Shown: one piece after another, positions 1 through 64,000 of the stretch
How positions within the stretch are numbered: position 1 is the stretch's first letter
Layout: each line of letters opens with the position of its first letter
Source: Candidatus Omnitrophota bacterium
GTDB taxonomy: Bacteria > Omnitrophota > Gorgyraeia > Duberdicusellales > 4484-171
Length of the DNA: 64,000 nt
Direction: 5' to 3'
Assembly: GCA_021735655.1 (NCBI GenBank)
Contig: JAIPGM010000008.1
Coordinates: 5,922-69,921, forward strand
Position numbers and translations under genes: made by a program
The notes under the pieces: generated by a model
Told to the model about the DNA's origin: nothing
The model's input: the letters and a program-made list of their open reading frames with translations, nothing else
The model's database searches: none

Positions 1-3
1 CAA

Positions 4-213
4 ATGCAGGCTAATTTTTATCGGGGAAGCCGCAAAGACGGATTTATTATATTTACTAATTTTAACGTTAGTTTTCCTCAAGCCAATGCATCTACTGAAG
101 TGGCTGTTTTTTTAAGCGAGTCGGGACCAAATAATACTCAAATCCAAGTCTCGTCGCTTAATTACTCGCTTTCAGATTTTGTGGCTGAGGAGTTGTTTAA
201 GAGTTTGGAATAA
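4..213 (+). CDS. C-terminal fragment of an unknown protein (window edge)
   Basis: ORF runs from the window start; no recognisable motif. Confidence 0.2.
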   Translation: MQANFYRGSRKDGFIIFTNFNVSFPQANASTEVAVFLSESGPNNTQIQVSSLNYSLSDFVAEELFKSLE

Positions 214-248
214 TAAGTAAGTAACCAATCCATAGCTAGGAGTTAAGT

Positions 249-629
249 ATGCAATGGGACGGAATTAATCGCAGACGGTTTGTTAGGGTGCAGTATCCTT
301 TTACTGTGCATATCTATGTGCCTGGCGAACCACCGATTTCTAGCTACACCGAAGATATCAGTACCGGCGGGATAAAGGTTACCATCAAACAGGTAATTGC
401 TAAATCAACTTTGGTTGATTTGGAAATTTACTTGAAGAGTGATCCGGTTCTTTGTAAAGGGGTGGTTTCTTGGGCGAGAGAACGTAAGAGTAAGTTTCTT
501 GAAGATACGATCATCCATGATTTAGGGATCGAGTTTTCTGAAGTTAAAACTGGAGATAAAAGGTCGATTAAGAAACAGGTTGATGATTTGGCTAAGGCTA
601 AGAAGGAAGATAACCAGGCAACTGAATAG
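249..629 (+). CDS. PilZ domain protein (c-di-GMP receptor family)
   Basis: RRRFVRV motif (RxxxR) followed by DISTGG (DxSxGG); single-domain size. Confidence 0.6.
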   Translation: MQWDGINRRRFVRVQYPFTVHIYVPGEPPISSYTEDISTGGIKVTIKQVIAKSTLVDLEIYLKSDPVLCKGVVSWARERKSKFLEDTIIHDLGIEFSEVKTGDKRSIKKQVDDLAKAKKEDNQATE

Positions 630-678
630 AATTAATTTTAATTGTTTTATTTATAAGTAATATCAAGAGAGGTAAGCC

Positions 679-1074
679 ATGCTTAAGAAAACCGTTAAAA
701 TTCTTGTAATTGATGACGAAGAGGATTTTAGTTTTTTTCTAAAAAAGAACTTAGCTCGTCTTGATTATAAAGTTTTAGTGGCTTCGAATGGAAGAAAAGG
801 CTTGCAGTTAGCCAGGCGTCATAAGCCAGACCTAATTTTGCTTGATGTAATGATGCCGGGAATCGATGGCTTTGAAGTTTTAAAAAGCCTAAAAACTGGC
901 AAGGAAACTTTATCCATCCCAGTGATTATGCTTACTGGAAGAGATGATCAAGAGGCTAAACAACTAGCAGCTAGCTTATATAATGAGGATTATATTGTTA
1001 AGCCTGCAAATGTTGAAGAACTGCGTCTGCGGATAGAGAAGGTGTTAGACCAACGCAGGGGGCAAGAGGATTAA
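679..1074 (+). CDS. Single-domain response regulator receiver (CheY-like)
   Basis: ILVIDDE, DLILLDVMMPGIDG (phospho-acceptor Asp), conserved Lys near the C-terminus; RBS agagagg upstream. Confidence 0.8.
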   Translation: MLKKTVKILVIDDEEDFSFFLKKNLARLDYKVLVASNGRKGLQLARRHKPDLILLDVMMPGIDGFEVLKSLKTGKETLSIPVIMLTGRDDQEAKQLAASLYNEDYIVKPANVEELRLRIEKVLDQRRGQED

Positions 1075-1092
1075 AAGAAGGCCTAGTTTTTA

Positions 1093-1836
1093 ATGTCTAG
1101 AAGACCATTTTTTCTGTACGGTAAAAATTCAGTAGCTGAGCGACTCAAAGCCAATCCCCAAAGTATTAAGAAAATATTCCTAAAAAGTAATTTTACTGAA
1201 CCGGCGATTGAGAAGCTGATTAAGCTTCGTAAGATTCCTTCCGAGCGTATAGTCCAACACAGATTAGATAAGATTAAGCCGCAGGCTCTTTTAGGGGGAA
1301 TCATTGCGGAAATTGCCGATTTTGAATATGCCTATCTTGAGGATTTAATAAAAAAACCAAAAGATCAGCGGCCATCATTTATTTTTCTTGATCGAATTTT
1401 TGATCCTCAAAACTTAGGGGCAATTATTCGTACCGCAGCCTGTTTCGGTAATTTTTCTGTGGTTATACCAAAACATAAGGCCTGTGAAGTTACTGAAACT
1501 GTTTTGCATGTTGCTTGCGGTGGAGAAAACTACGTTCCAATTGTTATGGTTTCTAACCTTAGAAATGGTCTTTTGCAGTTGAAGGATGAGGGCTATTGGG
1601 CTGTTGGTGCTGCTGCTGAAGGTGGTGAAAATATTACTAAAGCCAGCTTACCTGATCCGATTTGTTTGGTTCTTGGTTCTGAAGGCAGTGGCATACGCTA
1701 TGGTCTTACCAAGCACCTTGATAAGGTTATAAATATCCCAATGCAGGGAGTGGCTTTATCTTTTAACGTAACTGCTGCTTGTGCAATTCTTTGCTATGAG
1801 GTTCAACGACAGAAAGCGCTTACGGATAAGGGGTAA
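1093..1836 (+). CDS. rlmB: SpoU/TrmH-family 2'-O-ribose RNA methyltransferase, RlmB-like
   Basis: N-terminal substrate-binding FFLYGKNSVAERL, SPOUT-fold motifs LVLGSEGSGI and NVTAACAILCYE. Confidence 0.7.
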   Translation: MSRRPFFLYGKNSVAERLKANPQSIKKIFLKSNFTEPAIEKLIKLRKIPSERIVQHRLDKIKPQALLGGIIAEIADFEYAYLEDLIKKPKDQRPSFIFLDRIFDPQNLGAIIRTAACFGNFSVVIPKHKACEVTETVLHVACGGENYVPIVMVSNLRNGLLQLKDEGYWAVGAAAEGGENITKASLPDPICLVLGSEGSGIRYGLTKHLDKVINIPMQGVALSFNVTAACAILCYEVQRQKALTDKG

Positions 1837-1939
1837 ATATAGTCTTTATCATGGTTTTTGTTTGGAGTTTATGGTATCATTGGAATAGAGAATTAAATTG
1901 TAACCTGGGAAAGGTTAGTTGAATTAAGAGAGGGTCCAG

Positions 1940-2404
1940 ATGGTCAAAAAAATAATACTTTTATTAGTTATTTTTGTTTTTGGGGGTTTTTTATCCTCTG
2001 TAGGTTTCTGCCAATATGTATATTTGGACGCTAAATATGTACAGATTAAAGGACCTGTTGAGTTTAAGGAAATCGGCGTTGCCTTGAGTGAAACTGCTTG
2101 TGAACGGTTAATTGCTATTTTAGATTTAGAGGATGGCCTTGAGTTTGAGCAGGCTTTAAATTCATATGATATATTAAGAATTGATAACTACGCTTCGGCT
2201 ATTCTTCTTGACCTTAATCTTTTTGAGGGCATGGCTAAGGTTACTGTTCTTGAAGGCTTGCAGCATAAATTTTCCGGTTGGATACCTATTAGTTGGCTTG
2301 ACGATAACCAGAGTCGTCCGATTCTATCTGAAAGCTATCAATTTGTTCCCTATGAGTTTACTGAAGATGGTTCGATTCCTCGCTGTCACTGGGGTTATAA
2401 ATAG
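1940..2404 (+). CDS. Secreted/membrane-anchored hypothetical protein
   Basis: N-terminal hydrophobic signal IILLLVIFVFGGFLSSVGFC; no known motif. Confidence 0.4.
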   Translation: MVKKIILLLVIFVFGGFLSSVGFCQYVYLDAKYVQIKGPVEFKEIGVALSETACERLIAILDLEDGLEFEQALNSYDILRIDNYASAILLDLNLFEGMAKVTVLEGLQHKFSGWIPISWLDDNQSRPILSESYQFVPYEFTEDGSIPRCHWGYK

Positions 2405-2523
2405 ATCCGGTCCCTTTTATTTTACCTTCCTTAAAATATCTGATATAATTATTCAATTAGCTATTATTTTTTGAGTTAGTTAAAACTCACTAGAGATAAT
2501 GGTTTATTGAGGGAGGTGAAGTA

Positions 2524-2889
2524 ATGCAAGTTAATTTCAAAACCGAAGAGATTAGTTTTATTGTTGATTTCAATAATTCTCGCACTGCTCAGGAGATTAT
2601 CCAAAAGCTGCCGATAGAATCTGTTGTTTCAACCTGGGGAGATGAAATTTATTTCGATATTGGTTTTAAAGCTTCAGCTGAAGATGCGACTATGGAGCTT
2701 AAGGTTGGGGATGTGGCTTATTGGCCACAAGGTAAATGCCTTTGTGTATTTTTTGGACCGACCCCGGCTAGCAGCGGTTTGGCTCCGGTTCCGGCTTCTC
2801 CGGTTGTCTTGGTTGGTAAGACCAAGGTTTTACCTTTAGAGCTAAAGTCTATACAGTTAGGTGAAAGAATAACTGTAACCCGGGGATAA
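2524..2889 (+). CDS. Small conserved hypothetical protein, possibly cyclophilin-like fold
   Basis: 121 aa, RBS gggaggtg upstream; weak resemblance only. Confidence 0.3.
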   Translation: MQVNFKTEEISFIVDFNNSRTAQEIIQKLPIESVVSTWGDEIYFDIGFKASAEDATMELKVGDVAYWPQGKCLCVFFGPTPASSGLAPVPASPVVLVGKTKVLPLELKSIQLGERITVTRG

Positions 2890-3009
2890 AAGTACTTGTT
2901 TCTTATATAATTACATATTACAATAGGGAAGTGGATTCAGTCTAATGAAAGCATTTTACAAAATCATAGTTTTATTAAAAAATCTAAGTTTCATCAAGGA
3001 GGATGAGCA

Positions 3010-4449
3010 ATGTTTGACGACAGAAGTAGAAAGTATAAGAATCAGTATGTGCCTTTAGATCCAGTCGATATTAATCTTTACAAGCCATTTATTGGTGAAA
3101 AAGCTTTAGATGAGATTAAGTATTTAGCTCAACCGTTACAAAATAAAGTTTGGGCCAATATTAACTCTACTTTTGTTGGTGGCGGCGTAGCTGAAATGCT
3201 TCAAAGCGTGCTTCCTTTTGCCCGGGGCTTAGGTATTGATGCTCGTTGGTTTGTTATTGAGGGGAGCGATGAGTTTTTTACGGTAACTAAGAAGTTTCAC
3301 AATCTCTTACAAGGTATTGATCAGCCAATTAGTCTTGAGGAGATTTTTCACGCTTATCTTGATACGATTGATGAAAATACCCGTAATGTTAGGGTTGTCG
3401 GACATATGGTTACCGTGCATGATCCTCAGCCGGCAGCCTTAGTTATGAACGGTAATGTTTATGGGCATATCTTATGGCGTTGTCATATAGATACCTCTAA
3501 CGCCAGCCGTCGAATTTGGCGCTTTTTACTTCCTTATCTTAATCAGTTCGAGGGAGCAATCTTTACGGCTATGGAGTTTGTTCGTGAAAATCTTCATATT
3601 CCTACTTATGAGATTAGTCCTTCCATTGATCCTTTGCGCATTAAGAATAAACAACGTACCGAAAAGGAAGCTTTGAAGGTTCTAGCTGATCTTTTTAATA
3701 AGCATAATATTGATCCTAAGCGTCCGATTGTTGCTGCTGTTTCACGTTACGATATTCATAAGAACCAAAAAGGGATTATCGAGTCCTTTAGGTTAATGAA
3801 GCAGAAAATAGCTAAAGGAATTAATCCGATTTTAATCATTATGGGTAATAGTGCAACCGATGATCCTGAGGGTAGCCAAGTTTATGAAGATATAAAAGAA
3901 GCGGTTGGAAGCGATAAGGATATTTATCTTCTTTTGAATGTTGAGAATAATGATGAGGTTGTTGGTTCGCTTATGTCGATTGCTAATTGCTTTGTTCATA
4001 TTTCAACCAAGGAAGGTTTTGGTTTAGTGGTGACTGAAGCAATGTGGCAGGGCGTTCCGGTAATTGGTAGCAAAATAGGCGGAATTCCCAAACAGGTTGT
4101 AAACGGTGTAAACGGATTTCTAACCGGACCCCATGAATATGCTCAAGTAGCTCGGGCAATGCAGGTTTTTCTAGAAAATAAAAAAATGCGTGATGCCTTT
4201 GGTCAAAGCGCTCGCAACCATGTAGCTCAGAATTTTCTTCTTCCGCATATGCTTAAGAAAGAATTGACTTTAATGCGCTATCACTTAGAAATTGATAATA
4301 AAATCCCTCCTTTTAGGCTTAACAAATTAACTTACAAAGAGATAAGCCAGGCGCTCTACGGCCGAACGGTTTGGCCTTTTTCAACTAATGATTTAAAGCA
4401 GCGAATTGAAGCAATTTGGGAAGGCCTTGAACCGCGGGATATGGATTAA
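3010..4449 (+). CDS. GT-B glycosyltransferase family 4 with extended N-terminal domain (trehalose/sucrose synthase-like)
   Basis: C-terminal GT4 signature FVHISTKEGFGLVVTEAMWQGVPVIGSKIGGIP; RBS aggagga upstream. Confidence 0.65.
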   Translation: MFDDRSRKYKNQYVPLDPVDINLYKPFIGEKALDEIKYLAQPLQNKVWANINSTFVGGGVAEMLQSVLPFARGLGIDARWFVIEGSDEFFTVTKKFHNLLQGIDQPISLEEIFHAYLDTIDENTRNVRVVGHMVTVHDPQPAALVMNGNVYGHILWRCHIDTSNASRRIWRFLLPYLNQFEGAIFTAMEFVRENLHIPTYEISPSIDPLRIKNKQRTEKEALKVLADLFNKHNIDPKRPIVAAVSRYDIHKNQKGIIESFRLMKQKIAKGINPILIIMGNSATDDPEGSQVYEDIKEAVGSDKDIYLLLNVENNDEVVGSLMSIANCFVHISTKEGFGLVVTEAMWQGVPVIGSKIGGIPKQVVNGVNGFLTGPHEYAQVARAMQVFLENKKMRDAFGQSARNHVAQNFLLPHMLKKELTLMRYHLEIDNKIPPFRLNKLTYKEISQALYGRTVWPFSTNDLKQRIEAIWEGLEPRDMD

Positions 4450-4454
4450 AATCT

Positions 4455-4853
4455 ATGGGAAACGATATTAATGAAAAACGTAAATATCTACGGTTGGATA
4501 CGGTTAATATCGTTAAAGTTACTCTTGATCGTAAGCTAATCAAGAAACCTTCGGAATTTGTTTCAGCCTTTACTAAAAATATCAGCGTTGAAGGCGTGTG
4601 TTTTTTGTCCGATAAGTTTTTCGAAAAGGGTAAACGCTTGCGTATTGATATGAGCCTTCCTGGAGATCCAAAACCTTTGCGCTTGAGAGGCAAAGTTTGC
4701 TGGAGCCGCTTGGTCAAAGATAAAAATAAAACTAATAAAGTTTTTGAAGTAGGGGTTGAACTCTTTACTGTTGGCGAGAGCGATTCAACTAGGTTTATGG
4801 GTTATGTTTGTCGCCATATGACCAGTCGTCTTGGTCGATATCTACATCTTTAA
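4455..4853 (+). CDS. PilZ domain protein
   Basis: KRKYLRLD (RxxxR) and NISVEGVCF (D/NxSxxG) motifs. Confidence 0.55.
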   Translation: MGNDINEKRKYLRLDTVNIVKVTLDRKLIKKPSEFVSAFTKNISVEGVCFLSDKFFEKGKRLRIDMSLPGDPKPLRLRGKVCWSRLVKDKNKTNKVFEVGVELFTVGESDSTRFMGYVCRHMTSRLGRYLHL

Positions 4854-4859
4854 AAAGAA

Positions 4860-5666
4860 GTGATTGTTAAGTTTTTTTTCTATATCTTTGTCGGTTTAGG
4901 GGTGCTTTTTCTCTATATTAAATACATTGAGAAAAAAAGTATCTTTTTCCCCGATAAAAATATTGATTTAACTCCCGAGCGGTTCGGGCTCAGTTTTGAA
5001 GATCTCTATTTTTTAACCAGCGATAAGGTAAGACTAAACGCTTGGTTTATACCGCATCCAGAAGCTGCAAAAACAATAATACTTTTCCACGGTAATGCCG
5101 GCAATAACTCTAATCGCTTAGAGAAGATTGCGCTTCTGCGCAAGCTAAAGATAAATATTTTTATGGTTGATTATCGTGGTTACGGAAATAGTCAAGGTAT
5201 TCCTAAAGAGAAAGGAATCTATCTTGACGCCCAGGCTGCTTATGGTTATTTAGTTAACCAGCGTAAAATTAATCCTGAAGATATTGTGCTTTACGGTGAG
5301 TCTCTAGGCGGGGTAGTAGCGGTTGATTTAGCTTCCACCAAGAAAGTGGCCGGAATCATTCTCGAGGGAACATTTTCTAGCGGCCGGGATATCGGTCAGA
5401 TAATTTATCCTTTTTTACCTAAGACAATATTGCCTAATATTTTTAACTCTTTGAGCAAAATATCGAAAGTTAAAGCTGAGAAACTTTTTATTCACTCTAA
5501 GGATGATCTAATAGTTCCCTTGGAATTAGGAAGGAAGCTTTATCAGGCAGCTTCTGGACCTAAAAAATTCATTACTGTGTCTGGCACCCATAATAGTGTT
5601 TTTATTGATTCGGAAAAAGAATACCTTAGAGCTTTAAGTGATTTTATTAGGGGGTTGGATGAATAA
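4860..5666 (+). CDS. Alpha/beta-fold serine hydrolase, membrane-anchored
   Basis: N-terminal TM helix; nucleophile elbow GESLGG; HGNAGN oxyanion region. Confidence 0.7.
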   Translation: MIVKFFFYIFVGLGVLFLYIKYIEKKSIFFPDKNIDLTPERFGLSFEDLYFLTSDKVRLNAWFIPHPEAAKTIILFHGNAGNNSNRLEKIALLRKLKINIFMVDYRGYGNSQGIPKEKGIYLDAQAAYGYLVNQRKINPEDIVLYGESLGGVVAVDLASTKKVAGIILEGTFSSGRDIGQIIYPFLPKTILPNIFNSLSKISKVKAEKLFIHSKDDLIVPLELGRKLYQAASGPKKFITVSGTHNSVFIDSEKEYLRALSDFIRGLDE

Positions 5667-6066
5667 AAGTAGAGACTTGTTAATTTATATATGTTTGTTC
5701 GGTTTTTTGGGGAGCCTAAGCGGCTGTTTATTTAGAGAAAATGTTACCAAGTTGAAAACTTTAAAAACAGTAGCTAGTAGTCAAAGGGAGATTAGAGCTT
5801 ATCTTACCGAACAAGAAAATCTTTTTGAGAAGCTAGTCAGTGATTTTAAAGATAAGAAACTAAGTCTCGGGAGCTCGCTAGCGGAAATTATTGAAACTTA
5901 TGGGGAACCAATAGTCTCTAAGAAAAATTTTTCTGATCCGGTTGGCCAGCGATTACTTTATCGTTATCCGAAGCGTTATTTTAATTCTGACAAGGTCTAC
6001 CTTCATTTTAATGAAAAGAAAGAACTAATTTTTTGGGAATATAAACCTTTCCAGAAAACCAACTAA
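5638..6066 (+). CDS. Putative lipoprotein
   Basis: Signal peptide ending LSGC (lipobox-like). Confidence 0.35.
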   Translation: MILLGGWMNKSRDLLIYICLFGFLGSLSGCLFRENVTKLKTLKTVASSQREIRAYLTEQENLFEKLVSDFKDKKLSLGSSLAEIIETYGEPIVSKKNFSDPVGQRLLYRYPKRYFNSDKVYLHFNEKKELIFWEYKPFQKTN

Positions 6067-6089
6067 TTAATTTATCCCACTTTAGCTTT

Positions 6090-6713
6090 ATGCGAAAGAA
6101 AATAATCATTAGTTTAATTGTCATCATCACGGTTTTATTGCTCGCTAAGGATCATTTTTTAAAGATGGCCATTGGTCATTATTTTAATAAAAAGCTAGAG
6201 GTAGAATCTTCGATTGGTCAGCTGAAGCTTTCTTTTGATAGTTTGATTATCGAGGATGCTAAACTTTCCAATAAGGATTTCTTTATTCAATTACCGTACT
6301 TTAAGCTTTCATTTAACTTGTTAGAAATATTTAAAGTTAAAAAATTAAAAATTGCAACCCGAGAGGTTTCATTTAACGCTAATAATGAGAGTTTATTTTT
6401 TGAAGGTATTTTTAGTGGCAATTTTATTTTAAGGCTAGATCGAGGATCAATCAAAAAATTTAACGGCGAACTAATTAATGAAACCGGCGGAACGATCAGG
6501 ATTGAAAAGGAAGACTCACTTAAAGCTCTTCGCGGCCACCTAGACCAAGCCTCTTATCAGACCTTAATTGATGGATTTAAGAACTATCACTATAGTCGTG
6601 GTCAGATAACGATGACTAAAAAAGCCGATTCACTTTTAATCGATTTTCAGTTTAGCTCAACTGAGGCTGGTGAAAGGAACCTTGTCGTTGACTTACATGA
6701 TATTTTTCGTTGA
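6090..6713 (+). CDS. Membrane-anchored hypothetical protein
   Basis: N-terminal TM segment IIISLIVIITVLLLA; no recognisable domain. Confidence 0.35.
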   Translation: MRKKIIISLIVIITVLLLAKDHFLKMAIGHYFNKKLEVESSIGQLKLSFDSLIIEDAKLSNKDFFIQLPYFKLSFNLLEIFKVKKLKIATREVSFNANNESLFFEGIFSGNFILRLDRGSIKKFNGELINETGGTIRIEKEDSLKALRGHLDQASYQTLIDGFKNYHYSRGQITMTKKADSLLIDFQFSSTEAGERNLVVDLHDIFR

Positions 6714-6779
6714 CAGGAGGTGTAAAACCCTATATATTGTTGTATAAAATATAGAGTTTTCTAATTTAAGAGGTGTTAA

Positions 6780-6980
6780 GTGTCAGACAAACCTTGTGAG
6801 AAAAAAACCCAGACAATCAAAAGAACCGCAACTAATCTTGTGGTCGGGATAATTTTTATAGTTTTAGGTTTGTTAGCTATTTTTTACTGGTGGCCAGAGT
6901 TGATTAGTTTAGTTAAGGCCGGCAGTGGCTTATTATTGATTACTGTCGGGGCAATCCTGATCATTATCGCAAAAACTTAA
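6780..6980 (+). CDS. Small two-TM membrane protein
   Basis: 66 aa with two hydrophobic segments; RBS aagaggtg. Confidence 0.3.
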   Translation: MSDKPCEKKTQTIKRTATNLVVGIIFIVLGLLAIFYWWPELISLVKAGSGLLLITVGAILIIIAKT

Positions 6981-6988
6981 ATTTTATT

Positions 6989-7582
6989 ATGTTAAAAAAA
7001 ATATTTATTACCGGTTTAACCGCAACTATTGCTTTAGTTATTACGGTTTATGTTGTCGTCGGTTTGTTTTATTTTCTTGATGGATTCTTAGGTAAGCCGA
7101 TCAATGCTTTTGTTCATGATGCGATTGGTTTTACGATTCCTGGTTTAGGGATTGTTTTAGGTGTTTTAATTATCTTTTTTTTGGGATTAGCGATTCATCT
7201 TTTCCGAATGAAATTTTTTCGTTGGCTTTATAAGTGGCTGGTTGATTTATTTTTTAAGATACCTTTAGTGAGTAAGATTTACCTACCGGTTAAGCGGATA
7301 GTTGATTTTTTATTCTTTCCTCCGAGGAAGGATTTTAAAAGTGCGGTTTTAGTTGAATATCCCCGCAAAGGGATTTATTCTTTAGGATTTTTAACTAATG
7401 AAAATACGGTAGACTTTAAAGATCGAGGGAAAAGGAAGCTTTATAATGTTTTTATCCCTTCTTCGCCATCACCGCTTACCGGATTTACTATCATTTTAGA
7501 AGAGAAAGAAGTAAACTTCTTGAATATCAGCGTAGAGGAAGCTTTGCGTCTAGTTGTCTCAGGGGGGTTGCTTAATCCCTAA
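6989..7582 (+). CDS. DUF502-family membrane protein
   Basis: Two N-terminal TM helices then PLVSKIY...VLVEYPRKGIYSLGFLT...PSSPSPLTGF, which resembles the DUF502 pattern. Confidence 0.5.
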   Translation: MLKKIFITGLTATIALVITVYVVVGLFYFLDGFLGKPINAFVHDAIGFTIPGLGIVLGVLIIFFLGLAIHLFRMKFFRWLYKWLVDLFFKIPLVSKIYLPVKRIVDFLFFPPRKDFKSAVLVEYPRKGIYSLGFLTNENTVDFKDRGKRKLYNVFIPSSPSPLTGFTIILEEKEVNFLNISVEEALRLVVSGGLLNP

Positions 7583-8223
7583 TGATCAAAAAGAGTCTTT
7601 TTATCTTCGATGTTGACGGAACTTTGGTTGATTCTTATTGCGCTATTGCCAGAAGTTTGAATCTTACCCGGGGAGAGTTCGGGCTGTCTTCAGTCAGTAT
7701 AACTAAAATTAAAAGAAGTGTTGGTGGGGGAGATGAGATTTTCATCAATAAGTTTTTTTCAAAAAATAAAGCCCAAAAAGCGTTAAGGATTTTTCGAAAA
7801 CATCATAAAACAGATTTAGTTAAATTTGCCCAATTGATGCCTGACACCAAAAGAGTACTTTCTCAGTTAAGAAAAAATAAAAAGCAGCTTGCGGTAGCTT
7901 CAAATCGTCCTTATCGTTTTACTCGGATTTTGCTTGATCAACTTAAAATTGCTAAATATTTTGACGGGGTCTGGTGCGCTGATCAAGTAAAGGCGCTTAA
8001 ACCGAACCCGAAAATATTAAATACGGTTTTGGAAAAATTTTCTCGTAAAGCAAAAGAAGCAGTTTATATCGGTGATATGGATATTGATCTAGAAACAGCC
8101 AAGAGAGCTAAAATTGATGCTGTTTTTGTTCGTGGCGGTTCAAGTACTTTAAGTCAAGTAAAGGGCTATCGGAAAAAGAAGGTTATCTCGGGACTAAAGA
8201 AAATCTTAGAGCTTTATAATTAA
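7582..8223 (+). CDS. HAD-superfamily hydrolase (phosphoglycolate phosphatase-like)
   Basis: Motif I IFDVDGTLVDS, motif II ASNR, motif IV GDMDIDLETAKRA. Confidence 0.7.
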   Translation: MIKKSLFIFDVDGTLVDSYCAIARSLNLTRGEFGLSSVSITKIKRSVGGGDEIFINKFFSKNKAQKALRIFRKHHKTDLVKFAQLMPDTKRVLSQLRKNKKQLAVASNRPYRFTRILLDQLKIAKYFDGVWCADQVKALKPNPKILNTVLEKFSRKAKEAVYIGDMDIDLETAKRAKIDAVFVRGGSSTLSQVKGYRKKKVISGLKKILELYN

Positions 8224-8236
8224 TTTAAGTAATTCT

Positions 8237-11200
8237 ATGTCTAAACAGTACTTACTTGATCCTGACGGAAGTTTTCACATAAAAGACTATAATCAGGCTT
8301 ATCCTTTTTCTAACTTTCTGCCGGGCATCTCTGGAGCCTGGGGTATTCCGTTATGGGTTTTTTATGTAAATCGGGGTCAGGGAGTAGTTAGTTTTGGGAT
8401 TAAGAATAAAGATCATTCTATCGCCGAATTTTTTCCGGCCAACAAAGCTTATTCTTTTGTCTCTTCCTTGGGGTTTCGTACTTTTATTAAATCTGGTTCT
8501 TCTTTCTATGAGCCGTTTGGAGTTCATTCAGCCCAAGGCAAGGCCCAGGATATGGTAATTAAGAGTGACTCCTTTAGAATTGAAGAGTCTAATCCTAAAT
8601 TAGGCTTAAAAACATCGGTTCGTTATTTTACCCTTAGTAATACCCCGGTTGGCGGATTGGTGCGGGTGTTTACGATAAAAAATAGTTCGAAAAAAAATAT
8701 CAGCTTGGATGTCCTTGATGGGCTAGCTCGAATTATTCCTTTTGGGACAACTCAAGGTTTTTTGAAAGAGATGTCTCGAACCCTTGAGGCCTGGATGCAG
8801 TCAAGCTATCAGCGCAAGCTAGCTATTTTCCGCCTGATCGTTGATCCCCGCGACGTAAGTCACACTAAATACATTGAAGGAGCAAATTTTAACTACTCTT
8901 TTTATGAGACCGCCGGCAAAAAAATCCATCCTAGAATAGTTGTCGATCCGGTTGAAGTATTTAATCATGAGACTTCACTTAATTTACCGGTAAACTTTTT
9001 AAGCAATAATTTTAAGGCTGTATCTGGGAAAGTAATCCGCGGTAAAACTCCCTGTGCTTTTAGTCATTTTAAATGGAAGCTGGCTCCGGGCCAGGAGAGA
9101 GTTCTTTATAGTATTTTTGGTTCAAGCCCTCAGCTAGATCCGATTAGGAAGTTCAGCCTTTCCTTGAGTGCAGCTTTTCTAAAAGCTAAGGAAAAGGAAA
9201 ATGAGCAAATAGTTGAATCGATAAAACAGAAAGCCTTAACTGTATCAAATCTAAAGAGTTTTGACCATTACATTCAAAATAGCTACTTGGATAATGTTTT
9301 GCGTGGCGGCTATCCATATTGTGCAACTAAAAACAGCCAAGATAAGGCTAAGAGTATTTATTATATTTATTCACGAAAACATGGAGACCTAGAGCGTGAT
9401 TATAATAATTTTCAGGTCTTGCCGACTAATTTTTCTGAGGGCGAAGCTAACTATCGGGATATAAATCAAAATCGTCGCAGCGACTTATTCTTTGAGCCGG
9501 CCCTATTAGATAAGAATTTGATTTATTTTCTTAATTTTATTAAGATTGACGGTTACAACCCTTTGCTGGTAAGGGGTGAGAAATTGCGTCTTAGTAAACT
9601 AGGCGCTAAAGATCTGACAGATAAATTTTCAATCAAAAGTATACGGGTATCACATCTTTTACTTCGCGGATTTTATTTGGGCGAGTTATTTTCCTTATTG
9701 GCTGAAGAAAAGATAAATTTAAAAAATAGAGATAAGTTTTTAGAAAGTCTACTCATTAAGGCCGAGCGTAAACCCCAAGGCGCTCACACTGAAGGTTATT
9801 GGATTGATCACTGGCATTATAATTTAGATTTGATCGAGAGCTTTTTGTATTTTTATCCTGATCGGATTAAAAGTTTGTCGTTGAAAAAAGAGTTTTCCTT
9901 TTGGGATGATGAATATCGGATCAGGCCGCGTAATCGGCGCTATGTTGTTCGCTCTGGTAAAGTCTACCAGGGAGAGAGTATTGAAGCGATTAAGGAAAAA
10001 AGAACCTTAGTCAGAAAGAGAAAAGATTATAAATACTTTTTAAGAACAAGCAAAGGGAAGGTTTACAAGACTAATCTAGTAACTAAGTTGCTTAGTATTA
10101 TTTTAAATAAGTCGGCTACGCTTGATTCTCATGGTATTGGTATTGAGATGGAGGCTGATAAGCCGGGTTGGTGTGATTCACTCAACGGCCTTCCGGCTCT
10201 TTTTGGTTCTTCAATCTGTGAAACTTTAGCTCTGAAGCGGGCTGTTGAAATTCTATTAAAAATATCCAAAAGCCTAAGAACTGAAGGTACAAGTCAGGTA
10301 GCCTGTGCTTACGAACTAAGTTCTTTTTTAAAAAAGATTAAGGGTTTGCTTGATCTACCGCAAGGCAAAGCAAACTTTGACTATAAGTTTTGGGATAAGA
10401 GCAACTCAATCAAAGAAGACTTCCGGCAAAAGACCTTTTTTACTGTTAGCGGCCGGGAAGTTAAACTTTCCTTAGTGGTCCTAGAGGCATTTTTAAATAA
10501 ATTGACTAAGAAGCTAGATAGGTCAATTGAGAAGGCTAAAGATAAAAAAACTGGATTAATTAGCACTTATTTTACTTATGAGGTTACCAAGTATAAACCG
10601 TGCAATAAGTATCATGTTTTTCCTTTAGCTTTTAATAAGAATCCTTTGCCTTTGTTTCTTGAGGGGGTAGTGCATCTCTTAAGGGATAAAGGTTTAAAGA
10701 GTATTTATCAGAAAGTAAAGAGTTCTGAACTTTTTGATAAGAACTTAAAGATGTATCGTTTGAATGCATCACTTAAAGATCAATCTTTAGAGGTTGGTAG
10801 AAGCCGGGCTTTTGCTCCGGGTTGGCTTGAGAATGAATCAATTTGGCTACATATGGAATATAAATATTTGCTAGAGTTATTAAAGAATGGGTTATACAAA
10901 GAATTTTTTAATGATTTTAAGAGTTGCGGAGTTTGCTTTTTTGATCCTAAAAAATACGGAAGAAGTACTCTTGAAAACTCTTCGTTTATAGTTTCAAGTA
11001 GTTATCCAGACAAAGATCTTTGGGCTAGAGGTTTCATTGCTCGCCTAAGCGGGGCAACTGCTGAAATACTAAATATTTGGGCTCTGCTTTGTTTGGGTGA
11101 TAGGCCATTTTTTGTTAATCGTGAGAAGAAGCTCTGCTTTTCACCAAGGCCGATTTTAAGGGGTGAGTTTTTTACTACTAAGAAAGAAACAGTTAACCTT

Positions 11201-11443
11201 GCCGGTAAATTAGTGGTTTTCCCTAAGGATACTTTTAGCTTTAAGTTGTTTTCAAACACCTTGGTTACCTATCATAATCCCAACCGAAGAGATACCTTTG
11301 GCTCAAAAGCCAAAGTTAAGAAAATAGTGGTCAGCTTGGCTGGTCGGAAAGTCACTATTCTTTCAGAGGCTGTGCCCTTTTCTTTGAGTGAAGACATTCG
11401 CCGGGGCAAGGCCGACCAGATCGAGGTTCACCTTGAGACTTGA
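8237..11443 (+). CDS. Large (1068 aa) conserved hypothetical protein; possible glycoside hydrolase/phosphorylase-like (alpha/alpha)6 enzyme
   Basis: KPGWCDSLNG resembles the G-D-W-x-D acid motif of GH94/GH65-type phosphorylases; otherwise unrecognised. Neighbours a GT4 gene. Confidence 0.3.
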   Translation: MSKQYLLDPDGSFHIKDYNQAYPFSNFLPGISGAWGIPLWVFYVNRGQGVVSFGIKNKDHSIAEFFPANKAYSFVSSLGFRTFIKSGSSFYEPFGVHSAQGKAQDMVIKSDSFRIEESNPKLGLKTSVRYFTLSNTPVGGLVRVFTIKNSSKKNISLDVLDGLARIIPFGTTQGFLKEMSRTLEAWMQSSYQRKLAIFRLIVDPRDVSHTKYIEGANFNYSFYETAGKKIHPRIVVDPVEVFNHETSLNLPVNFLSNNFKAVSGKVIRGKTPCAFSHFKWKLAPGQERVLYSIFGSSPQLDPIRKFSLSLSAAFLKAKEKENEQIVESIKQKALTVSNLKSFDHYIQNSYLDNVLRGGYPYCATKNSQDKAKSIYYIYSRKHGDLERDYNNFQVLPTNFSEGEANYRDINQNRRSDLFFEPALLDKNLIYFLNFIKIDGYNPLLVRGEKLRLSKLGAKDLTDKFSIKSIRVSHLLLRGFYLGELFSLLAEEKINLKNRDKFLESLLIKAERKPQGAHTEGYWIDHWHYNLDLIESFLYFYPDRIKSLSLKKEFSFWDDEYRIRPRNRRYVVRSGKVYQGESIEAIKEKRTLVRKRKDYKYFLRTSKGKVYKTNLVTKLLSIILNKSATLDSHGIGIEMEADKPGWCDSLNGLPALFGSSICETLALKRAVEILLKISKSLRTEGTSQVACAYELSSFLKKIKGLLDLPQGKANFDYKFWDKSNSIKEDFRQKTFFTVSGREVKLSLVVLEAFLNKLTKKLDRSIEKAKDKKTGLISTYFTYEVTKYKPCNKYHVFPLAFNKNPLPLFLEGVVHLLRDKGLKSIYQKVKSSELFDKNLKMYRLNASLKDQSLEVGRSRAFAPGWLENESIWLHMEYKYLLELLKNGLYKEFFNDFKSCGVCFFDPKKYGRSTLENSSFIVSSSYPDKDLWARGFIARLSGATAEILNIWALLCLGDRPFFVNREKKLCFSPRPILRGEFFTTKKETVNLAGKLVVFPKDTFSFKLFSNTLVTYHNPNRRDTFGSKAKVKKIVVSLAGRKVTILSEAVPFSLSEDIRRGKADQIEVHLET

Positions 11444-11840
11444 AATCATAACTCATTGATAAACAACATCTTATGTTAGGGGCAAATTTTTAAGAAAAGC
11501 CTTGACAATAGGGTTAATATTTGATAAAAGTTTTATAGGTTGTTTATTTGCAATATCTTACATCAGAAGGCTTTAAAAGATACCCTTTGATGTAGGTTAA
11601 TGGTCTTTGACAGGGTGATCAATTGTTGAAGTTTTCTTATCCTTAATATGTGGCTATAACTAAATTAGGTTATACCGTCCGCGGCAGTCTTAAGCCAGGC
11701 GAAAAAGGAGGTGATGCAAAAAACTTAGAGCCGGAGATTGTCAAAAACAGTGGATGATATAACTATAGATTTGCCAATAACAAGGGTTGAAAACCTTGTA
11801 GTATAGATCATTAGATTTTTAAGAAAAAAGGAGGACGTGA

Positions 11841-13223
11841 ATGAGTAGAAAGTTATTAATCGCTATTGCAGTTATGTCAGTGGCCTTAGTCGGCACTAGC
11901 TTTGCTGCTGTAGAGAATATCAAAGTAAGCGGAGATATCAATTCCCAGGCTGTTGCTAGAGATTTGGGTTTAGGCGGCGCTCCGGGATCACCAGATGGTG
12001 CTACTGATACTCTTAGAGCTGATGGCGAACATTTCTTGTTTTCGCAAGTAAGACTTCGCTTTGATGCTGACTTAACCGAAGGCGTGTCTGCAGTAGTAGC
12101 TTTGATTAATGAGAAATTATGGGGCACAGAGGATTCTTCGACTACTGATGATGTCGATTTAGATTTAGCCTATGTAACTCTAAAAGAGTTTATGTATGAA
12201 CCTCTTACTTTAATTGTTGGTCGTCAAAACCTACGTTATGGTAATGGTTTGATAGTTGGCGATCCTGATACTAATCAGGTTGCTGCTAACAGCGTGGCTG
12301 CTTTTGGTGATTTATCAAAGAAGAAGTCATTTGATGCCATAAGAGCTATTTTAGATTTTTCTCCCTACACTATCGATGTAGTATATGCTGCCATTGATGA
12401 AAATACGCTTTACCAAAAAGATGGCGAAAATCTTTACGGTATTAATGTAGCTTACAGTTGGAACTCTTACAATGGTATCACTGAAGCCTATGCTTTTTAT
12501 CGTGATAGCACTAACAATACTGAAGATATTGAAAATGAAGATGATGTATTGACATTGGGAGTTAGATCTCAAGCAGATGTAAATGATAATTTGACTTTAG
12601 GTCTAGAAGTTGCTCATCAGTCTGGTTCTTATCAAACTGGACTTACACAGACATCAAGTGCCACTGATTCCGTAAAAAGAGATGCTTGGGCAGTTCAAGC
12701 TATTAGTGAGTATAGATTCTTAAATGACTACAATTCAAAAGTAGGTTTAATCTATGCTTATTTAACTGGTGAAGGTCCAACAACTGGCGAAGATGGTGAA
12801 CATAACGGTTGGAATCCAATGTATGAAGATCAAGCTATCGGTGAGTTAGCCAATCTCTTTCTTGCTAACACTGGTTTCCAGTATATTTGTGCTACTGGTT
12901 CAATGATGCCTAGAGAAGATTTAACCATCGGTGGATCTTATCTTTATGCTTATGCAACTGCACCTTTGGCCGCTACTTCTGGTTCTCAGAACTTAGCTAC
13001 AATTACTGGTGCAGCAGGTGGTCCTATAGCTGGTAACGTTTACGATATCGAGCGTAACAATAGAGACCTAGCTCATGAAATTGATGTTTATGCTATTTTT
13101 GATTACACCGAAGATGTACAGATTAACATGAACACAGCATTTTTGTTACCAGGTGGAGCATTTGCCTGGCAAAATAATCAGCCTGCTTACTCTTTAAGAA
13201 TTGGCATGAATGTAGACTTCTAA
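11841..13223 (+). CDS. Outer-membrane beta-barrel protein (porin-like)
   Basis: Signal peptide ...SFAAVEN, alternating amphipathic strands, C-terminal aromatic ...NVDF; strong RBS aaaaaggagga. Confidence 0.55.
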   Translation: MSRKLLIAIAVMSVALVGTSFAAVENIKVSGDINSQAVARDLGLGGAPGSPDGATDTLRADGEHFLFSQVRLRFDADLTEGVSAVVALINEKLWGTEDSSTTDDVDLDLAYVTLKEFMYEPLTLIVGRQNLRYGNGLIVGDPDTNQVAANSVAAFGDLSKKKSFDAIRAILDFSPYTIDVVYAAIDENTLYQKDGENLYGINVAYSWNSYNGITEAYAFYRDSTNNTEDIENEDDVLTLGVRSQADVNDNLTLGLEVAHQSGSYQTGLTQTSSATDSVKRDAWAVQAISEYRFLNDYNSKVGLIYAYLTGEGPTTGEDGEHNGWNPMYEDQAIGELANLFLANTGFQYICATGSMMPREDLTIGGSYLYAYATAPLAATSGSQNLATITGAAGGPIAGNVYDIERNNRDLAHEIDVYAIFDYTEDVQINMNTAFLLPGGAFAWQNNQPAYSLRIGMNVDF

Positions 13224-13249
13224 GTTAGAACAAATTAAGTTTGATAATA

Positions 13250-13286
13250 AACCCCACACCTAATTAGGTGTGGGGTTTTTCTTTTT
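13250..13286 (+). terminator. Rho-independent terminator
   Basis: ccccacacc-taattagg-tgtgggg hairpin followed by tttttcttttt. Confidence 0.8.
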
Positions 13287-13352
13287 AGTCAGGTATTCAA
13301 GCGGCCGCCTTATGGTGCTATTTTTTTAGATTGTTTACATTGCAATATTTAT

Positions 13353-15248
13353 ATGTTATTATATTTAGGGAGACTCATGAAGAAGATATTTTTTTTAATA
13401 TTAATTGTTTTTATTGCTTTAGCTACTTATAGTAATTTGGTTTTTGCCCAAGATAGCCAAACTGCTAAAGAACTTGCCACTGAAGGACTGCTTAAAGAAA
13501 GAATCTCTGCCTTGTATGAAAAAGCAGTTTCTTTTTATAATCAAGATAAACTTAAAGAAGCTGACGAGTTATTGATTAATATTCTTAAGGTTGATCCTTT
13601 GCATGAGGGGGCAAGCCTGTATTTATATGAAAAGATTCCTGACCGTATAGCTAGCCGAAAAGCCCAAGAAAAAGATTTAAAAATACAAGAAGAACTTGCC
13701 CGTAAGAGACCGACAAAGGAAAACATTGATGCGTTATATAAAAAGACAGTTACCTTATATAAGAAGAATGATTTAAATAGAGCTAAGGAGTTTTTTGGTA
13801 AGGTTCTTGAGCTTGATCCAAATCATAAGGGGGCGAAACTTTATCTAGATAAAAAGATTCCCGATAGAATCGAAGCCGAAAAACAACAAGAAAAAGATCG
13901 TCTAAAGAATGCGAATAAAGAAAAAGTAGATTCTTTATATAAAAAAGCTAAAGTTTTTTATGATAATGGTCAACTAGATAGGGCTAGCGATATGTGCTAT
14001 CAAATATTTGAGCTTGATCCTGACCATAAAGGGGCAAAGGTTTATTTGCGCGAGAAGATCCCTAATAAAATTGAGCTGGCTAAGCAGATTGAGGAGCGCA
14101 AAGCCACAGAGTCAGAGCAAGAAGCTGAGACAGAAAGAGAAAAGGCTTTAAAGGAAAAGATTAAGTCCCTTTATAAGCAGGGAGTTTCCTCATACAATAA
14201 AGATGAGCTAGGTTCGGCCAAGTATTTTTTTGGCCAGGTCCTTGAGCTTGATCCTGATAATTCAAATGCCAAGAAGTATCTCCAAGAGAAGATTCCAGAT
14301 AAGATTGAATTATCGGCTCTTGAAGCAAAATATCGTTTAGAACTCCAAAAAGAGGAGGAAATTTCAGAAAGAGCTCGCCAAGAACAATTTGTTAAGGAAG
14401 AAGCTAGGATTGAGGAAACGACTAGAATTTATAAAGAGCAAATTGCTGAAGGTAAAGTCCAGACCATTAATGTCCAAGAGAGCGTAGAGGATATCCCAAT
14501 AGACATTCCAATTGGCGATGAAAAAGATTTAACTGAGATTGAAAATGAGGCTAGTCAGGAGCAGTTTATTAAACAGGAAGCGATTGTTGAGGAGAAAACT
14601 AAGATTTATCAAGAGCAAATTGCTAATAGCGAGGTTTCAGTTCAAGAGGTTCAAGAAGAAGAAAAAAAGCCTATTGAAAATAAACCAGTTGCAGTTAATA
14701 GTGCGATCGAAGAAGAAATACCTATTGATAAATATGCATCGGTTGACAGTAGCCAATATGAGTATCTTGTAAGCACCGGCGATAGCTTAGAGATATCTTT
14801 ATATGGTGAACCGGACATGAAACAGGTAACTAAAGTATCTGAGGAAGGGTTGATAACCTACCCTTTTTTGGGCTCAATTAAGGTGAAGGATCTTAACGCC
14901 AGAGAGATTGAGGAAAAGATTGCTGGTTTATTAGGCGAAGAATATTTTGTAGATCCACAGGTAACGGTTGTAATTAAGGTGCATGCTAAGTTTAATATTT
15001 TAGGAGAAGTGAGGCGACCGGGAAGTTATGAAATTAGCGGCCCAACGACCGTAATCGATGCTATCTCTGTAGCTGGAGGATTTACTGACATAGCCAATAA
15101 GAATGGTGTGAAAGTTGTTAGGAAGGATGGAGATCGAAACAAGGTTATTAAGGTTCCGGTACACCGTATTTTAAAAACCGGCGACAGCTCAAAGAATATC
15201 TACTTAAAGAAAGGGGATACGATCGTAGTCCCTGAATCTTTCTTCTAG
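13353..15248 (+). CDS. Polysaccharide export protein (Wza/Poly_export + SLBB) with N-terminal TPR-like repeat array
   Basis: C-terminal Poly_export/SLBB-like block (ITYPFLGSIKVKDLNAREIEEKIAGLL; SLBB GEVRRPGSYEI...TVIDAISVAGG); four ~58-aa repeats LYKK..ELDPDHKGAK.YL.EKIPD.IE N-terminally. Confidence 0.7.
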   Translation: MLLYLGRLMKKIFFLILIVFIALATYSNLVFAQDSQTAKELATEGLLKERISALYEKAVSFYNQDKLKEADELLINILKVDPLHEGASLYLYEKIPDRIASRKAQEKDLKIQEELARKRPTKENIDALYKKTVTLYKKNDLNRAKEFFGKVLELDPNHKGAKLYLDKKIPDRIEAEKQQEKDRLKNANKEKVDSLYKKAKVFYDNGQLDRASDMCYQIFELDPDHKGAKVYLREKIPNKIELAKQIEERKATESEQEAETEREKALKEKIKSLYKQGVSSYNKDELGSAKYFFGQVLELDPDNSNAKKYLQEKIPDKIELSALEAKYRLELQKEEEISERARQEQFVKEEARIEETTRIYKEQIAEGKVQTINVQESVEDIPIDIPIGDEKDLTEIENEASQEQFIKQEAIVEEKTKIYQEQIANSEVSVQEVQEEEKKPIENKPVAVNSAIEEEIPIDKYASVDSSQYEYLVSTGDSLEISLYGEPDMKQVTKVSEEGLITYPFLGSIKVKDLNAREIEEKIAGLLGEEYFVDPQVTVVIKVHAKFNILGEVRRPGSYEISGPTTVIDAISVAGGFTDIANKNGVKVVRKDGDRNKVIKVPVHRILKTGDSSKNIYLKKGDTIVVPESFF

Positions 15249-15276
15249 CCTTCCGATTTTTAAAATACCTTATCAA

Positions 15277-15999
15277 ATGAAAGAAGAAATTAATATTCCT
15301 TCGAAATTCACTACAAGAGTATTCTTTATGCAGCATATTGCTCCTTATAGCTATGTGAGAAAGTTTTCGGTGGATAAGTTAGTTCTAGACGCAGGCACGT
15401 CAACCGGTTATGGAGCCTTTTATTTATCACAAGTAGCTAAGTTATCTGTAGGTATGGATATTAATCCTGAAGCAATTTGCGAAGCACAGAAAAATTATTT
15501 TAGAGATAATTTGAAATATTTAACCGGTAATGTATTAGAGATGCAGTTTCCAAATGAGCATTTTGATATTATTATTTCATCACAGGTGGTTGAACATATC
15601 GAGCTGGACAAGTTAGATACTTATCTTTCGGAAATTTACCGAGTGCTAAAGAAGGATGGGATATTTTTTGTGAACACCTTAAATTTATTGCGAAATCTTA
15701 AAGGTCGGAGCATCGAAGATTATGATAAAAACCCTCATCACGTAAAAGAATTTAGGTCCGAAGAGCTCAGAGAGTTTCTTTTGAGACGCTTTCCTAGGGT
15801 TGAAATTTTAGGCTCCCGTAGAGGCTTACGTCACAATGTTTATCATCTTTTTAAGAAAAGCGGCATATTTAAAAATGCGCCGGACAGTCTTAATCCTCTT
15901 AAAAGATTTTATGAAAACAAAATCAGCGTAGATGATTTTAGGTATTCATCTTCCAATCTAGATAAGTCTATAGATTTACTGGGTGTGTGCAGAAAGTAG
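15277..15999 (+). CDS. Class I SAM-dependent methyltransferase
   Basis: Motif I VLDAGTSTGYGAFYL, motif post-I DINPEA, motif II FDIIISSQVVEHI. Confidence 0.7.
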   Translation: MKEEINIPSKFTTRVFFMQHIAPYSYVRKFSVDKLVLDAGTSTGYGAFYLSQVAKLSVGMDINPEAICEAQKNYFRDNLKYLTGNVLEMQFPNEHFDIIISSQVVEHIELDKLDTYLSEIYRVLKKDGIFFVNTLNLLRNLKGRSIEDYDKNPHHVKEFRSEELREFLLRRFPRVEILGSRRGLRHNVYHLFKKSGIFKNAPDSLNPLKRFYENKISVDDFRYSSSNLDKSIDLLGVCRK

Positions 16000-16023
16000 A
16001 ATTTATAGCGTTATTTGTCTATC

Positions 16024-16057
16024 AGCCCCGTATCTTTAGAGTGCGGGGTTTTTATTT
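16024..16057 (+). terminator. Probable intrinsic terminator
   Basis: gccccg...cgggg hairpin followed by tttttattt. Confidence 0.45.
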
Positions 16058-16124
16058 ACAAATTAGAGGAATTACCTTATAATTAACTTTTAATATTAAG
16101 TCATTAAATAATCAAGGGGGCTAG

Positions 16125-16451
16125 ATGAAAGATCAAAAATTTTCTCAAGAAGAAATTAAAGATGGTGCGCCGTTTGCAGCGCTTTCCTATGTGGGGATTC
16201 TTTGGATTTTAACTTTTATCCTAAAAAAAGATAATGCTTTTGCCAGATTTCATGCCCGTCAGGGAATAGTTATCTCAGTAGGACTTTTAGGCTCGTTGCC
16301 ATTTTTGACAGTTCCGATTCTTGGTCGGATATTTGGGCTGTTATCGTTAATTTTAGTTGTCGCTTCTATCTATGGAGCAGTACTTTCACTTACTGGAAAG
16401 ACCGATAAAATCTACCTGATAAGCGACATAGCCAAAAGGTTGGTGGTTTAA
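16125..16451 (+). CDS. Small membrane protein (DUF4870-like)
   Basis: Two TM helices; SYVGILWIL and ARFHARQGIVIS motifs. Confidence 0.4.
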   Translation: MKDQKFSQEEIKDGAPFAALSYVGILWILTFILKKDNAFARFHARQGIVISVGLLGSLPFLTVPILGRIFGLLSLILVVASIYGAVLSLTGKTDKIYLISDIAKRLVV

Positions 16452-17162
16452 ATGAAAAAGAAAGCTGTCTCTGAAAAAACAGCCCATTTGAATAAAGGAG
16501 CTAAGACAACCTTTGAAGATAATTTTATCAGTTCAGATACTTGGCGTATTTTTAGGATTATGAGTGAGTTTGTTGATGGCTTTGAAGGTCTGTCTCGAAT
16601 TAAACGTGGGGTAACTCTATTTGGTTCCAAGTGTACTCCTAAAAAACATCCTTATTATAAATGCGCAGTTGATACGGCTTATCTTTTAGCAAAAAATAAC
16701 TATAGCATCATTACTGGTGCTGGAGCCGGAATAATGGAGGCAGCTAATAAAGGTGCAGCTAAGGCCGGAGGAGTTTCAGTTGGTCTTAATATTCTTATTC
16801 CTCAGGAGCAGATGCCAAACCCTTACATAAACTATCTGATGGAGTTTAAGTATTTCTTTGTCCGTAAAGTTATGTTCACTAAATATTCTTATGCCTCAGT
16901 AGTTTTTCCCGGAGGTTTCGGAACTTTAGATGAACTTTTTGAAACCTTAAGCTTAATCCAAGCTCGAAGAATTGAGCCCATACCGCTTATTTTAGTTGAT
17001 GAAGATTATTGGGGTGGTATGCTTAGCTGGATAAAAGAGCGTTTGTTAAAAGGCGGCGCAATCGACCGAAGAGATACTAAGTTATTTAAGGTAGTGAATA
17101 CTCCTAAAGAGGTGCTTTCGTCGATAAAAGAGTTTTACCAAGGTAAAAGAGGCTGGAAATAA
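16452..17162 (+). CDS. LOG-family protein (TIGR00730, cytokinin riboside 5'-monophosphate phosphoribohydrolase-like)
   Basis: GAGAGIMEAANKGA and VVFPGGFGTLDELFE signatures. Confidence 0.8.
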   Translation: MKKKAVSEKTAHLNKGAKTTFEDNFISSDTWRIFRIMSEFVDGFEGLSRIKRGVTLFGSKCTPKKHPYYKCAVDTAYLLAKNNYSIITGAGAGIMEAANKGAAKAGGVSVGLNILIPQEQMPNPYINYLMEFKYFFVRKVMFTKYSYASVVFPGGFGTLDELFETLSLIQARRIEPIPLILVDEDYWGGMLSWIKERLLKGGAIDRRDTKLFKVVNTPKEVLSSIKEFYQGKRGWK

Positions 17163-17166
17163 AAAA

Positions 17167-17466
17167 ATGAAGGGATTTGTTCGTATTTGGAACGAAGTTG
17201 ACCTTCAAGACATTGAAAAGAGCCTTATTGTGGTCGGTGATCTTAGTAGCGAGTGTTTTTGTTGCCACAAATTAGGAATTGAGTTAAAGAGCCGCAACTG
17301 TCCCGATTGTGGGGCATTTTTTAAGTATATGGGCTTTCGTCGGAAGGTCCAACCTAACTTCCTCAAACGGATCAAAGAAGAGCAACCAAGGCTAATTCTG
17401 ATTGATTTTGACGACCTTAAGCGGGCTATCGGCAATCGTGATGCTCGCAAACTTCTTGATATCTGA
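17167..17466 (+). CDS. Hypothetical protein with CxxC...CxxC metal-binding motif
   Basis: CFCCHK...CPDCG cysteine pairs; 99 aa. Confidence 0.3.
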   Translation: MKGFVRIWNEVDLQDIEKSLIVVGDLSSECFCCHKLGIELKSRNCPDCGAFFKYMGFRRKVQPNFLKRIKEEQPRLILIDFDDLKRAIGNRDARKLLDI

Positions 17467-17604
17467 AAAAATTTACAGTCACTCCTTAATCTGCTAATTT
17501 TTTAATATTTTTCATTCACAAACCCTAATTTTTGCGCTAAAATACTGTATAGCATAAGTTTAGTATAACTGCGATAACTGCGATAACTGTTAACAGGAGG
17601 AAAA

Positions 17605-17793
17605 ATGAGTGGTGAAATTTTAACTGTTGGCGATGTCTGTGAATATTTGAAGATACCACGTTCAACCCTTTATAAGCTTTCTAAAGATAAGATTATCCCG
17701 GCTTTTAGGGTTGGTCGGCACTGGCGTTTTCAAAAGGAAAAGATTGAAGCCTGGTTGGAGGGGCAAACTAGCGAAAAGGTTAGTCGGCAATAA
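17605..17793 (+). CDS. Excisionase/MerR-family helix-turn-helix DNA-binding protein
   Basis: LTVGDVCEYLKIPRSTLYKL...FRVGRHWRF is typical of the excisionase-family HTH_17; RBS aggagga. Confidence 0.65.
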   Translation: MSGEILTVGDVCEYLKIPRSTLYKLSKDKIIPAFRVGRHWRFQKEKIEAWLEGQTSEKVSRQ

Positions 17794-17794
17794 T

Positions 17795-18391
17795 ATGTGG
17801 TATTGGGTTTTTAAGCATATATTTTGGATTTTATTCACTGTCCTTTTTAGGCTTAAGGTAGAGGGTTTAGATAATTTACCGCAAAAGACAAATTTTATCT
17901 TAGCGGCTAATCATGCTAGTTTTTTAGACCCGCCTTGTATTATGGCTGGTATCCCAATGAGGGTTTATCCGATTGCCGCAAGACATCTTTATAAGGTAGG
18001 ATTAGTTGGCTGGTTTTTAAGAAAAATAAATGCTTTTTCAGCCGGAGGATCATCAAGCCTGGCAGTTAAACTGTTAATGGAAGGCAAGAATGTTGGTTTA
18101 TCTCCAGAAGGAAAAATCAGTCTTAATGGTCAACTTAATGAATTTAGAAGAGGGGTAGCTTTGTTAGCGGCAAAAACCGGTCGGCCGGTTGTTCCTTGCG
18201 CTATTTTTGGTGCTTACGAGGCTCTTCCTTATGAAGCTAAATTTCCTAAATTATTTTCACCAATTAAACTAAAGATAGGCAAACCAGTGTATCTTTTAAA
18301 GGAGTTTGATGATGAGATTGACCCTATCTATCTGCGCGAAGGTACTTTTAAGATTCAAAATACAATAAAGGAGTTACTTAATGAAGAATAA
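17795..18391 (+). CDS. Lysophospholipid acyltransferase (PlsC-like LPLAT)
   Basis: HXXXXD motif AANHASFLDP; PEGKIS motif. The ORF track starts at 17711, but Met at 17795 avoids overlap with the upstream HTH gene. Confidence 0.7.
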   Translation: MWYWVFKHIFWILFTVLFRLKVEGLDNLPQKTNFILAANHASFLDPPCIMAGIPMRVYPIAARHLYKVGLVGWFLRKINAFSAGGSSSLAVKLLMEGKNVGLSPEGKISLNGQLNEFRRGVALLAAKTGRPVVPCAIFGAYEALPYEAKFPKLFSPIKLKIGKPVYLLKEFDDEIDPIYLREGTFKIQNTIKELLNEE

Positions 18392-19967
18392 GGGTTTAGT
18401 AAAAATAATTGTTTCTCGGACCATACCAGCCGATATTCCTAGTATAGTTCGGGCCCTAAGCAAAGTTGAAGAATTCCCTGAATATATAGCGACAATTAAA
18501 CAGGCCTCAATAATAGAAAAATCCCGTAACAAGATGAAAACGAAATGGCTTGTTCAGGTTGACCATGTCCCAATAAGTTGGATAGAGGAAGACACTTTAA
18601 ATCTTATAAAAAATACGATTACTTTTAAAGCCGTCGAAGGGGATTTGCAAGAATTTAAGGGGGAGTGGAAGTTTCAGGCTAAGCCTGAAGGAACCTTGGT
18701 TACTGTGACTGCTTATTTAAGAATCGACATACCAGCGATAAAAGATTTCGTTAATACTTATGTAGAAAAGATGCTAGTTAAGAATTTTACGGCGATATTA
18801 AAAGGTATCGAGAAGCGTTTAATTTCAATAAGATATAAAGGCCAGGGAAAAGATGAGATTAAAAAGATAGCCGGATTTGGAATCATTGGCCATTTGTATA
18901 ATTTTTATCATTTGGAAAAGTGCCTTAAGATGCTCAACCCTGACTTTAAGATGCCTTCACGAGAATTTTTGGGAAATCTGTTTAACGTTACTCCTTCGTT
19001 CAAGCTTTACGATATAGTAGACTTTAAGTCTAAATCCGGAGGTAGCGTTGATGGATGTTTCATTGTTGCCACTTTTATTCCTGATTTAATTGAAAAAGAT
19101 ATCTGGTCGATATTTTCGAAGGTGGTCCGGGCCTGTAAGATTGCTGAGAAACACGGGGTTGGTATAGTTACCTTAGGTGGCTTTACTTCGATTGTTGCCG
19201 AGCGGATTGGTCAGGCAATTAGTGAACAGGTTAACGTTCCGATTACCACTGGAAATACCTTTACTGCCGCAATGACCTTAGAAGGAGTTTATCGGGCGGT
19301 TAGAGCTTTAAATTTAGATATTGGTTCGTTAAAGGTAGCTATCGTTGGCGGGACCGGAGACATTGGAAGTGCTTGTGCTCGAGTTTTAGCTGATCAGGTC
19401 AAACAATTGTCTATAACTGGTAGGACCAAAGCTAATTTAAAACAGCTTAAACAAGAACTTAGCAAAAAGCATAAAGCCAGGATAGTTGCAACTACTAATA
19501 ATAAAAAGGCAGTAAGTGATGCTGATGTAATTATTGCTGCAGCTAGTGCTACCGAGTCAATACTTTCGATAGATTGGTTTAAGCCAGGGGCGATAATTTG
19601 CGATGTCGGCTACCCAAAGAATATTTCTTATGCCCAGACCGAAAGAGATGATATTCTTATTTTTTCTGGAGGTCTAGCTCGGAGCCCTAGTTCAATTAAG
19701 CTTCCGATTGATTTAGGCTTACCGAACTCGGAAGTTATCTATGGTTGTTTTGCTGAGGCGATTATTTTGTCTTTAGAAAAGCGTTATGAAAACTACAGTT
19801 TTGGTCGGGGAAATATTACTCCTGAGAAAATTAAAGAAATAAAAGAGCTAGGAGAAAAACACGGCTTTGAAGTTTCCCGATTCTGGTGGGGTGACAGGCT
19901 GCTCGATCAAGCGGCTATCGACAGAATAAAAGAAAGAGTTAATCTTGGAAAAGAACAACTAATATAA
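18381..19967 (+). CDS. Fusion protein: N-terminal SRPBCC (polyketide cyclase/START-like) domain + C-terminal acyl-ACP reductase (cyanobacterial AAR family)
   Basis: aa 1-150 SRPBCC-like. aa ~165-528 matches recalled AAR blocks: GIIGHL, LGGFTSI, TTGNTFTA, IVGGTGDIGSA, DVGYPKN, putative catalytic Cys in YGCFAEAI, NYSFGRGNIT, HGFE. Confidence 0.7.
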   Translation: MKNKGLVKIIVSRTIPADIPSIVRALSKVEEFPEYIATIKQASIIEKSRNKMKTKWLVQVDHVPISWIEEDTLNLIKNTITFKAVEGDLQEFKGEWKFQAKPEGTLVTVTAYLRIDIPAIKDFVNTYVEKMLVKNFTAILKGIEKRLISIRYKGQGKDEIKKIAGFGIIGHLYNFYHLEKCLKMLNPDFKMPSREFLGNLFNVTPSFKLYDIVDFKSKSGGSVDGCFIVATFIPDLIEKDIWSIFSKVVRACKIAEKHGVGIVTLGGFTSIVAERIGQAISEQVNVPITTGNTFTAAMTLEGVYRAVRALNLDIGSLKVAIVGGTGDIGSACARVLADQVKQLSITGRTKANLKQLKQELSKKHKARIVATTNNKKAVSDADVIIAAASATESILSIDWFKPGAIICDVGYPKNISYAQTERDDILIFSGGLARSPSSIKLPIDLGLPNSEVIYGCFAEAIILSLEKRYENYSFGRGNITPEKIKEIKELGEKHGFEVSRFWWGDRLLDQAAIDRIKERVNLGKEQLI

Positions 19968-19977
19968 GCTAAAGTTT

Positions 19978-20976
19978 ATGAAAGTGCTAGTTACCGGAGC
20001 TGACGGGTTTTTAGGTTCAAATCTGATTAGGCATTTGCTTGTTGCCGGGCATAAGGTTAAGGCCTTGATCCACAGTGATAAGGATTACGATGCTTTAAGC
20101 GGGCTTAAGGTTGATAAGTTAAAAGGCGACGTCCTTAGTCCAAAGTCGATTGATAAGGCAATGGCTGGGATTGATGCTGTATTCCATCTAGCCTCTTTAT
20201 ATAAGTTTTATCCTTGGTGGCAGAAAAAGGCTGGTCAGATCTATAAAGTAAATGTTCAAGGCACAAGAAATGTTTTAAAAGCCGCCAAAAAAAACAATAT
20301 CAAACGTTTTATTTTTACCAGCAGTATTGCTTCTTTAGGTAAACAGCTTGGTAAAAAACCGAGCGACGAAACAACCGTGCTTAATCTAAAAAGTAGAATT
20401 AGTCACTATGCCCGTTCAAAAGTATTAGCTGAAAATGAAGTTTTGAGTTTTGTCAGACAAGGCTTACCGGCAATAATTTTAAATCCAGCAGCTTTAATCG
20501 GTGAACGTGATTTTAAGCCAACCCCAACCGGTCAGATGATTATAGATTTTTTAAATCATAAGCTTCCGGTGACTTTTAATGGGATGATACCGTTGGCTGA
20601 TGTTGATGATGTAGCTAGGGCTCACCTGGTAGCTCTTGATAGGGGTAGAGTCGGTGAGCGTTATATTCTTTGTAATAATCGGGCCTATCCTTTGAAGGAG
20701 TTATTTTATTTAGTTGAGCAAATATCCGGAGTTTCTGCTCCGCGGTTAAAGATACCTTATCCTTTGTTAATGAGTTTTCTTTATTTTGATGAGGTTTTTT
20801 CTTATTTTTTAAAGAAAAGACCGCTTTTATCGAGCTCGGCGGCAAGATTTTTCCGCCGGGCAACGGTATTTGATAATAGTAAGGCAGCCAGGGAGTTGAG
20901 TTATGCGACCACTCCGATTACTACTAGTTTAGAAAAGGCCGTTAACTGGTATAAGGAAAATAGCTATGTCCAATAA
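19978..20976 (+). CDS. NAD-dependent epimerase/dehydratase family (extended SDR) oxidoreductase
   Basis: Rossmann VLVTGADGFLGSNLIRHL; YxxxK in SHYARSK. Confidence 0.75.
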   Translation: MKVLVTGADGFLGSNLIRHLLVAGHKVKALIHSDKDYDALSGLKVDKLKGDVLSPKSIDKAMAGIDAVFHLASLYKFYPWWQKKAGQIYKVNVQGTRNVLKAAKKNNIKRFIFTSSIASLGKQLGKKPSDETTVLNLKSRISHYARSKVLAENEVLSFVRQGLPAIILNPAALIGERDFKPTPTGQMIIDFLNHKLPVTFNGMIPLADVDDVARAHLVALDRGRVGERYILCNNRAYPLKELFYLVEQISGVSAPRLKIPYPLLMSFLYFDEVFSYFLKKRPLLSSSAARFFRRATVFDNSKAARELSYATTPITTSLEKAVNWYKENSYVQ

Positions 20977-21038
20977 TAACAATTATAAGCTATCAAATAT
21001 TTATTGGCTTAGCTTGATCAAGTAGTTAAATAAGCAAT

Positions 21039-23162
21039 ATGTTAGATCTGATTTTTAATCCAGCTAATTATTATTGGAATCCTCATGCGGTTCTCTATCA
21101 TTTAGTAGGAATTCTTACTTTGCTTGAGGGCATTTTTATTTTTAGTCAGAATCGTAAATCCTTAGTAAATTTAGCCTATGGCCTTAGTTGTTTATCAGTT
21201 GCTCTTTGGCTTACCGGAACCGGCATGGCTTTAAACAGTAAACTTGAACTAACTGCTTTAATTTGGACCAGGACTTATTTCTTTTTAGGAGTAATATTTA
21301 ATACTCCTTCGATATACTTTTTTTCAGTTGCTTGGCAGAAATCGCTTTTTCCTCAAGAGGAAAACAAAAAAATAAAAATAGTAATTTTTAACTTTCTTTG
21401 CGGTTTGGGGTTCTATATTTTTTGTCTTAACTCTAATCTTTTTATCCAGGGTTTCTGGAATCATTCCTGGGGGTTTTACCCTAAGGCCGGCAGTCTTTAT
21501 TTTATTTTTGTCGGTTGGGTTTATGCTTTGATGATGCTTATGTTGTTTAATTTCATCCAGGTTTACCGCAAGGGGGGTGATCCGGTTATAAAAAAACAAG
21601 CTAAATTAATGATTATTGCTTTTTCGATTGGCTACCTGGGCACAGCCGAGTTTTTGATGGACTATGGATTTACTCTTTATTTTTTAGCCTTTATTCCGGT
21701 GTTTATCTGTATTACTATTGTCGGTTACAGCGTTATTCGCTATCGGACTATGGATATTGAAACGGTAATCCATAAGACCGCTTTATGGATTTTTTCTTAT
21801 TCGCTTATTGCGGCTCCGATATTTTTTCTCTATAACGGGCTGTCTGAGAAGATTGAGAGTTCTAACTTATTGTTGTTTATTTTTTGGACAGCTAGTTTTT
21901 TGGCGGTTACCGTTTATTTACGGTTAATTCAACCAAAAATTGATCATTTTTTCCAAAGACGTAAAGCTAATTTGGAAGACATTTCTAGTGAATTTACCAA
22001 AAATCTTGTCCATTTAAAGGGTCTTAATCAGCTAATCGAACGCATCAAAGAAACAATCACTAATGCTTTTTATCCGCAGAATATCGATATTTTAATCTAT
22101 GGCCAGGATGATGAAAGATATCAAGATGAGCCATTTTTGCTTTGGTTGGTTAAGAATGACAAAATTGCCTATCGTGATTTTATTGAAATCGATCCGGCTT
22201 ATTCAGCAATTCGTAGCGATGCCAGAAAATATTTCGACTCAGTAGCCGCAGCGGTAGTTGTTCCTTTAGTTTTAAATGAACGTCTTTTGGGGGTAATTAA
22301 TTTAACCAGAAAATCAAACCTAAAACGCTACGCTGCCGTAGATTTTAATTTTTTACGTCTGCTGAAAAACCAGTCGGCAATTGCTATATCTAACTCTTTA
22401 GTTTATGAGAACATTGAAGAGCAGGTTAAAAGGCGGACTGAGGAGTTAGTTGAGGTGCAGAAGCAATTGATTCAGGCTGGAAAATTAGCTACTGTTGGTA
22501 CTTTGGCTGGAGGAGTAGCTCATGAGATAAATAATCCTTTGGCGGCAATTTTAACTAATGCTCAGATGTTGCTTATGTCACCGGATGAGCTCAATGTTGA
22601 GGAGGCCCGTGAATCATTAGAGTTAATCGAAGAGGCGACCAAGCGTTGTCGAACCATCGTCAGAAAATTAATGACCTATGCTCGAAAACCAGTAGAATCA
22701 ACAACAATTTCTAAAATAAACCTTATTGATGTTGTCAATAAGGTGAAAGCCTTCCTTGATTATCAGTTTAAGCAGGAAAATATTCAAATAGTTGTCGTTG
22801 CTGAAACTAGCAACTATCCGGTAGTCGGCAATCAGAATGAGTTAGAGCAGGTGGTAACCAATATAGTTTTAAATGCCAAGGATGCTACGAAGCGGGTTAA
22901 AAAAAGCGGCATTATAGATATATCGTTAATGAGCAATGATGGTTGGATAAGGCTGGATATCAAAGATCAAGGCTCTGGCATTTCAAAAGACCATGCTTTA
23001 AAGATTTTTGACCCCTTTTTTACTACTAAAGACGTAGGAAAGGGGTTAGGTTTGGGTCTTTCAATATCACAGTCGATCATTGAGAAGTATAAGGGTTCGA
23101 TTTTTTTTCATTCTCAGGAAGGTGAGGGCACTATTTTTACCATAAATCTGCCTGAGGCCTGA
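21039..23162 (+). CDS. Sensor histidine kinase (multi-TM N-terminus, GAF-like middle, HisKA + HATPase_c)
   Basis: About 9 N-terminal TM helices; H-box GVAHEINNPLAAI; N-box NAKDA; G-boxes DQGSGI and GLGLGLSIS. Confidence 0.8.
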   Translation: MLDLIFNPANYYWNPHAVLYHLVGILTLLEGIFIFSQNRKSLVNLAYGLSCLSVALWLTGTGMALNSKLELTALIWTRTYFFLGVIFNTPSIYFFSVAWQKSLFPQEENKKIKIVIFNFLCGLGFYIFCLNSNLFIQGFWNHSWGFYPKAGSLYFIFVGWVYALMMLMLFNFIQVYRKGGDPVIKKQAKLMIIAFSIGYLGTAEFLMDYGFTLYFLAFIPVFICITIVGYSVIRYRTMDIETVIHKTALWIFSYSLIAAPIFFLYNGLSEKIESSNLLLFIFWTASFLAVTVYLRLIQPKIDHFFQRRKANLEDISSEFTKNLVHLKGLNQLIERIKETITNAFYPQNIDILIYGQDDERYQDEPFLLWLVKNDKIAYRDFIEIDPAYSAIRSDARKYFDSVAAAVVVPLVLNERLLGVINLTRKSNLKRYAAVDFNFLRLLKNQSAIAISNSLVYENIEEQVKRRTEELVEVQKQLIQAGKLATVGTLAGGVAHEINNPLAAILTNAQMLLMSPDELNVEEARESLELIEEATKRCRTIVRKLMTYARKPVESTTISKINLIDVVNKVKAFLDYQFKQENIQIVVVAETSNYPVVGNQNELEQVVTNIVLNAKDATKRVKKSGIIDISLMSNDGWIRLDIKDQGSGISKDHALKIFDPFFTTKDVGKGLGLGLSISQSIIEKYKGSIFFHSQEGEGTIFTINLPEA

Positions 23163-23223
23163 TAGGCTTGGTCTTTATGCGGTTTTAGTATATAATGTAT
23201 AGATTATAGAAAAAGGTAATAAA

Positions 23224-23670
23224 ATGAATGATTTTTGGGATGTAAATAAAATAAAGAAGGTTTTACCTAAAGACTATCCTTTTCTTTTTATCGATCGGGT
23301 AGTTGAGATTGATTTGGTTGAAAAAAGGATAAAAGGCCTAAAAAATATAACCGTTAATGAGCATTTCTTTTCAAACCACTTTCCTGGTAAACCAATTATA
23401 CCAGGGGCAATTCTGGTTGAGGCAGCCTATCAGGCGAGTATTATTCTTTGTGTTGCTCTTGGTGAGGATAGCCAGTTTAAGATCGATTACTGTTTAGATA
23501 AGGTAGAGGCCAGTTTTTTTAGTAAGGTTAGAGCCGGAGATCAACTTATTTTAGAGGCCAAAGCCGAGAAACTAACAGCTAAAACAGCAGCAGTCAGAGT
23601 GGTTGTTTCAGTAAGTGACAATAAGTGTGCCGAGTTAACTGTTTTTTTAAAGCTAAATAAAGGGGGCTAA
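23224..23670 (+). CDS. FabZ/FabA-like hot-dog 3-hydroxyacyl-ACP dehydratase
   Basis: FFSNHFPGKPIIPGAILVEAAYQ, the FabZ catalytic His region. Confidence 0.7.
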   Translation: MNDFWDVNKIKKVLPKDYPFLFIDRVVEIDLVEKRIKGLKNITVNEHFFSNHFPGKPIIPGAILVEAAYQASIILCVALGEDSQFKIDYCLDKVEASFFSKVRAGDQLILEAKAEKLTAKTAAVRVVVSVSDNKCAELTVFLKLNKGG

Positions 23671-23671
23671 G

Positions 23672-24049
23672 ATGGTTAAAAGAATTTTAATTATTGAAGA
23701 TGAACAGATAATAACTAAAAGTTTACAGCGTTTGCTAAAAAAAGAAGGTTATCAGGTAGAGATTTCTAATAACGGGGCAGATGCTCTTGAGAAAATAAAG
23801 GCTGGAGAGTTTAATTTAATAGTCAGCGACATTAGAATGCCAGATATGGATGGCATTGAGACAATTAAAGCTATTCGAAAGTCTCTCACCGAGCAGGGCA
23901 AGCCTTTGATTCCTGAGATATTAATTACCGGTTATGCTGATGAGTCTAAATATCAGGAAGCTTTGGAGCTAAAAGTTGCCGATTACCTCTATAAACCTTT
24001 TGACATTAAAGATTTCCTAGAGGCAGTTAGGAGAAATATCAATGCTTAA
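23672..24049 (+). CDS. Single-domain response regulator receiver
   Basis: ILIIEDE, LIVSDIRMPDMDG, conserved K in YLYKP. Confidence 0.8.
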   Translation: MVKRILIIEDEQIITKSLQRLLKKEGYQVEISNNGADALEKIKAGEFNLIVSDIRMPDMDGIETIKAIRKSLTEQGKPLIPEILITGYADESKYQEALELKVADYLYKPFDIKDFLEAVRRNINA

Positions 24050-24779
24050 AGGAAAAACTGCAATTATTAGCGGAGCCAGCCGTGGCATTGGCCGGGCTAT
24101 TGCAATGAAATTAGCCACCGAAGGTGCAAATATATCTTTTAGTTATTTAAACAGCAAAGTTGCTGCTGATAAATTAGAAAATGAGATCAATTCGCTGGGT
24201 GTAAAAGCTAAGGGCTATCAATTAGATATAAAGGATTTTGACTCAGTAAGTAAGTGGGTCAGTGATACTAAGGAAAGTTTCGGTGGTTTAGACATCATAG
24301 TTAATAATGCCGGAATTATTATTGATAAAGCTCTGGCCTTGATGGAACACTCAGATTGGAAGAGTGTTTTAGATACTAATTTAGGCGGTTTATTTAACTT
24401 AACCCGGGCAGCAATTATAACTTTAATAAAACAAAGGTCCGGTCAAATTATTAACATTACTTCGGTAACCGGAATGGTCGGGATGGCTCGTCAGACGAAT
24501 TATGCGGCAACTAAGGCCGGAATCATCGGCTTTACCAAGTCTTTGGCCAGAGAAGTTGGTTCTTATAATATAAGAGTTAATGCGATTGCTCCGGGCTTTA
24601 TTGAAACTGATATGCTCAGCGGCCTAAAAGATAAATATCGAGAAGATGTCACTCAACAAATTCCTTTGCGGCGGTTTGGCAAGCCTGAAGAAGTCGCTGG
24701 TTTGGTAAGTTTTTTGGCTAGTGAAAAAGCAGACTATATTACCGGCCAGGTAATAGTTGTTGATGGCGGGATGACTTAA
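24042..24779 (+). CDS. fabG: 3-oxoacyl-ACP reductase (FabG-type SDR)
   Basis: GASRGIGRAIA, NNAG, YAATKAG catalytic YxxxK. Confidence 0.85.
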   Translation: MLKGKTAIISGASRGIGRAIAMKLATEGANISFSYLNSKVAADKLENEINSLGVKAKGYQLDIKDFDSVSKWVSDTKESFGGLDIIVNNAGIIIDKALALMEHSDWKSVLDTNLGGLFNLTRAAIITLIKQRSGQIINITSVTGMVGMARQTNYAATKAGIIGFTKSLAREVGSYNIRVNAIAPGFIETDMLSGLKDKYREDVTQQIPLRRFGKPEEVAGLVSFLASEKADYITGQVIVVDGGMT

Positions 24780-24782
24780 TTT

Positions 24783-26015
24783 ATGGATAAAACTGTTGTT
24801 GTAACTGGAGTCGGCGTACTTTCTCCAAACGGGATTGGCAAAGCTGCTTTTTGGCAGGCCTTAAAAGATGGTAAGTCGGGAATTAAGCCGATTACTATTT
24901 TTAATCCTGGTTTTTTTAAGAGTAAACAAGCCGGAGAGATATCTGATTTTAAGGCTGAGGAGTTTTTAGGGACAAAAGGACTTCAAAATACCGATCGAGC
25001 TACTAAATTAGTTTGTTCAGCCTCAAAGTTGGCCCTGGAGGATTCAGAGTTAAATATCACTGAGCGAAACACCGACAATATTGGAGTAGTTACCGGGACC
25101 ACACTTTCATTATGGAATATTGCTGAATTGAGTCGGGAAATGGTTGAAGACGGCCCGCAATTTGTTACTGCCGGAATTTTTCCCGGAACTACCATAAATA
25201 GCGCATCGAGCCAGATATCAATTCGTCATAAGATTAAAGGTTTTAATACTACGATTTCAACCGGCTATACTGCGAGCCTAGATGCTCTTAAATATGCTAC
25301 AAATTTCATTAAGCTTGGCCGAGCAAAGGCAGTTTTAGTCGCTGGAGTTGAAGGTTTAACTTTTGCCGGGTTTACTGGTTTTTATAAGATTGGTTTTTTA
25401 GCCGGCATAAAGGGGGAGGAAATATCCTGTCCTTTTGATAAAAGAAGGAATGGAATCGTTTTAGCTGAGGCAGCAGTAGTTTTAGTTGTTGAAGATGCTG
25501 AGCACGCTGAGGCCAGAGGAGCTAAGATTTATGCTGAGCTAGCTGCCATTGAGAATTCATTTGATGCTTTTCGGGCTGCTAAATATGAGCCTCAGGCTAG
25601 TGGTTTAAAAAGAACGATGCTTAAAGCTTTAAAGTCAGCTAAGCTGCATGGGGAAGATATTGATTATGTTTCTTCAGCGGCTAATTCAGTTCCTCAGCAG
25701 GATGCTTTAGAGACTATGGCAATAAAGGAAGTTTTTAATATTTATGCTGAGAAGACTCCGGTAAGCGCAATTAAGTCAATGGTTGGTGAGTCGGTGAGTG
25801 CCGGAGGAATCATGCAACTGACAGCCGCTTTAGGTTCCCTTGAAGAAGGGTTTATCCCGCCGACAATAAATTATCGAGAAAAAGATCCTGAATGTGACCT
25901 TGACTACGTAGTTAATCAGGCTAGATCGCAAGAAGTAAACAATATATTAGTGAATAATTTTGGTCCTGGCGGCAATAATGCCACGGTTGTCGTCAAAAAA
26001 TACGGAGGTGTATAG
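24783..26015 (+). CDS. Ketosynthase-like chain-length-factor (KS-beta / ApeC-like), catalytically inactive
   Basis: Thiolase fold, but active-site Cys replaced (ISTGYTASLDA) and both His positions lost (SAANSVPQQD; KSMVGESVSAGG). Confidence 0.7.
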   Translation: MDKTVVVTGVGVLSPNGIGKAAFWQALKDGKSGIKPITIFNPGFFKSKQAGEISDFKAEEFLGTKGLQNTDRATKLVCSASKLALEDSELNITERNTDNIGVVTGTTLSLWNIAELSREMVEDGPQFVTAGIFPGTTINSASSQISIRHKIKGFNTTISTGYTASLDALKYATNFIKLGRAKAVLVAGVEGLTFAGFTGFYKIGFLAGIKGEEISCPFDKRRNGIVLAEAAVVLVVEDAEHAEARGAKIYAELAAIENSFDAFRAAKYEPQASGLKRTMLKALKSAKLHGEDIDYVSSAANSVPQQDALETMAIKEVFNIYAEKTPVSAIKSMVGESVSAGGIMQLTAALGSLEEGFIPPTINYREKDPECDLDYVVNQARSQEVNNILVNNFGPGGNNATVVVKKYGGV

Positions 26016-26266
26016 TGGTACCCGAAGATTTAGGAAAACAAATTAAGGATATAGTCGCAAGAGTTATTGAAATTGAGCTTGATCAGGTTACTCCCGATGC
26101 TGACTTTATTAATGATTTGGGAGTAGATTCTTTGAAGGCAATTGAGATTACCGGAGCCATTGAGAAAGCCTTTCGGGTAGTTGTGCCGGAAGAAAAGATT
26201 CGTGATATTCGCACCCTTAACCAGGCGATCAGTTTAACTCAGCAGCTGCTCCAAGCAAAAGGATAA
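26015..26266 (+). CDS. Acyl carrier protein
   Basis: 83 aa; phosphopantetheine attachment LGVDSLKAIEI. Confidence 0.8.
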   Translation: MVPEDLGKQIKDIVARVIEIELDQVTPDADFINDLGVDSLKAIEITGAIEKAFRVVVPEEKIRDIRTLNQAISLTQQLLQAKG

Positions 26267-26268
26267 GA

Positions 26269-26718
26269 TTGAAAATGACTTGGGATAAAGAAAAAGTAAA
26301 GTCTATTCTGCCGCAAAGAGAACCTTTTTTATTTATTGATGAGGTAATTGAGGTAGATGAAGGTAAAAGAATAGTTGCTAAGAAGTATCTTGATCCTAAA
26401 GCTGATTTTTTCAAGGGGCATTTTCCCGGTAATCCGGTTATGCCTGGGGTTTTAACTATTGAAGCTATGGCTCAGGCGGCAATATTAGTTTATTCAACCG
26501 CAAAACCAGAAATAGCCAAGAAGAGGCCAGATTATTATTTTGGTAGCGTTAAGGCAAAGTTTAAATTGCCAGTTTTTCCTAATGAAACATTAATTTTAGA
26601 GGCCGAAATTATTAAAGTTACTGATTTTGGCGGAGTAGTAGATACAATTGCCAGAGTAAAAGATAAAGTAGTAGCTCAAGCAAGCAGTACTTTTGGGGTG
26701 AAGTTGAGAGATGAATAA
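26269..26718 (+). CDS. FabZ-like 3-hydroxyacyl-ACP dehydratase
   Basis: FFKGHFPGNPVMPGVLTIEAMAQA canonical FabZ motif. Confidence 0.8.
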   Translation: MKMTWDKEKVKSILPQREPFLFIDEVIEVDEGKRIVAKKYLDPKADFFKGHFPGNPVMPGVLTIEAMAQAAILVYSTAKPEIAKKRPDYYFGSVKAKFKLPVFPNETLILEAEIIKVTDFGGVVDTIARVKDKVVAQASSTFGVKLRDE

Positions 26719-27931
26719 CGATAGACGAGTAGTGGTAACTGGTATTGGGGTAATCTCAGCAGTTGGTAATGGCAAAGAGACTTTCTGGAAAGCAATCAAG
26801 GAGGGAAAGTCCGGAATAAGCGAAATTACTTCAATGGATACTTCAGTTTATAAGTGCCACTTAGGTGGTGAGGTGAAGGATTTTAATCCTGAAGAGTTTA
26901 TTCCTAAGCGGAGAATAAAATTTCTTGGGAGATCTTCTCAACTAGCCATAGCTGCATCAAGTCTCGCTTTAAAAGATGCTAAGCTTGACTATAAAAGCAC
27001 TGAAAGAAAGGAAATGGGGGTTATTGTTGGGACAACTACTGGCGAACGACCCTTGGAGGAGCTTTTAGCCTCTTGGGCTAAGGGTGGCTTTAAAGATGTT
27101 GACCGGGCAAAAGTATTTCAAGCCACAGTGAATAATATTTCGGCTAATGTTGGAATAGAGTTTAAGGCTCGAGGGGTAAATTATCTTATTCCTACGGCTT
27201 GCGCTGCCGGAAATTACGCAATCGGTTGTGGATTTGATTTAATTAGAAGTGGGGATTTAAACTTTGCTTTAGTTGGCGGAGCCGATGCTTTTTCTAAATT
27301 TGCTTTTACCGGGTTTCAAAGGATTTATGCTATGAGCCCTGACTTTATGCGTCCTTTTGATAAAAATAGAAGAGGGATGATGCAGGGGGAAGGTTCGGGA
27401 ATGCTTCTCCTAGAGTCTTACAAATCAGCTAAGAAAAGAGGTGCTGATATCTATGCTGAGGTTTTAGGCTATGGCTTATCTTGTGATGCTTATCATGCGA
27501 CAGCACCTGATCCAAAAGGAATAGCTAAAGTTATGGAGAAGGCCTTAGCTGAGACCGGCCTAACCTATAAAGATGTAGATTATATTTGTGCTCATGGAAC
27601 CGGAACCGGTCCAAATGATAAGGCCGAGTGCATAGGTATTAAGGCGGTTTTTAAAGAACGCTCTAAAGAGATTATGGTTAGTTCAATAAAATCTATGCTT
27701 GGTCATGCTATGGGGGCAGCTTCGGCAATTGAAGCAGCTGCTTGTTGCCTAGCGGTCAAAGATGATATCGCGCCGCCAACCATAAACTATGAGACCCCTG
27801 ATCCTGATTGTGACATAGATTGTGTCCCGAATAAAGCCAGAAAGGCAAAGATTAATGTAGCCCTTAATAATGGTTTTGCTTTTGGCGGTAACAATGCCTG
27901 CGTGGTTATTAAAAAAATAGAAGATGCCTAA
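26711..27931 (+). CDS. Beta-ketoacyl-ACP synthase (KAS I/II-type, Cys-His-His)
   Basis: Active Cys TACAAGNYA; His AHGTGTGPND; His KSMLGHAMGAAS; C-terminal GFAFGGNNA. Confidence 0.85.
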   Translation: MNNDRRVVVTGIGVISAVGNGKETFWKAIKEGKSGISEITSMDTSVYKCHLGGEVKDFNPEEFIPKRRIKFLGRSSQLAIAASSLALKDAKLDYKSTERKEMGVIVGTTTGERPLEELLASWAKGGFKDVDRAKVFQATVNNISANVGIEFKARGVNYLIPTACAAGNYAIGCGFDLIRSGDLNFALVGGADAFSKFAFTGFQRIYAMSPDFMRPFDKNRRGMMQGEGSGMLLLESYKSAKKRGADIYAEVLGYGLSCDAYHATAPDPKGIAKVMEKALAETGLTYKDVDYICAHGTGTGPNDKAECIGIKAVFKERSKEIMVSSIKSMLGHAMGAASAIEAAACCLAVKDDIAPPTINYETPDPDCDIDCVPNKARKAKINVALNNGFAFGGNNACVVIKKIEDA

Positions 27932-29405
27932 TAAATATGACGTTATAGTTATTGGCGCTGGGATCGGCGGATTAACTGCTGCTGCCATACTAGCCAGAAA
28001 TGGCAAAAAGGTGTTGGTTTTGGAGAAGAATCCTATAGCCGGAGGTTATGCGGTTAATTTTAAGAGGGGTGAGTTTGAGTTTGATGCTTCTTTACATTTG
28101 CTAAACGGGTTTTTTCCTGGAAAACCAACTTATCACTTTTTGCAATTAGCCGGAATTGATAATAAAGTAACTTTTTTAAAACCCGAATATCTTTATCGTT
28201 CAGTTTTTCCGGATTACGATATCAGAGTGCCACAATGTGACCCTAAAGCCTATATTAATATTTTAGCTAAATATTTTCCTAAAGATAAGCCCAAGCTTGA
28301 AGAATTATTTAGTTTGATGTATCGTATATTTTGTCGAATTCAAGATATCGAAGGTGACAAAATATCACCGGCTGAGTTAACTGGTTATATCGGTAAGACC
28401 CATCAAGATGTTTTAGATGAATTCAAAATTAGTAATCAGCTGGCCGCTTTAATATCACAAGTTTGGCCTTTTATTGGTACCCCGCCGTCTCAGCTTCCTT
28501 TTTTAGTTTTTTTGTCATCTTTCAGTGATTTTATTTACAATGGTGGATATTATCCGAAAGGCGGCGGCCAAGCAATTTCAGATGCTTTGGTTGATGTAAT
28601 TTGTGAGAACCAAGGAGAAGTTATTTTCAAAGAAAAGGTTAGCAAAATTCTTATCGAAGGTAATTCAGCGTATGGTTTAGTGGACCAATTCGGTAATGAG
28701 TTTTTTGCCAAAGAAATAATTTCAAACATTGATGCTAATTTTCTTTTCGGTGAGTTGATTGAAAATAAATATTTGCCTAGTGATTTTTTAGATAAAGTTT
28801 CTCGTTTTAAGCCATCAATTTCGGCTTTCCAGGTTTACTTAGGTTTAGATATCGAAGCAGGCAAACTCGCTATAAACGACTATACTATATTTTCTAATCC
28901 TGACTATGACTTATCTAAACAATATCAAGAATCTTTGGTTAATAATGTTGAGGTGGTTCCTATAGAAATAAGTTTTCATAACTCTCTGTTTGATTCTGGC
29001 TTTCCTAAATCAAGCACTTTGAGTATAGTTTCTTTGGCCGGCTATGATTTTTGGCAAAATCTATCAAAACAAGAATATGCGGTAAAAAAGAAAAAATTGG
29101 CCGATATTTTAATTAAGCGAGCTGAAGACTTTATTCCTGGTTTATCGGGAAGGATTAAATTGATTAATATAGCTACGCCAATTACTATGGAGCGTTATAC
29201 CGGGAATTCAGCTGGTGCTATTTATGGTTGGAGCCAAACTATGGATCAATATGGTTCAAAGAGGATGCGGCAGAATACACCAATTGATAATCTTTTTCTT
29301 GTTGGAGCCTGGACTAGACCAGCAGGAGGAGTTTCTGGGGCAATGCAATCCGGAGCAATGGTATCGAAAAAAATCCTAATTAATGCAGCTAATGTCAAAA
29401 AATAA
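27924..29405 (+). CDS. FAD/NAD(P)-dependent oxidoreductase, phytoene-desaturase (CrtI)-like family
   Basis: N-terminal dinucleotide fold VIVIGAGIGGLTAAAILARNGKKVLVLEKNPIAGG; length and C-terminal pattern typical of the CrtI/amine-oxidase superfamily. Confidence 0.7.
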   Translation: MPNKYDVIVIGAGIGGLTAAAILARNGKKVLVLEKNPIAGGYAVNFKRGEFEFDASLHLLNGFFPGKPTYHFLQLAGIDNKVTFLKPEYLYRSVFPDYDIRVPQCDPKAYINILAKYFPKDKPKLEELFSLMYRIFCRIQDIEGDKISPAELTGYIGKTHQDVLDEFKISNQLAALISQVWPFIGTPPSQLPFLVFLSSFSDFIYNGGYYPKGGGQAISDALVDVICENQGEVIFKEKVSKILIEGNSAYGLVDQFGNEFFAKEIISNIDANFLFGELIENKYLPSDFLDKVSRFKPSISAFQVYLGLDIEAGKLAINDYTIFSNPDYDLSKQYQESLVNNVEVVPIEISFHNSLFDSGFPKSSTLSIVSLAGYDFWQNLSKQEYAVKKKKLADILIKRAEDFIPGLSGRIKLINIATPITMERYTGNSAGAIYGWSQTMDQYGSKRMRQNTPIDNLFLVGAWTRPAGGVSGAMQSGAMVSKKILINAANVKK

Positions 29406-30702
29406 AAGAATTGTTGTTACTGGATTGGGTCCTTTGTCAGCCATTGGTATGGGCAAGGAGGCTTTATGGAAGTCTGTTTTAGCAGAAAAGACGGGATTGA
29501 CTTTAGAAAAATACAGTATCAATGGTCAGGAATTGGGTGACTATTATGCCCATCGGATCAAAGATTTTGATATTAACGATTTTAATATTGATAAAAATAT
29601 TTTGGAAGATATTAAGGCTTGGAAAGAGCAAGCTAATCCCATCGATCTTTTTTATCTTTTGGCTGTAGTTAAGTTAGCTCTGAGTGATTCCAAAATAAAC
29701 TATACTAATAGAGCTGAAACAGAAAGATTAGGGTTGATAGTAACGCATGAGAATCCTGGCCTAGACCAATTCTATGAAGAAGTCATAAACGAGTCTTATG
29801 ATTTTCTAGTAAAGGGTAATAATAGTGTAATTTCTCGGAAGGATTATTTTCAAGAATTTTATCGAAAATTCGCCAAACGCGGTTACGAACTCCAGACTTT
29901 TATGCCGCTTTTTCATTTAGCTAAAGTTTTTAATATCCATAATTACTCTATATTCTTATGCAATGCTTGTGCTTCGGGTTTATTTGCCGTCGAGGCAGCC
30001 GCTGATATTATTAAAAGTGGTAAATGTAACACAGTTGTGGTTGCCGGGTCAGATTGTACCAGTATTTTTAAATATCTTTGGTTCAAAGGATTAGATATGT
30101 ATGCTGAAGATGGTAAGATAAAGCCCTTTGCTAAAAATAGGAATGGTTTTGTTACTGGCGATGGTGGAGCTGGCATCGTATTAGAAGATTTATATAGCGC
30201 GTTAGAAAGAGGCGCTCATATTTATGCTGAATATTTAGGAGGAGGATTTCATTTAGAGGGTTGGAAAGTTGCTATGCCGGAGATAAACGGTGATTCATAC
30301 AAAAAAGCTATCATGCAATCTTTGCAAAGAAGTGATGTTCCAAAAGAGGCAATCGATTTACTTGTACCTCATGGCGTGGGAACTACGGCTGCCGATTATT
30401 ATGAGGCAAAGGCTATTACGAGTATATTTGGTAAAAATTGTAAAAAACCTTTAATGGCAGCTTTGAAGCCTTATATCGGCCATAATTTGGGAAGCACAGC
30501 CCTATTGGAATTAGCAATTTCAATATTAGCTTTAGAGAATAATTATTTACCAAAAACACTCAATCTTACCGAAGTTGATCCAAAATTAGGAGTTAATTTA
30601 GTGACTACTTCTAAAGCTTATGATATGCGAACATTGATGAAGACAGCTTGTGGATTTGCCGGTTACAATGGTTCAGTTATTCTAAAAAAATATACTAAAT
30701 GA
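29383..30702 (+). CDS. Second beta-ketoacyl synthase-like protein with divergent N-terminal region
   Basis: Cys in NACASGLFA; His in PHGVGTTAAD and YIGHNLGSTA. First ~110 aa unlike FabF; start overlaps the upstream gene. Confidence 0.7.
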   Translation: MQLMSKNKRIVVTGLGPLSAIGMGKEALWKSVLAEKTGLTLEKYSINGQELGDYYAHRIKDFDINDFNIDKNILEDIKAWKEQANPIDLFYLLAVVKLALSDSKINYTNRAETERLGLIVTHENPGLDQFYEEVINESYDFLVKGNNSVISRKDYFQEFYRKFAKRGYELQTFMPLFHLAKVFNIHNYSIFLCNACASGLFAVEAAADIIKSGKCNTVVVAGSDCTSIFKYLWFKGLDMYAEDGKIKPFAKNRNGFVTGDGGAGIVLEDLYSALERGAHIYAEYLGGGFHLEGWKVAMPEINGDSYKKAIMQSLQRSDVPKEAIDLLVPHGVGTTAADYYEAKAITSIFGKNCKKPLMAALKPYIGHNLGSTALLELAISILALENNYLPKTLNLTEVDPKLGVNLVTTSKAYDMRTLMKTACGFAGYNGSVILKKYTK

Positions 30703-32891
30703 TAGTTTTTAATCTTTTTACAATTTCAGGCTTACTAACTGGAATTACTTGCTCTTTCTTGGCGGTTATTTTACTTATTTTTGGTCGGGTAAAAGAAGTT
30801 AAGCTGACTCGTTTATGGATGATTTTCAACACTGTTGTTGCTCTTTGGGATTTTAGTTTATTTTTTATTGGTCAAGCGACAAATAGTTTAGTTGCTTTTG
30901 ATCGGTGGAGGCTAGCTCATGTACCGGGCTTACTTATAGCCCCGCTTTTTTTACATGTTATTTATGTGTTTTGTGGTATTCAGCGACGTAAGTTTTTGGT
31001 TTTTTCCTATTTAGCCGCATTAACCTATATAGTTTTAGACTCTTTTAATTTATTAAGCTATACGACCCAATTAATTTTTGGGGCGTTTTACTATATTAAA
31101 CCGATTGGTCCGCAATACACTGCATTTGCTACTCTTTGGCTTTATATCATTGCACACTCTTTGTTTGTTTTGTTTCGTTTCTATAGAACTGCTTCTGGCC
31201 ATAAGAAAAACCAAGCTTTATATTTTTTAATTGTAATGCTAGTTGGATTTAGCGGGGGATCAACCCATTTTATTACCGCAATCGCTTTTTCTAAAGGTAT
31301 TCAAATATATCCTTTTGGGCAATTAGGTGTAGCTTTGTATTGTATAGTAGCTACTTACGCTATCCTTAAATACCGCCTTATGGATGTTAGAATATTTGTT
31401 TCCCGGGCCGCGGCTTTTCTCATTAGTTATCCTTTCTTTTTGAGTATTCCTTTTATTTTTGCTTATAGGACGCAAGTAGAGCTTCATTCTTTGATGGGTG
31501 CTAATTGGTGGCTTGTGCCGGCTGGTTTAATTATCTTTTTTTCCAGTTTATCACCGATAGCCTATAGCCAATTAAAAATTAGGATGGAGGAAAAGCTTCT
31601 GGCGGATCAGAAGCGTTACCAAAAATTACTACTTCAGGCAGCAAGTGGTATGGCTACTGAGCATAATTTGAATAAACTTTCAAAACTCATTGTTTATATT
31701 GTTAAGCGGGCGGTAAAGGTAGAATTTGCGACTATTTTTATCGATGATAAAAATGATGGGGTTTACCGGATGAAAGCTTTTCGGGATACACAACGGGAAG
31801 CGCCATTTGCAAATGTGACCTTTCTTTATGAGCACTCTTTTATTAGATATCTAGCTAAGCATAGCGAACCTTGCATTTATGAAGAGTTACCAGAAGAGAT
31901 TAGGGCTTCTTTGGGGGCATTTTCTAGCGCAGCTTTAGTTATACCTTCAGCTGTTCAAGATGAGCTTTTAGGTTTTGTTATTCTAGGGGCAAAGCTTAAT
32001 AAACAACCCTATAGTGATGACGATGTAAATGTTTTTAAGATTCTTTCGCATCAAGCAGCCTTGGCTATTGAGAATAGTTTATTTCTAGAGGAAACTAAAC
32101 AGGCACAGGAGAAGATATTTGCTGCCGAGAAGCTAGCTTCAATCGGTGGCATGGCTGACGGAGTGGCCCATCAGATTAAAAATCGTCTTAATCAATTTTC
32201 AGTAGCTAGTGGTGAGTTAAAGTATGAAATAAAAGATTATTTAGCCAAGCATCCGGCGATTACTAAAAATAATAAGGATTTGAAGAAAACCCTTAAATAT
32301 CTTACTGAAATAGCCGACTCTCTCATAAATAATGTAAAGCGTACTGATGGGATAGTTAAGGGAATCCTTAACTTTGCCCGAGTGGAAGAGACCAGCACTT
32401 TTTTCTCTCAGTTTTCTTTAAAAGAGGTAATTGATTTGTCTGCCGAACTATTAAAGATAAAACATGAGATTTTCGAAGCTCCTTTGGATATTAAGCTAGG
32501 TTCTTCAGATACTGTTTATGGTATAAAATCTCAAATTACCGAGGCGGTTTATAACTTATTAGATAATGCTTATGAAGCTACTCAGGAGAAGAGAGCTCTC
32601 ATGACCAAAGAAGGTAGGGATGGTTTTAATCCTCTAATTAAGATTAAGTTAACTCATAAGGCAGGCGTAAATTTGCTTGAAATTTCCGACAATGGTATTG
32701 GGATGAGAGATGAAGATAAAGCGAAAGTGTTTGCACCCTTTTTTACTACCAAATCGTCTTATAAATCAGGAACTGGAATCGGGGTGTATGTTGTTAAGCG
32801 TATGATTGAAGAGAATCATAAGGGCAAGGTTCACTTTAGTTCCACTTACATGGAGGGAACTAAATTTTTTGTAGAATTGCCAAAAAAATGA
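30699..32891 (+). CDS. Sensor histidine kinase (multi-TM, GAF, HisKA, HATPase_c)
   Basis: About 8 TM helices; H-box GVAHQIKNRLNQF; HATPase DNGIGM and GTGIGVYVV. Confidence 0.8.
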   Translation: MIVFNLFTISGLLTGITCSFLAVILLIFGRVKEVKLTRLWMIFNTVVALWDFSLFFIGQATNSLVAFDRWRLAHVPGLLIAPLFLHVIYVFCGIQRRKFLVFSYLAALTYIVLDSFNLLSYTTQLIFGAFYYIKPIGPQYTAFATLWLYIIAHSLFVLFRFYRTASGHKKNQALYFLIVMLVGFSGGSTHFITAIAFSKGIQIYPFGQLGVALYCIVATYAILKYRLMDVRIFVSRAAAFLISYPFFLSIPFIFAYRTQVELHSLMGANWWLVPAGLIIFFSSLSPIAYSQLKIRMEEKLLADQKRYQKLLLQAASGMATEHNLNKLSKLIVYIVKRAVKVEFATIFIDDKNDGVYRMKAFRDTQREAPFANVTFLYEHSFIRYLAKHSEPCIYEELPEEIRASLGAFSSAALVIPSAVQDELLGFVILGAKLNKQPYSDDDVNVFKILSHQAALAIENSLFLEETKQAQEKIFAAEKLASIGGMADGVAHQIKNRLNQFSVASGELKYEIKDYLAKHPAITKNNKDLKKTLKYLTEIADSLINNVKRTDGIVKGILNFARVEETSTFFSQFSLKEVIDLSAELLKIKHEIFEAPLDIKLGSSDTVYGIKSQITEAVYNLLDNAYEATQEKRALMTKEGRDGFNPLIKIKLTHKAGVNLLEISDNGIGMRDEDKAKVFAPFFTTKSSYKSGTGIGVYVVKRMIEENHKGKVHFSSTYMEGTKFFVELPKK

Positions 32892-33028
32892 TAAGATAAA
32901 TGGTATATCCCTCGCGCCTAAATATTCGAAAAATTTCTACGATATTTTTCGAAGGCGCTTCGGGATCAATTCTAATGAGACTGTAATTTTTCTCAATCAA
33001 TGAGAAAAATTACATAGTCGAATTATCA

Positions 33029-33406
33029 TTGAGGAGGTACAATATGAATAAAGTTTTAATAGTTGATGATGAAGTCGAAATTACCGAGTTTCTATGCAAT
33101 TTTTTGAATCGTTTTGATATAGTTAATGAAAGAGCTTCTGATGCCAAAACTGCTTTAGATAAGTTTAACAAATTAAAGCCTAACTGGGTTTTATTGGACA
33201 TAAAGATGCCGGGCATGGATGGGTTTGAGTTGTTGGCAGAGTTTAAAAAAATAAACTCAAACATAAAGGCAATGATGATTACTGGAAAAGATGACAAGGA
33301 ATCGCAAGATCGCGCTAAAAAGTTAGGAGCCCTAGATTACATTTTTAAGCCTTTGGATTTAGATGAATTACATCAGAAAATTAAAACTCATATTCTTAAA
33401 AAATAA
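33029..33406 (+). CDS. Single-domain response regulator receiver
   Basis: VLIVDDE, VLLDIKMPGMDG, K in IFKP. ORF track starts at 33029; a Met a few codons in (MNKVLIV) is equally possible. Confidence 0.8.
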   Translation: MRRYNMNKVLIVDDEVEITEFLCNFLNRFDIVNERASDAKTALDKFNKLKPNWVLLDIKMPGMDGFELLAEFKKINSNIKAMMITGKDDKESQDRAKKLGALDYIFKPLDLDELHQKIKTHILKK

Positions 33407-33417
33407 TTTAGAATAAG

Positions 33418-34605
33418 ATGCCGAAAAAAAAGAAACCTGACTATGGAAAAGGCTTAGAACAAGCTGCTAAGCAGATGATTCTAATCCGCCGGGTGGATAC
33501 TCTGATTAAGCTCATTTTACGAAGCATTATCAAAAATATAAAAGTTGAGCATGCTGGCCTTCTTTTGTATGATAAGTCAAAAGATGCTTATATAGTTACT
33601 GTTTCTAGGGGGAAGGGCGGAATAAAGATACCGGCCGGCCTTACTAAGATAAGCAAAGGTAATGCATTGGTCAGATACTTTACTGATAAAAAACTAAGAA
33701 TTTTTGGTGAGCAACCCCTTATTTTGGAAAAAATAAGTGCTTATCTTAATTCTGAAAGGCCTAAAGGTACTAAAAATTTAAGAATTTTTTTAAGGGACGT
33801 AATCTTTCAGCTCTCACTTTATAATGCTAGAGCTTGCATTGCCGGGTTTTTTAGAGAAGAGTTAATATTTATTCTTTTTTTAGGTCGAAAGATTAATCTC
33901 AAACGATTTAATCAAGACGAGTTAGGATTTTTATCAGTTTTAAGTTCAGATGCAGTAATGGCTATTCAGAATGCCTGGTACTTTCAGGATTTAGATAAAC
34001 AGCTTCACAAAAACAAGAATTTATTTTTACAGACTGTTATGGCTTTAGCCACAGCGATTGAAGCTAAGGATAAATATACTTCCGGTCATACCGAGCGGGT
34101 ATCGCACTACTCTTTGCTTATAGCTCAAGAGATAAAAGCAGTGCGCAGTAATGCCCAAAAAGATTGGGATAGATTTTCAGAGGATTTGAGAATAGCCTCA
34201 TTACTTCACGATATTGGTAAAATTGGCCTTCGCGAAGGAGTACTCAATAAGGAAGGTATTTTAACTGACGAGGAAAGAAGCGAGATGCAACGGCATCCTT
34301 TAGTTGGGTCGTCAATATTGAATCAAGTTGATGAATTTCAAGATCCTATTTTGGGGGTGAAGTATCATCATGAGCGATACGATGGCAAGGGCTATCCTGA
34401 GGGTTTAAAGGGAAACAAAATACCTTTGATAGCTCAGATAATTGCCGTTGCTGATACTTATGACGCTATGACTTCCGATCGTCCTTACAGAAGAGGGATG
34501 TCTAAGAAGCAGGCTATACAGGAGATTCGCAAGAACAAGGCTAAGCAATTTTCTCCTTTGGTGGTCGATGCTTTTTTAAAACTTTACAAAGAGGGAAAGA
34601 TATAG
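33418..34605 (+). CDS. GAF-domain + HD-GYP c-di-GMP phosphodiesterase
   Basis: HD motif LLHDIGKIGL; HHERYDGKGYPEGL (GYP); N-terminal GAF-like region. Confidence 0.8.
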   Translation: MPKKKKPDYGKGLEQAAKQMILIRRVDTLIKLILRSIIKNIKVEHAGLLLYDKSKDAYIVTVSRGKGGIKIPAGLTKISKGNALVRYFTDKKLRIFGEQPLILEKISAYLNSERPKGTKNLRIFLRDVIFQLSLYNARACIAGFFREELIFILFLGRKINLKRFNQDELGFLSVLSSDAVMAIQNAWYFQDLDKQLHKNKNLFLQTVMALATAIEAKDKYTSGHTERVSHYSLLIAQEIKAVRSNAQKDWDRFSEDLRIASLLHDIGKIGLREGVLNKEGILTDEERSEMQRHPLVGSSILNQVDEFQDPILGVKYHHERYDGKGYPEGLKGNKIPLIAQIIAVADTYDAMTSDRPYRRGMSKKQAIQEIRKNKAKQFSPLVVDAFLKLYKEGKI

Positions 34606-34619
34606 TTTCGTTGTATAGA

Positions 34620-36188
34620 TTAGTTTTTATTCATCCCGCTTATTAAAGTGGGATATTTTTTTCGGAGAGGTCGCATAGCCCGGTCGAGTGCGCGTGTTTG
34701 GAGTACACGTAGGCCCTTTGGGTCTCCAGGGTTCGAATCCCTGCCTCTCCGCCATTTTTGAGAGCGGGCAATTTTGGCAACTATACTGAACGGCTCGGAC
34801 CAATAAAATGAAAGGTTTTTGTCTTTCAAAGTATGGTTCGAGCCGTTTGTTTTTAAAAAATCCCTTTTTTGCGACAGGTTTCCTTGCCAAGCGACAGAAC
34901 CGGCTAAATTGCAAGAGGTAATGAAGTTTTTAGAGAGTTCGAGCCAGCCGCCGCTTTGTTTCTCTATCTCGCCAAGCCTTTCCTGTAAATCTTTCTTTTC
35001 ATTGAGCAATTTAGCCTTCTTATGCTGATATTCTTCCTGCGATATATCACGCTCAACATATAAATCAATAAGCCTTTCTATTTTGCCGTCAATTGAGCTA
35101 AGTTTATCTTGTAATTGGCGAGATAGAGAAAAAGAGGCTTTGCGATTAATCTCGGCTAATTCATCAAGGCGGTTAAAAATAACATCTTTACCATTATCAG
35201 GGATAAACACCTGCATTAAGGCTTTATTAACTTGCTCAAGCAAAGCCTCTTCTCGAAGAAACTTTTGCGAACAACGCCTGATTTTCTTGGTACAACGATA
35301 ATAAATATGGCCTTTTTGCATTTCAGCGGTAATTGAGCCACCGCACTCACTGCATTTAATAAAGCCTCGAAAGGCAAATTTAACTTGGTTACGCTGTTGC
35401 GGCCGAGTTTTTCGGGATAATACCTCTTGGCACCTATCAAAAAGTTTCTTCGAGATGAGCGGCGGATGGCTGCCTTCATACATTTCGCCTTTAAACCTGA
35501 TAACCCCATAGTAAAAAGGATTTTGCAACAGCCTTGCAAGTTTACTCTTATGGACAGGCTTGCCCTTTCTGCCGATTAAACCCCAGGTTTTAACCTCCTG
35601 CATAAGCTCATAAAGTGAAAAGTTACCCGTGGCGTAAACTTCAAAAATTTTCTTAATATATGGAGAACGTTCAGCATCAGGAATAATAACTCTGGTTTTA
35701 CGGTCATTAACATAACCTAAAGGAGCATAAATAGGCCATACGCCACGGCGTAGCTTTTCACGCATACCACGCCTAATATTCTCGGAAAGATTATCTATAT
35801 AATACTTAGATTGTCCAAAAGCGATAGAGAGCATAAACTTACCTTGAGCAGTGTTATCAAAGCGGTAAGTAGGAAAACGTAAGTCTTTTATAACCCCTAA
35901 ATCAACCAAATAGATAATCTTACCACCATCAAGAGAGTTTCGGGCAAGCCTGTCCGGATGCCATGCCAAAATACCATCGGCATTACCACTTTCTAACTGC
36001 TGCAAAACAAACTCGAAGATAGGCCGTCCGGGACACTTGGCTGATTTGGCTTCCGAAAATTCATCAACCACAAAGAGGGATTCTTTCTTGGCATATTCGC
36101 GCAACTCGTTTATTTGGGACTCAATACTAAGGACCTGCCTATCTTCGGCATCAGTAGATTTCCTGGCATATAAAAGATATTTTGGCAT
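34620..36188 (-). CDS. Large serine recombinase (integrase); annotated 3' end reads antisense through tRNA-Ser
   Basis: N-terminal YARKSTDAEDRQ..SIESQ with catalytic Ser; recombinase domain; zinc beta-ribbon CSECGG...YYRC; coiled coil. Last ~45 codons are antisense of the tRNA (GRDSNPG = T-loop antisense), so the true C-terminus is uncertain. Confidence 0.8.
   Translation of the reverse strand: MPKYLLYARKSTDAEDRQVLSIESQINELREYAKKESLFVVDEFSEAKSAKCPGRPIFEFVLQQLESGNADGILAWHPDRLARNSLDGGKIIYLVDLGVIKDLRFPTYRFDNTAQGKFMLSIAFGQSKYYIDNLSENIRRGMREKLRRGVWPIYAPLGYVNDRKTRVIIPDAERSPYIKKIFEVYATGNFSLYELMQEVKTWGLIGRKGKPVHKSKLARLLQNPFYYGVIRFKGEMYEGSHPPLISKKLFDRCQEVLSRKTRPQQRNQVKFAFRGFIKCSECGGSITAEMQKGHIYYRCTKKIRRCSQKFLREEALLEQVNKALMQVFIPDNGKDVIFNRLDELAEINRKASFSLSRQLQDKLSSIDGKIERLIDLYVERDISQEEYQHKKAKLLNEKKDLQERLGEIEKQSGGWLELSKNFITSCNLAGSVAWQGNLSQKRDFLKTNGSNHTLKDKNLSFYWSEPFSIVAKIARSQKWRRGRDSNPGDPKGLRVLQTRALDRAMRPLRKKYPTLISGMNKN
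34664..34754 (+). tRNA. tRNA-Ser (anticodon GGA), type II with long variable arm, CCA encoded
   Basis: Acceptor GGAGAGG/CCTCTCC; anticodon stem CGTGT/ACACG with loop TTGGAGT; variable arm TAGGCCCTTTGGGTCTCC; T-arm CAGGG-TTCGAAT-CCCTG; ends GCCA. Confidence 0.85.
34749..34780. repeat. Left copy of a perfect 32-bp inverted repeat bracketing the recombinase gene (ccgccatttttgagagcgggcaattttggcaa)
   Basis: Exact reverse complement occurs at 36323..36354; the left copy overlaps the last 6 nt of tRNA-Ser. Confidence 0.85.
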
Positions 36189-36322
36189 GGCTTAAACCTC
36201 CCTCTAAGGTTCTGTCGCTTGGCAAAGATGATTTCAGAGATTCTAAGCAAATCTCAGAAATTAGATTAGCGACACCGCAGGTGGAGCAAAGGAAACCTGG
36301 AAGCAAAAAAGTTGATTTTTTG

Positions 36323-36354
36323 TTGCCAAAATTGCCCGCTCTCAAAAATGGCGG
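36323..36354. repeat. Right copy of the 32-bp inverted repeat
   Basis: ttgccaaaattgcccgctctcaaaaatggcgg is the reverse complement of 34749..34780. Confidence 0.85.
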
Positions 36355-36534
36355 TGTATAGGGGACGCAGTCCGAACCTTTTATGCAGCCGAAGGTGGTA
36401 TTTAATGCCTATGAATTCGGCTGCTGTCTCCCTTATCGGCCCACGTGGGCCGATAAGGCATCCCTGCGGCCTCTCCCTCGCAAAAATCTATATATTTTTA
36501 ATGCGGCGGCGGAAAATTTTTTTATTTTTTGTAA
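36353..36534. repeat. Copy 1 of a ~190-bp inverted-repeat element with internal hairpins (candidate MITE/att/ncRNA)
   Basis: About 90% identical to the reverse complement of 43038..43231. Contains hairpin cagccgaa...ttcggctg and the perfect palindrome ccttatcggcccacgtgggccgataagg. Confidence 0.75.
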
Positions 36535-36945
36535 ATAAGGAGTTTTTGCTCGGGTTCGGCCGCACCCCTTGCCACCTTTGTTAACATTGCGTATTTAATT
36601 ATATGATATGGTGTTGATTAAGGCAAGTCATTTCCATCTTGGCAGGGTTTTCCTTATTCTGGTAGCCAGTGGCAAGGGGGCAGCCTCATCGTGGTGAAAG
36701 CCTGGCGTGGTTGGCGGTCTGTTCCGCCCCGCCTATACGGCGTGGCTTGGTGGTTATTGGAAAGTCTTCCTCAAACGCCTGCCTTCCGGCAGGCTTAGGC
36801 TTTCAGCCTAAAAATAAGAAAAGCCTGCTCTTCAGGCAGGCGCTTTCGTCAGTCTTTTATTCCGCAGTAGCGGAATAAAAAATATACGACACAATCAATA
36901 AAAGATTTAAAAAAGTAAAATAAAAATAGGTAGGCTTAATTCGAA

Positions 36946-37158
36946 TTATGCTAATCCGTAATAATATATCTCTTGGCAAGGCTCTATCTCTTCCGTCTCT
37001 TCCTTTATTCTAGCATAAGGAAGGGAATTCTCATCTATTGGGGCATATTTACCTTCTTTAGTAAGGCAAAGAAACTCAATTAATTCCTTCTCTTTTTCAT
37101 CTTTTTTAGCATATCTTTCCTTATTTCTCATAATCTCACCGCCCGAATTATACCACAT
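36946..37158 (-). CDS. Small hypothetical protein (70 aa)
   Basis: ORF only; acidic/lysine-rich; low confidence it is real. Confidence 0.25.
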   Translation of the reverse strand: MWYNSGGEIMRNKERYAKKDEKEKELIEFLCLTKEGKYAPIDENSLPYARIKEETEEIEPCQEIYYYGLA

Positions 37159-37181
37159 CTTATAGACTTATTCAAGTAAAC

Positions 37182-38384
37182 TTACTCAAGTACCTTTTTG
37201 CCGATTTTTACCTCTAAATCATTCCTTATCCCACTCATATTTATTTCATAACCACAACTACATTTAAGTTTATTATCTTTCGGAAATGGGATACAACCTT
37301 TCTTCTTATAATCTTCATCAATCTTGGGATTGTGTGTGAACTTAGCATATATTTTATGCACTTTACCACATTTAGGACACTTAGTATTTATTTCAACAAC
37401 ATCAGGTAATTTAGGCAAACTAGGTATTTTTAGTGGGGCGCTCATTGCGACAGCTTGTTTAAGCAACTTATCATCTTGAGTAGCAAAAATTTTATATGTA
37501 GAACTCGTAGTAAACAACAATCTGCAAACCGTCTGAATTCTGCAGACAATATCTTTTAACACAGGATCATCATCTACTCTAGTTATCTTTAGCTTTATGC
37601 TTTCAAGATCGTCTATCTTTATTGATCTACCATGTGAACGCCATTTACCATGATTTATTAACTCATCTACTATTTCTTTTGCTCTCTGCGCCTTCATTTC
37701 TTCTGTTACTTGAATCTTGTTGGTTTCTGTTTCTTTCCAATTTCTGAATTTATATTTTTTAAGCCACTCAACCACTAAATCTTCAGCAAACTTAAGTGAG
37801 TGATAGACTCCTTTTAACTCACCAGGGCTTATTTGAGCTACCATAATGGCATCAAAAGGATTAAGTTTCCCTTTATTTTCGGCTTCCTTCTGTTTCTCAT
37901 TTACCCACTCAATATAATCAAAAGCCGACATAGCACTTCTGCCGATTTTCATTTGGGCATCTATTGGCCCTAAACTACCTGTTTTAGTCATAAGAATTTC
38001 ATCTCCGGACAAAACCATTATAGTACCAGCGCTCTTTGCTTCACCTGAAACAACAAAAGACACCCCGTCAAAATGAGACCGTAAGTAATTTACTATTTCC
38101 TCAGCAGCCTCACCACTCCCACCAGGTGTTTCTAAATAAATATCAATCTTAGACGAATTTTCCTTATTTCGTAATACATCAGCTATCATATAATAATCTT
38201 CTTGAGAAAGAGCTATATCAGGAATTGGTTTACCGATAGCGCTTGCAAATACTAATAAAAAGGAATCTCGCTTTTTATTATATTTAGATATTAAAGCCAT
38301 CAATTCTTTCTCTAATTCTTGCGCGCTTAACCTTTTGTTTATATATTCGGTCATTAAACTCATGAAATATCTCCTTAAAAACAA
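37182..38384 (-). CDS. ClpP/SppA-like (S49/SDH-type) serine protease fused to C-terminal tandem zinc ribbons
   Basis: ETPGGSGEAAEEI and SGEAKSAGTIMVLSGDEILM (ClpP/SppA serine region); C-terminal CPKCGKVH...CSCGYE. Confidence 0.55.
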   Translation of the reverse strand: MFLRRYFMSLMTEYINKRLSAQELEKELMALISKYNKKRDSFLLVFASAIGKPIPDIALSQEDYYMIADVLRNKENSSKIDIYLETPGGSGEAAEEIVNYLRSHFDGVSFVVSGEAKSAGTIMVLSGDEILMTKTGSLGPIDAQMKIGRSAMSAFDYIEWVNEKQKEAENKGKLNPFDAIMVAQISPGELKGVYHSLKFAEDLVVEWLKKYKFRNWKETETNKIQVTEEMKAQRAKEIVDELINHGKWRSHGRSIKIDDLESIKLKITRVDDDPVLKDIVCRIQTVCRLLFTTSSTYKIFATQDDKLLKQAVAMSAPLKIPSLPKLPDVVEINTKCPKCGKVHKIYAKFTHNPKIDEDYKKKGCIPFPKDNKLKCSCGYEINMSGIRNDLEVKIGKKVLE

Positions 38385-38654
38385 TTATGTTTTTATACCT
38401 TTCAAATTCCCATTGGAGACTTATTTTATCGCAACTTTACTTTTTTTCAACATAAGATTTATACTAAAAATGAGCCCCCACTCTTACAGGTGGGGAACTC
38501 CCACAAGCTTAGATATATATCTTTGTTATAAAAAAGTCTCTACTCATCAGACAGGCGTCTTCGTCAACCTTATATTCCGCAGCAGCGGAATATTCCTATA
38601 TATACCCCGCCCATTAATGACGGTATTAATTATGCTTTGCATTCATATTTGTAA

Positions 38655-39440
38655 TTATTCAAATTCAAGTCTCACAGAAGCTTTATCACATTTTTTATCA
38701 CATTTATAACAATTACAATTAGAAGTGTACCACTCAATATTTTTTCGTTCTCCAGGTTTTAATGGCTCACTTCCGATAGCGTATGTATAATCAGTATTAA
38801 CTACTTTACCATATTCATTTTTATAGGTAATATGAAATTTAACATTTGTTACTGGTATTTGCGAACCATTATAAATTGTAGCCTTGCCTTCTACGCTATT
38901 TGAGTAACTTGAACCAAACGACCAATCTTCAATTATAACTTTCTGTTTCGCTTCTTCAAGTAACTCATGTTTTTCCATATCAGACTTTGAATCATCAGAT
39001 ATATTGTTAAGTTTGGCGTCCGCTACAAACCCATAACTGTCAGAAATCTGCCACTCTGAAAATTTTTTTCTGACGATAAAAATAGGCTTCCGTTCGAGCT
39101 TCATTCCAAAGGCGTTAATTGTCGAGCCATAAACTTGAATCCAATATTTATCCTTTTCTTTTTTTAATGTTTTTAATTTCCATTTCTCAATTTTAAAATA
39201 AGAATATTTTCCCACTAAAAATAGATTTATAGAATAACTCGTATCAAAATATTTTGAAATTTGTTCTAAATCTTGTTCATTTAAATATTTTAAAGCAAGA
39301 TTGACAGTCTTTTCTCCATTATTACTAAAGAGACTATCAATTCCTATTTTTATTGTTTCCCTATTAAAATACCCTAATAATATAACAGCTAGTAAGAGAA
39401 TAAAAATAACGATATGTTTAGCGCTTACATTAATTGTCAT
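38655..39440 (-). CDS. Membrane-anchored hypothetical protein with Cys-rich C-terminus
   Basis: N-terminal TM IVIFILLLAVILLGY; C-terminal NCNCYKCDKKCDK. Confidence 0.35.
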   Translation of the reverse strand: MTINVSAKHIVIFILLLAVILLGYFNRETIKIGIDSLFSNNGEKTVNLALKYLNEQDLEQISKYFDTSYSINLFLVGKYSYFKIEKWKLKTLKKEKDKYWIQVYGSTINAFGMKLERKPIFIVRKKFSEWQISDSYGFVADAKLNNISDDSKSDMEKHELLEEAKQKVIIEDWSFGSSYSNSVEGKATIYNGSQIPVTNVKFHITYKNEYGKVVNTDYTYAIGSEPLKPGERKNIEWYTSNCNCYKCDKKCDKASVRLEFE

Positions 39441-39502
39441 TAAATCACTCCTACATTTCTACATTTAATTATAATCTATTTAACTTTCTAATAACTAACT
39501 TT

Positions 39503-39706
39503 CTATTTTTTATAATTCCAGTCCGTCATTTTATCACTTATGTATTGCTTTAGCTTTTGGTCAAAAATAATCATCATTTTAGCTTTTGAGTTTTCAGCTA
39601 AATCGGCGATTTCTTGAAAAATATTATCAATATCTGAGTTTACTTCTTCAATAATATTCTTGATCTTTTCGCTGTTGTAGCCTAGATTCATAAGGAATGA
39701 GTGCAA
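39503..39706 (-). CDS. Small hypothetical protein (67 aa)
   Basis: ORF only. Confidence 0.25.
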   Translation of the reverse strand: MHSFLMNLGYNSEKIKNIIEEVNSDIDNIFQEIADLAENSKAKMMIIFDQKLKQYISDKMTDWNYKK

Positions 39707-39850
39707 TAAATTCTCTGTTTCGCTTTTGACAAAATCAGGCCTTTCATCTAACCAGCCTTATTCAAATATATTAAACCATCTTTCCGAAATATCCATTTGC
39801 TCTCTCATATTATCATCTTTTCATGCTAACATTTTATATTGCCTTACAGG

Positions 39851-40048
39851 TTATTCCAAACAGTTTTTTAGTTTGTTTACGCCTACCTGCGCTTTACAGA
39901 AAGGACATATTATGCAATTTTTGTCGCTATTGAACAGCTTCTTTAAATTCTCTCGGGCAATCATTTCTTCACAATAAGGGCATTTAAGAAATTCGGAATC
40001 CATGAAACCAAAAAACCCGCCAATGAATTTAGGGTCAATAAAACTCAT
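39851..40048 (-). CDS. Small zinc-ribbon protein
   Basis: CPYCEE...CIICPFCK; 4-bp overlap (ATGA) with the upstream gene suggests translational coupling. Confidence 0.4.
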   Translation of the reverse strand: MSFIDPKFIGGFFGFMDSEFLKCPYCEEMIARENLKKLFNSDKNCIICPFCKAQVGVNKLKNCLE

Positions 40049-40608
40049 TGAGTATGGATGCTCTTTTTATTCTTTATCCAGTCAGATGGAATTTTCCCAT
40101 AGAGCCTATATATTTCAAGAATTAATCCTTGAACTGTTTCTAAAACACAATATACCGCCCGTGATTCGGGCCATCCCATAATAGGTTTAGTGTCATCTGA
40201 TACGTTCAAATGAACAAGGGCATTTCGTATATTTCTAGCTTCTTTGAAGTCGTTCATTAGATTTCTACTTATATTTTTACCATTACAAATTTTTGGAATC
40301 CACCTTTGCAATTTTTTTCCCAATGAAACAAATCTTTCTTTTCTTTCTCCTGTAAGGAATTCCTGCTTTTGTTTTGGCAAAACTTCATTATTTGATACGT
40401 ATTCTTGAGCAAATTCATTTATAATAGCTTCCAATGCTGTAAAAGCAAAAAGAATAGAAGCAGCCGAAAATCTTCTATATTTTAACCTGCCATCTTCTGG
40501 TTTAATTTCTTCCGTTCCAAGTGCAGGCATCCCTTGAAATTCTTCATTCATTCTTTCTGCAAAATATTTAGCGTCATTTAAAAATAATTCGTGCCAATAG
40601 TTCCACAT
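40045..40608 (-). CDS. Hypothetical protein with HEPN-like Rx4H motif (candidate toxin/abortive-infection effector)
   Basis: ARNIRNALVHLN fits the Rx4-6H HEPN signature; predicted alpha-helical; coupled to the downstream zinc-ribbon gene. Confidence 0.35.
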   Translation of the reverse strand: MWNYWHELFLNDAKYFAERMNEEFQGMPALGTEEIKPEDGRLKYRRFSAASILFAFTALEAIINEFAQEYVSNNEVLPKQKQEFLTGERKERFVSLGKKLQRWIPKICNGKNISRNLMNDFKEARNIRNALVHLNVSDDTKPIMGWPESRAVYCVLETVQGLILEIYRLYGKIPSDWIKNKKSIHTQ

Positions 40609-40781
40609 TATTTTAGTCGATACGGGTCATTACAAATTTAGTAAAAATAACGCTAAAGCGTAGTATTAAACCTAGAATCCACCCAGAAATTCCATTTCAT
40701 TTAAAAACCATATTATTTGTTAAGTTTTATTACGCAATTTTGATAATTAGCTAACCATCTATTCAATCAGTTTACGCCAAA

Positions 40782-41882
40782 TCACAAATAAGTGCTAATT
40801 AACTTTGACAATTCACCCCTATCTATTAACTTTATATTATTAGAACTCGCCAACTTTATAGCCGAACGAGTAAACTCATTCGTTGTAATTACCATACCTT
40901 TATCTGCTTTGTAATGCTTAATTGCCGCAACAACTTCCTGCACTCCTCTATTAGTTACTTTATTATTATATCGTTTTGCCTGCACTACGATTTTTTCTCC
41001 GAATTTTTCAACAACTAAATCTGCCCCTTGATCGCCAGACAACTTTGTATTTTCTACCTTATATCCCATTTTTTTAAAAAGTATATTTAGAAAATTTTCA
41101 AATTCATATCCTGTAGCTGAATCTAAATCGTATATCGTTAAAGGTTGATGCTGGCTATTGTTCAGTTGTTTTTCAAAATGTTCAAGCTTTAGCTTTTGCC
41201 TTAATTCATCTATTCGCTGCCTCAACACTTCTTTATCAACAGGATAATGTTTCTCCTGTAATAGACGTTGAAAAGAATCCATATAAAGCAAGTAGTTTTC
41301 ACCACATAACTCCAGAAAACGCTTTAAAAAAGATTCTATTCCATCAGGATTATTATGCATCATCTTAGCTTTGAAATTCATATAATTCTGTTTATCTAAT
41401 TCACTATCTATTAAACCCCTTAATTCTTCAATATCAAAATTAAAACCTTTTTCAGCCATCAAATCTCTCAAGGTATTAAGTTCTTCACCGGGTATATTAA
41501 GGCTGCAAGAAGTATAGTTGTGTTTTGCTGAAAAGTTTTTTATATATTTGTAACTTTCACTGGAAAGCAACCTTTCTCCCTCTTTCTTAAATTCTTGTAA
41601 TGCAAATTGTCTATTTATACGCCATACAATCCATGACACCAATGAAACAAATAATAGTAGAAAGAAAGGTATTGGAAATGTTCCGACCAGAGCTATAACT
41701 AAAATTCCAACCAAAATTGCAATTGCTGTTACCTTTCCTATATTATCATCCAAAACATTCAAAACGTCCTTCCAGTTTGAACCTGGCAAATCACACAACT
41801 TGATTCGTACAAAGATAGCACTGGCAATAATTCCGGAAAAAATTCCTATATATGCTAAAATATTTTGAGAAATTGAATCCAT
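40782..41882 (-). CDS. Membrane-anchored Mrr-cat (PD-(D/E)xK) restriction-endonuclease-like protein
   Basis: 3 N-terminal TM helices; C-terminal Mrr_cat GYEFENFLNILFKKMGY...GDQGADLVVEKFGEKIVVQAKRY. Confidence 0.65.
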   Translation of the reverse strand: MDSISQNILAYIGIFSGIIASAIFVRIKLCDLPGSNWKDVLNVLDDNIGKVTAIAILVGILVIALVGTFPIPFFLLLFVSLVSWIVWRINRQFALQEFKKEGERLLSSESYKYIKNFSAKHNYTSCSLNIPGEELNTLRDLMAEKGFNFDIEELRGLIDSELDKQNYMNFKAKMMHNNPDGIESFLKRFLELCGENYLLYMDSFQRLLQEKHYPVDKEVLRQRIDELRQKLKLEHFEKQLNNSQHQPLTIYDLDSATGYEFENFLNILFKKMGYKVENTKLSGDQGADLVVEKFGEKIVVQAKRYNNKVTNRGVQEVVAAIKHYKADKGMVITTNEFTRSAIKLASSNNIKLIDRGELSKLISTYL

Positions 41883-41990
41883 ATTTTTATCCTAAATAAT
41901 ATTCAAAATCACCTGCATTCTATCAATTTAAGCGAATTTTTGCAAGATTTCTAGTTTATCGAGCAGCTTAAACCAATCCGCCTAAAAATA

Positions 41991-42030
41991 CAAAAAACCT
42001 TCGCCATTTCTAACGAAGGTTTTCTTTCTT
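41991..42030. terminator. Bidirectional intrinsic terminator
   Basis: ccttcgcc-atttctaa-cgaagg hairpin with T-tracts on both strands; sits between two minus-strand genes. Confidence 0.6.
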
Positions 42031-42166
42031 TTAGCGTCCTGGATTTAGTCCTTCCAACACGGGACTTTTGCCTGATTGTCATTTTCAATATAGCTCTGGT
42101 TTCTGATTGTGTCAAGGGAAAAAGTCGTTGCTATTCGCTACCCGCCTATCTTATTATCCATTTTAT

Positions 42167-42652
42167 CTAATTATTATTCGATATTTCAGATTGTGGGAAA
42201 GTTACTGGAATAGAAAATTTCACTCTATGGATTGATCCTGTATTTTGCTCTGAAGAACCAGTAGCTTTGCCACCAGCTTTGACTGTGTAAATTTTGGCAG
42301 TTGCATTGATTTCTGCAGAAGAATTCTGATTTTCATTAATCGTTAAAGCTACATCAAATTCTATTGCTTCCATATAGCGAAGCTTATAATCTTGTTGCTT
42401 CCTCTCTTTTAAGGTATTTCCGACAAAGCCATAAACAGGATTTATCTCTCCGCCCGTTTCTTTAGTTTTTTCTTGTGCGTTTTTGATCCCGTGAAATATT
42501 TGCGATAAGGTTTCGGAAATAAAATCTTGTAATTTCATGTTTACTCCTTTTCGTTTTTGTTTTTTGTTTCGAATGGCAATAATAAAACTTCCTAAAAAAA
42601 TAATGAAAGCACCGATTGAAATACTTATAATGATGTTACTTTTTTCCACCAT
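42167..42652 (-). CDS. Membrane-anchored hypothetical protein
   Basis: N-terminal TM IIISISIGAFIIFLGSFIIAI; no known motif. Confidence 0.3.
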   Translation of the reverse strand: MVEKSNIIISISIGAFIIFLGSFIIAIRNKKQKRKGVNMKLQDFISETLSQIFHGIKNAQEKTKETGGEINPVYGFVGNTLKERKQQDYKLRYMEAIEFDVALTINENQNSSAEINATAKIYTVKAGGKATGSSEQNTGSIHRVKFSIPVTFPQSEISNNN

Positions 42653-42699
42653 ATTTTTTATTTATAAATTTATTTTTTCAACTAGCATTAATGAATTCA

Positions 42700-42906
42700 T
42701 TAATAAACCAATTCGTTCACCTTAACGTTAAGAACCTTAGCAATTTTCAAAAGAGTTTTAATTGTGGGGTTATCATTTTTTCCCACTTCTATTTTCGCAA
42801 GGGTAGTATGAGTGACATCAGCAAGCTTAGATAACTTATCTTGAGATAGCCCCTGTATTTTTCGTAACTTCTTTATTCTTTTCCCAATTTTTGCTGCACT
42901 TGACAT
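42700..42906 (-). CDS. XRE-family helix-turn-helix transcriptional regulator
   Basis: LRKIQGLSQDKLSKLADVTHTTLAKIEVGKN matches the HTH_3/Cro-C1 pattern. Confidence 0.7.
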   Translation of the reverse strand: MSSAAKIGKRIKKLRKIQGLSQDKLSKLADVTHTTLAKIEVGKNDNPTIKTLLKIAKVLNVKVNELVY

Positions 42907-43037
42907 TTGGTATTATATTGTTACAATTATATTCTATGGATAATACTACCTAAAACTTACTTATATTTTAGCAATTTTGACATCTTTTGCAAGATTTTTG
43001 CATGATAATGCTTTATATAGACAACACCGCGGAAAAA

Positions 43038-43231
43038 TTGAAAATTCGTTTACAAAAAATAAAAAAATTTTCCGCCGCCGCATTAAAAATATATAGATTT
43101 TTGCGAGGGAGAGGCCGCAGGGATGCCTTATCGGCCCACGTGGGCCGATAAGGAAGACAGCAGCCGAATTCATAGGCGTTAGCGAGCACCTTCGGCTGTG
43201 TAAAAGGTTCGGACTGCGTCCCCTATACACC
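43038..43231. repeat. Copy 2 (inverted) of the ~190-bp repeat element
   Basis: Reverse complement of 36353..36534. Differences in the loop of the first hairpin are clustered (ggtatttaat vs gctcgctaac) while the stems are conserved. Confidence 0.75.
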
Positions 43232-43290
43232 GTTTTTACATCTACCACCTACCTATTCCAAAACTAACTCAATAGTGATATAATCTAACT

Positions 43291-43839
43291 ATGAGAAGAG
43301 GATTTACCTTAATCGAACTAATCGTAGTCATTGCTATTATTGCTATCTTAGCAGCAATCATTGCCCCTAATGCTTTTAAGGCTATTGAGAAGGCGAAGGT
43401 CGCTAGAGCAATTTCGGATTTCAAAACAATAAAAACAGCCTCAATATCTCTTTACGCTGATACCGGAAAATGGCCTGATACGAATTGGGGTGATACCCGA
43501 ATTAAAGATAGCGGTTTATTTATTGATAACGGAGCAAGTTGGGATGGTCCATATTTAGAGAAAAATCCTGAACCGCATCCTTGGGGAGGAAGGTATATAT
43601 TTGAAAGTGAAGATGACTGGGCTAAAAGTCCCACAGAGCCTGCTAATGGAATTGATGAATCGCTTATTGATTTTGAAGATTACTGTATTTCTGGATCTGC
43701 AACAGGCTGTCCTGTTCCAGATAGCGCAGCAAAGAGAATTGATGAAGCAGTAGACGACGGGAATACTTCCTGGGGCGAATTTCGCCACGGTGGCGATACC
43801 TTGTGGCTTTTAGTCTGGGATGCTTTTGAGCAACCATAG
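43291..43839 (+). CDS. Type IV pilin-like protein (prepilin N-terminal cleavage/methylation domain)
   Basis: MRRGFTLIELIVVIAIIAILAAIIAPNAF class III signal with Gly-Phe cleavage site and Glu5; C-terminal WLLVWDAF. Confidence 0.75.
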   Translation: MRRGFTLIELIVVIAIIAILAAIIAPNAFKAIEKAKVARAISDFKTIKTASISLYADTGKWPDTNWGDTRIKDSGLFIDNGASWDGPYLEKNPEPHPWGGRYIFESEDDWAKSPTEPANGIDESLIDFEDYCISGSATGCPVPDSAAKRIDEAVDDGNTSWGEFRHGGDTLWLLVWDAFEQP

Positions 43840-44009
43840 TTTTTATTGAAGATTATTTGAATAGCGCTAATTAATTCTATCTATAAATCAATTCAGCTGA
43901 CCACTAATCCCCACCAACCCATTTTTCCCTTGTGCCCAAATTGTGCCTGTTTCGATTCAAGTCCTTGCAATTACTTGCCTTTGAACCTTTAGTTTGTTAA
44001 ACTATTTAC

Positions 44010-45392
44010 ATGCGAAAAGTATTATTCCTACTTGCTTTATTGTTAGTATTTTCCCAGCTAGCCTATTCTGAAATCATTACTTTAAAAAATGGTAAGACCA
44101 TTGATGCTCCTATCTTAGAGAGGGCAGAGGAGTATATTAAGGTTAACATTGGAGGTGTTGGGGTTAAGTATTATATGGATGAAATAGACAGCGTCGGAAA
44201 GGATAAAAGTTTATTTAAAAATAATTATTCAAAAAAAACACCTTCTGAAATTTATAATGAAAACGCAAGTGCTGTAGTAATGGTCGGCGCTAAAGGTTTT
44301 TTTGACACAGGGTTTAGTATTGGCGTCGGTTCAGTAATTAGTCAGGATGGCTTAGTTGTTACAAATTATCATGTATTAGGTGATTCTAATGATGTATCGA
44401 TCGCCTTTGATAATGGTTCAATTTCTAAAGCAATATCTGTGGCAACTTTTGACCCAATACGTGATTTCTGCATTTTAAAAGTTAAAGGCAGTGATTTGCA
44501 GGGTGTTGAACTTGGAGATAGCGATAATCTTAAGAAGGGTGAAGCCTTAACCGTCATAACTATTGACAGTAATGATAAGCATAAAATAATGACAGGAAAG
44601 TATCTTTATCAACTAGTTGACTTAGGTAGTCGTTATTTAATGGCCGAAATTCCAACTGGCGAAGAAGGAAATAGCGGTTCACCAGTTTTTAATGAATGCG
44701 GAAAGGTTATCGGAATTTACACAAGAGGAGATCCGGAATCAAATTTAGCAAGTATTATACCTATAAATGACATAAAAGAATATTTAAATGTGGATAAAAA
44801 TTTAACTATGCATGAATTTAAGAACCTTTCGGATCAAGCTGTAGTCCTATCAACTAAAGGAAAAGTTTTTATGTTGAGAGGGGAATACCAAAAGGCCTTG
44901 GATTATTTTTATCAGGCCTTAAGTATAAATCCAGAGTGTTCATTGGCAAGTTTGGTTCTTGCTCAAGTTTACATTAAAATGCATGAATTTTATAAAGCAG
45001 CTAATGAAATAAACAAAATTATACAAAGGTTTCCTGATGAAGTGCACCATTATATGACAATTGCTGAAATTTATAGAAAAAATTTTATGTGGGATGATTT
45101 TTTGATAGCCGTTAACAAAGCTATAGAAGTTGATCCTAGGTATAGTGATGCATATGCAGAGCTTAGTCTGTATTATTATATAGTGGGAAAGAGTATTGAT
45201 AGGGCAATTGTTGAGGCTAAAAAGTGTATAAGTTTTAAACCAAGCAATTGCACCGCTCTTACTATTTTAATAGAAATTTATGGGCAAAAAAATGATTGCG
45301 TTTTAGTAAAAAAATACCGAAAACAAATGGAAGATTACGGGTGTGAGATTACTAAAGAAGAAACTATTCAGGCGATTCAGAGCTGTCGATAG
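44010..45392 (+). CDS. Secreted trypsin-like (S1/DegP-type) serine protease with C-terminal TPR repeats
   Basis: Signal peptide; His VTNYHVLGD; Ser GNSGSPVF; C-terminal TPR-like helices (ALDYFYQALSINP...). Confidence 0.65.
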   Translation: MRKVLFLLALLLVFSQLAYSEIITLKNGKTIDAPILERAEEYIKVNIGGVGVKYYMDEIDSVGKDKSLFKNNYSKKTPSEIYNENASAVVMVGAKGFFDTGFSIGVGSVISQDGLVVTNYHVLGDSNDVSIAFDNGSISKAISVATFDPIRDFCILKVKGSDLQGVELGDSDNLKKGEALTVITIDSNDKHKIMTGKYLYQLVDLGSRYLMAEIPTGEEGNSGSPVFNECGKVIGIYTRGDPESNLASIIPINDIKEYLNVDKNLTMHEFKNLSDQAVVLSTKGKVFMLRGEYQKALDYFYQALSINPECSLASLVLAQVYIKMHEFYKAANEINKIIQRFPDEVHHYMTIAEIYRKNFMWDDFLIAVNKAIEVDPRYSDAYAELSLYYYIVGKSIDRAIVEAKKCISFKPSNCTALTILIEIYGQKNDCVLVKKYRKQMEDYGCEITKEETIQAIQSCR

Positions 45393-45608
45393 GTATTTAT
45401 TATGTGTGCCCCAATCGTGCCCATCTAAAGCGAAACCACAGGATAATAGACGAAAGCAGAAGATAACAGGTAGAATCATTTTTTTCCTAAAACTCACCGT
45501 CAACACTGCATAATCATTGATAAATAAAGAGTATTTAAATTACATCTAATAGAATCCCTGCTTTTTTGTTTTATATCTACCATCTACCCTATTCCAAAAT
45601 TATTCCAA

Positions 45609-46268
45609 GTGTGGTACAATCTAACCGTTGCAATAGAATTAGAATATAATTTAAAAATGTTTAAGAGTATTGTTAAAGAGTTAAGGCATCATGCTCCGTT
45701 TACTTTTTTAGGAGCTTTCTTGGGAATCGTTTTTATGTTTTTATTTCGTAATATTTCTCAGGAAGCTTCACATGATCTTTTTTATGTTTTTCACCCCCTA
45801 CATGTATTATTAAGTGCTTTAGCTACAGCTTCAATGTATAAATTACATACTTGCCCCAAAGGTAAAGGCCCTTGCAATTTACCACTTTTGCTTGTAGTTG
45901 GTTATTTCGGTGCCATTGGCGTTGCCACTTTCAGTGATTCATTAATGCCTTATTTTGGGGAATTTTTACTGAAAATGCCTTATCGAGAAATGCATATAGG
46001 TTTTGTTGAGAAATGGTGGTTAGTGTCAGCGGTAGCAATAGTCGGTGTTATTATCGCTTGTTTTAATCCTTCGACAAAGTTTCCTCATGCGGCCCATGTA
46101 TTGATTAGTACTTGGGCATCTTTGTTCCATATTATGATGGCTTCTGGCGGGAGTATTAGCTGGGTGGTGTATATTGGGATATTTTTGTTTTTATTCCTTG
46201 CGGTGTGGCTTCCGTGTTGCATTAGTGATATCGTTTTCCCGCTTTTATTTGTAAAAAGAAAAACATAG
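45609..46268 (+). CDS. Polytopic membrane protein, unknown function
   Basis: About 6 hydrophobic helices; the real start is possibly the internal Met (MFKSIV) near 45657. Confidence 0.35.
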   Translation: MWYNLTVAIELEYNLKMFKSIVKELRHHAPFTFLGAFLGIVFMFLFRNISQEASHDLFYVFHPLHVLLSALATASMYKLHTCPKGKGPCNLPLLLVVGYFGAIGVATFSDSLMPYFGEFLLKMPYREMHIGFVEKWWLVSAVAIVGVIIACFNPSTKFPHAAHVLISTWASLFHIMMASGGSISWVVYIGIFLFLFLAVWLPCCISDIVFPLLFVKRKT

Positions 46269-46424
46269 CTCTTTCCCGTAAATAATTTCTATAATTAGTC
46301 AAGAAAAATCTTATAAATTTTGTAAATTTATAATTAAAAAAGTTTGCAAAGTTAGATTAATATTGTTAAAATATTCGATCTTACGGAATTTATAAATTAT
46401 TTTTTTAAAAAAAAGGGGGCCACG

Positions 46425-46937
46425 ATGAAAGATAGCTATCCATATTTCAGGGATCCGCGAGCTTTGGAAGAAATCAGAAAACATAAATGGATTGAAAGCC
46501 AAAAACAGAATCAGGAAGTCAGCTTTGCCACAGCTGCCTTAGATTGGATTAACAACTATGGTGCTCAGTGGAAAGAAATTCATGCTGACGAGAGTAAGGA
46601 TAATCGTATTTTTATTGAACAGAGGAAGTATCGCCGGTTCAGGTTAACTCAGCTTATTAAATTGGTGAAAGATAATATTACTTTTTTAGCCGAAGGCATT
46701 AATATTAGTTTTTTTGGTTTGACTTGCCGGGCTAGAAAATTCTTACCGGTAGGTAGTGTGATGGATGTTTATGTGCCGATTGAGCAGAAAAGCGGAGAAA
46801 AGATTATCTGCAGAGGCACAGTAGAGAGGGCTATCCAAGTTAAATTGGAAAATTATGAGGTATTTTTAAAGTTTGGTCCAGATTGTCAGAGGCAGATAGA
46901 AAATTGCGAATATTTTAGGGGCCAAGCGGCGGCATAA
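46425..46937 (+). CDS. PilZ-like domain protein
   Basis: RKYRRFRL (RxxxR) and GINISFFGL (NxSxxG). Confidence 0.4.
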   Translation: MKDSYPYFRDPRALEEIRKHKWIESQKQNQEVSFATAALDWINNYGAQWKEIHADESKDNRIFIEQRKYRRFRLTQLIKLVKDNITFLAEGINISFFGLTCRARKFLPVGSVMDVYVPIEQKSGEKIICRGTVERAIQVKLENYEVFLKFGPDCQRQIENCEYFRGQAAA

Positions 46938-47005
46938 TAAAAAAAAGAAATTTCTTTTTTTTATTTTATTCGAAGCGGCATTTTACTTGTAAAGTAAACC
47001 CTGTC

Positions 47006-48568
47006 GTGTTAAAATTTACCATCATGAAAGGCATTCTTTATTGTCGAGATATTTCTTCAAATAAATCAAAATCGCTCTTCTTTCCCCACAAAACCACCAC
47101 TAAATTACAAGATGTCTATGCTTCTGACTGTCCTTTGGTCATTTTTGACGAAAAATTTATCAAAAAAAGTAAAAAGTTAGATAATTCGCGCCTTAAAAGT
47201 AAGGTTTGTTTTGTGCATTTTACCCAAGAGCATAAGGATAATTTAAAAATAGTTAAACAGCTTGGTTTTTTTGATTACTTTAGTGATCAAGATTCAAAGA
47301 GTTTTGTTTCTTTCAAGTTTCTAAGGGCCGAGAAGCTAATTAAACTTAATCGAAAGGTGTATAGCCTAGAGAAACAAGTTAATAAAAAAGATGCTGAAAT
47401 CGAAAACATCACTTTGATCGATCCGATAACCGGGTGTTATAACTGGCGGTATCTTTCAAACCGGATAACTCAGGAAATTAATCGAGCTCGTCGACATTTC
47501 TACAGCATTTCTTTTATTGCTGTCGATATTGATCATTTTACCAGGATCAATGAACTCTATGGCGTAAAAGTAGCCGATACGATTATTAAGGAATTTGTCG
47601 GTATTTTAGGCAAAGCATTGCGGACTGAGGACATTCTGGCCCGCTGGCGAGAGGATGAGTTTTTTATTATTGCGCCTCACTTAGAAGCCAAAGATAGCTA
47701 TATGGTTGCTAAAAGAATAGGCGAGAAAATTAGCACACATAAGTTTAAATATCATAAAGTTGCGATATGTCTAAAGGCTAGTTTAGGCGTTACCACTTCT
47801 CCTGAAGATCATATCTTTAGTGTTCGCGATATTGTTAATACTTTGAATGGTTGTTTAGCTTCGGCTAAACGGAAGGGGGGCAACACGATTGTTTTATATT
47901 CTCAGGCAGATACTACCTTGGCGCCGGAAAAGCACAAGAAGGCTAATACGTCTGAATTACAGGGTAAAATAGACAAGATGAACAAGGTGATGAATCGAGA
48001 TTTGCTTGATACTATTTATGGGTTTGCTAGGACAATCGAGGCAAAAGATTCTTACACCGGAAAACATGTAGAATATACTGCTGGTTTGGCCGAAGAAGTT
48101 GCAAAAGCCTTACGGTTATCAACCAAAGAAGTGGAAGATGTTAGGCATGCTGCGGTTTTGCATGATTTAGGAAAGATTGCTATCGATAAAAGCATTCTTT
48201 CTAAAGCAGGTAGCCTTAGTCCCGAAGAAAGGGAGTCGATTAGGACTCATCCGGCTATTGCTGCAGAGATTTTACGCGAGATACATGGTCTCAGAGGGGC
48301 TATCCCGGCGATTCTTTATCATCATGAGCGTTATGATGGAAAGGGCTATCCTTTGGGGTTAAAGGGCGATGATATACCTTTAAATGCTCGGATAGTTGCC
48401 GTTGCTGATGTCTATCAGGCGCTTATCTCTGATCGGCCGTATCGTAAAGCTTATGTTAAGAAAAAGGCTTTAGAGATTATTAAATCAGAGGCTGGCAAAC
48501 AGTTTGATCCTAAAATAGTAAGAATGTTTTTACGAATTATCAAGAGGATCGATGCGCAAGAAAGATGA
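47006..48568 (+). CDS. Degenerate GGDEF domain + HD-GYP phosphodiesterase
   Basis: GGDEF fold (DPITGCYNWRYL...FIAVDIDHF...) with signature replaced by RWREDEFFII; C-terminal HD-GYP VLHDLGKIAI and HHERYDGKGYPLGL. Confidence 0.75.
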   Translation: MLKFTIMKGILYCRDISSNKSKSLFFPHKTTTKLQDVYASDCPLVIFDEKFIKKSKKLDNSRLKSKVCFVHFTQEHKDNLKIVKQLGFFDYFSDQDSKSFVSFKFLRAEKLIKLNRKVYSLEKQVNKKDAEIENITLIDPITGCYNWRYLSNRITQEINRARRHFYSISFIAVDIDHFTRINELYGVKVADTIIKEFVGILGKALRTEDILARWREDEFFIIAPHLEAKDSYMVAKRIGEKISTHKFKYHKVAICLKASLGVTTSPEDHIFSVRDIVNTLNGCLASAKRKGGNTIVLYSQADTTLAPEKHKKANTSELQGKIDKMNKVMNRDLLDTIYGFARTIEAKDSYTGKHVEYTAGLAEEVAKALRLSTKEVEDVRHAAVLHDLGKIAIDKSILSKAGSLSPEERESIRTHPAIAAEILREIHGLRGAIPAILYHHERYDGKGYPLGLKGDDIPLNARIVAVADVYQALISDRPYRKAYVKKKALEIIKSEAGKQFDPKIVRMFLRIIKRIDAQER

Positions 48569-49010
48569 AGCCTACATGTATGAAGCTCTCAAACAGGCTC
48601 ACTATGCATTTGATGAAGATGAGGTGCCGGTGGGGGCAGTTATTGTTTGTAACGATAGAATAATCGCTAGAAGCTACAACCAGGTCGAAAAATTAAAAGA
48701 TCCTACCGCTCATGCTGAGATGATTGCTATTACTCAAGCGGCAAGTTTTTTAAAATCAAAGTGGCTTAAAAAATGTTCTTTGTATGTTACGATAGAGCCG
48801 TGTTCGATGTGTGCCGGAGCCTTAGTCTTAAGTCGCATCGATAAGGTTGTTTTTGGCGCAAAAGATCCAAAGACTGGAGCTTTCGGGTCAAAGCTAGATG
48901 TAAATGCCTTAAGTCTTAATCATAAGTTAAAAGTTAAAAATGGTATTTTGGAGAATGAATGTGCCATGATTTTACAGGATTTTTTTAAAATTAAGAGGGA
49001 GACAAAATGA
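48552..49010 (+). CDS. tadA: tRNA-specific adenosine deaminase
   Basis: HAEMIAI and PCSMCAGAL zinc-binding CDA motifs; about 150 aa. Confidence 0.85.
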   Translation: MRKKDEAYMYEALKQAHYAFDEDEVPVGAVIVCNDRIIARSYNQVEKLKDPTAHAEMIAITQAASFLKSKWLKKCSLYVTIEPCSMCAGALVLSRIDKVVFGAKDPKTGAFGSKLDVNALSLNHKLKVKNGILENECAMILQDFFKIKRETK

Positions 49011-49666
49011 GTATGAAGAGCCTTAGGGTAATTTTTATTACTATCGTAGTTTTTGTTTTTTCTTTAGAATATGCTCAAGCTCGTAACCGTCAGGGTGGCG
49101 GTAGCTCATCAGGCTCAGGTTATACTCCAAGAACTCGCACCAAGGTGAGTTCTCAGTCGTCACAAAAGAATAGCAATAAAGATAAGAGCAAAAGTGTTAA
49201 TAAAGAAGAGGGGAGTGAATCTTTGAAGTGGGGAAAGTCAGATGATTCGATAAAGGTAAAGTCAAATCCTCAGCAGAAGGAAAATATACTAAAGCTTAAA
49301 GAAGATGCAAAAGCGATTAAAGATAAATCAAATATAACCCAAGATCAGAAGGATAAAATAAAGTCTGATTTTTCAGCTATTATGGATGGCGCACAAAAAC
49401 CCAGCGAGGAATCAGTTAATAATCTGGTTGGTGATCTTACCAGGGCAGCAGAAGACGGTAAGCTAGGCCCAAAGGAGGCTATGAAAATTTCTGAAAGTGT
49501 TTCTGGGGTTTTAGAGAGTGCAAATATATCTGAAGAAGAAGTTTGGGCGCTTAAAAAAGATGTTGAGGCTGTTGCTGAGGCCTCTAACCTTAATCAGCAA
49601 GACACAGACTTAATAATAGCTGACGTTGAGGCTATCATTGATACAGCTAGAGCTAATAGTAAGTAG
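49007..49666 (+). CDS. Secreted low-complexity protein
   Basis: Signal peptide; Ser/Gly/Lys-rich N-terminus; acidic helical C-terminus. Confidence 0.35.
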   Translation: MSMKSLRVIFITIVVFVFSLEYAQARNRQGGGSSSGSGYTPRTRTKVSSQSSQKNSNKDKSKSVNKEEGSESLKWGKSDDSIKVKSNPQQKENILKLKEDAKAIKDKSNITQDQKDKIKSDFSAIMDGAQKPSEESVNNLVGDLTRAAEDGKLGPKEAMKISESVSGVLESANISEEEVWALKKDVEAVAEASNLNQQDTDLIIADVEAIIDTARANSK

Positions 49667-49685
49667 TAAGTGTATGAGGTACCCT

Positions 49686-50255
49686 ATGAAAAAATCATTT
49701 ACCCTAATCGAACTAATTGTAGTTATTGCAATCATTGCCATTCTTGCCGCAATCATCGCCCCAAATGCTTTTAAAGCTGTTGAGAAGGCGAAGATTTCTG
49801 AAGCAATAGCCGATGTTAAAACTTACAAAACTGCCATTGGTACCTTATATGCTGATACCGGACATTGGGTAGTAGAAGGCGCTGTTCCTCCCCTAGGTGA
49901 CATTATCTATCCAGATTCTGCTAATAATGATTTAATAACTAATCTTAATGGTTATTTTGGTTGGGATGGACCTTATGTTCAAAAGATTAAAGCCAAAAAT
50001 CCCTGGAAGGGTTGGTATGTTTTTCAATCTAATGATGTCGCAAGAGGTTTACAATCAGAAATTTGGCTTGATTTTGAAGATGCTTGTTATCCGCTAGAGG
50101 GTAGTGTCAGCCTTGATTGCCCTATACCGGATAAAGCCAAAAATAAAATAGATGCTACCATTGACGATGGAGATCCCTCGGACGGAAATGTACAAGAAGG
50201 ACTAGGAGGGTCAGCCGGTGATTTTTCTTGGTTTTTAGTTTGGGATGCATACTAA
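49686..50255 (+). CDS. Type IV pilin-like protein
   Basis: MKKSFTLIELIVVIAIIAILAAIIAPNAFKAVEKAK; C-terminal WFLVWDAY. Start trimmed from the track ORF (49626) to the Met preceded by an RBS. Confidence 0.75.
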   Translation: MKKSFTLIELIVVIAIIAILAAIIAPNAFKAVEKAKISEAIADVKTYKTAIGTLYADTGHWVVEGAVPPLGDIIYPDSANNDLITNLNGYFGWDGPYVQKIKAKNPWKGWYVFQSNDVARGLQSEIWLDFEDACYPLEGSVSLDCPIPDKAKNKIDATIDDGDPSDGNVQEGLGGSAGDFSWFLVWDAY

Positions 50256-50337
50256 GTTGTAACTACCTAACGGTTAATCTACTTTCTAACCTCTTTGCGA
50301 AATTTATCAAAAATGCTATGATTAAAAATCATTAATA

Positions 50338-50380
50338 GAGGGGGGTGCCGAGCTCGGTTTAAGGCGGCGGTTTGCTAAAC
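50338..50380 (+). pseudogene. Truncated tRNA-Ser(GCU) 5' half (acceptor through anticodon loop), copy 1
   Basis: gagggggtgccgagctcggtttaaggcggcggtttgctaaacc matches positions 1-42 of the intact tRNA at 52829 with 2 mismatches, then diverges. Confidence 0.7.
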
Positions 50381-50674
50381 CTTTTCGACTCTTTTTCAAT
50401 AAACTTAATCCTTTTTCAATTTATCCTCTAAAATATTAACTTTTCATACTTATTGCTGTTTGTAGGAATTTTGTATGCTTATATCTGTTTGACTATTTTT
50501 TGGACACCGACCCCCATCCCTTCCAATTTGGTCGCAGATATAGTTATAAGGACTGTTTTTGGTGCCTGAATTAGATTTTGGGAAGCCCGTTCTGAAACCG
50601 TTTTTACAAAGAGGCATTTTTGCTGTTATAGTGGTCCTTTTTAGGTGTTATACTTTAATGATAGGTTTAATTGT

Positions 50675-51376
50675 ATGAAGAAAAATATTTTTTCCTTAAT
50701 AATTTACCTTTGTTTGTCTTTGGCTTCGGTAACGGTTTATGCTGGTCCTTTTGAGAAATTGACTAGTAGTGGAAGACCATCCGTTAACTCAGGCCAAAAT
50801 AAGTCAACTCAAGCATCACATCCACCTGCCAGAAGTAATCGTTTACTTGAAAGGAGTTCAACAAAAGCACAAAGTCCAAAAACAGCAATTAAGGTAAAAG
50901 GAGGCTTGGGGGGTTCTAGTTTTAGGCATACAGTTCAGGAAGGGCTTAATAAAGTATCTAAAGTGCATCCGGAATTGCTCGATGCGAAGGGTGTTGTCAT
51001 ACTTCGTGAGAAACTAGAGCCTGGCGAAGCTATGCGGGCCTATACTGCGGAGAATTTAATAGCTGTGTCACCCCGAACCGCTTCGGAAGATAATAAGTAC
51101 CTTTTTGCTGCAGCTTTGGGGCATGAGTTAGATCACGTATTAAATCCTCAAAAAGGTGAGGTTTTAGATCAACAGGGACGCATAAAACTGAAAGTGGCGG
51201 TAGCTATGGAAAAACGAGCTATCGGCAAGGAAATAGATATTCTTTCTGCGTACTTAGAAGTAGCCAGTAAAAAAGACCGTGAGATAATGCAACTGCGGAT
51301 AAATTTCCTGAAAGCTGCGGATGGGACGCATAATAAGGAAAGGTATGAAAGGCTTGGCATTCCTTTTGTCGATTAG
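50675..51376 (+). CDS. Secreted hypothetical protein
   Basis: Signal peptide MKKNIFSLIIYLCLSLASVTVYA; no motif. Start trimmed to the internal Met. Confidence 0.35.
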   Translation: MKKNIFSLIIYLCLSLASVTVYAGPFEKLTSSGRPSVNSGQNKSTQASHPPARSNRLLERSSTKAQSPKTAIKVKGGLGGSSFRHTVQEGLNKVSKVHPELLDAKGVVILREKLEPGEAMRAYTAENLIAVSPRTASEDNKYLFAAALGHELDHVLNPQKGEVLDQQGRIKLKVAVAMEKRAIGKEIDILSAYLEVASKKDREIMQLRINFLKAADGTHNKERYERLGIPFVD

Positions 51377-51523
51377 CGGTAATGTAAAATAAGTCTGACT
51401 TTATTTTTTTCTGACCCTCATCCCAATTGACACATTTTTCTTATTCGACCAATTCCTATCAAAGTAGTATCTATTTTCTTTTCAAAACTTACCAAAAATG
51501 CTATAATTAAAAATCATTAATAG

Positions 51524-51568
51524 ATGAGGGGTGGCCGAGCTCGGTTTAAGGCGGCGGTTTGCTAAACC
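51524..51568 (+). pseudogene. Truncated tRNA-Ser(GCU) 5' half, copy 2
   Basis: gatgaggggtggccgagctcggtttaaggcggcggtttgctaaacc is identical to the intact gene over about 40 nt. Confidence 0.7.
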
Positions 51569-51831
51569 TCCATAGTCCTTTTTCAATAACCCAATAAATT
51601 CAATCCTTTTTTAATTTATCTTCTAAAGTATTAACTTTTTATACTTACCGCTGTTTGTAGGAATCTTGCATGTTTGTATCTGTTTGGCTATTTTTTGGAC
51701 ATTTTCTGGTCACCGACCCTTACTCTTTCTGACTTGGTTATGGGTATAGTTATAAGGGCTATTTTCGGCACTTGAAGTAAATTTTGGAAAAATCTATTTT
51801 TAGTGGTAAAATATTCCAAAGGAGGTATTTT

Positions 51832-52416
51832 ATGAAAAAATCATTTACTTTAATCGAGTTAATCGTAGTAATCGCTATAATTGCTATCTTAGCAGCAATC
51901 ATCGCTCCCAATGCATTTAAGGCTATTGATAAAGCAAAAGTTTCAGCTAGCCTGGCTTATGCAAAGAACATAAAAACAGCAATTTTGTCTTTGTATTCCG
52001 ATACTGGGCATTTTTCGGGATGGGTGGCCGGCATGACGGCTGGTCAATATAATTATGTGAAACTTGACGATGATTATAACCCTAGTTGGCAGCCTAGCAA
52101 TTTATTGAGTGATGAATCTGGTTGGACTGGTTGGGATGGTCCCTATATGGAGCAACTGACAGGTCGACATCGATGGGGCGGAACTATCATGCTTCTCTAT
52201 TATCCTATTCCAGCATCTTGGGCTAATGGTCTTGGTCTTTATCGTTGGTTTCCGTGCTATGGGAATTCAGCTAATAATTGTGGAGTATCTGAGACGAATT
52301 TAAAGAAAATAGATGCTACCGTAGATGATGGTGTACCTACCACTGGTAACCATAGAGTCTATTATGACGCCACGTATTCACAATGGTATTCGCTAGAAAC
52401 GTTAATTAACTTCTAA
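51832..52416 (+). CDS. Type IV pilin-like protein
   Basis: MKKSFTLIELIVVIAIIAILAAIIAPNAFKAIDKAK; RBS aaaggagg. Start trimmed from 51784. Confidence 0.75.
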   Translation: MKKSFTLIELIVVIAIIAILAAIIAPNAFKAIDKAKVSASLAYAKNIKTAILSLYSDTGHFSGWVAGMTAGQYNYVKLDDDYNPSWQPSNLLSDESGWTGWDGPYMEQLTGRHRWGGTIMLLYYPIPASWANGLGLYRWFPCYGNSANNCGVSETNLKKIDATVDDGVPTTGNHRVYYDATYSQWYSLETLINF

Positions 52417-52776
52417 TGATAGGTTCAGTCGATAGCGGTAAAGAGGAAAATATAGGTTTTTGTTTAATAACTAGGGGAGATTGTTAACATGAGAATATTT
52501 TTATTATTAGCTATAGTTGCGATAATGGCTTGTTCTTCGCAAGATAAGAGGTCACCGGTGGATCAATTAGAACCAGAGCTCATTGACCCTGCGGCTGGGC
52601 TTGACAATATGTAACCTTAGAATAACATTAAAGGTATGATGTCTTTAATGAACCAACGGTTTCTTTATACCTTCTTTTTAACTATAGTATTAAAGATATT
52701 TTAGGAAAACTTTTTAGCCTAATTGACACATTCTTTTCTATTTGACCAAGTCTTATCAAAGTATGATCCATCTTCT

Positions 52777-52811
52777 AAATTCTTTCCAAAATTAACCAAA
52801 AATGTTATAAT
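52777..52811 (+). promoter_or_regulatory. Candidate promoter of tRNA-Ser(GCU) with extended -10 (tgttataat)
   Basis: TGn-TATAAT at 52803..52811. The same ccaaaaatgctataattaaaaatcattaataga block precedes both truncated tRNA copies. Confidence 0.4.
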
Positions 52812-52828
52812 TGAAAATCATTAATAGA

Positions 52829-52924
52829 GGAGGGGTGGCCGAGCTCGGTTTAAGGCGGCGGTTTGCTAAACCGTTGTACAGGTGAAAACCCGTACCTGGG
52901 GTTCAAATCCCCACCCCTCCGCCA
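52829..52924 (+). tRNA. tRNA-Ser (anticodon GCU), type II
   Basis: Acceptor GGAGGGG/CCCCTCC; 3-bp D-stem; anticodon stem GCGGT/ACCGT with loop TTGCTAA; long variable arm gtac...gtac; T-arm TGGGG-TTCAAAT-CCCCA; GCCA end. Confidence 0.8.
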
Positions 52925-52940
52925 GTTTTATAATAAATAA

Positions 52941-53897
52941 ATGGAAATACTACTTAATAGCCTAATTTTTATAGTCGGTCTTGCTATATTAATAATCAGC
53001 TCTGACTGGCTTATCCAGGGTTCAATTAAATTATCTAGCCTTCTAAGATTAACCCCTTTATTTGTAGGATTAGTTCTAGTCGCTTTTGGTACATCTACTC
53101 CTGAAGCTGGAGTTGGAATAGTCGCCGCCATAAGAAATTATAAAGAGATAGCCTTGGGCAATGTTATCGGAAGCAATATTTGCAATATTGGGTTGATTTT
53201 GGGTCTATGTGCTTTCGTTAGGCCGTTAAAGATAAATAAGTCTATTCTTAGAAGAGAGTTTCCCTTTATGCTTCTTGCTACGGTTTCACTTTTTTTAATG
53301 AGTCGGGATTTATTAATTAGCCGGCTTGACGGATTAATATTTATATTTGGCTTTATTGCTTTTTTAGTTTTTTCATATAAAGGAGCAAGGCAGTCTTTTA
53401 TCGGCGATGAGATAAATAATTTTAAATTTAAAGGTTTGTTTAAGAGATACAATTCACCTATTGCAATCACCGTTTTATCGCTAATTTCAATTTTAGGCAT
53501 AGCTATTGGAGCAAAGCTTATGGTTGATAAAGGAGTGGTCTTAGCAAATATTTTTGGGGTGAAGCCTTGGTTGATTGCAATTACTGTTTTTGCCGTTGGC
53601 ACTTCGCTTCCTGAATTAGCGGCATCATTGACTGCGGCTTTGAAGAAAGCGCCTTCAATTAGTGTTGGCAATATCGTCGGAAGCAATATTTTTAACATTT
53701 TACTGATTTTAGGGGTGGTTTCTTTAATCAGACCGATACAGCTAGAGGCTTCAATGCTAAAGTTTGAATTTCCGGTTTTGCTTATTTTTAGCTTTACCCT
53801 TCTTATCATGATGAAAACTAGGCACCAAATAAGCCGTTGGGAAGGGCTGTCGTTATTTTTAGGCTATATTGGTTTTATTTTTTTATTGATTCACTAA
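52941..53897 (+). CDS. CaCA-family Na+/Ca2+ exchanger-type membrane transporter (YrbG-like)
   Basis: Two alpha-repeats GNVIGSNICNIGLILG and GNIVGSNIFNILLILG. Confidence 0.75.
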   Translation: MEILLNSLIFIVGLAILIISSDWLIQGSIKLSSLLRLTPLFVGLVLVAFGTSTPEAGVGIVAAIRNYKEIALGNVIGSNICNIGLILGLCAFVRPLKINKSILRREFPFMLLATVSLFLMSRDLLISRLDGLIFIFGFIAFLVFSYKGARQSFIGDEINNFKFKGLFKRYNSPIAITVLSLISILGIAIGAKLMVDKGVVLANIFGVKPWLIAITVFAVGTSLPELAASLTAALKKAPSISVGNIVGSNIFNILLILGVVSLIRPIQLEASMLKFEFPVLLIFSFTLLIMMKTRHQISRWEGLSLFLGYIGFIFLLIH

Positions 53898-53924
53898 TTT
53901 ATAATAACCAAAAGGAGGTAGCGG

Positions 53925-54485
53925 ATGTTAGGAGGTATATTGATATTTTTAGGAGTTTTAGTGTTTTTGGTCGTTATCTGGGTTATCGGTTCTTATAACG
54001 GCGTAATAACTTTAAGAAATAGTGTGGATAATGCTTGGGCTCAAATCGATGTCCAGCTTACCCGGAGACATGATCTTATACCTAATTTGGTAAAAACGGC
54101 TAAAGGTTACCTAACTCATGAAAAAGAAACCCTTGAGAATGTAATAAAGGCCCGTACTCAGGCAACTCAGGCTACCGCAGTTAAAGACAAACAGGCGGCC
54201 GAGAACTTTTTAACCAGCACCCTGCGCTCTTTATTTGCTGTTGTTGAGCGATATCCTGATCTTAAGGCTAATCAGAGCATGCTCAAGCTTCATGAAGAGA
54301 TAACTTCAACTGAAAACCGGATTGCTTTTGCCCGGCAGTTTTACAATGATGAGACAATGAGGCACAATACCTTAATTCAGCAATTTCCGGTTAATTTAAT
54401 TGCCAGTAGTTTTAACTTTAGCAATAAAGAGTTATTCGAAATCGAGGATACGTCTCACAAGGAAGTTCCCGAAGTAAATCTTTAA
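53925..54485 (+). CDS. LemA-family protein
   Basis: N-terminal TM then NGVITLRNSVDNAWAQIDVQLTRRHDLIPNLV, a typical LemA pattern. Confidence 0.8.
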   Translation: MLGGILIFLGVLVFLVVIWVIGSYNGVITLRNSVDNAWAQIDVQLTRRHDLIPNLVKTAKGYLTHEKETLENVIKARTQATQATAVKDKQAAENFLTSTLRSLFAVVERYPDLKANQSMLKLHEEITSTENRIAFARQFYNDETMRHNTLIQQFPVNLIASSFNFSNKELFEIEDTSHKEVPEVNL

Positions 54486-54500
54486 TTTTCTTACCTAAAA

Positions 54501-56138
54501 ATGGCCTATTCATTTATCCAGATCGAGAGGGAGAAATCCCGTTTTATCTTCGTTCTGATTGCCATCCTGATAGCTATCTACTTTTTTACCTCTTGGACAG
54601 TATGGTTTTTTGTTAAAAACTACTACCGCTATCGGTTTTATAGCGAAGCCCAAACTGGTCTATATATCCCTACTTTGATTGAAACCGGCATTGTTTTTTT
54701 AATTGCTCTTTCAGCGGCATTATTGCATTTTTACATTTCAACCGCTGATATGCTGGTTAGATCATTTGAGGTTTTAGGAGCAAAGCCTTTGGATTTAAAC
54801 TATTCCAAGCATCGGATGCTCAGAAATATAATTGATGAGGTTTCGATAGCTATGGGTGGGGTTAGTATCAACGGTTGTGTGGTTAATAGTGCCAGTTGCA
54901 ATGCTTTTACGATTAGTAATTTTAGCGGTTTTGCCTACATCGGTGTAACTGAAGGTTTACTTTCTAAGTTAAATCGCAGCCAGTTAGAAGCTGTAATTGG
55001 CCATGAGGCAGCTCACATCGTGAGAGGAGATACCCAGATAGTTACGACTGCCTGTTCAGTTTTCGGGATTTATGAAGGCTTAATGGTTGGGATAAGAGAG
55101 AGTGTTTTAAGAGTAAGGAGCTCAGCAGCCCTGCTTGGAGTTTTTATTTATTTGATTTTATCTATTGTCCATATTCTTAATAAGATAATCGTGTCTTCTA
55201 TTTCTAAACAGAAAGAATTTCGAGCTGATGCGGTTGCGGTTAAACTTACCCGTGATCCATTAGCTTTGGCTCAGAGTCTATATATTATTTCAAAGCGTTG
55301 GCATGGTGAGAATACAAAGGTCGTTGGACTGTCCTCGTTGTTTATTGTTAGTCCAGTTGGCTCAAGCCTTAGTGGTTTTTCAACTCATCCTCCGATAGAG
55401 GAAAGAATCGGTATATTGTTGAATATGGCTCATGCTGACAAATCTGCTCTTGAGAGCATGGTTAACAATCTAAAACCAGAAATTAAGGCTGCCCGTAGGG
55501 ATTTTAAGCAGATGGCTAAGAAAAGTAAACTTTTAAAAAATCATGAAAGCTGGTTTGCCTTTAAGGATCAGAGTTGGCAAGGTCCTTTTTTATTTGTAGA
55601 GCTTGCGTCTCTTGGGTGGCTTAAACCGGATCATTTAATTCGTCGCCACGGTGCAATCCAAGCAAAACCAGCCTATGAGGATAGTAGATTAATGCCTTTA
55701 TTTAGGCCGCACGAGGATCAGCTACACAGCCGTTTTTCTTGTCCTTACTGCTATCACGGATTAGATGCAACTAAATATGAAGGGGCAGATGTCTATAAGT
55801 GCTATCTTTGTAAGGGTAGGCTTCTTACAAGAGATGAATTAAATAAGGTATTAATTAGAGAAGATCGGGATTTTTCTCAAGATATTATTTCGCAGGCCGA
55901 GCTAGCCTTAGCTGAGAAAAAAGAGCGTTTTAAGCGTATTCGAGAAATAAAAACTCCTTTGGTAATAAATTGTCCGAATTGTTTTCGAAAAATGCGCCGT
56001 AAACTTTTTAGTCATTATGCTCCGGTTGAGGTGGATGAGTGTGGTTGGTGCGCTAGCATATGGCTTGACTATGATGAGCTTGAGATAATTCAGTCTATCT
56101 ATGATCGACTTCCCAATAAAGACCAGATAATATATTAG
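54501..56138 (+). CDS. M48-like (HEXXH) zinc metallopeptidase, membrane-bound, with C-terminal zinc-ribbon domains
   Basis: TM helices; VIGHEAAHIVRGD; C-terminal CPYCYH...CYLCKG and CPNCFRK...CGWCAS. Confidence 0.55.
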   Translation: MAYSFIQIEREKSRFIFVLIAILIAIYFFTSWTVWFFVKNYYRYRFYSEAQTGLYIPTLIETGIVFLIALSAALLHFYISTADMLVRSFEVLGAKPLDLNYSKHRMLRNIIDEVSIAMGGVSINGCVVNSASCNAFTISNFSGFAYIGVTEGLLSKLNRSQLEAVIGHEAAHIVRGDTQIVTTACSVFGIYEGLMVGIRESVLRVRSSAALLGVFIYLILSIVHILNKIIVSSISKQKEFRADAVAVKLTRDPLALAQSLYIISKRWHGENTKVVGLSSLFIVSPVGSSLSGFSTHPPIEERIGILLNMAHADKSALESMVNNLKPEIKAARRDFKQMAKKSKLLKNHESWFAFKDQSWQGPFLFVELASLGWLKPDHLIRRHGAIQAKPAYEDSRLMPLFRPHEDQLHSRFSCPYCYHGLDATKYEGADVYKCYLCKGRLLTRDELNKVLIREDRDFSQDIISQAELALAEKKERFKRIREIKTPLVINCPNCFRKMRRKLFSHYAPVEVDECGWCASIWLDYDELEIIQSIYDRLPNKDQIIY

Positions 56139-56224
56139 TTATTTTAAATGTTAAGTTCAGTTGACTTAAAGATAATATCAAGGTATACTAATTTCGCTTT
56201 TTTAAACTAACCTTTAATACAATC

Positions 56225-57952
56225 ATGGAGTATTTAGCTTTTGCTTTAAAATATCGGCCGCAAAACTTTGAACAAGTTATCGGCCAAGAGCACATTGTTG
56301 TTTCTTTGCGAAACGCAATCCTAAAAGATCGAGTTTCTCACGCCTATATTTTTAGCGGTCCCCGAGGAATCGGTAAAACTTCTCTAGCCCGAATTTTTGC
56401 AAAATCTTTAAACTGTGCCGAAGGCCCAACAGCTAAGCCTTGTGGAAAGTGCCCAAGTTGTTTAGCGATTACTAAGGGTAAGTCTTTAGATATCATCGAA
56501 ATAGATGGGGCCTCAAACCGAGGCATAGACGAGATAAGAACCTTAAGAGAGAATGTAAAGCTTTCTCCGGCCGGATCAAGATATAAGATTTATATTATCG
56601 ATGAAGTTCACATGCTTACCCAAGAGGCTTTTAATGCTCTTTTAAAGACCTTGGAGGAGCCGCCGCCACATGTAAAATTTATCTTTGCAACTACCCATCC
56701 ACATAAAATATTACCAACGATTCTTTCGCGTTGTCAAAAGTTCCAGTTTAACCTTATTGCTTTAGAGAATATTGTTGCTAAGTTAAGAATAATTGCTAAA
56801 AGCGAGAAGATCAAAATTGAGGATAGTCTTTTATATACGATTGGCCGGGCCGCTGCCGGAAGTATAAGAGATGCTGAGAGCTTGTTTGATCAGCTGGCAC
56901 CGGTAGTGCTTGAGAAAGGCTCGCTCAAAGATGTTTTTTCCTTTTTAGGAATAATTGATGAGGAAAGTTTAAATAAAGCACTTAAGGCACTTTTAGATAA
57001 AGATATTGAGAGTTGTTTAGAGTTTATCGATCGATTAGCTAAAGATGGGAAAGATTTAGGAATATTTTTAAATGCTTTCATTGAACATTTACGCAATTTA
57101 CTTTTAGCTAAGGTAAGTTCGAGGACTTTTCAGGATTTAAGTGATGTTTCTCCCCAGAGTAAGGATTTTATTATTGAGCTTGCAAAGACAATTACAACTT
57201 TTGAAGTTTTAAGGGCGATTGATCTACTTATTGAAGCAAAGGATATTTCAAAGCGTCTTAACACGGTGAGAATTCCTTTGGAGTTAGCCTTAATAAGGTA
57301 TTCGCATCAAGAAGAGTCAGAAGAGGTCCAGCCTCAAGCTCCTAAAAAAATCAATAAGCCTGATTTGCCTAAGAGCAATGAGCCTCCGAACTCGACGATA
57401 GAAGGCTTAGATAGTATAGATTTTGAGGATGACGATGAACCGGTAAAGAGTAACAGCCAGGATGACAAGAAAGAAGACATAATGGATATCGATCAAGACG
57501 ATGCCCCACAGGATAATACTTTATTGCAGCCAATGTTGACTAAATGGCAGCAGATGATTGCTTATATGCAGAAAAAAAGAGCAGCCATTGCTTCGCATCT
57601 TACTTTTGCTCAGCCGATATCTTCTAAGGGTCGTTGCGTAACAATTGCTTTTTCACCGGCTGACTATTTTCATAAAGAGATCGTTGAAAGCGCTAAGAAT
57701 GTAAAGTTTATCGAAGCGGCAATTGCACATTTTATTAGTCAATCTCCGGGGGTAAAATTTATTCTTCGAGATCTTCCAGATAGACCGAAGATTAAATCGG
57801 CTCCCGATTTAGCTGAAAGCGAAAATAGTAAACAAAACACTGATGGTAGCGAAAAAGCGAAACCTTCCCAAGCAGTTTCCGGGGATGATGATGCTTTTTT
57901 AAACAATCTTTTAGATACTTTTGACGGAAAATTTCACAGTGAGGATCAATGA
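56225..57952 (+). CDS. dnaX: DNA polymerase III subunit gamma/tau
   Basis: Walker A GPRGIGKTS; zinc module CAEGPTAKPCGKCPSC; SRC sensor motif TILSRCQKF. Confidence 0.9.
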   Translation: MEYLAFALKYRPQNFEQVIGQEHIVVSLRNAILKDRVSHAYIFSGPRGIGKTSLARIFAKSLNCAEGPTAKPCGKCPSCLAITKGKSLDIIEIDGASNRGIDEIRTLRENVKLSPAGSRYKIYIIDEVHMLTQEAFNALLKTLEEPPPHVKFIFATTHPHKILPTILSRCQKFQFNLIALENIVAKLRIIAKSEKIKIEDSLLYTIGRAAAGSIRDAESLFDQLAPVVLEKGSLKDVFSFLGIIDEESLNKALKALLDKDIESCLEFIDRLAKDGKDLGIFLNAFIEHLRNLLLAKVSSRTFQDLSDVSPQSKDFIIELAKTITTFEVLRAIDLLIEAKDISKRLNTVRIPLELALIRYSHQEESEEVQPQAPKKINKPDLPKSNEPPNSTIEGLDSIDFEDDDEPVKSNSQDDKKEDIMDIDQDDAPQDNTLLQPMLTKWQQMIAYMQKKRAAIASHLTFAQPISSKGRCVTIAFSPADYFHKEIVESAKNVKFIEAAIAHFISQSPGVKFILRDLPDRPKIKSAPDLAESENSKQNTDGSEKAKPSQAVSGDDDAFLNNLLDTFDGKFHSEDQ

Positions 57953-58548
57953 GTTTTAGTAGAATTTTTAATGAGTTAGTAAAGAGCTTTTCGCGTTTTC
58001 CCGGAGTTGGCCGCCGGAGCGCTGAAAGAATAGTTTTCCATGTTTTAAAGATGAAGCCTAATGACATTAAAGAGTTAACCGAAAAAATGGAGGAGATTCA
58101 CAATCATATAAAGCCTTGTAATATGTGTAATAACTTTTCGACCAAAGATATCTGTTCAATTTGTGCCGATTCCAAACGTGAACGAGATGTTATTTGTGTG
58201 GTTGAAGAACCAAAAGATATTATGGCTATCGAGAAGACCTCGCATTACAAGGGACTTTATTACGTTCTTTTAGGTTCTTTGTCACCACTTGAGGGGATTG
58301 GTGCCGAGGATTTAAATCTACAAAAGTTAATTAATAGAGTAGAAAAAGGAGAAGTGAGGGAAGTTATTATTTCGACTGACCCTGATAATGAGGGTGAGTT
58401 AACTGCCCAATTTTTGATTCAGAAATTGTCTCCTTATAAGGTTAAAATTTACCGTATTTCAATCGGTGTTCCTTTGGGGACTCAGATTGAGTATATCGAT
58501 TCAGCTACTTTAGGCAAAGCTCTCTTAGAGCGAAGAGCCCTTACCTAA
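57949..58548 (+). CDS. recR: Recombination protein RecR
   Basis: HhH N-terminus; C4 zinc finger CNMCNNFSTKDICSICAD; Toprim ICVVEEPKD. Confidence 0.9.
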   Translation: MSFSRIFNELVKSFSRFPGVGRRSAERIVFHVLKMKPNDIKELTEKMEEIHNHIKPCNMCNNFSTKDICSICADSKRERDVICVVEEPKDIMAIEKTSHYKGLYYVLLGSLSPLEGIGAEDLNLQKLINRVEKGEVREVIISTDPDNEGELTAQFLIQKLSPYKVKIYRISIGVPLGTQIEYIDSATLGKALLERRALT

Positions 58549-58550
58549 TT

Positions 58551-59660
58551 TTATTCTAACGGCAGAGGATTATATTCACATTCAATACTTGAGAAAAAGT
58601 ATAAGGATAGGCTTTTGAAGAAAACCGCTACCGGTAAACCTATACTTAGCAGGATAATAAAAGTTAAGGCTAAAAAGGGGATGCCGACTATTATTGCATA
58701 ACCAATAAAGATAAAGCTCATTTTTAACAATAAATAAGGTATTCCAAATAATATTGCCGCAACAAGCAATAGAGGTATTAGACAAATTAAGGCCACAGCT
58801 ATGGCAATTATCGCACAAGTGATGCCTAGACCGATGAGTATTAAAATATAAAACCAGAATTCTTTTTGGTTATTTTTAAATATATTTAAGAATTTATTCC
58901 AGGCCGGTCTAAACAGACAGTTTTCTATAGCCATAATCGGTACAATAAATTGATTAATGGCTAGATAAATTAATATTAAAGAGATAATTCCGGCTATACC
59001 GATTAGCCCCGGGATTAAAAAGGTTCCGATGACTTTTCCGAAAGACCAGACGCTGTCGCTATCGGCAAGCCCGATAGTTTTGCCAGCGGCAAATATCCAG
59101 ATAACCAGTAAACCAAAAAAGACGATGCTTATTAATAGTAACAATAAAATAAATTCAAATAAGGAGTCGCCTTCTTTTTTATACTTTTTAAAAGGGCCAG
59201 CAATTGAGGCGTCATTTTTGACAATTGAGTCGAACCAGATAAATTTAAAACGTGCACTCAACCAGGCGAAAAGTATAATAAACGGTATTAGTATCAGGAA
59301 TATCATGACTAAAGTAGCCGGCTTCGGAAAGGACGATAAGGATGGTTTGTCTGCTTGGTTGTAGTGTTTTGGGTAAGAATTTTCATTATCGAAATCAAAA
59401 AATTCGTCTGCATTTTCAAAGTTTTCGAAGTCCTCAGCTCTTACTTCATAATCGTTAGCTATTAGTTCATCTTGGGCAGCTTGGGCTTTTTTTGAACGAT
59501 GGCTATTGTTGCCGCCATTGCTACCATGGCCTAAGGCACCAGCTAGAAAGGCTATAAGTAAAAGACAGAGCCATTTTTTTAAAGAAAAAGGCTGAAAAAG
59601 TATAAGTTTTGTACGATTAATACTTAAGTCAATCAGTTTACCGATACTAGCTGTGCGCAT
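58551..59660 (-). CDS. Polytopic membrane protein, unknown function
   Basis: Multiple hydrophobic helices; acidic loop DYEVRAEDFENFENADEFFDFDNE. Confidence 0.35.
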   Translation of the reverse strand: MRTASIGKLIDLSINRTKLILFQPFSLKKWLCLLLIAFLAGALGHGSNGGNNSHRSKKAQAAQDELIANDYEVRAEDFENFENADEFFDFDNENSYPKHYNQADKPSLSSFPKPATLVMIFLILIPFIILFAWLSARFKFIWFDSIVKNDASIAGPFKKYKKEGDSLFEFILLLLLISIVFFGLLVIWIFAAGKTIGLADSDSVWSFGKVIGTFLIPGLIGIAGIISLILIYLAINQFIVPIMAIENCLFRPAWNKFLNIFKNNQKEFWFYILILIGLGITCAIIAIAVALICLIPLLLVAAILFGIPYLLLKMSFIFIGYAIIVGIPFLALTFIILLSIGLPVAVFFKSLSLYFFSSIECEYNPLPLE

Positions 59661-59837
59661 TTTAACCCAGCCTTAATTGGACGATTTTTTTCTCGATCAT
59701 CTTTTTATGCTTTTGCTCTTCGTTTTCCAGAAATAAGCATAATTCCTTTAAGGCTGGATGTTCCCGGCCCATCTTGCGGTAGATTTCAATAGAGGCGGTT
59801 TCTTTTTTTAAAGCAAGATCTAAAGCTTCGATTAGTG

Positions 59838-60371
59838 TCACAGGTACCTCCTTTTTTGGAATTTGCTCATCGTTCTTATGTCTTCGATCGTATAAAAAGA
59901 TTTAGGGTTAAAGCGCATTATAATTTCAATTACTTTAGCTATGTCTTGCCGTTTGATAACGGTATAAATAATATTTACTTTTCCGGTAGCCCCTTGTCCG
60001 TCAACAGTGGTAACACCAAAGTTTTGATTTCTTAAAAATTCGATTAACTGTTTTGCATCCTTTCGGGTGATAATCCTGATTATCTGTGAGCCCAAGGCCA
60101 TTTTTTCTTCTAAAAGCATTCCTACCCAGGTCCCGGTAGCAAAGCCTCCGGCATAAGCAACGTAGCAGATAGGGTTAGAGAGGTTAAGAAATATTTGACG
60201 GATGACTAATAGCCAGATGATGACTTGTATAAAACCTAAAACCGGGGCGATGTTACGCTGGCCGCGGGAAAAGAGCAGGATCCGCATGGTATCTAAAGAC
60301 ACATCAACGATTCGGGCCAGGAAAATCAACAGCGGTAAAATTACCCATTGAAACATCAAAGGATTATCCAT
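59838..60371 (-). CDS. DUF2179/YitT-like membrane protein
   Basis: Four TM helices followed by a soluble domain (GVTTVDGQGATGK...), as in YitT/DUF2179 proteins. Confidence 0.45.
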   Translation of the reverse strand: MDNPLMFQWVILPLLIFLARIVDVSLDTMRILLFSRGQRNIAPVLGFIQVIIWLLVIRQIFLNLSNPICYVAYAGGFATGTWVGMLLEEKMALGSQIIRIITRKDAKQLIEFLRNQNFGVTTVDGQGATGKVNIIYTVIKRQDIAKVIEIIMRFNPKSFYTIEDIRTMSKFQKRRYL

Positions 60372-60615
60372 TAAAATATTATAGCATATTTCCCGAGTTT
60401 TACATCTCTGAATGAGCGTAAGCAGTTATTGACGCTTTTAGCGAAATAGGTTATAATTTATCCTCAAAAGAGAGTTCTTTAAAATCAGGCAATATCGGCG
60501 CACCTAAATATTTGTAAAATTTCTAAGAAAATTTTACAAAAGTGTGCCGATATAAGTAAATCTAAAGTTTTTATCATACACTTACTGTATTTCTAAAAAC
60601 CTAAGATTTACTAAT

Positions 60616-61018
60616 TCCCCGGTAGCTCAGTTGGTAGAGCGCATGGCTGTCAATGAGGCCGCAACTTTTAGAGCCGAAGGCGAATAAAAGCTGCATGGCC
60701 GAATTGGTTCCGCCGAGTTATGGTGAATTTCTTTCATAAATTCACCATATATTTAGCGAGGCGGAACTAAGTATGGCAGCTCTCATGAGAAATCATGAGA
60801 TGATAAGCGGGCTAATTCAGGGAACCCTAAGTCTCGTAAGAGATATGGCAATCCTGAGCTAAATGTGCAAGATGAAAATCTTGCGCTAAATGTGCAGAGA
60901 CTATATACCCGCCTCCTAAAGCCAAAAGCCATGGAGATGAGATAGTCCAGTCCTTAAGGAAACTTAAGGGGTAACTGTAACCATGATGTCCGAGGTTCGA
61001 GCCCTCGCCGGGGAGCCA
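60616..61018 (+). tRNA. tRNA-Asn (anticodon GUU) interrupted by a 327-nt group I intron in the anticodon loop
   Basis: Exon 1 60616..60650 (TCCCCGGTAGCTCAGTTGGTAGAGCGCATGGCTGT); exon 2 60978..61018 (TAACCATGATGTCCGAGGTTCGAGCCCTCGCCGGGGAGCCA). Joined sequence closely matches E. coli tRNA-Asn as recalled. Intron has P/Q/R/S-like blocks (aattcagggaaccctaag; aatcctgagctaaatg; cagagactata; gagatagtccag) and terminal G. Confidence 0.75.
60651..60977 (+). ncRNA. Group I intron (self-splicing ribozyme candidate) within tRNA-Asn
   Basis: Conserved R (cAGAGACUAuA) and S (GAUAGUCCag) elements able to form P7; 5' splice site after U; 3' terminal G; P9-like hairpin ccttaagg-aaac-ttaagg; no ORF inside. 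Confidence 0.7.
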
Positions 61019-62680
61019 GTTAGACGTCTGACAGCGGATTTCTTCGCTGTCGGATTCGCATAGATCAAATAGCCCTGTGTCGGGTTGACGCCCATACAGG
61101 GCTATTTGTATTTTGGTGGGGCTTAAAACGGCTTTGTGCAGGACGAGCCTTACCATATCCTTCTGCCGATAAGGTTTTATCTTATCGAAAAGGTCGGAGA
61201 ATCGGCTCAAAGCCAATGTTACAAGCTCCTGACTTATCGATTCCCGCTCGATTTCCTTGATCATGGCCTCAAGCGAGGCTATGCCGGTTTCTATCTCTTT
61301 CCGGCGCTGGCCAAGCTCTGCAAGTTTCTCTTTCAGGAATATACTGCTGTCATCCGTGGCCATGGCAGTCCATTTATTCATTATTCCATCGGCAAAGGCC
61401 TTGACCTCGGCCAGTTCTTTTTGAAGGTGCGTTCTCCGGTATTTAAGCTGTGGTAGTTCCTTCATGAGCTTTTCATTGGTATGTTCTATCAGTTTTTGCA
61501 TAAGGCCGGAATCGGATGAGAGATATTTTATTCTCTCGATTATGATACGCTCTATCTCATCGGCCGGGAGTTTAAATCTGCAGGCTTTATCTTTGCATAC
61601 ATAGAAAAAGTATTTATTGCCACGTCTGCCTGTTCCGCAGGTTCCTTCCATCTGACCACCGCATTTACCGCACCACAAAAGCCCGCCATTAAGGATATAA
61701 GCGTGTTTTATTGTCTTTGTGCCGTTGTGTTTCGTTTTGGTGTTTTGTTTGATGAGCTTCTGGACCTTGTAGAAGGTCTCCTCATCGATTAAAGGCTCCC
61801 AGACCGCCTTGACGGTCCTGTAACGCTCTTTTTCCTGTAGCTTAGACTGATCCTGCAACCTTTTCTTTTTATTGATCTCTTTAAGCCCGATATAAGCGCA
61901 ATTGACGAGTAGTTGTTTTATAGATGATCTGCCGAATTTCTCGGGAGTGCGGAATTTGCCTCTGCGAGAGGTGTACCCTTTGGTGCGATAGCCATTATCA
62001 TTAAGGGCCCGGGCAGTTCCCATAAGCGATCCGCACTCAAGGTATTTCTTAAAGGCAAACCGCACGAGGGCCTTTTCTTTTTCGTTTACTATTGGATAAC
62101 CTTTGCGTTTTGGATCGAGGTCATATCCCAGCAAATGCCCGCCGTTCCAGAGTCCACGCTCGGCCCGGGCAAGACACGCTTCTTTATTGCGCTCGGAGGT
62201 TTGTGTCCGCTCGAATTCTGCGAGAGCCATCATTATTGTTATGAATAACTTGCCTTGAGAGGACGTGGTATCGTAGTTCTGTTTTAAGCATACGAATTCG
62301 ACATCGTATTTGGTGAGGATCTCGAAGAAGTTCAAGAAATCCCTGACTGAGCGACTTATCCGATCAAGTGCGGTACATATAACGGTATTTACCTTGCCTG
62401 ACTTGATATCTTCAAGAAGCTGGGTGAATTCGATGCTCCGGAAGGAATCTTTGCCAGATACGCCTTTCAGGATATACCGGCCGGTTTCGACCCATCGTTC
62501 CCCGCAGGCAGTGGTCTTATATTCGATATGGGCCTGCAGGCGCTGTAGCTGATTGGTAAGCGAGCCCTCGGGATTTCGGGCCTGCTTGTCGGTGCTTACC
62601 CTTATCACAAATCCGCAATTCTTTATTATCTTATCTTCCATAACAACACAACCCCTATAACAATACTTGGCACAAGTCAA
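60827..62680 (-). CDS. Large serine recombinase (integrase); 3' end reads antisense through tRNA-Asn exon 2 and intron
   Basis: N-terminal FVIRVSTDKQ with catalytic Ser; zinc ribbon CGKCGG...YVCKDKAC; coiled coil. Last ~90 codons overlap the att-like IR and tRNA, so the true C-terminus is probably shorter. Confidence 0.8.
   Translation of the reverse strand: MTCAKYCYRGCVVMEDKIIKNCGFVIRVSTDKQARNPEGSLTNQLQRLQAHIEYKTTACGERWVETGRYILKGVSGKDSFRSIEFTQLLEDIKSGKVNTVICTALDRISRSVRDFLNFFEILTKYDVEFVCLKQNYDTTSSQGKLFITIMMALAEFERTQTSERNKEACLARAERGLWNGGHLLGYDLDPKRKGYPIVNEKEKALVRFAFKKYLECGSLMGTARALNDNGYRTKGYTSRRGKFRTPEKFGRSSIKQLLVNCAYIGLKEINKKKRLQDQSKLQEKERYRTVKAVWEPLIDEETFYKVQKLIKQNTKTKHNGTKTIKHAYILNGGLLWCGKCGGQMEGTCGTGRRGNKYFFYVCKDKACRFKLPADEIERIIIERIKYLSSDSGLMQKLIEHTNEKLMKELPQLKYRRTHLQKELAEVKAFADGIMNKWTAMATDDSSIFLKEKLAELGQRRKEIETGIASLEAMIKEIERESISQELVTLALSRFSDLFDKIKPYRQKDMVRLVLHKAVLSPTKIQIALYGRQPDTGLFDLCESDSEEIRCQTSNWLPGEGSNLGHHGYSYPLSFLKDWTISSPWLLALGGGYIVSAHLAQDFHLAHLAQDCHISYET
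61061..61101. repeat. 12-bp perfect inverted repeat with 17-bp spacer (candidate recombinase att core)
   Basis: aaatagccctgt-N17-acagggctattt, 43 bp downstream of the tRNA-Asn 3' end. Confidence 0.5.
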
Positions 62681-62892
62681 GCTGAATCAAGGCCTTGTAA
62701 GGGCGATTCATCGTTTGGCTTAGTTCTATCAAGCAGGGATTCAACCCGCTTTTTCCGCTCCGGGCGTTCCTTCAAGAGACCCTGATCCTTCAAGTACTCA
62801 TATAGCCCATCGGAGAGGATGTCGATAAACGCATCTTCCCACCGGGCCTTGTCTTTAATAGGTATATAGGATATCTCGATTTTCTTTTTCAT
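62677..62892 (-). CDS. Small protein immediately upstream of (overlapping) the recombinase gene; possible directionality factor
   Basis: 71 aa, 4-bp overlap with the recombinase start; no motif recognised. Confidence 0.3.
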   Translation of the reverse strand: MKKKIEISYIPIKDKARWEDAFIDILSDGLYEYLKDQGLLKERPERKKRVESLLDRTKPNDESPLQGLDSA

Positions 62893-62899
62893 TTCTGCC

Positions 62900-63480
62900 T
62901 CTATTTATGTATCCCGATTATTTTTAAGATTTGTCACAAAAAAAGTGTGACAATTCGCCGAAAAAATCGGGATATATAAGTGAGCGATGTTCTCAATGTA
63001 TGTATATGCCGTTTTTTCATGATTTGTCGCGCGACATTTCGGCCTAAAAAGGCATATACATGTAATGAGCGCCCAGTATGTGTATATCCCGTTTTATCTG
63101 GATTTGTCGCACTAAAAAATAAAAATCCGGTGCGACATTTTCGCCCAAAAGGGGATATACATACGCTAGTAGTTCTTTGTCAAAGATGTTCTCTACCGCA
63201 TGTATATGCTCTTTTTCTGAAAAATGTCACAGACGGTGTGACACTTTCTTGGAAAAAGGCATATACATACTGTGGGGGCCGATTGCTCTTTCGGGTGCCA
63301 CAAGCATATATACAGATTTTATTGGCATTGTGTGACACCCTTATTAGCTACATACGAAGACTTTTGCAAAGGTGCCGACTTTTTTTCATTTTTTTAAGTT
63401 TTTTTCGGCACTTTTCGGATTTTCATCGTATGTAGCTAGTAGAGGATTATAAGCGAGCGGAATATTTTTAAAAAAAGACC
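62900..63480. repeat. Array of five nested palindromic units (outer IR GTATATGCC/GGCATATAC-type, inner IR TGTCRCA...TGYGACA)
   Basis: Each ~70-90 bp unit has an outer IR (e.g. atgtatatgccgtttttt...aaaaaggcatatacat) around an inner IR (tgtcgcgcgaca; tgtcacaaaaaaagtgtgaca; tgtcgcac...gtgcgaca; tgtcacagacggtgtgaca). Confidence 0.7.
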
Positions 63481-63540
63481 GCACACTTTGAAAGAAAAAT
63501 CTGTATATACGCAGTAGGTAAATATAGCGAAGGGTAAAAA

Positions 63541-63771
63541 ATGAAGAATAAATATTTTGAGGCAGGCAATATCTATCTTGCGATCTATCTTGTGTTCCGG
63601 GGATTTACCATGCGTGGGCTATTGGGTTCCGGAAGGTCGAAAAGGGTTTTATTCGAGGATACGCCCGAGGTTCGAGCAACCTCGGATAATTTCTTTAAGG
63701 ATTCGGATACGCAGAGGCTTTTTAACTGCTACCGCAGAGTAAAGGATTTTATATTTCAAAACGGAGTGTAA
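63541..63771 (+). CDS. Hypothetical protein (76 aa)
   Basis: ORF with plausible RBS; no motif. Confidence 0.3.
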   Translation: MKNKYFEAGNIYLAIYLVFRGFTMRGLLGSGRSKRVLFEDTPEVRATSDNFFKDSDTQRLFNCYRRVKDFIFQNGV

Positions 63772-63773
63772 AA

Positions 63774-64000
63774 ATGAGAGAGAAGAGAAGAATAGCGAGA
63801 GAATATAACGCCGAAGATACCCCTGCCCAGGTCAAGCCTATCATCGAAAAGATTATCGATAATTGCCAGGTGAATTATCGCAAGGCGCATCCCACCCAGG
63901 GTGAAATACTTACACGATACTGCGAAAAAGAAATAACAGACTATTATCGTGATCAGCAAGGCAACTCCTTTATAGTGCTCCCTATCGATAATCATCTGGA
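63774..64000 (+). CDS. Hypothetical protein, N-terminal fragment (runs off window)
   Basis: ATG at 63774, open to the window end; basic N-terminus MREKRRIAREY. Confidence 0.3.
   Translation, partial: MREKRRIAREYNAEDTPAQVKPIIEKIIDNCQVNYRKAHPTQGEILTRYCEKEITDYYRDQQGNSFIVLPIDNHL

Follow-up and report, generated by a model that had tools for sequence, protein, structure and literature searches.

The 64-kb window, that is, the whole stretch of 64,000 nucleotides analysed, harbors an array of six inverted-repeat pairs in the gap between two divergent operons. Each pair consists of two half-palindromes, to which we refer as arms. The best overall explanation for this array, and one that we regard as probable, is a stack of divergent promoter pairs of a phage-sigma type, carried by an island that is related to sigma-encoding phages and in which no sigma gene was seen. 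A single ancestral promoter pair, positioned between the recombinase and the replication operons, appears to have been multiplied to six in the window. In more general terms, the array is almost certainly a control region that is recognized by protein.

The array in the window

Positions 62900–63520 correspond to the 648-nt gap between a 71-aa ORF on the minus strand and the ORF of a DUF5659 protein on the plus strand, and positions 62905–63517 represent the full span of the array. Four compact nested palindromes (62905–62979, 62992–63069, 63074–63164 and 63195–63273) are accompanied by a larger hairpin that is nested inside a fifth, split pair (Table 1). A preliminary description had reported five nested palindromes at 62900–63480; the palindromes were recovered, but they amount to six pairs with 12 arms, and the feature extends to 63517. 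The same description had ascribed an inner repeat of the form TGTCRCA...TGYGACA to every unit, which applies to four units only. The larger hairpin is a variant, termed class-2 here, with inner repeats GGTGCCGA/TCGGCAC and outer repeats AGCTACATACG/CGTATGTAGCT.

The array is confirmed to be real, locally unique and not a product of chance. A pattern scan for TGTCRC-N0-30-GYGACA returned four matches in the 64-kb window against 0.04 expected, all located at 62932–63243, and the outer motif ATGTATATGC, scanned with at most one mismatch, clusters at the same location. Pairs U1, U2 and U4, the class-2 hairpin and the split pair U5 were all recovered by an inverted-repeat search, which placed the two repeats of U5 at 63304–63334 and 63482–63512. 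Folding of the units, a check that had been proposed, gave far more stable structures than shuffled sequence for each of them, with z-scores of -4.7 to -11 for RNA and of -3.7 to -9.6 for DNA. An nhmmer profile of the half-unit yielded exactly 10 matches in the window, all at 62907–63517 and on alternating strands (-/+), and zero matches in the remaining 63 kb of host DNA. The class-2 arms are missed by this profile; their addition brings the window to 12 arms.

All motif and profile matches in the 64-kb window fall inside the array, which argues against a dispersed genomic repeat and, likewise, against REP, BIME or MITE sequences. The array is instead tied to a recombinase module, in agreement with the suspected link to a mobile element. 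Start-to-start spacing of the units is 93, 80 and 120 nt at alternating orientation, and neighboring units lie 12–40 nt apart with no ORFs between them. The units are all inverted repeats, 62–81% alike and free of identical direct repeats, so that the earlier distinction from CRISPR holds.

Table 1. Features of the array and its flanks in the window (U, unit; L and R, left and right arm)
Feature	Position	Strand	Description	Basis
Large serine recombinase	60827..62641	-	Pfam Resolvase, Recombinase, Zn_ribbon_recom	Pfam; relatives
tRNA-Asn(GTT) gene with group I intron	60620..61021	+	Rfam RF00028, 79 bits	Rfam; sequence
71-aa ORF	62677..62892	-	Between array and recombinase; no known domain	
Arm U1L	62907..62940	-	TGTGACA..GGGATACAT; reads toward 71-aa ORF, then GAGG + ATG	nhmmer match; sequence
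Arm U1R	62945..62979	+	Back-to-back with U1L, 7-nt centre	Inverted-repeat search; nhmmer
Arm U2L	62999..63032	-	CGCGACA..GGCATATACAT	Inverted-repeat search; nhmmer
Arm U2R	63030..63064	+	-35-like box overlaps that of U2L (TGTCGCGCGACA)	Pattern scan; nhmmer
Arm U3L	63079..63112	-	TGCGACA..GGGATATACAC	nhmmer
Arm U3R	63130..63164	+	21-nt centre between inner repeats	Pattern scan; nhmmer
Arm U4L	63198..63232	-	TGTGACA..GAGCATATACAT	Inverted-repeat search; nhmmer
Arm U4R	63236..63270	+		Inverted-repeat search; nhmmer
Arm U5L	63304..63338	-	TGTCACA..TCTGTATATATGC; left half of pair split by 147-nt insert	
Class-2 palindrome	63342..63441	.	Arms (G/T)TCGGCAC..TCGTATGTAGCTA, 26-nt AT-rich centre; nested inside pair U5	
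Arm U5R	63483..63517	+	CCGCACAC..TCTGTATATACGC; reads into DUF5659 gene	nhmmer
DUF5659 protein	63541..63771	+	First gene of rightward operon; 35 homologues	Pfam
Helicase-like protein, start	63774..64000	+	Cut by window end; homologous to L070 553-aa and L077 794-aa proteins	

Promoter-like layout of the arms and their phage relatives

The repeated unit of the array is the arm, a bipartite motif of ~35 nt that consists of TGnGACA, ~17 nt with an A-run, and (C)GTATA or GATATACA. Read outward from the centre, the arms of the window take the form TGYGACA, ~17 nt including the A-run, GG(G/C)ATATACAT, and the two inner half-sites of a pair are separated by 0, 5, 7, 21 or 26 nt (range 0 to ~27). Information content peaks at TGnGACA, at the A-run and at TATAnA, while the spacer is free, a pattern that is expected for a promoter. 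With a strict regular expression (16–19 nt spacer), 43 arms were found in the window and the related loci as opposed to 2.15 in shuffled sequences, a 20-fold enrichment.

Equally characteristic is the position of the arms relative to genes. For 41 arms, an ORF of 50 aa or more follows; in 31 of these cases a ribosome-binding site starts 6–7 nt after the -10-like box, and the distance from arm to start codon is mostly 17–22 nt. The two outermost arms of the window face the 71-aa ORF and the DUF5659 gene, with the start codon of the latter 31 nt after the -10-like box of U5R. Two boxes separated by a constrained spacer of 16–19 nt, and an aim at a gene over a short fixed distance, are features expected of promoters, and both were found. 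As a third feature, the cognate sigma gene would be expected within the element itself, but no sigma homologue was detected in the window or in up to 10 kb of the related islands L070, L073, L077 and L121–L125.

Canonical promoters of the TTGACA/TATAAT type are ruled out for the arms by a sigma-70 consensus scan, in which promoter-like sites were no commoner than in shuffled sequence. In the -10-like box, the last T of TATAAT is missing, and the resemblance of the motif to those read by ECF sigma factors is loose. Taken together, the location and direction of the arms, their two-box structure and, in the phages described below, their linkage to a sigma gene point to a promoter. Each arm is most likely one ~35-bp promoter of the sigma-70 family, which makes each palindrome a divergent pair, and the motif is most likely read by a phage-encoded sigma. 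This promoter identity is deduced from position and motif.

The linkage to sigma emerged from viral contigs. A first DNA-pattern scan of such contigs gave 40 loci, of which only L016 and L037 are real, the others being single chance matches. Both carry one palindrome, which is flanked by the gene of a serine integrase and by a small gene in divergent orientation, with the outer box directly before GAGG + ATG. Homologues of the recombinase and of a neighboring sigma-like gene led to 26 further viral loci. The sigma-like protein is small (~190 aa) and ECF-like; its match to Pfam Sigma70_r2 exceeds the threshold, and that to the PHROG family 'RNA polymerase sigma factor' reaches 1e-15, with the Pfam ECF model remaining below threshold.

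Each locus of the sigma-encoding phages contains two or three copies of the motif, always aimed at a gene. About a dozen phage loci (within L048–L061) share one plan, in which a single back-to-back pair lies between the integrase and an operon of the small gene plus the sigma gene, and a third, unpaired arm, located directly behind the stop codon of the sigma gene, precedes the gene that comes next. A related motif, xGACAC-N15-17-CGTAT, is found after the sigma gene in most of ~30 distinct sigma loci, which belong to MAGs of Omnitrophota, Planctomycetota, Chloroflexota, Elusimicrobiota and Latescibacterota. The motif thus presents itself as the signature promoter of a temperate phage family, of Omnitrophota and other phyla, with its own sigma.

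A putatively sigma-less island and its diversified arrays

The element in the window is an integrative island related to these sigma-encoding phages. The order tRNA-Asn, serine recombinase, 71-aa ORF, array, DUF5659 and helicase-like gene is common to its relatives, the closest of which (recombinase 89–97% identical) were found by a genome scan in MAGs of Candidatus Omnitrophota. The recombinase gene reaches with its 3' end into the 3' half of the tRNA-Asn gene, and a tRNA-Asn gene devoid of an intron occupies the same position in L077, L073, L078 and L016. The island uses tRNA-Asn as its attachment site; for the L077 and L073 islands, the far att boundary did not emerge from direct-repeat searches. 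Only ~480 nt beyond the array are visible in the window, and hence the designation of its copy as sigma-less is inferred from the relatives.

Further island contigs were reached through the 71-aa ORF and DUF5659. The 71-aa ORF is kept in all related islands and in some phages, and to call it an excision factor would be a guess; its alignment (six sequences) was too diverse for a collection scan. Exact-protein look-ups for the two small ORFs gave no match, and that for RecR led only to a 3-kb contig. The predicted structure of DUF5659 is confident (pLDDT 89) and displays no significant fold match in the PDB, and none to a DNA-binding protein, which lends no support to DUF5659 as the binding protein. 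An NrS-1-type primase domain is present in the longer helicase-like relatives (Pfam NrS1-1_pol-like_HBD; primase matches in the PDB), such as the L077 form, while the 553-aa protein has no Pfam and no PHROG match. The cargo of the relatives includes AbiE, RadC, restriction-modification and toxin-antitoxin genes, as well as HTH_3 and S24/LexA-like genes. The integrase, the primase/helicase and, in the relatives, the restriction-modification and toxin-antitoxin cargo make the island a candidate phage satellite of the P4 or PICI kind.

The nhmmer arm profile, run over roughly 1 Mb of sequence, separates phages from islands. Loci with a sigma gene have at most three matches, whereas sigma-less islands have 2–12, always in the gap between the integrase and DUF5659. 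Addition of arms read by eye raises L077 to ~14 arms, so that the sigma-less islands span 2–14 arms, all in this intergenic region. Among near-identical islands, copy number varies from one pair in L070 through two pairs plus two class-2 pairs in L069 and three in L099 to six in the window. In L077, L073 and L074 (recombinases 66–68% identical), the arms are mostly arranged head-to-tail with a single back-to-back junction, ~ten of them pointing toward DUF5659 and four toward the recombinase side. Hence, multiplicity is kept and palindromy is not, which indicates that the latter is not essential.

The arms of an island are also more diverse than those of a phage. Mean pairwise identity is 0.80 within a sigma-encoding locus and 0.67 within an island array (Mann-Whitney p = 7e-5). 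The nearest phage arms differ from unit to unit: those of U2 and U3 come from L016/L037, those of U4 from L049/L051, that of U5, including U5L, from L054, and those of the class-2 pair from L067/L066. The latter two loci encode sigma and have a single divergent pair between integrase and sigma genes, with CGGCAC..CGTATGTAGC arms and a T-rich centre, the same architecture as that of the class-2 palindrome. At least four sequence variants are present in the window array, a mixture that fits poorly with recognition by one binding protein.

Arms of one pair agree with each other (0.72 vs 0.63, p = 9e-7), the agreement being located in the three positions that precede GACA and the four that precede TATA (columns 2–4 and 23–26), while an 8-nt stretch beside the -35-like box systematically differs between them. 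Selection for a hairpin would also yield agreement within pairs at otherwise variable positions.

How such an array might act can be outlined from the direction of its arms. On the left, the outermost arm lies directly before the 71-aa ORF and the recombinase, and on the right directly before the operon of DUF5659 and the helicase-like gene. The inner arms lack such genes, and each points the same way as one of the outermost arms, which suggests that they would be extra tandem promoters and/or extra binding sites for the holoenzyme. Leftward arms would accordingly serve as tandem promoters for the 71-aa ORF and the recombinase, and rightward arms for DUF5659 and the helicase-like gene. A phage of the related families, infecting or induced, would provide the sigma in trans and would switch the island on. 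Such activation by a sigma-encoding phage is our inference, as is the reason for the multiplication of promoters, for which the candidates are the sensing of a helper phage, a decoy for sigma and an origin primed by transcription. The mixture of variants could widen the range of phage sigmas that activate the island and could also sequester holoenzyme. Face-to-face inner promoters only 20–40 nt apart would interfere with each other.

Sensing and sequestration can be combined into a more specific proposal, which we put forward tentatively: the array would be a multi-specific sigma trap, on a sigma-less, satellite-like defence island that holds promoter pairs of several helper-phage lineages. 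The variants, at least four in number, may match different sigma clades. A phage sigma holoenzyme may then fire the recombinase/excision and replication operons from both ends of the array and, at the same time, may be titrated away from the few promoters of the phage itself. The rapid gain and loss of whole units may be the trace of an arms race. Titration of transcription factors by decoy sites present in multiple copies is described in two papers (PMC3322331, PMC8599769). By analogy, tandem recognition copies with no gene of their own could sequester their cognate factor, the difference being that the factor here would be a sigma-polymerase holoenzyme and that the decoy role is hypothetical.

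Known systems and alternative readings

A promoter pair, the probable nature of each unit, is ordinary; the unusual variant is the stacking of heterogeneous pairs on an island in which no sigma gene was seen. Promoters of ECF-type (group 4) sigma factors, exemplified by TGAAAC-N16-CGTA of B. subtilis sigma-W, resemble the arms in their two-part make-up, a -35 element of the form '..AC' being separated by 15–17 nt from a -10 element of the form 'CGT..'. As in the phages described here, the motif of ECF-type systems precedes the operon of the sigma itself, and the sigma is small with two domains. In contrast, the present sigma is phage-encoded and stays below the threshold of the Pfam ECF model, the spacer contains a conserved A-run, and the -10 element of the clade of the window is GATATACA or GCATATACA rather than CGT; the match of sigma to motif is a prediction.

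Phage sigmas with private promoters are known from SPO1 (gp28/gp34), T4 (gp55) and phiEco32 (gp36). What the phages studied here are predicted to share with these regulons is that a phage sigma redirects the host core polymerase to a conserved non-host promoter located before phage operons. The difference lies in the promoters being also multiplied and diversified on a separate island in which no sigma gene was seen. If correct, the reading as sigma-dependent promoters would provide concrete sigma/promoter pairs for phages of uncultivated Omnitrophota and neighboring phyla.

Satellites offer a second comparison, as the promoters P_sid and P_LL of P4 are activated by Ogr of P2, and PICI are induced by their helpers. 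With P4 and PICI, the islands share their nature as small integrative elements with an integrase, a primase/helicase and defence cargo, as well as a control region that matches the transcription machinery of a related phage. Unlike satellites, the islands have no identified capsid-hijacking genes, their dependence on a helper is putative, and the signal would be a sigma factor instead of an activator or antirepressor. We know of no satellite with an array of heterogeneous helper-type promoters, and literature searches found none; they also returned no description of the present elements, of DUF5659, or of promoter arrays, diversified or not, on satellites. A preprint on Dehalococcoides IME1 proved unrelated, as it mentions neither sigma, promoter nor serine recombinase. 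If our reading holds, a mobile island would eavesdrop on, and possibly soak up, the private sigma of a phage by means of a diversified promoter stack. Such sensing or decoying of a helper by satellites or defence islands was not encountered in the literature searches.

Among the alternatives to stacked promoters, an origin of replication of the island fares best, although we consider it unlikely. In this case the units would be initiator-binding or transcription-primed elements for the operon of DUF5659 and primase/helicase, or, in a variant, a promoter plus an unwinding element as in the T4 and T7 origins. Replication keeps some weight because the primase/helicase-like operon starts directly after the array; the class-2 units have AT-rich centres of 26 nt, and the longer helicase homologues contain the NrS-1-type primase domain. 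Moreover, the module of DUF5659 and primase/helicase is present in every array-bearing locus, and in the sigma-encoding loci L071 and L072, where the module is found as well, this intergenic position is taken by another repeat of six copies, so that the repeats could relate to replication and not to the loss of sigma. Yet L070 and L078 have the module with one pair only. The repeats of the islands lie beside the primase/helicase operon. In the phage relatives, where no homologue of this helicase was seen in the sequence examined, the motif is placed before the integrase and the sigma operon and before one further gene, mostly with 6–7 nt between arm and ribosome-binding site. In addition, units within one array differ in sequence, arm orientation varies and spacing is irregular (36–59 nt in L077, 80–120 nt in the window).

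The latter features also speak against the iterons and the partition site that the preliminary description had suggested. Arrays such as P4 ori/crr, F sopC and R1 parC likewise consist of short repeated protein-binding units beside maintenance genes of a mobile element. Iterons require repeats of the same orientation and regular phasing, however, and the units of the islands are variably oriented, irregularly spaced and heterogeneous, with half-units that also occur singly and before unrelated genes. A centromere of the parS, sopC or parC kind was rejected on the grounds that no ParA/ParB or ParM/ParR-type Pfam families occur among the called genes of L121–L125 or among seven proteins of L070/L099. 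A search for Rep- or ParB-like genes nearby had been suggested; a primase/helicase-like operon starts directly after the array, and ParA/ParB families were not found among the called genes beside the array in L121–L125.

Neutral debris is somewhat less probable than an origin. On this reading, a palindrome prone to recombination would have undergone unequal exchange or duplication time and again, and the extra copies would be of no function. Islands with 89–97% identical recombinases have between one and seven pairs, and close relatives are separated by whole-unit insertions or deletions. The window and L125, for instance, are ~90% identical over shared units and differ by such events, including ~190 nt of extra class-2 units inserted exactly in the AT-rich centre of a class-2 palindrome. 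Against neutral debris, the -35-like, A-run and -10-like positions are conserved in the inner arms while the spacers drift. Furthermore, the same array was recovered in three samples (L121–L123), arrays arose in two arrangements, alternating and head-to-tail, and these arms are not expanded in the sigma-encoding relatives.

An operator array, with palindromes that bind a dimeric repressor or activator of island or phage and control both divergent operons, appears improbable. Its appeal lies in the inverted-repeat symmetry, in the concerted change of the two arms of a pair, in the location between divergent operons, which is classical for genetic switches, and in the HTH_3 and S24/LexA-like genes among the cargo of relatives. 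Half-sites that lie anywhere from 0 to ~27 nt apart, however, would leave a dimer with no fixed binding geometry, single arms and head-to-tail arms exist, and at least four sequence variants are mixed in one array. No HTH was seen in the flanking 71-aa and DUF5659 proteins, and the DUF5659 model has no DNA-binding match. The earlier proposal of hairpin sites for one dimeric regulator is not supported by these observations either. If the nested palindromes are indeed back-to-back promoters, the same may be true wherever divergent operons of a mobile element are separated by long palindromes of nested structure, in which case symmetry alone would be insufficient to annotate an origin or operator.

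The least probable of the alternatives is that the hairpin itself is the functional form, be it a processed or antisense RNA that arises by read-through, a single-stranded DNA promoter, an attC-like recombination site or an extruded cruciform. The folds are predicted to be of high stability, covariation is seen at the stem positions of a pair and an 8-nt internal loop never pairs, and whole units are gained or lost, with nested insertions and with breaks that fall at the centres of palindromes. Against this, no Rfam family was matched at gathering thresholds, the only hits being generic microRNA-precursor models far below their cut-offs, most hairpins lack a U-tract, neither an integron integrase nor cassette ORFs were seen, and the head-to-tail arrays of relatives cannot form hairpins. 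The unpaired third arm of the phages, moreover, shares the variant of the paired arms, with 0.79 identity to its own pair as opposed to 0.67 to the arms of other loci, and this is explained by a trans-acting reader and not by pairing.

Several further identities were rejected. Integron attC sites do not agree with a serine recombinase as the only recombinase and units 12–40 nt apart with no ORFs between; among intrinsic terminators, only the inner hairpin of U4 would qualify, as the others have no T-run after the stem; and CRP sites (TGTGA-N6-TCACA) have the opposite orientation to the arms. An array of GTGACA..TGTCAC in L042 is irrelevant to the arms, as it belongs to the coding sequence of an HTH protein gene, where it encodes a repeat (VTGD..).

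Arm polarity and related repeats

Next to the -35-like box, the promoter-like arms of the array display a distinct polarity. In alignment columns 9-16, the box is followed by AAATC.. in the recombinase-side arms vs xTTTG/C.. in the DUF5659-facing arms, as exemplified in the window by 62922-62931 vs 62953-62960. Nearly all units of the alternating arrays follow this polarity; the head-to-tail arrays of the more distant island L077 do not.

L071 and L072, relatives encoding both the sigma factor presumed to read the arm motif and the DUF5659 and helicase genes, harbor another repeat family. Each of its units comprises a hairpin, GAGACACC-(T-rich loop)-GGTGTCTC, and then GCCCAGATTCAGGATA. The family is distinct from the array arms, yet its intergenic position is identical to that of the arrays.

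A palindrome in host DNA, located between a DUF2179 gene and the tRNA-Asn gene, shares CCGATATA with the array arms and displays a DNA fold z-score of -6.4. Unlike the arms, it has no -35-like box at the correct distance.

Coordinates of the repeats, genes and sites discussed here (window positions unless a locus is named)
Feature	Position	Strand	Remarks
First serine recombinase	34620..36188	-	
Perfect 33-nt inverted repeats	34749-34781 / 36322-36354		flank first serine recombinase
184-nt inverted repeat, 96% identical	36352-36535 / 43049-43232		directly adjoins 33-nt repeats
62-nt palindrome	60492-60553		host intergenic DNA; ATATCGGCGCAC...GTGTGCCGATAT flanking AT-rich core
tRNA-Asn(GTT) gene	60620-61021		split by group I intron (Rfam, 79 bits)
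GCTTGACTTGT-N13-15-TATAGGG(T/G)T	about 62655-62690	-	strongly conserved
Six repeats, each ~120 nt	L071 8900-9600 (L072 too)		between sigma gene and int-proximal promoter

Both ends of the island recombinase gene

The GCTTGACTTGT site lies directly 5' of the recombinase start codon in islands (also L070 9955-9995) as well as in phages (L016 11240-11275, L067 1815-1860); its island copies share sequence with the stop codon of the 71-aa ORF. The site may be an int promoter of the host type, or a conserved site of some other kind.

On the opposite strand, the recombinase ORF covers the 3' half of the tRNA-Asn and part of its intron, whose core spans 60725-60969. The tRNA was not called by ARAGORN; inspected by eye, the spliced exons would read ...CATGGCTGT directly followed by TAACCATG..., resulting in the anticodon loop CUGUUAA. 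In the relatives, the tRNA-Asn occupies the same position without an intron.

In the 89%-identical island L070, the recombinase ORF (9962-12064) runs past ..SNWLP for another ~150 aa, an HTH-like tail, instead of terminating within tRNA sequence, and no tRNA was found at this locus. Together, the tail and the absent tRNA suggest that the L070 junction differs, whether because the island integrated in a different context or because the crossover point was rearranged.

The first serine recombinase

The left copy of the 33-nt repeats around the first serine recombinase begins within the 3' end of tRNA-Ser(GGA), and the adjoining 184-nt repeat encloses a 6.5-kb segment. This may represent an element that is invertible or nested.
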